Shown here: positions 1 through 29,072 of the stretch, in pieces
Position numbering within the stretch: the stretch's first letter is position 1
Layout: every line of letters starts with the position of its first letter
Source: Candidatus Nitrosotenuis sp.
GTDB lineage: Archaea; Thermoproteota; Nitrososphaeria; Nitrososphaerales; Nitrosopumilaceae
NCBI GenBank assembly: GCA_036396715.1
Contig: DASWKH010000061.1
Span: forward strand, 1-29,072
Length of the DNA: 29,072 nt
Reading direction: 5' to 3'
Program-made: the position numbers and the translations under genes
The notes under the pieces: generated by a model
The model's database searches: none
What the model was told of the DNA's origin: nothing
The model's input: the letters and a program-made list of their open reading frames with translations, nothing else

Positions 1-1968
1 ACTTTACTTTTTGAAAAACAAGGAAAAGAATATGTCATTAACATGATTGATACTCCAGGCCACATCGACTTTACTGGACGTGTAACGCGTAGTCTCCGCG
101 CAATCGACGGAGCAGTAGTAGTATCTGATTCCGTAGAGGGAATCATGACTCAGACTGAAACCGTAACTAGGCAGGCACTTGAAGAACGGGTAAGGCCAGT
201 TTTATACATCAATAAAATCGACCGCCTCATCAAGGAGCTAAGGCTTACTCCTGATAAAATGCAAGAATGGCTCGCAAATATCATTACTACGTTTAATGGG
301 CTAATCGATACCTACGCAGAACCTGAATACCGTGACAAGTGGAAGGTCTCAATTCAGGATGGAAGTGTCTCGTTTGGCTCTGCTAAGGATAGGTGGGGCT
401 TTAACATTGAAGTGATGAAGGAAAAAGGAATCTCATTTAAGGACATTTATGCTGCATATGCAGAAGGCGGGAGCGTTGATGAACTTGCAAAAAAGGCACC
501 GCTTGCAGAAGCAATTCTTGGAATGGTAGTAAAACATCATCCGCCACCACACGTAGCACAAAAATATAGAATTCCGAAAATATGGAAAGGTGATCTGGAA
601 TCGGATATTGGCAAGGCAATTTTGAATTGTGATGACACCGGTCCGGCAGTAATGATGATTGTAAATATGGCAATGGATCCCGCAGCAGGACCTGTTGCAA
701 TTGGCAGGTTATTTTCTGGGACATTAAAGGACGGCCAGTCGGTTTTTCTAATTGATACAAAACGAGAGGGAAAGATACAGTCTGTGAACTTTTTCATGGG
801 AAATCAGCGAGAGATGGTTGGCGAGCTTGGGGCTGGAAACATTCCAGCACTTTTGGGACTGACTGAGGCGCGGGCTGGGCAGACACTTGCATCTGTTAAA
901 GACGTTTCACTATTCGAAGGAATCCAGTATGTGTCAGAGCCAGTAGTTCAGATTGCAGTGGAGGCAAAACATCCAAAGGACTTGCCAAAGCTTGTAGAAG
1001 CCCTCAGAAGGTTAACTATTGAGGATCCGAATCTTGTAGTAAAAATTAATGAAGAAAGTGGAGAGACTGTCATTGCAGGAATGGGTGTGTTGCACCTTGA
1101 GATTGCAACTGCTTTGATTGCAGATGCCGGCGTTCAAATTGTTACGTCACAACCACTGATTAACTACAGGGAGACGATTCAGGGCGGCTCTGACGTCGTT
1201 ATGTCAAAATCACCAAACAGGCACAATAAGATATTCATGAAGGTGGAGCCACTAGAGCCAGAAATTGCAGACATGATTCGAAGCGGCCAGCTATCAGAGA
1301 TGAAGGACAAAAAAGAAATCGCTACAATTTTGCGCGGAAAAGGTTGGGATGCAGACATTGCAAAATCTGTCATGAAGTTTGACCCAAGAGGAAACGTTTT
1401 TCTTAACGGCACAAAAGGTGTGCAGTTTATCCAAGAGTCGTCTGATTCAATTCTGTCGGGATTTGATGAGGTAATGAAAGAAGGCCCACTTGCAAAAGAA
1501 CAGGTGCGAAACTGCAAGTTTACATTTACTCACTTTGTACCGCACGAGGATTCGGCACATAGGGGTCTCTCACAGCTAAGCCCAGCATCAAGAAGAGCAT
1601 GTCTTGGTGCAATGCTAAAGGCACAACCAATACTGCTAGAACCAATGCTTGGAATAGAGGTTCGTGTCCCGCAGGATTTGATTGGAGACGTTGCATCGGT
1701 TCTTTCCGGAAAACGAGGCAAGGTACTTGATATGCAACAAAAAGGCATTACTAGCATTGTAACTGGTGAGCTTCCGGCATCTGAGACATTTGATCTGTCA
1801 GAGACTATGAGGGGCCAGACTGCAGGAAAGGCAATGTGGAATACTCACTTTAAGGCTTGGACTGCAATTCCAAAATCGATTCAGACAACCCTGATTGCTG
1901 ATATTAGAAAGCGAAAAGGACTGTCACCTGATCCGCCAACTGCAGACGAGTTTCTCGATAGCGAGTAA
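1..1968 (+). CDS. fusA: Archaeal translation elongation factor 2 (aEF-2), 5'-truncated by the window edge
   Basis: Frame 1 is open from nt 1 (TLLFEKQGKEYVIN precedes the track Met at 43). GTPase motifs DTPGH and NKID are present, with EF-2-like sequence throughout. The diphthamide-site motif HEDSAHRG lies near the C-terminus. Stop is at 1966-1968. Confidence 0.95.
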   Translation, partial: TLLFEKQGKEYVINMIDTPGHIDFTGRVTRSLRAIDGAVVVSDSVEGIMTQTETVTRQALEERVRPVLYINKIDRLIKELRLTPDKMQEWLANIITTFNGLIDTYAEPEYRDKWKVSIQDGSVSFGSAKDRWGFNIEVMKEKGISFKDIYAAYAEGGSVDELAKKAPLAEAILGMVVKHHPPPHVAQKYRIPKIWKGDLESDIGKAILNCDDTGPAVMMIVNMAMDPAAGPVAIGRLFSGTLKDGQSVFLIDTKREGKIQSVNFFMGNQREMVGELGAGNIPALLGLTEARAGQTLASVKDVSLFEGIQYVSEPVVQIAVEAKHPKDLPKLVEALRRLTIEDPNLVVKINEESGETVIAGMGVLHLEIATALIADAGVQIVTSQPLINYRETIQGGSDVVMSKSPNRHNKIFMKVEPLEPEIADMIRSGQLSEMKDKKEIATILRGKGWDADIAKSVMKFDPRGNVFLNGTKGVQFIQESSDSILSGFDEVMKEGPLAKEQVRNCKFTFTHFVPHEDSAHRGLSQLSPASRRACLGAMLKAQPILLEPMLGIEVRVPQDLIGDVASVLSGKRGKVLDMQQKGITSIVTGELPASETFDLSETMRGQTAGKAMWNTHFKAWTAIPKSIQTTLIADIRKRKGLSPDPPTADEFLDSE

Positions 1969-1998
1969 AAATAACGCCAATCATATTTGTACTCTAGA

Positions 1999-2097
1999 TT
2001 ATTTTCTAAACATAATCCAAATCCTTGAACCAACAAAAATTCCAACGGCTGCAACAATCAATATCGGAATCAGATACTGACCAAGTTCATTTTCCAC
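1999..2097 (-). CDS. Candidate 32-aa single-TM small protein (GTG start): (M)ENELGQYLIPILIVAAVGIFVGSRIWIMFRK
   Basis: Hand-translated minus-strand ORF, below the track cutoff. It has a hydrophobic core followed by a basic tail. A T/A-rich box (atttttatga on the minus strand) lies about 20 nt upstream of the GTG. No homology evidence is available. Confidence 0.2.
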   Translation of the reverse strand: MENELGQYLIPILIVAAVGIFVGSRIWIMFRK

Positions 2098-2233
2098 AAC
2101 ATATGTTAAAACCTAAATCATAAAAATGGTTTTTATTATGCTGTTACTAAAGCGCAAAATTAGGCTAGAAGAAGGTTCTATTCCTGAAATTAACCAAAAC
2201 TGATTTTACCCAATTCGCTAATAATTTAATCCT

Positions 2234-2243
2234 AGTATTTATC
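2234..2243 (+). promoter_or_regulatory. TATA-like box (agtatttatc) about 25 nt upstream of the GTG start at 2268
   Basis: AT-rich TATA-like element at the spacing seen for many other genes in this window, consistent with archaeal leaderless transcription. Confidence 0.3.
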
Positions 2244-2267
2244 TGTCTGTTTTGACGATTTTTATTC

Positions 2268-5200
2268 GTGAAACGCCTAACATTATTGCTACTTTCCTCA
2301 ATTCTCATATTAATTTCTGTAAATGATCAAGCAAATGCTGCAAGTGTTCCAGACCCGCCAACAAATCTTACAGCAACCGCAGTCTCACCAACCCAAATCA
2401 ACCTCTTTTGGTCAGCACCATCATACAATGGTGATTCTGCCATCACAGGCTACAAAATAGAATACAAAATCGGATCCGGCGCTTACACTACCTTGGTAGC
2501 AAATACTGCTAACACCTCTACTACATATTCTCACGTCGGACTTACAACAGACCAGTCATACTCTTATAGAATATCTGCAATTAATGCAATTGGAACAAGC
2601 ACATCTTCTACTGAGGCTTCTGCCACACCAACATCATCATCTTCTGGAACCTTACCTGGCTCTCCAACAAATCTTTCTGCAATACCTGTCTCACCAACCC
2701 AAATCAACCTCTTTTGGTCAGCACCATCAAACAACGGTGGATATCCAATTACGGGCTACAAAATAGAATACCGAGTCGGCTCTGGCTCTTATTCTACTCT
2801 GGTGTCAGACACTGGCAGTACATCTACAACTTTTTCACATACGGGACTGACAACAAACCAAGCTTACCTTTATCGTGTATACACGATTACCTCATTTGGG
2901 ACAAGTGAGGATCCGTCTCCAGAAGCATTTGCACAACCAAAGTCAACATCGACACTAAATACACCGAGTGCTCCAACAAATCTTACAGCAACCGCAGTCT
3001 CACCAACACAAATCAGCTTGTCTTGGACTGTTCCCTCAAACAACGGAGGCGCAGTAATTACAGGATACAAAATCGAAGTCAAATCTGGCTCTGGCTCTTA
3101 CACTACTTTGGTCTCAAACACACAAAGCACAATAACTACGTATTCCCATACTGGACTTACTACTGGAACCACTTACACATACAAGGTTTCCGCAATAAAC
3201 TCAGCTGGTGCTGGCACAGCATCAAATGAATCATCTGCAACTCCAACATCATCCTCATCATCTGGTGTCCCAGGAGCTCCCACAAATCTTAGCGCCATGG
3301 CAGTATCTGGAACTCAAATCAACCTGTCATGGAATGCCCCATCAAACAACGGAGGATATCCAATTACGGGCTACAAAATAGAATACAGGATCGGCTCTGG
3401 CTCTTACACTACTTTGGTCTCAAACACACAAAGCACAACAACTACATATTCACACACAGGTCTGACCTCTGGCCAGCTCTATGTTTATCGCGTCTCTGCA
3501 ATCAACTCTGCTGGCACTGGCAGTCCATCATCAGAATCATCTGCCACACCAACATCATCCTCATCAGCTAGTACTCCGGGCACGCCAACTGGCTTTACAG
3601 CAACAACAGCTTCGCCAACCCAAATCAACCTGTCCTGGAACGCCCCATCAAGCAACGGAGGCTCTGCCATTACGGGATACAAAATCGAGGTAAACAGTGG
3701 CTCTGGCTCTTACACTACTTTGGTCTCAAACACACAAAGCACAACAACATCGTTTTCACATACTGGATTGACAACGGGCACTACATACTATTACCGTGTT
3801 TCAGCGATTAATGCAATTGGAACTGGTGCTTCAACTGAGGCTTCTGCAACACCACAAGAAACAACGACTCCAACACTTACTGCCATGGCTGTCTCACCAA
3901 CATCGATTACTTTGTCATGGGCGCCGCCATCACAAACATACAAGCAAGCAATAACTGGATACAAAATACAGGAAAAAATAGCTACAGATACTTTTGTTAC
4001 TATAGAAGAAAGAACCATCTCGACTGCGACCACTTACTCGATTACTGGTTTGACAACTGGGAACACATACACATACGTAGTTTCAGCCCATTTTAGCTTG
4101 GGCGCAAGTCCAAACTCAAACGAAGCATCTGCAACACCTACAACAACTTCGGCACCACCACCTTCTCAGCCAACAACAAACCCTCCTAGTGCACCAACAA
4201 ACCTTTCCACAACCCCAACTTCGCCCACACAAATCAACCTGTCCTGGAATGCCCCATCAAATAGTGGTGGCTCTCCTATAACCGGATACAAAATCGAGGT
4301 AAGGAGCGGCACTGGCTCTTATACAACATTGACTAGCACACAAAATTCAACTACCAAATACTCCCACACGGGTCTTACGACTGGAACGACCTATTCGTAC
4401 AGAGTCTCCGCAATAAATTCTGTTGGCGTAGGTTCACCATCGTCTGAATCATCTGCCACACCAACTACCACTTCGGTATCGCCACCTTCCCAAACAGCCA
4501 CACCTAGTCCGCCCACACTTGCCGCAACCCTGATTTCTCCAACACAAATCAATTTATCGTGGACCGCAAACACTGGAGACTCTGCCATAACTAGTTACAA
4601 AATAGAATACAAAATTGGTTCCGACCAGTATCGTACTTTAACCAGCAAAGCAACTACTATCACATACTCACATGCTGGATTGTTGGCAAACACATATTCT
4701 TACAGAGTTTATGCAATCAATTCTGCAGGAACGAGTTCTCCATCAAATGAGGTATCTATCAAAACATCAGAACAAACATTGCCACCACTAGAACCGGAGG
4801 AAACAATGTGCGGCCCCGGAACTGTTCTTAACGAGCAAGGAGTTTGTGTTTTACAAGAGTCTGAACCTGAGCCGGAGCAATCAGAACCAAAGGAGACTCA
4901 CATTCCAGGCTTTCCAGATCCCGACAAGGATCCACAATACTATATCAACAGATACAATACAGAATCTACATACAAAGAATGGTTTGACAGAAACTTTCCA
5001 GATCAGACAATCTATGAGGTGGTGGGGGTGCCAGAGCCAGAGCCGCAAGAGAAAAAATGTGGCACAGGTACACATTTGGAAAATGGAATGTGCGTTTTAG
5101 ATGAAACGCAAAATCAATTCCCACTAAGTGGCTGTCTTATTGCTACTGCCACATATGGAACAGAGCTTGCCCCGCAGGTACAGCAACTCAGGGAGATACG

Positions 5201-5513
5201 TGAGCACACCTTACTTTCAAGAAGTTCAGGAACTGCGTTTTTGGGCATGTTCAACTATGTGTATTATTCATTCTCGCCTACGATTGCGGACTGGGAACGA
5301 CAAAATCCAGCCTTCAAAGAGATAATCAAGGTATCAATCACGCCTATGCTTTCGACTTTATCGCTTCTAAACAATGCCAAAATTGATTCAGAGCAAAGTC
5401 TTCTAGGCTATGGGTTGGGAGTAATTCTGCTCAATGTTGGCATGTATTTTGGCATCCCAGCATTGCTTATTTTGTTCATCAGAAATAAAACAAAAACAAA
5501 ATGCAAACCATAA
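2268..5513 (+). CDS. Large secreted surface protein: signal peptide, 8 fibronectin type III repeats, Cys-motif linker, C-terminal CLIATA-type anchor module
   Basis: 1081-aa ORF with a GTG start. The N-terminal signal peptide is MKRLTLLLLSSILILISVNDQANA|A. There are eight ~100-aa units with the FN3 signature (PxxPTNL..SPTQI.LSW..P..NGG..ITGYKIE...G.Y..L.....T.Y.H.GL..G..Y.YRV.A.N..G.G..S). Ser/Thr-rich inter-repeat linkers are present, and the C-terminal hydrophobic helix is followed by a basic tail. Confidence 0.9.
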   Translation: MKRLTLLLLSSILILISVNDQANAASVPDPPTNLTATAVSPTQINLFWSAPSYNGDSAITGYKIEYKIGSGAYTTLVANTANTSTTYSHVGLTTDQSYSYRISAINAIGTSTSSTEASATPTSSSSGTLPGSPTNLSAIPVSPTQINLFWSAPSNNGGYPITGYKIEYRVGSGSYSTLVSDTGSTSTTFSHTGLTTNQAYLYRVYTITSFGTSEDPSPEAFAQPKSTSTLNTPSAPTNLTATAVSPTQISLSWTVPSNNGGAVITGYKIEVKSGSGSYTTLVSNTQSTITTYSHTGLTTGTTYTYKVSAINSAGAGTASNESSATPTSSSSSGVPGAPTNLSAMAVSGTQINLSWNAPSNNGGYPITGYKIEYRIGSGSYTTLVSNTQSTTTTYSHTGLTSGQLYVYRVSAINSAGTGSPSSESSATPTSSSSASTPGTPTGFTATTASPTQINLSWNAPSSNGGSAITGYKIEVNSGSGSYTTLVSNTQSTTTSFSHTGLTTGTTYYYRVSAINAIGTGASTEASATPQETTTPTLTAMAVSPTSITLSWAPPSQTYKQAITGYKIQEKIATDTFVTIEERTISTATTYSITGLTTGNTYTYVVSAHFSLGASPNSNEASATPTTTSAPPPSQPTTNPPSAPTNLSTTPTSPTQINLSWNAPSNSGGSPITGYKIEVRSGTGSYTTLTSTQNSTTKYSHTGLTTGTTYSYRVSAINSVGVGSPSSESSATPTTTSVSPPSQTATPSPPTLAATLISPTQINLSWTANTGDSAITSYKIEYKIGSDQYRTLTSKATTITYSHAGLLANTYSYRVYAINSAGTSSPSNEVSIKTSEQTLPPLEPEETMCGPGTVLNEQGVCVLQESEPEPEQSEPKETHIPGFPDPDKDPQYYINRYNTESTYKEWFDRNFPDQTIYEVVGVPEPEPQEKKCGTGTHLENGMCVLDETQNQFPLSGCLIATATYGTELAPQVQQLREIREHTLLSRSSGTAFLGMFNYVYYSFSPTIADWERQNPAFKEIIKVSITPMLSTLSLLNNAKIDSEQSLLGYGLGVILLNVGMYFGIPALLILFIRNKTKTKCKP
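2349..4766 (+). repeat. Tandem coding repeats: eight FN3 units, 306-bp register for several neighbours
   Basis: Exact DNA repeats are visible. A 42-mer (gtctcaccaacccaaatcaacctcttttggtcagcaccatca) occurs at 2382-2423 and 2688-2729. A 46-mer (ggctctggctcttacactactttggtctcaaacacacaaagcacaa) occurs at 3087-3132, 3393-3438 and 3699-3744. Offsets are 306 bp. Confidence 0.9.
5130..5513 (+). other. C-terminal GCLIATATYG...TM anchor module, copy 1 (aa 955-1081 of the FN3 protein)
   Basis: By hand alignment, about 70 of about 113 positions are identical to the C-terminus of the PstS-like protein at 19778-20149. It ends in the hydrophobic helix LGYGLGVILLNVGMYFGIPALLILFI and the basic tail RNKTKTKCKP. 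Confidence 0.8.
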
Positions 5514-5551
5514 ACATACCATAGAAAAGATCATAAATTATAATCACACTA

Positions 5552-5977
5552 ATGATCTCTGTGAAAGTAGTTGGGTTGATTCTTGGAATCTTTCTTGTCT
5601 GGCCATTGCTTACTGGCAGTTTTTTTGCAGAAGCGAAAATCGATGAACCCATGGCAATAACCAGTATGAAAAAGGACATAAAGGAAATTAAAAAACCAAG
5701 TCAAGACAAGTCAGTAAAAATAACCAGCATAACAAAATTCCGGATGCTTGCAATCTTGTATGTAGTTGGAGTTGAGGTTTGTGCGGGAAAAGATAAGCTT
5801 TACTCGCCTGAGCTAAACTTGATCTCAGACAGGGATTCCATAACTGTCAAAGTTGCAGGGCTAATAATGCCCAAAGCCTGCAAAACTGCCGAATTTTTCA
5901 TACGTGCCAATAATCCAAATTCTATCACTGTTAACTTTGCAAATACGGATTATCATTATCCTAAAAGATCGCCGTAA
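5552..5977 (+). CDS. Hypothetical small secreted/membrane-anchored protein (141 aa)
   Basis: ATG-initiated ORF 39 nt after the FN3 gene. N-terminal hydrophobic signal/anchor MISVKVVGLILGIFLVWPLLTGSFFAEA. I recognise no family. Confidence 0.55.
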   Translation: MISVKVVGLILGIFLVWPLLTGSFFAEAKIDEPMAITSMKKDIKEIKKPSQDKSVKITSITKFRMLAILYVVGVEVCAGKDKLYSPELNLISDRDSITVKVAGLIMPKACKTAEFFIRANNPNSITVNFANTDYHYPKRSP

Positions 5978-6423
5978 TGATTACAAATTATTAAAAAACA
6001 CGAGATGCGAAAAAAAGAGTCAGACCTTCTATGAGGTCACTTTGATTTCTTTTTAGCTTTTGACTTCGAAGATTTCTTTGCACTTTTTTTTGCCATACCA
6101 TTAAGTTTTCTGCATGCTATTAAGGATATGCATTGATAATTTTTTTTCCGTAAAATTATTTTTGATATTTTATGTTACCTATGATGTCCGGAGATCTCAG
6201 TAAAATCAGAAAAAGCAGTAGAGCTATCAAACCTTCTACAAAAGATCGGGCCTTACACGATTTTTTTTAACTCTGTATTGGTGCAAGTGAAATGATGAGA
6301 GCATCTTTTGGTTGGATATTCCGGTTTGGAACGAAAAAATTCGGTAAAATTCCAAAGATCCTATATTGTTTTAGGTTTTGTGTTAAGTAGTGACAGGGAA
6401 TCATCACATTATAAATTGGGTAA

Positions 6424-7377
6424 ATGGTTGGGTGGGGTTGCTTGGGCTTTAAAGTCGCTACGAATTTTGTAGTTTTTGCCTCTGTCTTGGTTTTGCTTAG
6501 TCTGGGCTCTTTTGCATCGTACGCCGAAGCTCAAACCTTTGAGATGTACGTCCAAAAGATGCCACCACACTGGGAAAAACAGTTTGGCGATGTCCTAACA
6601 AAGGCAACACAATACTGGGAGGAGAGAATACCCGGCCTGAAATTCGGCGTAGTCAAATTTGTGGATCAGGCCGACTTTGTAGTGGAGTGGGCAAGCCAGT
6701 ATGGGGAAGGAAAGATTGGGTATTACTCTACCAATACGGCAAACGAGTATGGTAAACCAAAGCTTGCAATCTCACTTGGATTTTTCAAAGACAAAAAATG
6801 GAATCTAGTATCTACTGATTATGCATTGGAAATAACAAAACATGAGCTTGGTCATGCAATAGGCCTTCCACACAGTGACGACCCAAACGACATGATGTAT
6901 CCAATAATTGAAAGTTATGAATCATGGCAGCAATCACACGCGGAAAAACCTAAAGCAACATCAAAAACCCCAGAACAAAATCTTCAAGCTTCAACTAAGT
7001 CGACAATTGACTGGCAAAACAAATCACAGAAATACCAAAAACTTGCAAGCGACAAAATTTTCAATCTGGAAACAAAAATCGACACAGCAAAATCATTGCT
7101 TGACTCTACGAACTATGAAAACATGGCAGCCAAAGTAGAGATCGAAAAGGCTTGGACTGCATTTTGGTGGGCCAAAAAATACTATGCCAACGCAGAAAAG
7201 ATGCAGACCGACGGAGGCGCATTCCTCTTACAATCCGAGTACCAAGACTCGTATAAAAAATTCAAATCCTCATACGATTATGCAAAAAAACTGGAAAAGA
7301 AGCTAGCTGATGTAACAAAATACCATAAAAAAGCCTATGGGTTAGAATATGGTAAAAACATTGTCATAGAATCGTAA
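6424..7377 (+). CDS. Secreted zinc metalloprotease, metzincin (matrixin/M10-like) with a Lys-rich helical C-terminal half
   Basis: The extended zinc motif HELGHAIGLPH (nt 6841-6873) is followed by a Met-turn, NDMMYP. An N-terminal signal peptide is present (..FVVFASVLVLLSLGSFASYAEAQ). The true start may be TTG 6442, 24 nt downstream of the TATA-like cattataaattg, rather than ATG 6424. Confidence 0.8.
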   Translation: MVGWGCLGFKVATNFVVFASVLVLLSLGSFASYAEAQTFEMYVQKMPPHWEKQFGDVLTKATQYWEERIPGLKFGVVKFVDQADFVVEWASQYGEGKIGYYSTNTANEYGKPKLAISLGFFKDKKWNLVSTDYALEITKHELGHAIGLPHSDDPNDMMYPIIESYESWQQSHAEKPKATSKTPEQNLQASTKSTIDWQNKSQKYQKLASDKIFNLETKIDTAKSLLDSTNYENMAAKVEIEKAWTAFWWAKKYYANAEKMQTDGGAFLLQSEYQDSYKKFKSSYDYAKKLEKKLADVTKYHKKAYGLEYGKNIVIES

Positions 7378-7385
7378 ATTCCGAA

Positions 7386-7544
7386 ATGAAAAAGGCAGAA
7401 CTTCGTAAGATGGTCGAAGAATATGGAATTCTAAAGTCAAAATCAGACAGTGATGATCAGGTCAATCCCAAAATATTAAAAAAGATTAAGGAAATTGAGC
7501 GCAGGTATTTCCATGAAACTGGACAAGATCTATCTTTATCATAA
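7386..7544 (+). CDS. Candidate 52-aa hydrophilic small protein: MKKAELRKMVEEYGILKSKSDSDDQVNPKILKKIKEIERRYFHETGQDLSLS
   Basis: Hand-translated ATG ORF, below the track cutoff, starting 9 nt after the metalloprotease stop. It fills an otherwise empty 206-nt gap and has charged, helical-looking composition. No homology evidence is available. Confidence 0.35.
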   Translation: MKKAELRKMVEEYGILKSKSDSDDQVNPKILKKIKEIERRYFHETGQDLSLS

Positions 7545-7583
7545 TGTGTCTGGCATCAAGGTTTTTTAGGCAAGCGCCTTTGT

Positions 7584-8117
7584 GTGGGGTGCTTGCTAAC
7601 AAGAAAATCGATTAGTGTAATTATTGGGGGTAGCGTAGCAGCGGCAATCCTGTTGGTGGTTGTGGCCTCTGGGCAACTAGGTATGCAAGAGATCGCCTCA
7701 ACTCAATTAATTGAAGAACAAAACGTTTCCGTCATAGAAAAACAAACACAAGAACAAATGCAGGTATACCGGATCAATACAGAGTGTGAGCTGATTTACG
7801 GCCTTGCATCGGGAAGCTATCCAAACGGGGAAAAATTACCAGCTCTAAAGATTTTGGATCTTGTAGATAAATATCCGGAGTTTGGTCCATGGGAAACAAT
7901 TCTCAGAGACAATCAAACCAGAGCGGAGTTTTTCAAACAATCACTGCCAGAAGACTTTGGCGATGTGCTGGTAAATGCGGTAATGTCTGAATCCTCAATC
8001 AACCCGGAGCTAGACGAAATTGCATCTTTAGTGGCAGATCCACAGGGACGCGCAAAACTACAGCAGGCATTCCAAGAGTTCAACTGCAAGGCTTATTTTG
8101 ATGAAAGAGCAAACTAG
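7584..8117 (+). CDS. Hypothetical membrane-anchored protein (177 aa)
   Basis: GTG-initiated ORF (alternative TTG at 7593). N-terminal hydrophobic anchor SVIIGGSVAAAILLVVVASG followed by a hydrophilic domain. No recognised family. Confidence 0.5.
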   Translation: MGCLLTRKSISVIIGGSVAAAILLVVVASGQLGMQEIASTQLIEEQNVSVIEKQTQEQMQVYRINTECELIYGLASGSYPNGEKLPALKILDLVDKYPEFGPWETILRDNQTRAEFFKQSLPEDFGDVLVNAVMSESSINPELDEIASLVADPQGRAKLQQAFQEFNCKAYFDERAN

Positions 8118-8170
8118 TCCTGAAAATCATCACAACTTTCAAAAACCCAAATTAAATCAGCAACCAGTAA

Positions 8171-8950
8171 ATGCGATCATTACACATCTTGATAATTTCG
8201 ATAATTGCCATAGTTGTCAGCTATTATGTGATTAGTGCATTTGTTCTGCAACAACAGGCAATAAACAAACAATCAGTGTACGTGCACCTACAGCCAGAAT
8301 GGGATAGCTACCCAGGAAATATCGTTTATGACATTACGAATGTCTGGAGTCAAACGGAAAATAGGCAGTTAAACTCCAAGGAAAGGCTAGAAATGTCAAA
8401 AAGCACAAACGTCGATGAACTGCGGTATGTCCATGGAAAATCCTACATTTTAGTCCAGCATGACAACACAAACTGCCATGATTCGTGGGAGCCTCACTAT
8501 GCCAGATTTGGCGCAGATGTAATACGGCACCAAATAGAGTACTTGACTGGCCTGCAGTCAAATCCTGATCCAAACGTCACATTGTACAATCCAATCCCAA
8601 GCAAACAAGACACAACAGAACACGAATCGCAAATAAAACTGGGCTATTCTCAGTTTATCCCAATTTGTACTGAAAAAGATACTACCTCCTTTGATTATTC
8701 GGTTAGAATAAACGATAATTCAGTTGGTTTTGATGTGTATTTTGTTCCATCTATACAAGAACAAGAAAACTATGATCAAAACAACAACAAATTCCAATAT
8801 TATGAGACGGGACAGTGCTCTGGCAAAAACTATGCTAGTTTTTCTGGCACTTGTTATGATGTGAGGAAAGACTCGGGCCTCCTAATCGTAATTCCGGATA
8901 ATCTTAGTCTTCCTCTAACAAAGCTTGATGTCTGGCTGTATGAAAAATAA
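8171..8950 (+). CDS. Membrane-anchored degenerate metzincin paralogue (pseudo-protease) with an extra C-terminal domain
   Basis: N-terminal anchor MRSLHILIISIIAIVVSYYVISAFVL. Internal segments align by eye to the protease at 6424-7377: YVHLQPEWDSYPGNIVYDITNVWS against YVQKMPPHWEKQFGDVLTKATQYWE, and IRHQIEYLTGLQSNPDPNVTLYNPI against TKHELGHAIGLPHSDDPNDMMYPI. The zinc-site residues are replaced (HExxHxxGxxH becomes HQxxYxxGxxS; nt 8528-8560). Confidence 0.6.
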   Translation: MRSLHILIISIIAIVVSYYVISAFVLQQQAINKQSVYVHLQPEWDSYPGNIVYDITNVWSQTENRQLNSKERLEMSKSTNVDELRYVHGKSYILVQHDNTNCHDSWEPHYARFGADVIRHQIEYLTGLQSNPDPNVTLYNPIPSKQDTTEHESQIKLGYSQFIPICTEKDTTSFDYSVRINDNSVGFDVYFVPSIQEQENYDQNNNKFQYYETGQCSGKNYASFSGTCYDVRKDSGLLIVIPDNLSLPLTKLDVWLYEK

Positions 8951-9040
8951 TGTCAAAAAGATGGCTCTAAAAGATATGATGTATAAAAACAAGCGTAAAT
9001 CTGGAAAATGGTTTTAATTTGAGACTAACCAAGTCATTTC

Positions 9041-9502
9041 ATGAAAGCAACATTTGGAGCGGGATGTTTTTGGTGCGTCGAGGACGTCTTTAGAAGAACA
9101 AAAGGCGTAACATCTGTCATGGTTGGATACAGCGGTGGCAGCACAAAAAACCCAACTTATAACGATGTCTGCACCGACCTTACGGGACATGCGGAAGTAG
9201 TTCAAGTAGATTATGACCCAAATGTATTGCCATACGAGGAACTCCTAGACGTATTTTGGAATTCTCACGACCCAACCCAGCTTAACAGGCAAGGACCAGA
9301 CATCGGAACGCAGTACCGCTCAGTCATTTTTTACCATGATTCACAACAAGAGGCAATAGCCAGAAAATCAAAGGAAATACTAGACGTGTCTGGCAAGTTC
9401 GGCAAAAAAATCGTAACTGAGATCCAACCCGCAGCAGAATTCTACAAGGCAGAAGAATACCACCAGCAGTATTATGCAAAATGCGGTATGGCGAAGTACT
9501 AG
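9041..9502 (+). CDS. msrA: Peptide-methionine (S)-S-oxide reductase MsrA
   Basis: 153-aa ORF with the catalytic N-terminal motif GAGCFWCVE and MsrA-typical sequence throughout ([37 protein letters not shown]). Confidence 0.95.
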
Positions 9503-9735
9503 CTAATTTGTCAATGAATAATTCCTTAGTGAGTCTTTTATAGAAAATGCAAGATTGATCAGTTGATAGGTGGGATCCAGTGCCGGAATCTGATGAATTT
9601 TTCGTCAGACCATCTATCTAAAGATTTTATCAATGATGATTTGAAGACGTACAAGATCATGATTTTTGTTTGTTGATATGCTAACAATTATTCAAAATCG
9701 TTTCATCCAGCATTACCAATTTTGGGATTCGATAG

Positions 9736-9750
9736 TTAATTTATTATTTC
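9736..9750 (+). promoter_or_regulatory. TATA-like box (ttaatttattatttc) 22 nt upstream of candidate TTG start 9772
   Basis: AT-rich element at the window-typical distance from a candidate small-ORF start. Confidence 0.25.
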
Positions 9751-9771
9751 AAATCAGGATGCACAAACCTG

Positions 9772-9876
9772 TTGAAGTGCAAGAATTGCGGAAAGGAGTA
9801 CCATAACAGGGCATCAAACTACTGCTCCACCGAATGTGCACTTGAATTCATGGAAAAACACTCAGAACCCTGCTAG
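9772..9876 (+). CDS. Candidate 34-aa zinc-finger peptide (CxxC-x11-CxxxC): (M)KCKNCGKEYHNRASNYCSTECALEFMEKHSEPC
   Basis: Hand-translated ORF in the 410-nt msrA-downstream gap. It has four Cys residues in a C-x2-C...YCS-x2-C arrangement reminiscent of FCS/TRASH-type metal-binding fingers. A non-ATG (TTG) start is inferred from TATA spacing. The ORF is open back to 9736. Confidence 0.3.
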   Translation: MKCKNCGKEYHNRASNYCSTECALEFMEKHSEPC

Positions 9877-9912
9877 AACGATTTATCAAAGGCTTGCTTG
9901 AACTCTTAACTG

Positions 9913-10305
9913 ATGTGTCTTAGGTATGCGTTTTTACTGCTTTTTGTTGTTATGCTACAAAATGTGTACGCCCAGGACTTGCCAGTCAAATTGGCAGACA
10001 GCACCAAAAAAACAGTTGAGGTTGGCAAACAGATACAGATTGCTGCTGATCTAAAAAACAACCAAGACGTCAAGCAGGACTTTGCGTATATTGTCCAGAT
10101 CCAAAATGAAGATGGTGTAATAGTGTCGCTTGCTTGGATTACTGGGACTCTGGCGCCTGCACAATCTTTTACACCTGCACTTTCTTGGATACCAAACGAG
10201 GAGGGCAGGTATGAGGCCACAATCTTTGTCTGGGAAAGCATCAATAACCCTTCTGCTCTGTCACCAACACTTTCTTTGGGAATTGATGTGAATCAATTTG
10301 CTTAA
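9913..10305 (+). CDS. Hypothetical small secreted protein (130 aa)
   Basis: Signal peptide MCLRYAFLLLFVVMLQNVYA|QD. The mature part has alternating beta-strand-like composition. A TATA-like gatttatcaa ends 24 nt upstream of the ATG. Confidence 0.6.
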   Translation: MCLRYAFLLLFVVMLQNVYAQDLPVKLADSTKKTVEVGKQIQIAADLKNNQDVKQDFAYIVQIQNEDGVIVSLAWITGTLAPAQSFTPALSWIPNEEGRYEATIFVWESINNPSALSPTLSLGIDVNQFA

Positions 10306-10489
10306 TGCGTAAAACTAATCTGTAAAATTTAGTTTCAATTTGACTTGCTGAAATACTAATGACATGTAGCAAAAAGAAATGGCATGGCAACCTTGGCCAC
10401 AAAAGAGACCATGTCTTTTGCTGAAAAACCAATTATTTCTGGAAGGGGTGATTCGGGAAGACTACATAATTACTAAATCAAAAAATTAC

Positions 10490-10498
10490 AAAAAAAAA
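10490..10498 (-). terminator. Oligo-T (T9 on the minus strand) archaeal-type terminator after the O-methyltransferase gene
   Basis: The A9 run on the plus strand is a T9 run on the coding strand, starting 7 nt downstream of the stop at 10505. Confidence 0.45.
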
Positions 10499-10504
10499 CT
10501 TTAG

Positions 10505-11110
10505 TTATTTGGTTTTAATTGAGATTTCCTGACCATTACCAATCGGTAAGGTGACTGTCCAAACATTTTTCTTTTTTACAATGTACTTTGAATAATTACG
10601 CATGATTTCGCGGTATTTTTCTGGATATAACATGTTGTCAGTTGCTATGATCCCGCCAACCCTTAGGAGTGGAAGCACAAGGTCAAAGTATTTCTTGGCG
10701 TTTTCCTTGTCAGCGTCAATTAGGGCAAAATCAAATGTTGGTTTTTTGGGCATGTTTTTTAGTACATCAAGTATATGACTTGGAATTATTTTGATATAGT
10801 CTGAAACACCAGCACGCTCAAAGTTGCGTTTTGCCCTTATGATCTTGGAAGGGTTTTTTTCTACTGTCATAATAACTGGATTTTTATGACAAGAAAGAAG
10901 CGCGTCTGCGATATACAAAGTAGAATAGCCAGTAGAGGTTCCAAGCTCAAGTGCCTTTTTTGCTTTGATGGCAACTAACAAGGCATGGAAAAACCCACCA
11001 GTATCTTTCGTAATTGCAAGCATGCGGTCTTCTGGCTTTACGTCCACTTTTCGTGATTTTTCCAGATGTGACTGTCTTTCTAGTTCTGTAAGAATTGGAC
11101 CAATCTTCAT
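10505..11110 (-). CDS. Class I SAM-dependent O-methyltransferase (caffeoyl-CoA O-methyltransferase-like, family 3)
   Basis: 201-aa ORF with the SAM-binding motif LELGTSTGYSTLYIA and the family-typical FDFALIDADKENAKKYFDLVLPLLRVGGIIATDNML. Confidence 0.85.
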   Translation of the reverse strand: MKIGPILTELERQSHLEKSRKVDVKPEDRMLAITKDTGGFFHALLVAIKAKKALELGTSTGYSTLYIADALLSCHKNPVIMTVEKNPSKIIRAKRNFERAGVSDYIKIIPSHILDVLKNMPKKPTFDFALIDADKENAKKYFDLVLPLLRVGGIIATDNMLYPEKYREIMRNYSKYIVKKKNVWTVTLPIGNGQEISIKTK

Positions 11111-11131
11111 GACTTTTGTTGTGTGTGTTCC

Positions 11132-11145
11132 ATTATAATATATTT
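11132..11145 (-). promoter_or_regulatory. TATA-like box (aaatatattataat on the minus strand) 22 nt upstream of the methyltransferase ATG
   Basis: Spacing consistent with a leaderless transcript. It lies in the 124-nt divergent intergenic region. Confidence 0.3.
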
Positions 11146-11200
11146 GAGAAATATGCTAGCAAATTTTGCAAGCCCGATCCCAGCAAAAGATCGATTAAAT

Positions 11201-11211
11201 AAATTATATTT
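11201..11211 (+). promoter_or_regulatory. TATA-like box (aaattatattt) 24 nt upstream of TTG 11235
   Basis: This supports the TTG start at 11235 for the downstream ORF. Confidence 0.3.
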
Positions 11212-11234
11212 AGCTATTTTTTAGTTGCAACAAA

Positions 11235-11615
11235 TTGAATGCTTACAAAAACGCCTCACTAATAGAAATAGTTGAAGACATCGTCGATATCGACACTGGC
11301 ATGAGATTTGCCGCAATTATTGACTTAAAAGGGAACATACTGGAATCAATCATGAAAAAGGGCAAGACTTCGCTTAAAACACAAAAAGAAGAAGAGCATT
11401 TTTGCAAGCAAATCGCACAAAGGCGCAAAATGAGAAAGGAATTCGACAAGAGCCTTGGCAAGGTGCGATATGTCCAAGTAGAACGAGAAAAGGTAATTCA
11501 ATTCGTAGTTTATCCAAAAAGAAAGACCATCTACTTTACGATGGAGCCTGAGACGAGCGTTAATAAAAAAATGGCAATAATAAATCGAGTCAAAAAACTG
11601 ACAATGCATCTTTAA
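11235..11615 (+). CDS. Hypothetical cytoplasmic protein (126 aa)
   Basis: TTG-initiated ORF (next in-frame ATG at 11301) with coding-like composition. I cannot support a confident family assignment. Confidence 0.5.
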   Translation: MNAYKNASLIEIVEDIVDIDTGMRFAAIIDLKGNILESIMKKGKTSLKTQKEEEHFCKQIAQRRKMRKEFDKSLGKVRYVQVEREKVIQFVVYPKRKTIYFTMEPETSVNKKMAIINRVKKLTMHL

Positions 11616-11808
11616 AAATCATCTGTTTGTTCCAAACACACGCTACATTACAAAACATGGGATCCATCAACTTGCATGGATTCAAATAATATGGTTCTCA
11701 TACTTGGTACGGCAGTAGCACTTGCTGTTATACTGCCTCTCATCATAGGCTCTCTTACGGGTTAAGTTTAAAAAATAAATACACAAGACAGGCGTTCTAG
11801 TTCATCAC

Positions 11809-12084
11809 ATGAAAATACTTGTTGATGAGATGGATGATGGATGGGATGAAAAACTCCGCACTCTGGGCTATGAGGCATATTCGGTTAAAAAACTGCTAAC
11901 TGAAGGCAAAAAACTACATACTGACTATTCTGTGATAAACTACGCAAAAGAAAATGAGATGATACTAATTACGCGTGATACAGAATCGGGTCAAGCATGC
12001 ACCGAAAACAACCTACCCTGTATTCTGCTTGATAATAACGAGATATTCAAGATTGTGCTTGAAAAGTTAAAGGGTTTTGTCTGA
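11809..12084 (+). CDS. Small PIN-like protein (DUF5615 / Mut7-C-like pattern)
   Basis: 91-aa ORF. The N-terminal MKILVDEMDD and central EMILITRDTES resemble the MK(I/F)L(V/I)DEN...ILVT.D.DF pattern of DUF5615-type PIN-fold proteins. This assignment is from memory, not from a search. Confidence 0.45.
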   Translation: MKILVDEMDDGWDEKLRTLGYEAYSVKKLLTEGKKLHTDYSVINYAKENEMILITRDTESGQACTENNLPCILLDNNEIFKIVLEKLKGFV

Positions 12085-12121
12085 TACTAGAATTTTTATC
12101 CTGCAATTGGATTAGTAAACC

Positions 12122-12376
12122 ATGGAAAGTTGTGACAGAAGAACCCGAGCATACAAAAATGGTAAAACCTTTGATCAATGTGTGCAGATTGCAGAGGCAT
12201 TAAACCCAGAGTTCAAAAAAACAATTGAAACACAGGGCAAGGTTCTATGGACAGAAATTTTATCCAAAGTGGACCACGACGAGCTTGTCTACAAGCTGAC
12301 ACTAAAATACCTACGGCGGGACGGATATGACATTGGGAACTGGCTTATTCCAGAAGTCAAAAAATTTTCAAGTTAG
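12122..12376 (+). CDS. Hypothetical protein (84 aa)
   Basis: ATG ORF 37 nt downstream of the PIN-like gene on the same strand. No recognised motif. Confidence 0.45.
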   Translation: MESCDRRTRAYKNGKTFDQCVQIAEALNPEFKKTIETQGKVLWTEILSKVDHDELVYKLTLKYLRRDGYDIGNWLIPEVKKFSS

Positions 12377-13179
12377 GATTCTACTTTACAGCTCCAGCCG
12401 CTGCTTTTGATCTTTTTTGCCATGATTACTGGCGTAAACGCAAGCAGGGGAATTGAAACTGCAATCAGTATTGTCTGAATCTGAGTTATTGCCAAAGTAA
12501 ACGCAATAGTGCCAGATGCGGAAACAAAAAGTGAAAGAAATGTACCTGCACATGTGGGGCATGCAATGAATAATCCTGTCGTTGCAGCTATGCTTCCTAT
12601 ACCAGTTCCTTTTTTGAGAATTGAAAAGGCGTTTACGGCAATCGCAGCGTTTAATCCTACTAGATAAGAGACAGTAATCTGCAAAATTAGGTTAATTGGG
12701 ATTATTTGAAGACCTACATGCTCTGTCATGTAAAAGATGAGTTTTGGCACGTATCCTACATCGCCACAGCACGGGGCAATTTGTGCAGACGGCACAACCA
12801 CTCCATAATGCTTTGAGAAAATAACATCGGGCTGATATACTAGAATGCCAGATGTTAGGGCAAAGAAAATACCATACCCAATACTTGTTGCCACAAAAAT
12901 TCTCCTTGATTTTTTGTTCCAAGTTACCTGTGCTATGATGGAAAATACGTCATCTTTGCCTGCCTGAACCTTTTGGTGGTGGTATTGGAAAAACCCATAT
13001 GCGATTGCCCCAAGTGCCAAGATGAGCATAAAATAAAATGCAACACCGAGTCTCTCAATTGAAGATATTGCAGCAGGCGTGATCTCAGAGTTTCCAAGAC
13101 GTGCATAAATTAAAAGCAAAATTGCGACACTGACAAATCCTATTGCAATAAGTAGCCTGCCATCACGGGATTCTGCCAT
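12373..13179 (-). CDS. Polytopic integral membrane protein with CC and CPTC motifs
   Basis: 268-aa ORF with about 7 hydrophobic segments. Cysteine motifs APCCGD and FIACPTCAGTFL lie at or within predicted membrane segments. Family not recognised. Confidence 0.65.
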   Translation of the reverse strand: MAESRDGRLLIAIGFVSVAILLLIYARLGNSEITPAAISSIERLGVAFYFMLILALGAIAYGFFQYHHQKVQAGKDDVFSIIAQVTWNKKSRRIFVATSIGYGIFFALTSGILVYQPDVIFSKHYGVVVPSAQIAPCCGDVGYVPKLIFYMTEHVGLQIIPINLILQITVSYLVGLNAAIAVNAFSILKKGTGIGSIAATTGLFIACPTCAGTFLSLFVSASGTIAFTLAITQIQTILIAVSIPLLAFTPVIMAKKIKSSGWSCKVES

Positions 13180-13293
13180 TTAGAGTTTAGTTGAAAAGTA
13201 CCATCATTAAATCGTTATCCACATGGCCACACACTCGTTGTTTTCAAATATGAGAGCGCAACCTCTTTTAAATTGTGATACATACAAGATCAT

Positions 13294-13767
13294 ATGAAAA
13301 GCGGTACAAAAACAAAAAAACGCACAATTGCCACAGCAGAAATCCCTATTTCGGTGTGTGATGTCATGAAGGACAATACCTCGAAAATAATCAAAAAACT
13401 AGAATCACAAATTCCATTTTCGACACAGCATTATTTTGATCTTTATGCAGCATTCCTTCATTCTATTGATGATGTCTTTGGTACATGCTATATTGCGGAA
13501 AAGCAGTTTTTTGATAAGATTGGGTTTGATCAAAACATGTTAAAATCAATCAAGTATGTGTCTGATCAGTTTACTAATGTACTACTGACACAAGTTGAGA
13601 TGACAAGCAATTTGCAAAAATCACATCTCCAATTTCAAAAGAGTGTTTTGGGCATGTCCGAACAGTACACTCATTCATTTGTTGACTCGTACTGGAAGTC
13701 ATTGACAGAACTTAACAGGTTTTTAGAAAATACAAAAAAGACGTACAAACTTGAGCCACAAAACTAG
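13294..13767 (+). CDS. Hypothetical helical protein (157 aa)
   Basis: ATG ORF with a TATA-like cttttaaatt about 20 nt upstream. It overlaps the start of the downstream aldehyde dehydrogenase by 17 nt, suggesting co-transcription. Confidence 0.55.
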   Translation: MKSGTKTKKRTIATAEIPISVCDVMKDNTSKIIKKLESQIPFSTQHYFDLYAAFLHSIDDVFGTCYIAEKQFFDKIGFDQNMLKSIKYVSDQFTNVLLTQVEMTSNLQKSHLQFQKSVLGMSEQYTHSFVDSYWKSLTELNRFLENTKKTYKLEPQN

Positions 13768-15151
13768 CATTACGACCATAAATCCTGCAACGGAAGAACC
13801 AATCTCTACTTATGATTCGATCACAAAGGAGCAGGTCCAAAATAGTGTGGCAAAAGCAAAGGCTGCATTTGGCAGCTGGAAAAATACTCTAGAAAAACGA
13901 AAAAGCTGTCTTTACAATCTTACAGACTATTTACGAAAAAACAAGATCAAACTTGCCGAAGCTGCCACAAGAGAAATGGGTAAGGTCATAAAGGAATCAA
14001 TTTCGGAGGTTGAAAAATGCGCGTGGGCACTAGAGTTCTATGCGGATCATGGGCCAAATTTCCTTTCAGATGAGATACTCAATACTGATGCGCGAAAAAG
14101 CTTTATCACGTTTGAACCGCTTGGCGTCATCGGCTCAATTATGCCGTGGAACTTTCCTTACTGGCAGGCGTTGCGATTTACTGCACCAAGTCTGATTGCA
14201 GGAAACACGATTGTCATGAAACCCTCAAGTGTTACAATTCAATGTGGTCTGGAAATGGAAAAAGCTTGCAGAGAAGCAGGCTTTCCAGACGGCGTGTTTC
14301 AAATATTGGTTGGAAGTTCTGGCGTAGCTACGCATCTAATCGAATCCAATGTTAATGCGGTGACGTTTACTGGGAGTACAAAGGTCGGGGCATTGGTGGG
14401 CCAAAAAGCTGCCTCACTTTTGAAAAAATGTGTATTGGAGCTTGGGGGAAGTGATCCGTTTATCGTTCTTGAGGACGCAAACGTGGAAAAAGCGGCAAAC
14501 GGCGCAGTAAAAGGCAGATTCATAAATTGTGGCCAAAGCTGCATTGCATCAAAAAGATTCCTCATCTCAAAGAAAGTAGCCAACGAATTCATAGAAAAAT
14601 TTGTTCACAACGCATCGCGTTTGCAGATGGGTGATCCGATGGTAATAGAAAACGACATTGGGCCACTTGTCAACAAGGAGGCGCTAGAAAACATTTCAGC
14701 AATAGTAGATGATGCAAAAAAGAAAGGGGCCCAAGTTCTACTTGGAGGAGAAAGAATGGGCGACAAGGGATATTATTACAAGCCTACAATTCTGACCGGC
14801 ATCACTGCCGATATGCGGATTTCCAAGGAAGAAACATTTGGGCCAGTAGCACCAATCACGGTTTTTGAGGATGAAAACGAGGCAATTCGGCTCGCAAACG
14901 ACAGCGAATACGGTCTTGGTGCAAGCATTTGGACTGAAGACCTGAACAAAGCAGAGATGCTCTCAAAACGAGTCGAATCGGGAATTGTTACGGTAAACAA
15001 CGTCGTTATCTCTGACCCAAGAATACCGTTTGGCGGAATCAAAAACAGTGGGTATGGTAGAGAACTTTCAAAATATGGGATGCTAGAATTCGTCAATATC
15101 AAGTCCGTCAGGTTTTACGATCAACTGATTCATCATCATTATGTGGAATAA
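13751..15151 (+). CDS. NAD(P)+-dependent aldehyde dehydrogenase (succinate-semialdehyde dehydrogenase-like)
   Basis: 466-aa ORF (TTG start at 13751). ALDH motifs are present: INPATEE N-terminus, FTGST.VG, ELGGSDPFIV (catalytic Glu), FINCGQSCIASKR (catalytic Cys), KEETFGPVAPI. Confidence 0.9.
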   Translation: MSHKTSITTINPATEEPISTYDSITKEQVQNSVAKAKAAFGSWKNTLEKRKSCLYNLTDYLRKNKIKLAEAATREMGKVIKESISEVEKCAWALEFYADHGPNFLSDEILNTDARKSFITFEPLGVIGSIMPWNFPYWQALRFTAPSLIAGNTIVMKPSSVTIQCGLEMEKACREAGFPDGVFQILVGSSGVATHLIESNVNAVTFTGSTKVGALVGQKAASLLKKCVLELGGSDPFIVLEDANVEKAANGAVKGRFINCGQSCIASKRFLISKKVANEFIEKFVHNASRLQMGDPMVIENDIGPLVNKEALENISAIVDDAKKKGAQVLLGGERMGDKGYYYKPTILTGITADMRISKEETFGPVAPITVFEDENEAIRLANDSEYGLGASIWTEDLNKAEMLSKRVESGIVTVNNVVISDPRIPFGGIKNSGYGRELSKYGMLEFVNIKSVRFYDQLIHHHYVE

Positions 15152-15187
15152 ATCCAAGAACGACACAAATCGCATATCAATAAAATG

Positions 15188-15203
15188 AAAAAAGATAGAA
15201 AAA
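15188..15203 (-). terminator. Oligo-T tracts (T5 then T6 on the minus strand) downstream of the zinc-ribbon ORF / tnpB unit
   Basis: The minus strand reads gatttttctatcttttttcatttta, starting 8 nt after the stop at 15211. Confidence 0.35.
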
Positions 15204-15210
15204 TCTTCTA

Positions 15211-15432
15211 CTATACACAGCAGAGTGATTTTTTGAAATCATCGACGCTTCTTGTGAACTTGCATTCTTTGCATACGTGCCAAGTTCGCTCTTTTAATAT
15301 TTTCAAAGGCGCATCGTAGCCTATTGAGTACATTTTCCCGCCACATGCTGGACATGGTAATGGTATGTTAATTTGCATCAAGTTAATTTCGTGTTTTGTA
15401 GATTTAAGAGCCGCGTAGGACTGATAAGTCAT
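15211..15432 (-). CDS. Small zinc-ribbon protein (73 aa)
   Basis: Two CxxC pairs (CPACGGK ... CKECKF) typical of a zinc ribbon. It starts 36 nt downstream of the tnpB stop on the same strand. No separate TATA box is seen in the gap. Confidence 0.45.
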   Translation of the reverse strand: MTYQSYAALKSTKHEINLMQINIPLPCPACGGKMYSIGYDAPLKILKERTWHVCKECKFTRSVDDFKKSLCCV

Positions 15433-15468
15433 CCATGTTTTTCATCAGAACAGTGATTTCTTTGTGAA

Positions 15469-16707
15469 CTACCACTCGCTAAAGCTCGTGGCTTCCTGCT
15501 TCCTTGATCTCGATATGATCTCCACAGGCGTAACTTCCCGCAATTCCTGCGGTAATTTGATATTGAAAATATCTACTAATCCATTTTTCAAAATATTGAT
15601 GCTTGCGTTATGGTCCCTGTCCAGCACCAAGCCGCACACATCGCACTTATGCGTTCGAACTGCAAGGGTTTTTGGCACCATGTTGCTGCATCTAGAACAA
15701 TTTATGGTAGTGTTTCTTGCCGGAACCTCGACTACCATTGTTTTATAGTACAGCATATTTGTGAAGGTTCCCCATCCAGAATCCAAGATATTTCTAGCCA
15801 GTTTGTGGTTTTTTACCATATTCAGTTTTTGTAGCCTTTCCAGAAATACCACGTCATATTTTTTTGCATATTGTGTTGAGATTTTGTGCAGAAAATCCTT
15901 TCTTTTGTTTTTGATTCTTTCATGAATTATCTGGTAGAATCTGGTTGCCTTCTTTCTGTTTTGTGAACCTTTTTGCCTTCTTGATATCTTTCTCTGGATT
16001 CTGCGCAATGGTTTTAGCATTTTGGAATAGTTCAGAGGATTTGGAGTCACAAATCCATCAGAATCGTATACGAAATTTTTGATGCCTACATCTATTCCAA
16101 CTGATTTTCGAAGTGATATTTTTGGAATTACTGCATCAATGTCTACTGTGATACAGGCATGCCATCTGCCTGACTTTGATTTTGATACTGTGATCTGTTT
16201 GATGATGTGATTTTCTGGAATGGTTCGGTGTTCAACGATCTTGATTTTGCCTATTTTTGACAAATGTAAAAAATCGTCTTTGATTTCAAATCCTGACTGG
16301 TTGTATGTGAAGGTACGGTATTCTAAGAATCTGGCAAATTTGAGTGAACCTGTCTTGTGGCCGTTTTTTCTTAGCTGGACTAGTGCTTTTTGTGCGCCGT
16401 CGACCTGTGCTGATATCGTCTGCAGCATCTTGGAGTGATGTGAATACAACCACGATTCGGATTCTTTTAGTTCTGTCAGAAAATAGTTGAGATCGTTTCG
16501 GCTCTGGAATCCCTCGGAGTGGATTTTTTCCACCATAGTATTATAGACCCACCTGCAGGTGCCAAGTGTATGATGTAGTTGTTTTATTTGGGTATGATTT
16601 GGATACAGACGAAACTTGAAGGTCTTTTGCAATAATTGTTGTATGGTTTTTTGTCTAAAAACAGTTCTGATCCGATCCAAGCTGAGCTGTGGTGTACTCG
16701 CTTTCAT
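15469..16707 (-). CDS. tnpB: TnpB (IS200/IS605 OrfB) RNA-guided endonuclease-like protein, catalytic residues intact
   Basis: 412-aa ORF. The N-terminal FKFRLYPN...Q...L....G..RWVYN is present. RuvC-I is GIDVGIKNF (D206) and RuvC-II is VVFLERL (E290). The zinc finger is CSRC-x14-CDVC and RuvC-III is DRDHNASINI (D365). Confidence 0.9.
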   Translation of the reverse strand: MKASTPQLSLDRIRTVFRQKTIQQLLQKTFKFRLYPNHTQIKQLHHTLGTCRWVYNTMVEKIHSEGFQSRNDLNYFLTELKESESWLYSHHSKMLQTISAQVDGAQKALVQLRKNGHKTGSLKFARFLEYRTFTYNQSGFEIKDDFLHLSKIGKIKIVEHRTIPENHIIKQITVSKSKSGRWHACITVDIDAVIPKISLRKSVGIDVGIKNFVYDSDGFVTPNPLNYSKMLKPLRRIQRKISRRQKGSQNRKKATRFYQIIHERIKNKRKDFLHKISTQYAKKYDVVFLERLQKLNMVKNHKLARNILDSGWGTFTNMLYYKTMVVEVPARNTTINCSRCSNMVPKTLAVRTHKCDVCGLVLDRDHNASINILKNGLVDIFNIKLPQELREVTPVEIISRSRKQEATSFSEW

Positions 16708-16740
16708 TCCAGCCTTGAAGGGCTTGCGATTTCCCGCTCG

Positions 16741-16750
16741 TATTTATAAG
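16741..16750. promoter_or_regulatory. Shared near-palindromic TATA box (tatttataag) between divergent tnpB and the DUF151 gene
   Basis: It lies 24 nt upstream of GTG 16774 on the plus strand and about 33 nt upstream of the tnpB ATG (16707) on the minus strand. It is the only TATA-like element in the 66-nt gap. Confidence 0.35.
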
Positions 16751-16773
16751 AAATCAAATCCATAGAAAATATA

Positions 16774-17199
16774 GTGAACATAAACCAAAAGGAGGAGCCA
16801 GACTATGCTACTTCAAAAATTGCATATGTTGGTTTTATCGATCCATATGCACTAGAAGGAATAATCGTCCTACAGTCAGATGACAAAAAAGAGTTTCACA
16901 TGAGGGCTTTTTCTGGCGAGGTCGCACGGCACATCAAAAGCTTTGTTGAGGGAAAACGCGACACCCTTCCAACCATTTACAATCTAATTGAGCAGCTGTG
17001 CGAAGAAAACGAACTATATCTAGTCAAAGTAAAAGTGTATGAGAGTGGAAGCGTACTGCGTGCAAATCTGTACTTTACTGGCAAAAAGGACCTTGTCTTG
17101 CGAAACTATAGGGCGTCTGACGCAGTGGCACTAGGCTCATTTTACAACATTCCTATTTTGGTAAGAAAGTCACTGCTAAAAGAAAGGGTCGAAGCCTAG
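16774..17199 (+). CDS. Bifunctional nuclease (BFN / DUF151) family protein
   Basis: 141-aa ORF (GTG start). The C-terminal RASDAVALGSFYNIPILV matches the conserved RPSDAIALA....PI.V signature of DUF151, and the N-terminal beta-strand pattern fits. Confidence 0.6.
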   Translation: MNINQKEEPDYATSKIAYVGFIDPYALEGIIVLQSDDKKEFHMRAFSGEVARHIKSFVEGKRDTLPTIYNLIEQLCEENELYLVKVKVYESGSVLRANLYFTGKKDLVLRNYRASDAVALGSFYNIPILVRKSLLKERVEA

Positions 17200-18287
17200 C
17201 TTAGTACTTCGGCAAGGCGGCCTTGTTCTTGTGCTGACTTGAGCTCCATTGCTATTCTCCTACCAACCCCAAATGTCTGGCCGTATTGGTATTTTGTGTA
17301 TGGTGAGGTGGTAGCGACAATTGGGTTTCCTGGGACTCGCAGCGACACATCATACACTACTAGATCCAAGTCTTTTGTTATCACGCTTTGAAGTGAGAAA
17401 GGCCCGATAATTCCAGGCGGATAGACTTTTTTGACGCCAGCAACAAACTTGTCACCCATAGCTATTACTTTTTCAAGTAGTGATTCGCGGATGCTTGCAG
17501 GCGTGTGGCCTACTTCGATGTTTTGTATGTCGATATCTATGTCGAGCTGCTGTCTTGCGGGGATTGCGTTATAGTCGTGCAGGTTTGTCTGGAGTCGCCT
17601 TTCAATTCCGATAAAGTCAACTTGATCTGAAATGGGTGTGTGAAAATAATTAAAGTTCATGTAGGTGCCAATTACCAATTCTTCAATACTTGCTGCCTTT
17701 AGATCTTCTTTTCTGATGATTCCCTTTTTGATTCGGTCTTGGGATTTTTTGAGAAAATCATCATACGATGAAGCCGTAAAAAACGCACGCTCCAACCTTC
17801 TTGCTTTTTCTTGCACTTTGACAATTACAGGCCTGTCTATTTTGCGGGGATTTTTGAAAAGCTTTGGGTGTCGGATTTTTGATTTTTCTAGAAGATAGTA
17901 CTGGTTCTTTGCAAAACTGCGCTCTTCTGCTTGAAATAATGCCCTGTTGCCAAAAATTGGTACTTTGAACTTGTTTTCTATGGTATCGTATCCCAAATAT
18001 GCTGTGAGTGCACGATGGGGGACAATTATCGTGTTTGTGTCCCTGAATAGTTTTTGCATCTTGGCAGATGCCATGTCTTTGAAATTGTTTACCATGATTA
18101 TCTCGTCTGCAATTCTTTTGAATCTTCGATATGGAACATCACGTCCCTTCTGACAGATTACGACTGTCTGAATTCCCTCATCTTTTGCACCATCCATGAT
18201 TTCAAGAGCGGAATGACTTCCAAGAACGCCAATTCTAAAATCGGAATAATTATTGGCGATTTTTTGAATCTCAGATGGCCTTATCAT
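17196..18287 (-). CDS. purP: 5-formaminoimidazole-4-carboxamide ribonucleotide (FAICAR) synthetase PurP
   Basis: 363-aa ORF with the archaeal PurP N-terminus IGVLGSHSALEIMDGAKDEGIQTVVI and ATP-grasp-like remainder. A TATA-like taatataattaaag (18312-18325) lies 24 nt upstream of the ATG. Confidence 0.85.
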   Translation of the reverse strand: MIRPSEIQKIANNYSDFRIGVLGSHSALEIMDGAKDEGIQTVVICQKGRDVPYRRFKRIADEIIMVNNFKDMASAKMQKLFRDTNTIIVPHRALTAYLGYDTIENKFKVPIFGNRALFQAEERSFAKNQYYLLEKSKIRHPKLFKNPRKIDRPVIVKVQEKARRLERAFFTASSYDDFLKKSQDRIKKGIIRKEDLKAASIEELVIGTYMNFNYFHTPISDQVDFIGIERRLQTNLHDYNAIPARQQLDIDIDIQNIEVGHTPASIRESLLEKVIAMGDKFVAGVKKVYPPGIIGPFSLQSVITKDLDLVVYDVSLRVPGNPIVATTSPYTKYQYGQTFGVGRRIAMELKSAQEQGRLAEVLS

Positions 18288-18311
18288 CTACAATTTGACT
18301 GCAAGGCATGG

Positions 18312-18325
18312 TAATATAATTAAAG
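18312..18325 (-). promoter_or_regulatory. TATA-like box for purP
   Basis: The minus strand reads ctttaattatatta, followed by 24 nt and then ATG (18287). Confidence 0.3.
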
Positions 18326-18652
18326 ACACACGATATCTTAAAAACCGCCGCTAAATTCTAAAATTTTGGAGGACCAGATGATCCATTTGCCAAATCCATA
18401 GTTAGTATGGCAAAAATCAAATATCTGTAGTTCTTGAGTTAACGCCAGATTTTTTTAACAGGGGATTTTTCCAGGATGTGATCTACGAAAATTATTCGAT
18501 CATTTCATATTGATTGTAAAAAATTTAGTGCTTTACTATGATAAATGAAAATACTAGAAAGAAATTAATTTCTATATAGTATATGTGGTTTTACCTAAAG
18601 TCCATAATCTATGGTGGAATTACAGAAATAACTTCGATAAACAGGTCAGAAT

Positions 18653-20149
18653 ATGAAAATCTTGGCAGCAACACTAATGACAGTTTTAATTGCATCTGTT
18701 TTTTCTCAAGTTGCAATCGCACAAAACCAGTTTACGATTACTGGAGCAGGTGCGACATTTCCGTTTCCACTACTCGATTTGTGGCGTGTAAAATACAACG
18801 AGGCCCACCCAAACATAAACATGAATTACCAATCTATTGGTAGCGGTGGCGGAGTAAAACAACATGTTGAATTAACAGTCAATTTTGCAGCCTCCGATGC
18901 GCCACTAACTGACGGTGAAATGGAACTTGCACCAGACTCGTTAACTATTCCAGAAGCAATAGGAGGAATCACTGTAACATACAATATACCAGAAATTCCA
19001 CAAAGTGGACTAAAACTTACAGGCCAACAGGTTGCAGATATTTTTCAGGGTAAAATAACAAAATGGAATGATGCACAAATTCAGCAAACCAACCCAGACC
19101 TACCTCTACCAGATGAAAGTATTCTTGTGGCACACCGCTCAGACGGTTCTGGTACCACATACGCCTTTACTGAATACCTCACTATGGTGAGTCAAGATTG
19201 GGATGATCAAGTTGGCTTTGGCAAAAGTGTTCCTTGGCCGGCAGGAGTTGGGGCAGCTGGAAATGAAGGCGTTGCCACCACAGTAAGAACATCCCCATAC
19301 TCGATAGGATATGTGGAGTTGGCATATGCATTCCAAAATAACATGGCAGTTGCATTCGTTCAAAACGCCGATGGGACTGCATTTGTAGAGCCTACATTTG
19401 ATACTTTGTCTGCTGCTGCCGCCGGTGCTGCAGCAGGATTGCCTGCAGCCCACGAACATTGGCAAGAAGTCAGCATTAACAACTCGCCCGGACCAAATTC
19501 ATATCCAATTGTAAGTTTCACATACATACTCTTACACCAAAACTTGGAGGCTGCTACACCAAGTAAGGCACATGCACAAGAAACAGTCAATCTTATAAAA
19601 TGGATGATAACTGAAGGTCAGAAATATAATCCTGAATTACTGTATGTTCCAATCCCAGCTGAAGTAACACAACTCGGTTTGGATGGCTTGGACAGAGTCA
19701 CATACAATGGCCAACCACTTTTTGCAGAGGCAGCAATGGAACAACCGCAAGATACACAGGATGCTGAAGGTGGTGGATGCTTAATTGCAACAGCGGCGTA
19801 TGGCTCTGAGATGGCATCACAGGTGCAACTACTTAGAGAAGTTCGAGACAACGTACTGTTCAGCACGACTTCTGGAGCAAACTTCATGACTAGCTTTAAC
19901 TCGATCTACTACTCATTTAGCCCAACTGTTGCAGACTGGGAACGAAACAACCCGGCATTCAAAGAAGTAGTAAAGACTGCAATCACTCCAATGCTTTCGA
20001 CTCTGTCAATACTCAACTATGTAGATATTGACTCTGAGCAAGAAATGCTTGGTTATGGAGTGGGAATAATCTTGCTTAACTTGGGAATGTACTTTGTAGC
20101 CCCAGCAATTGTAATTGTGAAGCTACGATCAAAATTTAATTCAAAATAA
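18653..20149 (+). CDS. pstS: Phosphate-binding protein PstS fused to a C-terminal CLIATA-type anchor module
   Basis: Signal peptide MKILAATLMTVLIASVFSQVAIA|Q. PstS motifs are present: GAGATFPFPL, YQSIGSGGGVKQ, AASDAPLT, HRSDGSGTT. After an acidic/Gly linker, the last ~123 aa are homologous to the C-terminus of the FN3 protein. Confidence 0.85.
   Translation: MKILAATLMTVLIASVFSQVAIAQNQFTITGAGATFPFPLLDLWRVKYNEAHPNINMNYQSIGSGGGVKQHVELTVNFAASDAPLTDGEMELAPDSLTIPEAIGGITVTYNIPEIPQSGLKLTGQQVADIFQGKITKWNDAQIQQTNPDLPLPDESILVAHRSDGSGTTYAFTEYLTMVSQDWDDQVGFGKSVPWPAGVGAAGNEGVATTVRTSPYSIGYVELAYAFQNNMAVAFVQNADGTAFVEPTFDTLSAAAAGAAAGLPAAHEHWQEVSINNSPGPNSYPIVSFTYILLHQNLEAATPSKAHAQETVNLIKWMITEGQKYNPELLYVPIPAEVTQLGLDGLDRVTYNGQPLFAEAAMEQPQDTQDAEGGGCLIATAAYGSEMASQVQLLREVRDNVLFSTTSGANFMTSFNSIYYSFSPTVADWERNNPAFKEVVKTAITPMLSTLSILNYVDIDSEQEMLGYGVGIILLNLGMYFVAPAIVIVKLRSKFNSK
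19778..20149 (+). other. C-terminal GCLIATAAYG...TM anchor module, copy 2 (aa 376-498 of the PstS protein)
   Basis: CLIATAAYGSEMASQVQLLREVRDN...YYSFSPTVADWERNNPAFKEVVKTAITPMLSTLSILN...LGYGVGIILLNLGMYFVAPAIVIV + KLRSKFNSK. The protein-level match to 5130-5513 is strong, while the DNA has diverged at many synonymous sites. Confidence 0.8.
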
Positions 20150-20332
20150 GAGATTAGTCCTTAGAAATGGGATTCTTAAAAGTAGTGAGTTTGTTCTAAT
20201 TTAGGGGAAAAAATTCTATATTGTATCCCAAAAGAATCTTGATTTAAGTTATAACTAGCCATTAATTATGAATGGTGAGCTCAACTGGTCCATGAATATA
20301 GAGACAGAATTTACATCAGAAAGGATATCCTA

Positions 20333-20581
20333 TTGAAACTTTACGAGCATGGTGAGCTCAACCAGAGCAAATTGATGAGTTACTGCGGCCTAAATAATGT
20401 AAAACACAAAGGAATCTTGGATGATATGGTTAAAAAAGAAATGATAGTTAGGACAGAAGAGCCTTGGGGAAACAAGAACATCATAAAATACAAAATATCA
20501 GACAAAGGAAAAGGAATTCTTGACGAAGTTCTTGGACCATATGAGGAATTATTCCCAAGGGGAGGAAAAGAAGATGAGTAA
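20333..20581 (+). CDS. Small archaeal winged-helix DNA-binding protein (HTH_45-like); N-terminus uncertain
   Basis: The ORF is open from 20279. The sequence YRDRIYIRKDILLKLYEHGELNQSKLMSYCGL...KYKISDKGKGILDEVLGPYEEL fits the ~85-aa archaeal wHTH pattern (R.R..I..DIL....G....I......S......L..L...G.I.......Y..T.KG...L). The track start is TTG 20333, but conserved-looking residues lie upstream of it. Confidence 0.6.
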   Translation: MKLYEHGELNQSKLMSYCGLNNVKHKGILDDMVKKEMIVRTEEPWGNKNIIKYKISDKGKGILDEVLGPYEELFPRGGKEDE

Positions 20582-20629
20582 CAAAGTTACTACTGTGTTT
20601 TTAAGCAAAAGTCAGGAGGGTACTCAGTC

Positions 20630-21025
20630 ATGACGGATTCCGAAAAAAACGGCAGTAATATCTTCAAAACAATGGATGAGATCATCTTTCAGCTAAACAG
20701 GACAAAAAAAATGTTCATAATAATGATTCTTACTGTTATGATTATTCCGCCAATTACGTTCTTGATTTTTACTGCAATATATGATCCTCCTTTTGAGTCG
20801 CAAGAAAAAACAGAGCATGATGGATCAAAACCAAAATTCACAATATTTCGGGTTATTCCGCTAATAATATCTGCAGTCTGGCTTGGAATCGGAATAAGGC
20901 AGTGGATAGTTCTTTCCAAATGGACCAAAAAATATGACCGATACAAGGAACTGCAAGAAAAAATTGACAAGAAATTAGACGATGATGAAGAAAAAGACGA
21001 CGAAAAAGATTCCTCTAGTCGATAG
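20630..21025 (+). CDS. Hypothetical membrane protein with two TM segments and an acidic C-terminal tail (131 aa)
   Basis: ATG preceded by GGAGGG 12-17 nt upstream (Shine-Dalgarno-like). Hydrophobic segments are MFIIMILTVMIIPPITFLIFTAIY and VIPLIISAVWLGIGI. The tail is DDDEEKDDEKD. Confidence 0.55.
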   Translation: MTDSEKNGSNIFKTMDEIIFQLNRTKKMFIIMILTVMIIPPITFLIFTAIYDPPFESQEKTEHDGSKPKFTIFRVIPLIISAVWLGIGIRQWIVLSKWTKKYDRYKELQEKIDKKLDDDEEKDDEKDSSSR

Positions 21026-21062
21026 TATTTACACCGTGCGTAGCACTTATCATTAGGTAATA

Positions 21063-21860
21063 ATGTTACCTAATGCTTTATTTGGAGAGCCATATACGCT
21101 ACGTGGGATGAACCAGGGAAAGATACGGGACTTTAGAACACATGTTTTTAGTTTTACCCTGCTTGGCATTATTGTATCGTTTGCACTAGTTCTATTCTCA
21201 CCATCACAAGCCTTGGCACAAGAGGTGCAAGTAACTAAAATAAATTCCGATTTTACTGTCGTTGCAGGAGAAGAGATAAAGAAAAACCCAACTGCGATTC
21301 AAATTCTTCAAAACATTGAGATTGCTAAAAAAAGACTAGCGGAAATGCAGAATGTAGAAAAACAGAAAACCGAACGTGAGAAATTCATTGATGAACAACG
21401 CCGAATTGCCAAAGAATTATTGGAAAAGGATCTTAACAGGATGAATAAAGATTACGAAGATTATACGCCAAAAAATGCATTTGCTAGATTCGTTTCAGGA
21501 TTTAATTCAACTCATCATGCGATATACTGGGATCAATTTGAGTACATGAACCAAAAAATCAAAATTGCAACTCAGGCAAAACAAACAGTGTTGGCAAACG
21601 GCGGCTCGTACGTGGAGGCCCAAGCAGAATTTATCAAGTATGCATCAATGCCACGAGTTGAGATGATAAGCTTTGTTTCGGATTTGAACATAAAGTATGG
21701 ATTCACTGATGCAGCATTACAACAATACTTTGATGAGAATGGAAAACTACCCAGATATGAAAATGATGATGTTGCTGTTTGTTATGCATGTGACAAGTAT
21801 GAGCAGGTCAAAGTGGAAATGCTTGCAGAACATGAGAGTTCTAAAAACGAATCAACCTAA
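21063..21860 (+). CDS. Hypothetical signal-anchored/secreted protein with a coiled-coil-like segment (265 aa; start may be ATG 21108)
   Basis: Hydrophobic segment FSFTLLGIIVSFALVLFSPSQALA|QE. A Lys/Glu-rich helical stretch follows. No recognised family. Confidence 0.55.
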   Translation: MLPNALFGEPYTLRGMNQGKIRDFRTHVFSFTLLGIIVSFALVLFSPSQALAQEVQVTKINSDFTVVAGEEIKKNPTAIQILQNIEIAKKRLAEMQNVEKQKTEREKFIDEQRRIAKELLEKDLNRMNKDYEDYTPKNAFARFVSGFNSTHHAIYWDQFEYMNQKIKIATQAKQTVLANGGSYVEAQAEFIKYASMPRVEMISFVSDLNIKYGFTDAALQQYFDENGKLPRYENDDVAVCYACDKYEQVKVEMLAEHESSKNEST

Positions 21861-21953
21861 ACAAAACATTTTGCTAAAATTTCAAGTCGTATTTTCGTAT
21901 AGCTAGACATGTTTTATAACAATCAATAATGCTGTGCTATTCAATTCTTGCAG

Positions 21954-21964
21954 CTTAAAATAAT
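21954..21964 (+). promoter_or_regulatory. TATA-like box (cttaaaataat) 21 nt upstream of the ubiX ATG
   Basis: Spacing typical for this window. Confidence 0.3.
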
Positions 21965-21984
21965 CAGGCATTTCTACTAGTGTT

Positions 21985-22542
21985 ATGAGACTGGTGATTG
22001 GAATGACGGGAAGCACCGGTGTAGTTTACGGTGTTCGTGCACTCGAGGTCCTAAAAGAATGCAAAATTGAAACGCACCTAGTAATAACAGAATGGGCAAA
22101 AAAATGCCTTGCAATGGAGACTGACTACAAGTTTGACGATGTAAAATCGCTTGCGACAAGTTATTCTGATGATTCAAACCTCGCATCTGGGATATCGAGC
22201 GGCACCTACAAGACAGACGGTATGATTGTGATTCCATGTAGCATGAAGACACTATCTAGTATCGCAAACGGATACGACGAAACCCTTGTGGCAAGAGCAG
22301 CAGGTGTCACACTAAAGGAATCAAGAAGGCTGGTCCTGGTTCCAAGAGAGACGCCGCTAACTGCCATAAACTTGGAAAACATGCTCAAGCTAGCAAGGCT
22401 TGGAGTTGTGATTTTGCCACCAGTTCCGGGATTTTACACCAGACCAAAATCAATCGAACAAATCATTGACCACACGGTAGGAAAATGTCTTGACCAGTTT
22501 GACATTGAACATAATTTATACAAACGGTGGGGGGGAACCTAA
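21985..22542 (+). CDS. ubiX: Flavin prenyltransferase UbiX (prenyl-FMN synthase)
   Basis: 185-aa ORF: MRLVIGMTGSTGVVYGVRALEVLK, IPCSMKTLSSIANGYDETLVARAAGVTLKESRRLVLVPRETPL, which is the classic UbiX/Pad1 signature. Confidence 0.9.
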   Translation: MRLVIGMTGSTGVVYGVRALEVLKECKIETHLVITEWAKKCLAMETDYKFDDVKSLATSYSDDSNLASGISSGTYKTDGMIVIPCSMKTLSSIANGYDETLVARAAGVTLKESRRLVLVPRETPLTAINLENMLKLARLGVVILPPVPGFYTRPKSIEQIIDHTVGKCLDQFDIEHNLYKRWGGT

Positions 22543-22548
22543 TCTGTA

Positions 22549-22980
22549 TTGCTAAGGTTCAGACTAGAAAAAATAATCAAAGCAGAAAGGCAACACGTTT
22601 TTGATATTGTGGCAAACTATGAGAATTTTGAGAAAATTCTACCACAATATTTCCCATCAATTCGAATACGATCAGTTAGGGACAATACTGCTATAGTTGA
22701 AGAACATCTAAGGCTTGGGAGCAGAGAACTAGTCATGATGACTAAACATGTCACGAAATATCCTGATGTTCATGAAGTCTTTGTAGTTGGTGGGGATGCA
22801 AAGGGCAGCCACTTTGTTGAAAAATACGAAAAAATTCCTGAGGGAACAAAAATGACAGTTGACGTCAATATCAAGCTAAAAGGGATAATGGTAATAGTTG
22901 GTGCTTTGGGTAAACATAAGATATCTTCGGAGTTTGGCAAAATAATTGACGAGTTTGCAAAAATTGCTGAAAAATCCTAG
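22549..22980 (+). CDS. SRPBCC (START/polyketide cyclase-like) ligand-binding protein
   Basis: 143-aa ORF (TTG start) 7 nt after ubiX. The N-terminal pattern I.A....VFDIVANYENFEKILPQY is typical of SRPBCC family proteins. Assignment is by pattern only. Confidence 0.55.
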   Translation: MLRFRLEKIIKAERQHVFDIVANYENFEKILPQYFPSIRIRSVRDNTAIVEEHLRLGSRELVMMTKHVTKYPDVHEVFVVGGDAKGSHFVEKYEKIPEGTKMTVDVNIKLKGIMVIVGALGKHKISSEFGKIIDEFAKIAEKS

Positions 22981-23171
22981 TCTTTGTTCTCTTTGAGGTC
23001 TTTGAGTTCTTTTTCGGCCTCAACTTTACCTTTTTCGTATTCCATTCTTGATTTGCCTAGCGTTCTTGCAAGCTCTGGAATCTTTTTTGCACCAAATATC
23101 AGGATGCCTGCTATTATTATGATGAAGATCCATTCTTGGCCTGCAATAAAATTGGCAATGTTTCCGAGCAT
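22977..23171 (-). CDS. tatA: Twin-arginine translocase subunit TatA/E
   Basis: 64-aa ORF: an N-terminal TM helix followed by FGAKKIPELARTLGKS, an amphipathic helix, and a charged tail. Confidence 0.85.
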   Translation of the reverse strand: MLGNIANFIAGQEWIFIIIIAGILIFGAKKIPELARTLGKSRMEYEKGKVEAEKELKDLKENKD

Positions 23172-23192
23172 TTCTGGTTAATCACTAGTATG

Positions 23193-23996
23193 TCAAGATT
23201 GAGATTTAAGTCTTTGAGTTTTGCGCTCACGTCGCTCCAAAATTATCATGCCTGTCATGTATAGTCCGATCATTGGGCCTGCAATAAACCACATTGTAAC
23301 TCCACTCCCATCAGGTGTTACGGCTGCACCAATTACGACTAGAGCAACAATTGCATATCTGACGTTTCGCCTCCAAAATTTTACATCCGTCAGGCCAGAA
23401 ACGGTTGCAGCATACATGATTAGCGGAAGCTGAAACGCAACTCCAAAGGCAAGCAAAAACTGCAAAACAAACGTCACAAAATCAACCACATTAAGAAATG
23501 TGACAAGACCTGCTGATTCGCCATACTGATACAAAAAGTCCAACATGAATGGTATTACAACTAGATATGAGAAGATCAGCCCGCCAACAAATAATGCGAT
23601 TGCTGGTAGCGCAATTGAGCGGACCGCGTTTACTTCGTTTTCGGACAATGCGGGTTTGATAAACGATGTAAGCTCTCGTACAATTATTGGCATCGATGTG
23701 ACAATTCCGGCTAGTGCTGCAATGTAGACTTGGGCGTAAAATGCCTGACCTGGTGCTGTTTGTATGAGCTGCACGTCTGCTGGCACAAGGGTTGCCTTCA
23801 TGTGATTTGTTATCTGTGCTGCAATGTTGTGTAAAGGGTCTGGTGTCGGATAGTAAAGTGTAATTCCACTCAAAACAATCTGTTCTGCTCTGAATGTGAG
23901 GATGAAAACTACGATGATTCCTGCGGCAATTAGGATTCTTGTGGCCCTTGAGCGAAGCTCAGCTAAATGCGCATAGATTCCCTCAAACTCTGACAT
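23193..23996 (-). CDS. tatC: Twin-arginine translocase subunit TatC
   Basis: 267-aa six-TM ORF with the TatC N-terminal HL.ELR.R motif (AHLAELRSRATRILI). It lies directly upstream of tatA. A TATA-like tatttag (24021-24029, minus strand ctaaatag) lies about 24 nt upstream of the ATG. Confidence 0.9.
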   Translation of the reverse strand: MSEFEGIYAHLAELRSRATRILIAAGIIVVFILTFRAEQIVLSGITLYYPTPDPLHNIAAQITNHMKATLVPADVQLIQTAPGQAFYAQVYIAALAGIVTSMPIIVRELTSFIKPALSENEVNAVRSIALPAIALFVGGLIFSYLVVIPFMLDFLYQYGESAGLVTFLNVVDFVTFVLQFLLAFGVAFQLPLIMYAATVSGLTDVKFWRRNVRYAIVALVVIGAAVTPDGSGVTMWFIAGPMIGLYMTGMIILERRERKTQRLKSQS

Positions 23997-24043
23997 GTGT
24001 GATATTATGGCGTGAAACTCTATTTAGTTTGCGAAAATTGTGG

Positions 24044-24511
24044 CTAATTTTTGCCAGGAATTGGCAGCAATTTGGCATCTGCAAGGCCGGAATTTTTTCG
24101 TTCTTCCTCTGTAAGATTTTGGAACTCTATCGAAATTATGGCCTTTAGCTTGAATTTGGTCTCAAGATCCTTTGCAAGCAGGCCAATTTCTTTACCGCTA
24201 TAGATCTCCTTAGAGTCCACCAAAAACATGCGATCCCCTTTTTCTTTTTCAGTTCCCCCGAATCTGTCCTTGAGAAATTTGGTTACCTCGCCTACCTCGT
24301 TTTTTGTCACATTGTTGTGATAAAAAACAACTCCCTTAGTCGGCACGTAATCAATTGGAGTTCCGTTTCTGTACAAAAACACGCCAATAAAGATTGCCGC
24401 ATCATCCGGCTCTTTTATTCCCTTTATTTCCCAGTTTAGGACTTTGCTTTGCTCGTAATCTGCTTTTGAAATCTCATCAGATGTTATCTTCCAGTATCTA
24501 TGTCTAGTCAC
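24044..24511 (-). CDS. Hypothetical protein (155 aa, GTG start)
   Basis: Coding-like ORF. A TATA-like gaatttatatcc (24533-24544, minus strand) lies 22 nt upstream of GTG 24511. No recognised family. Confidence 0.5.
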   Translation of the reverse strand: MTRHRYWKITSDEISKADYEQSKVLNWEIKGIKEPDDAAIFIGVFLYRNGTPIDYVPTKGVVFYHNNVTKNEVGEVTKFLKDRFGGTEKEKGDRMFLVDSKEIYSGKEIGLLAKDLETKFKLKAIISIEFQNLTEEERKNSGLADAKLLPIPGKN

Positions 24512-24572
24512 TTCAGTCTTTGACTAAATACTGGATATAAATTCAATCCGATTTCATATTTTTCCTGTCGTA

Positions 24573-24582
24573 GAATATATTA
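24573..24582 (+). promoter_or_regulatory. TATA-like box (gaatatatta) 23 nt upstream of the purS ATG 24605
   Basis: The spacing favours ATG 24605 over the track's TTG 24599 as the purS start. Confidence 0.3.
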
Positions 24583-24604
24583 CACACCAAAATCAACTTT
24601 GGGC

Positions 24605-24865
24605 ATGCCACTTTTTGAAGTTCAAGTTACGATAGAAAACAAGCCTGGAATGAATGATCCCGAGGGCCAGACAATTCTAAACGACCTGGTACTAAAGGGA
24701 AGTTATTCATCGGTCAAAAAAATACGTTCAGCTAAGATGCTCAAATTCCAAGTAAATGCTGCAACAAAACAAGCTGCACAAAATACAGTCAAAAAACTAT
24801 GTGACGATCTTAGAATATACAATCCAATAGCAAGTAAGGTTACTTTTACGGCAACGTCAAGCTAG
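24605..24865 (+). CDS. purS: Phosphoribosylformylglycinamidine synthase subunit PurS
   Basis: ~86-aa ORF: MPLFEVQVTIENKPGMNDPEGQTILNDL, the typical PurS (V.V..K.GV.DP.G). It sits next to purQ/purL. Confidence 0.85.
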   Translation: MPLFEVQVTIENKPGMNDPEGQTILNDLVLKGSYSSVKKIRSAKMLKFQVNAATKQAAQNTVKKLCDDLRIYNPIASKVTFTATSS

Positions 24866-25350
24866 TCTTGGTCCCCAATCGATTTGACGGTCTCATCAAT
24901 TAGCAGCTTGCTTCTCAAATGTGCTGCAAGGTCTGTCTGTGTGATTACGCCTGCCAAGTTTTGGTTTTCTAGTACAACTAGTCTGCGAATGTGGTTGTTT
25001 AACATCTTTTGAACGGCGTCTTCGATTGTAGTTGTTGGTTCAACCCATCTGAACTTTGGGGACATTATTTCAGACACTTTGGTTTGCGAGGCGATCTTAT
25101 TGGCTGCTACCAATTTTCGCACAAAGTCAGCCTCGCTTACGACGCCAACTGGATTTTGCCCTTCAGTTACGACCAAAAAGCTGATGTCTTTTTCATGTAG
25201 TAGAGTAGCTGCTTCAAGACATGTCTTGTCTTTTGATATTGTGATTACGTGCTTGTTCATGATGTCTCTTACATATCCCATTATTGGTCTTGGTTTTTTT
25301 GCAGATAAAAAAGATTTGCCGCGCTTTGATTTAATAAAGACATTGCTCAA
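24862..25350 (-). CDS. CBS-domain pair protein
   Basis: 162-aa ORF with two CBS repeats (IMNKHVITISKDKTCLEAATLLHEKDISFLVVTE... and IMSPKFRWVEPTTTIEDAVQKMLNNHIRRLVVLE...). Confidence 0.8.
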   Translation of the reverse strand: MSNVFIKSKRGKSFLSAKKPRPIMGYVRDIMNKHVITISKDKTCLEAATLLHEKDISFLVVTEGQNPVGVVSEADFVRKLVAANKIASQTKVSEIMSPKFRWVEPTTTIEDAVQKMLNNHIRRLVVLENQNLAGVITQTDLAAHLRSKLLIDETVKSIGDQD

Positions 25351-25358
25351 CTTTACTT

Positions 25359-26039
25359 GTGAAGGTTGGCGTCATAGTATTTCCCGGTAGCAATTGCGAT
25401 CGAGACATGTTTCATGTCCTCCAAGATGTCTTCAAACTCGATGTCAAGTATTTTTGGCATGAGGATAGGCTACCAAAAAATTTGGATGCAGTTGTTCTGC
25501 CTGGAGGATTTTCTTATGGTGACAGATTACGTGCAGGTGTGATTGCGGCACACAGTCCGGTCATTTCTGATGTGAAAAGAATGGCCGACAAAGGAATGCC
25601 AATTCTTGGCGTCTGCAACGGATTTCAGATACTAGTAGAAGCGCAGCTTTTGCCAGGTGTCTTGCTTAGAAACACATCGTTGAACTTTATGTGCAGATGG
25701 ACTGAACTAATAGTGGAAAATAACAAGACACCATTTACAAACCAATTCAAGCTCAAGCAGAAAATCCCAATTCCTATTGCAAACGGTGAGGGACGATATT
25801 ATGTAGATAAAACAACACTGGCTCAGCTAAAGAAAAACAACCAAATCGTATTTCGTTATGGTGAAAACATAAACGATTCTGTCTTTGATATTGCCGGAAT
25901 CTGCAACAAGGAAGGGAACGTGGTTGGGATGATGCCTCACCCTGAGCGGGCAGTGGAAGCCGAGATAAACCCAAAAGACTCCAAACCCTCATCCCTGATT
26001 TTTGAGTCATTAATCACAACAGTTGGTGCAAAAAGATGA
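25359..26039 (+). CDS. purQ: Phosphoribosylformylglycinamidine synthase, glutamine amidotransferase subunit PurQ
   Basis: 226-aa ORF (GTG start): VGVIVFPGSNCDRD, catalytic GVCNGFQ, MMPHPER. Confidence 0.92.
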   Translation: MKVGVIVFPGSNCDRDMFHVLQDVFKLDVKYFWHEDRLPKNLDAVVLPGGFSYGDRLRAGVIAAHSPVISDVKRMADKGMPILGVCNGFQILVEAQLLPGVLLRNTSLNFMCRWTELIVENNKTPFTNQFKLKQKIPIPIANGEGRYYVDKTTLAQLKKNNQIVFRYGENINDSVFDIAGICNKEGNVVGMMPHPERAVEAEINPKDSKPSSLIFESLITTVGAKR

Positions 26040-28201
26040 GCCTGCAACCACAAGAGCTACAGTACCTATCAAAAAAAATCGGCCGTAAACCAAACGAAAC
26101 TGAAACGCATATTGTGGCAGCGGAATGGTCTGAACACTGTTCCTACAAATCATCAAAAAAACATCTTAAAATGCTTCCAACATCCGGGCCACGCGTAATT
26201 CATGAAAAAGGATTTGATTCTGGCGTCCTAGATGTTGGAGACGGATATGTTGTAACAGTACACATTGAAAGCCACAACCATCCGTCGGCAGTTGAGCCAT
26301 ACGGTGGGGCGGCAACTGGTGTGGGTGGTGTGATCCGCGACATTCTTTCTGCTGGGACACGACCAATTGCAATTTTAAACGGATTGCGTTTTGGAGATAT
26401 CGAAAAAGATTCTCATGCAAGGTGGCTTTTCAAAAATGCAGTTACTGGAATTGCTGACTATGGGAATTGTCTTGGCATTCCAACCGTTGGCGGAGAAGTA
26501 GAGTTTGACAAATGTTACACAAACTATGCGCTTGTAGATGTGGCATCAATTGGATTTGGAAAAAAAGAACAACTGATCAAAAACCACGCCCAAAAAGACG
26601 ACATCGTTGTATTGATTGGCGGCTCGACAGGCCGTGATGGGATTGGCGGCTCGCAGTTTGCATCCGACTCGCTAGAAATAGAGGATCGCTCTGCAGTGCA
26701 AATTCCAGATCCCTTTATTGAGAAATTAATAATTGAGGCAACACTTGAGGCACGAAATGAAGGGTGCATCAAGGCAATCAAGGACTTGGGTGGTGGGGGG
26801 CTATCATGTGCAATATCTGAAACGGCAGATGCATTGGGAATTGGAATCGAGCTTGATGTAAATCACGTTCATACAAGGGAGCCAAACATGAATCCGACCG
26901 AAATTATGACATCCGAATCACAGGAACGAATGCTCATCATTACCGACAGACAAAAGCTTGGCAAGCTAGAAAAAATCTGCAAAAAATTTCACGTAAGCTG
27001 CGCTGTAATTGGCAAGGTTACCGGCAACAAATTGATGAAGGTAACGACTAACAAGAAAGTTGTTGCTTCGATGCCCGCCGAAGTAGTGGCAAACGCACCG
27101 CTTCTTGATAGGCCATCAAAAGAGCCGGCATATTTAAAAGAGCTACAAAAAAGACAAGAACCAAAACCAGCCAAGGACTTGTCAAAAACCCTTCTAAAAC
27201 TGCTCTCAAGCCCAAACATTGCCTCCAAAATTTGGGTCTATGGCCAGTATGATCATGAGGTGGGAATCAGAACAGTAGTAAAACCAGGCTCTGATGCCGC
27301 GGTGCTGAGGCTAGATAACGGCAAGTACTTGGCAGCCAAAATCGATGGAAATCCAAAGCATTGTTATCTTGATCCAAAAAACGGCGCAATTGGATGCTTT
27401 GAGGAAGCGTGCAGAAACGTCGTATGTGTTGGCGCAACACCAATTGGAATGGTTGATCATCTCCAGTTTGGTAACCCGGAGGATCCGGAGATCTTTTGGA
27501 CATTTTTAGAATCTCTAAAGGGAATCACGGAATTTTCAAAGTTCACTAATGTTCCGTGTGTTGGCGGAAAGGTGAGCCTCTACAATGAAACTCCGCAGGG
27601 ACCGATAAAACCAACGCCGCTGATTGGCGTGTTGGGTCTAATTGAAAAAAAACCACTAAAGCCACAAACCCTAGAGACTGGTGACCTCTTGCTTATTGTT
27701 GGGAAAACAAAAGACGAGCTTGGGGGTTCTGAATATTATGAATACATCCATGATTTCATTGGTGGCAAATGTCCTGTTGTTGATTTTGAGGAATCAAACA
27801 AAAACATGAAAGCTGTCTTGCATTTGATTCAAAATGATAAGATAAAGGCGGCTCATGACTGCTCAAAAGGCGGGCTTGCCATTGCAATCTGCGAGCTTGC
27901 AGTGACAAGTAAAATTGGTTGCAATATTACACTGGAAAACATACCTCAGGAAAAATCAAATGTGAGCAAACTGTTGTTTTCTGAAAGTCATTCAAGATAC
28001 TTGTTGGTAATCAAAAAATCAAATATTGATGCAGTTGTCGATTATCTAAAAAAGAACAAAATAGCGTTTGGCCTGATCGGCAAATTTGAAGGAAGCGATA
28101 TCAATTTTTCAGAAAACAACAAGCCGGTTGCAAAACTAAGGGTTGATAAGGCACATGCCAAGTGGTTTAATTCACTGAGGGAACTGGTATTGCATGGTTA
28201 A
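26036..28201 (+). CDS. purL: Phosphoribosylformylglycinamidine synthase subunit PurL (FGAM synthase II)
   Basis: 721-aa ORF overlapping purQ by ATGA: EWSEHCSYKSSK, ESHNHPSAVEPYGGAATGVGG, TSESQERML. It has the duplicated AIR-synthase-like domain organisation. Confidence 0.95.
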   Translation: MSLQPQELQYLSKKIGRKPNETETHIVAAEWSEHCSYKSSKKHLKMLPTSGPRVIHEKGFDSGVLDVGDGYVVTVHIESHNHPSAVEPYGGAATGVGGVIRDILSAGTRPIAILNGLRFGDIEKDSHARWLFKNAVTGIADYGNCLGIPTVGGEVEFDKCYTNYALVDVASIGFGKKEQLIKNHAQKDDIVVLIGGSTGRDGIGGSQFASDSLEIEDRSAVQIPDPFIEKLIIEATLEARNEGCIKAIKDLGGGGLSCAISETADALGIGIELDVNHVHTREPNMNPTEIMTSESQERMLIITDRQKLGKLEKICKKFHVSCAVIGKVTGNKLMKVTTNKKVVASMPAEVVANAPLLDRPSKEPAYLKELQKRQEPKPAKDLSKTLLKLLSSPNIASKIWVYGQYDHEVGIRTVVKPGSDAAVLRLDNGKYLAAKIDGNPKHCYLDPKNGAIGCFEEACRNVVCVGATPIGMVDHLQFGNPEDPEIFWTFLESLKGITEFSKFTNVPCVGGKVSLYNETPQGPIKPTPLIGVLGLIEKKPLKPQTLETGDLLLIVGKTKDELGGSEYYEYIHDFIGGKCPVVDFEESNKNMKAVLHLIQNDKIKAAHDCSKGGLAIAICELAVTSKIGCNITLENIPQEKSNVSKLLFSESHSRYLLVIKKSNIDAVVDYLKKNKIAFGLIGKFEGSDINFSENNKPVAKLRVDKAHAKWFNSLRELVLHG

Positions 28202-29072
28202 GGAAAACTGCGGAGTTGTGGGGATTTTTAGTCGTGATGGCGTCAATGTAATTCCTATGGTCATTGATGCACTAAGGGCACTTCAGCACAGAGGCCAAGA
28301 AGCATGGGGAATTGCAATTCCTCAAAAACCACCACTCAAACGCCTAGGTTTGGTTTCTGCAGCATCTTCTGAACTTCAAAAAATTACCCAAGAATATGCA
28401 GCACCTGCAGCAATTGGCCATGTAAGATATTCGACTGTTGGAAAAAGCAACCTCGATAACGCACAACCACTCAAAGTAAAAGACCTCTGCATTGCACACA
28501 ATGGAACAATCGCAAACGTATCTGAACTTGCAAACTTGGTTGGGGGATGTACCTTTACCCCACAAAATGCAAGTGACACTCTGATTGCAGCACAAAGGTT
28601 AGTCTCGCTAATGTCCACTAACGGCAATCTTGGAAGTGCACTGTCAATTCTAAAAAATGAGATGGCTGGCTCGTACTGCTTTACGTTTGTTTCAGATGAC
28701 AACGCAGTCTATGCGGCACGTGATCCTAGGGGCTTTAGGCCAATGGTTCTTGGCTCAAAAGAAGAAGGGCAAGTAAGCGTTGTTGCGTCAGAATCATCTG
28801 CACTTACGGCAGTTGGAGCAAAGCTTACCCGTGATGTTTTACCGGGCGAACTCTTAAAGTTCAGCGACAAAGGAGTCGAGTCTGAAATGTTTTCTGAGGA
28901 AAAAAAACATGCGCACTGCTCATTTGAGTTCACATACTTTGCACACCCAACAAGCAAAATGGAAGGAACAAACATCTACGTTGCAAGAAAAAGAATCGGA
29001 CAATTCCTAGCTAAAAAGTTTCCAATAAAGGAAGCAGATTTGGTTATTCCAGTGCCTGACTCTGCAAGGCCT
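28194..29072 (+). CDS. purF: Amidophosphoribosyltransferase PurF, 3'-truncated by the window edge
   Basis: Not in the ORF track because it runs off the window. Hand translation from ATG 28194 gives MVKENCGVVGIFS...GHVRYSTVG...HNGTIAN...RDPRGFRPMVLG...VASESSAL...CSFEFTYFAHP...VIPVPDSA. It overlaps the purL stop by 8 nt. Confidence 0.92.
   Translation, partial: MVKENCGVVGIFSRDGVNVIPMVIDALRALQHRGQEAWGIAIPQKPPLKRLGLVSAASSELQKITQEYAAPAAIGHVRYSTVGKSNLDNAQPLKVKDLCIAHNGTIANVSELANLVGGCTFTPQNASDTLIAAQRLVSLMSTNGNLGSALSILKNEMAGSYCFTFVSDDNAVYAARDPRGFRPMVLGSKEEGQVSVVASESSALTAVGAKLTRDVLPGELLKFSDKGVESEMFSEEKKHAHCSFEFTYFAHPTSKMEGTNIYVARKRIGQFLAKKFPIKEADLVIPVPDSARP

Follow-up and report, generated by a model that had tools for sequence, protein, structure and literature searches.

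Two genes in the window, by which I mean the whole stretch of 29,072 nucleotides from Candidatus Nitrosotenuis sp. that was analysed, encode exported proteins whose cargo parts are unrelated (eight fn3 stretches in one, a PBP_like_2/PstS fold matching TIGR00975 in the other) and whose C-terminal tails are copies of one module. The parts of both genes, with membrane helices placed by hydropathy, are as follows.

2268..5513, + strand: gene of the 8xFN3 protein with module copy A; an ORF for a 1081-aa exported protein (Pfam fn3, 8 stretches, E 2e-109)
4809..5096, + strand: pre-module adaptor of copy A, two Cys hairpins around a KDPQYY...TIYEVVGV motif (4926-5030)
4809-4850, + strand: adaptor Cys hairpin 1, CGPGTVLNEQGVCV
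5058-5096, + strand: adaptor Cys hairpin 2, CGTGTHLENGMCV
5097..5132, + strand: copy A linker, LDETQNQFPLSG, Gly-ended
5133..5348, + strand: copy A CFI box, module residues 1-72, from the invariant Cys956 (CLIATATYG...); NF041770 at aa 956-1027
5349..5402, + strand: copy A post-box stretch, LSTLSLLNNAKIDSEQSL, module residues 73-90, in the archaeal version only and beyond the 69-position NCBIfam model
5403..5480, + strand: copy A membrane helix, LGYGLGVILLNVGMYFGIPALLILFI
5481..5513, + strand: copy A basic tail RNKTKTKCKP (net +5) and stop codon
18653..20149, + strand: gene of PstS with module copy B; a 498-aa phosphate-binding protein (TIGR00975 match)
19673..19777, + strand: copy B linker, aa 341-375, ending AEGGG
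19778..19993, + strand: copy B CFI box, module residues 1-72, from Cys376; NF041770 at aa 376-447
19994..20047, + strand: copy B post-box stretch, LSTLSILNYVDIDSEQEM
20048..20119, + strand: copy B membrane helix, LGYGVGIILLNLGMYFVAPAIVIV, with the near-invariant G94, I98, N101, Y105 and P109 on one face
20120..20149, + strand: copy B basic tail KLRSKFNSK (net +4) and stop codon

By hydropathy, the 8xFN3 protein has a hydrophobic signal-like N-terminus (aa 1-22) and a single membrane helix, which is C-terminal, and PstS has a signal-like stretch (aa 2-24) and one further hydrophobic helix, again C-terminal; both ectodomains are acidic and the tails carry a net charge of +4 or +5. Over aa 29-340, PstS scores 351.6 bits with TIGR00975 (equivalog cutoff 205 bits). 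An NCBI protein record from a Candidatus Nitrosotenuis MAG, also named PstS, is 100% identical to it, and Cys376 is the sole cysteine in the entire sequence. Of the 78 module-bearing ORFs found at 80 related loci, 9 also have the adaptor tail of the 8xFN3 protein ahead of the module, and 37 of 192 relatives have a Cys hairpin no more than 45 aa upstream of it.

Two old copies of one module

When the C-terminal 126 aa of the 8xFN3 protein are compared with the C-terminal 123 aa of PstS by BLASTP, 79/124 positions are identical and 102/124 similar with no gaps (E 2e-63), the same proportion that the sequence-only reading had reached by a hand count of about 70 in about 113 positions; the two ORFs and their C-terminal translations are also as given there, and so is the absence of any relationship between the proteins ahead of the module. 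The module itself begins with the cysteine, nt 5133 in copy A and 19778 in copy B, and not at nt 5130 in copy A. DNA identity between the copies is 63%, different codons are used at 46 of the 78 identical residues, and by the Nei-Gojobori method pS is 0.80 (saturated) and dN is 0.29; synonymous sites being saturated, the copies are old paralogues under purifying selection, as had been claimed. The window holds exactly two copies by tblastn, and each has its nearest modules in other genomes, at up to 84-100% identity, compared with 64% to its partner in the window.

An extended archaeal form of the CFI-box-CTERM family

As a sequence family the module was already catalogued; new here are its extended form in ammonia-oxidising archaea, its place at the extreme C-terminus of hundreds of different exported proteins and its alternation with another small domain among PstS homologues. 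Its opening had been likened to the CFI box, and this proved correct, since both copies score above the curated 40-bit cutoff of NCBIfam model NF041770 (CFI-box-CTERM, 69 positions): copy A with 68.8 bits within the full-length protein and 73.5 when the module is taken alone, copy B with 74.3 and 77.7. The box starts CLIATATYG in copy A and CLIATAAYG in copy B, fitting the signature C-(F/L)-I-A-T-A-A-(Y/F)-G, the LR.xRD and YYxxSP motifs are conserved, and both copies extend to the stop codon, that is, they are C-terminal in location. Furthermore, NF041770 is matched by 102/102 thaumarchaeal representatives and by 88/88 sequences of a mixed archaeal and bacterial alignment, over which C, A-T-A, R, Y and P do not vary. 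The polar residues Cys, Thr, Arg, Asp, Tyr-Tyr and Ser are kept in all sequences, or in at least 90%, in bacteria and archaea alike. NCBI already applies the CFI-box-CTERM name to relatives. In an NCBIfam scan of the isolated modules at E<=1, NF041770 was the only match, with no PGF-, PEF- or other CTERM model, and a Pfam scan of the module gave no match of any kind. The statement that CFI-box function is uncharacterised also holds: the family is named without a described function, no paper on it was found in the literature searched, there is nothing related in the N. maritimus S-layer paper or the archaeal AMO structure preprint, and no solved structure or fold match was found for the module. 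As for the suggestion of an undescribed thaumarchaeal system, the module does sit on many diverse exported proteins, but there is a curated NCBIfam model for it and the family has bacterial members.

The archaeal architecture consists of GGG, the invariant Cys, a helical box of ~72 aa, an 18-aa stretch, the membrane helix and the basic tail. NF041770 stops at about module residue 72, whereas the archaeal version adds ~50 conserved residues; relative to bacterial CFI-box members it has a 4-residue insertion, a longer box-to-helix stretch without counterpart, and a nearly invariant membrane helix where theirs is generic. Some bacterial members possess neither a signal peptide nor a membrane helix, so the role of the box is not simply anchoring. 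Small ORFs after such box-only genes were considered as a source of the missing helix and basic tail, with no obvious sign of this.

Entropy computed per segment on 246 thaumarchaeal modules is 3.35 bits for the linker, 0.74 for GGG, 0.63 for the box, 0.80 for the post-box stretch, 0.62 for the membrane helix and 2.38 for the tail. Conservation therefore falls sharply on both module flanks, the membrane helix is conserved equally to the box, and linker columns are unconserved save for the Gly residues directly ahead of the Cys. The Arg/Lys-rich tails described earlier are present, but their sequence is not conserved and the conserved block ends at the membrane helix. The Cys is invariant in 258/258 proteins, and the triplet ahead of it is GGG in 191 of them. 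In the cargo parts an even number of Cys prevails (41 proteins have none, 39 have two and 19 have four), which leaves the module Cys without a partner. The five most conserved helix positions (G94, I98, N101, Y105 and P109) span an 80-degree arc that is reached by only 0.45% of all possible 5-position choices, although these top five were picked after seeing the data; the conservation moment of the whole helix is not significant (p about 0.1), and it is the top-five test alone that points to a single face. AlphaFold, given an alignment to which bacterial members had been added, models the module as all-helical with a pLDDT of 84.7; a first prediction from a shallow thaumarchaeal-only alignment (pLDDT 57) was discarded. 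Copy B contains no His and copy A one, and no His is conserved.

A profile search returned 18407 cluster representatives (taken at 50% identity) at E<=1e-3 and 1505 at E<=1e-30, and in the best 150 representatives, proteins of 154-1003 aa, the module is always at the extreme C-terminus. There are at least 591 module copies in species genomes, with at least four scattered copies in the complete Ca. Nitrosotenuis chungbukensis genome, and the module caps hundreds of different exported proteins in ammonia-oxidising archaea, the cargoes including cupredoxins, cyclophilins, matrixins, PstS, a DUF4344 peptidase, propellers and a choice-of-anchor D domain. The PstS cargo is also found with an interchangeable end: among the 120 closest PstS homologues, 95 have the CFI module, 25 have a different C-terminal domain of ~38 aa that lacks a membrane helix, and none has both, with the alternative-domain type nested inside the CFI type in a tree of the cargo part. 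The short thaumarchaeal ORFs P0088 and P0062, in which the module appeared without cargo, seem to be left over from larger genes that were disrupted or mis-called, and so do not count as evidence that the module occurs alone.

Tether, docking device or processed signal

Ammonia-oxidising archaea drive marine and soil nitrification, and their energy metabolism needs copper- and nutrient-binding proteins to be held between the membrane and the S-layer, yet to my knowledge the retention of these proteins has not been described. It now appears that these organisms put one conserved C-terminal cassette on hundreds of exported proteins, built around a CFI-box domain that is very widespread and still without literature, structure or known function. 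To decide between a tether, a docking device and a processed signal would close a gap in what is known of the archaeal cell envelope, allow the surface proteome of ammonia-oxidising archaea to be predicted by a sequence rule, and possibly provide a display tag for them.

The reading that I favour, with a probability of about 0.6, is that the extended CFI-box-CTERM module is a C-terminal tether of Sec-exported proteins that has a specific association surface. In its favour are the sequence results given above: the family membership, the layout with one C-terminal helix and a positive tail, the cassette-like spread over diverse cargoes, the sharp edges of conservation, the conserved helix face and the exchange of C-terminal domains on PstS. 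The N-terminal signal peptide would carry the cargo across the membrane, the C-terminal helix would halt transfer and remain in the membrane, uncleaved, with the Lys/Arg tail in the cytoplasm, and the flexible, Gly-ended linker, rich in Glu, Thr, Ser and Pro, would keep the cargo at the outer membrane face beneath the S-layer, so that the module would serve PstS, cupredoxins, cyclophilins and proteases as a lipoprotein anchor does in bacteria. The membrane-adjacent helical domain of ~90 residues and the conserved helix face probably make up the association surface, which might act in self-association or in docking to a common membrane partner, and the invariant unpaired Cys may be part of this surface or else a disulfide or modification site. 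A plain tether would need neither the conserved 90-residue ectodomain nor the invariant Cys nor the near-invariant helix, and a processing enzyme could recognise the module by these features just as well. Against the tether also speak the wealth of Gly, Asn and Pro in the membrane helix, which is frequent in substrates of intramembrane proteases, and the bacterial members that have neither signal peptide nor membrane helix.

A precedent for tethering comes from a crenarchaeal class of oligopeptide-binding proteins (Sulfolobus, Aeropyrum), which have a signal peptide of the signal-peptidase-I type and a C-terminal membrane segment after a Ser/Thr linker, and in which this segment tethers the binding protein close to its ABC transporter (PMC3387779). 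The window PstS has the same layout of signal, fold, linker and membrane segment, but the crenarchaeal anchors are described as a Ser/Thr stretch plus helix, with no membrane-adjacent conserved domain or invariant Cys. With the bacterial lipoprotein anchor the analogy is functional only, PstS-like proteins being held on the outer membrane face and an invariant Cys being present. A lipobox belongs to the N-terminus, where its Cys ends the signal peptide and Lgt and Lsp process it, whereas the module Cys is residue 376 or 956 and follows GGG, not L-x-x. The LSGC of copy A, once read as lipobox-like, does not sit where the lipobox pattern [LVI][ASTVI][GAS]C belongs, which is the close of an N-terminal signal peptide; the triplet LSG is also a peculiarity of the FN3 protein, so that this reading was dropped.

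It is possible, if doubtful, that the module is instead a cleaved sorting signal, its box and/or Gly/Asn/Pro-rich helix being recognised by a dedicated enzyme analogous to archaeosortase, rhombosortase or myxosortase, which would cut close to where GGG meets the Cys, or where GYG borders the helix, and either pass the cargo to a lipid or envelope component, perhaps via the invariant Cys, or release it. The PGF-CTERM, PEF-CTERM and PEP-CTERM signals and the Cys-containing MYXO-CTERM and CGP-CTERM signals likewise combine a C-terminal signature, a membrane helix and a basic cluster, and a single genome has several of them, on exported proteins of many unrelated kinds. Some of these classes have an invariant Cys, which the module also has, mostly behind GGG, apparently unpaired and alone in PstS; the membrane helix of the module equals the box in conservation; and one cargo has a choice-of-anchor D domain, a class whose NCBI definition is its occurrence together with alternative C-terminal sorting signals. 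However, a helix and basic cluster at the extreme C-terminus are common to any stop-transfer anchor, and what lies directly ahead of the helix is DSEQ(E/S)(M/L)LGYG, not a PGF or PEF signature. The known C-terminal sorting signals named above are ~25-35 aa long and have no folded domain, whereas the CFI module, at ~125 aa and with a confidently predicted helical fold, is about four times as long as any known sortase-type signal, which agrees with the length difference pointed out by the sequence-only reading, and it gives no HMM match to the archaeosortase/exosortase, MYXO-CTERM or CGP-CTERM models (archaeosortase signals are summarised in PMC3387779). No candidate enzyme was found either: the window annotation contains no sortase-like gene, next to either copy or elsewhere, an archaeosortase gene is absent from the 29-kb contig, five bacterial CFI-box loci have no recurring neighbour and no candidate, and ORF clustering across 80 thaumarchaeal loci brought up only neighbours of orthologous loci, an example being a radical-SAM gene that adjoins one cargo family. 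Box-only bacterial proteins without signal peptide or helix, moreover, could not reach an enzyme on the outer face.

A broader proposal, which I regard as speculative, would make the CFI box the handle of a so far undiscovered sorting or covalent-attachment system common to bacteria and archaea, with the Cys as the site of chemistry (lipidation, a thioester or an intermolecular link). Ammonia-oxidising archaea would have expanded this system, with a co-evolved membrane helix added, into their main retention route for pseudo-periplasmic proteins such as cupredoxins, PstS and foldases. The invariant, unpaired Cys, the helix conserved to the same degree as the box, the polar residues common to bacteria and archaea and the lack of a fold or literature match would be consistent with it. 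Much less probable still is a self-processing domain, in which an N-to-S acyl shift at the Gly-Cys junction, as in Hedgehog Gly-Cys-Phe or at intein N-termini, would form a thioester resolved by water or an envelope nucleophile, so that the cargo is released or covalently attached. The G-C-(F/L) junction opening a C-terminal domain is indeed similar, and is kept even in short bacterial box-only proteins (KKDG-CFIATAAYG, NSGGG-CFIATAAYG), and the many conserved polar residues seem to suit an active or binding site better than a passive helix bundle, but Hint domains are beta-rich with a Thr-x-x-His block, whereas the CFI module is predicted to be all-helical, has no match to Hint or any other Pfam family and has no conserved His, and I know of no autoproteolytic domain with a small all-helical fold. 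Finally, a merely passive membrane tail from recent duplication or gene conversion, constrained by hydrophobicity alone, would account for the helix and basic end, as in any stop-transfer anchor, but is refuted, as far as sequence can do so, by the saturated pS beside a dN of 0.29, by each copy being nearer to modules of other genomes than to its partner, by a box still recognisable in bacteria and by the abrupt conservation drop on both sides.

Two copies of a catalogued C-terminal module

The shared C-terminus is found on two exported proteins of the window:

2268-5513, + strand: 8xFN3 protein (1081 aa), carrying copy A
18653-20149, + strand: PstS (498 aa), carrying copy B

The sequence-only reading had described these C-termini as one module joined to unrelated proteins, an old paralogy under purifying selection, and each part of that description is borne out. 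The translations are exactly as given there, and BLASTP aligns the two tails without gaps (79/124 identities, 102/124 positives, E = 2e-63). Upstream of the module, the 8xFN3 protein consists of eight fn3 stretches (Pfam E 2e-109), and the cargo of copy B (the exported part ahead of the module) is a PstS phosphate-binding protein (TIGR00975, 351.6 bits, cutoff 205), the name also borne by a 100% identical NCBI protein from a Candidatus Nitrosotenuis sp. MAG. DNA identity between the copies is 63%, different codons encode 46 of the 78 residues that they share, and Nei-Gojobori counting gives a saturated pS of 0.80 vs a dN of 0.29; tblastn and a six-frame motif scan revealed no third copy in the window.

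Counting from the invariant Cys, residues 1-~72 of both copies match the NCBIfam model NF041770 'CFI_box_CTERM' (69 positions, curated cutoff 40 bits) at 68.8-77.7 bits and relatives are already named 'CFI-box-CTERM domain-containing protein' at NCBI, so the CFI-box resemblance noted earlier was correct, and the sequence family is catalogued. Judged by sequence, the module is thus a member of a named, functionally uncharacterised family, for which Pfam holds no model, a family-profile search of PDB sequences returned no homologue and a literature search found no publication. What is added here is the extended archaeal architecture with its conserved membrane helix, the extent and make-up of the cargo set, an anchor swap on PstS, and a confident, unmatched helical model.

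Anatomy and cargo in ammonia-oxidising archaea

Module anatomy was taken from an alignment of 37 relatives and an entropy profile over 246, in which the conserved block has sharp edges.

Regions of the module, their positions and their entropy
Linker (variable, Glu/Thr/Ser/Gln/Pro-rich), before the Gly run: 3.35 bits
Gly run, 3 residues preceding Cys: 0.74 bits
CFI box (example of a peptide covering it: EVRDNVLFSTTSGANFMTSFNSIYYSFSPTVADWER), module 1-72: 0.63 bits
Post-box stretch, module 73-90: 0.80 bits
Membrane helix, module 91-114: 0.62 bits
Basic tail, module 115-end: 2.38 bits

Every one of 258 proteins has the Cys, and in 191 of them the Gly run reads GGG; since the number of Cys in the cargo is for the most part even (0 in 41 proteins, 2 in 39, 4 in 19), the module Cys is the odd, unpaired one, and in the window PstS it is the sole Cys of the protein. 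Conservation of the membrane helix equals that of the domain itself (0.62 vs 0.63 bits), which is unusual for a passive anchor, and five helix positions, G94, I98, N101, Y105 and P109, each show at least 93% conservation with sequence weighting and more divergent members included. These five lie inside an 80-degree helix arc, as do only 0.45% of all five-position choices; a conservation moment test over the whole helix was not significant (p ~0.1).

Each of the two window proteins starts with a signal-peptide-like stretch and has just one other hydrophobic helix, located at the C-terminus, and because the tails are basic (net charge +5 in copy A, +4 in copy B) and the ectodomains acidic, the positive-inside rule implies that cargo and box would lie outside and the tail inside. 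AlphaFold reached a pLDDT of 57 on thaumarchaeal sequences alone, and 84.7 with a pTM of 0.57 once bacterial members were added (alignment A3, 88 sequences); the predicted model is all-helical, with a short helix over LIATAA followed by three longer helices, and one long helix running through the membrane segment and tail.

Searching 1.84 billion cluster representatives with a profile returned 18407 at E<=1e-3, 4424 at E<=1e-10 and 1505 at E<=1e-30, and in all of the best 150 (154-1003 aa long) the module sits at the extreme C-terminus. All 102 of 102 such module-bearing proteins match NF041770, and their cargoes, most of them without a Pfam domain, include cupredoxins of amicyanin, plastocyanin and halocyanin type, cyclophilin PPIases, matrixin-like and DUF4344 peptidases, pentapeptide and TPR proteins, beta-propellers, MG2/HYR/Ig domains and one choice-of-anchor D domain. 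In addition, a scan of one genome per species confirmed at least 591 copies, and the complete genome of Ca. Nitrosotenuis chungbukensis has at least four, scattered over it. Of the 80 best, one lies on a 3-kb contig (L072, JAAZYG010000042.1, 3084 bp; one copy, 75% identical to copy B) binned as 'Candidatus Uhrbacteria'; as the other 79 top loci are all Nitrososphaerota, this is probably a mis-binned thaumarchaeal contig.

C-terminal swap on PstS, bacterial relatives and proposed role

Among the 120 closest PstS homologues, 95 carry the CFI module and 25 end instead in an unrelated C-terminal domain of ~38 aa, present once or twice (example: KIPDWVRNIFKFYGDGQIGDDDLINGLQFLIKEGIIKLQ), with a motif of roughly (I/V)PxW(I/V)(K/R)...(F/W)(Y/W)...DxD(F/L)..G(I/L)Q(F/Y)LI..GII. 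This domain lacks a membrane helix and is covered by neither Pfam nor NCBIfam; none of the 120 homologues bears both.

PstS homologues with the alternative domain in their last ~40-90 aa
P0465-P0467, P0472-P0475, P0478-P0481, P0483-P0488
P0490, P0491, P0493, P0494, P0496, P0407, P0410, P0414, P0418

A neighbour-joining tree built from the cargo part places the alternative-type homologues in three clades, nested among CFI-type ones, and 68 of 93 CFI-type cargoes are farther from the window cargo than is the nearest alternative-type cargo, so the C-terminal device has been swapped on a conserved cargo. The ~38-aa domain may serve ammonia-oxidising archaea as a second, undescribed domain for envelope retention.

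With a bacterial consensus sequence as the query, 131 real proteins were retrieved, with NCBI-named hits in Thermodesulfobacteriota, Nitrospiraceae, Gammaproteobacteria, Betaproteobacteria, Omnitrophota, Desulfobacteraceae, Desulfuromonadaceae and Pyrinomonadaceae; every one placed in the mixed archaeal/bacterial alignment matches NF041770. Archaeal and bacterial members share C, A-T-A, R, Y and P without exception, and I, A, G, L-R, D, G, Y, S, A and P almost without exception. One bacterial form has a Gly run, Cys, box, generic membrane helix and Arg tail (97-110 aa from Cys), and a second ends ~75-80 aa past Cys without a membrane helix, some members also lacking a signal peptide, whereas the archaeal module has four residues inserted, a post-box stretch of greater length and a conserved helix. 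Five small bacterial proteins of ~105-125 aa, P0354 (L001:6001-6345), P0353, P0344, P0327 and P0371 (L002:1774-2100), consist of a hydrophilic N-terminal stretch without signal peptide, G-C and the CFI box, with the membrane helix absent; the box is therefore not confined to exported, membrane-anchored proteins. Their gene neighbourhoods were uninformative. Weak CFI boxes, with 30-42% identity to the query over the matched segment, also occur on eight IMG/VR viral-collection contigs (L087-L094).

PstS has to stay close to its membrane permease, and cupredoxins to membrane redox complexes. The best-supported reading is that the module is a putative C-terminal membrane tether of exported proteins, with a precedent in crenarchaeal binding proteins, which pair a signal peptide with a membrane segment at the C-terminus, preceded by a low-complexity linker (PMC3387779). 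The conserved helical ectodomain together with the one-sided Gly/Asn/Tyr/Pro face would further argue for a specific protein-protein surface, possibly used for self-association or docking. An invariant, unpaired Cys, a conserved membrane helix and a cassette-like distribution could equally be expected of a cleaved sorting signal read by a putative enzyme, but this is unlikely given the length of the module, its folded domain, the box-only bacterial proteins and the failure to find a candidate enzyme, no sortase-type enzyme being annotated near copy A or copy B in the window. Hedgehog- or intein-like self-cleavage would make use of the conserved Gly-Cys junction, yet the predicted helical fold and the lack of a conserved His render it very improbable, and a meaningless passive tail is excluded, on sequence grounds, by the sharp-edged conservation over 246 relatives and the contrast of pS with dN.

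Genomic surroundings

The window is ordinary chromosome (EF-2, MsrA, aldehyde dehydrogenase, TnpB-like, PurP-like, TatC, purQ/purL). The pstS gene (18653-20149 plus flanks) is an orphan, no pstC, pstA, pstB or phoU domains being detected in the neighbouring window ORFs scanned. Further features are:

4809-4850 and 5058-5096: two small Cys hairpins (CGxGTx5-7C) between FN3 array and module
4926-5030: KDPQYY..RY..WF..NFP..TIY motif, flanked by the hairpins
5552-5977, 7584-8117, 8171-8950, 9913-10305: small ORFs without family match
6424-7377: matrixin-like peptidase
15469-16707, - strand: TnpB / IS605 OrfB-type gene (OrfB_IS605, Cas12f1-like TNB and HTH domains)

A Cys hairpin lies within 45 aa upstream of the module in 37 of 192 relatives, 7-11 residues ahead of it in 33 of these 37, and the whole hairpin/KDPQYY tail, which has no annotation, recurs in 9 related loci. 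The small-ORF run (5552-10305) shows N-terminal signal/anchor-like hydrophobic stretches. The matrixin-like peptidase is without the CFI module; three matrixin-domain relatives elsewhere have it. The TnpB gene has the aldehyde dehydrogenase gene on one side and a bifunctional-nuclease-domain ORF on the other. Finally, a radical-SAM gene of ~510 aa lies in two loci (L098:3815-5341 and L099:2831-4366, both - strand), two genes downstream of an MG2-type module-bearing cargo family and on the strand opposite to it. An ORF of ~520 aa that matches this gene is present in 14 of 80 related loci, which looks like conserved synteny of one locus, not a link to the module.
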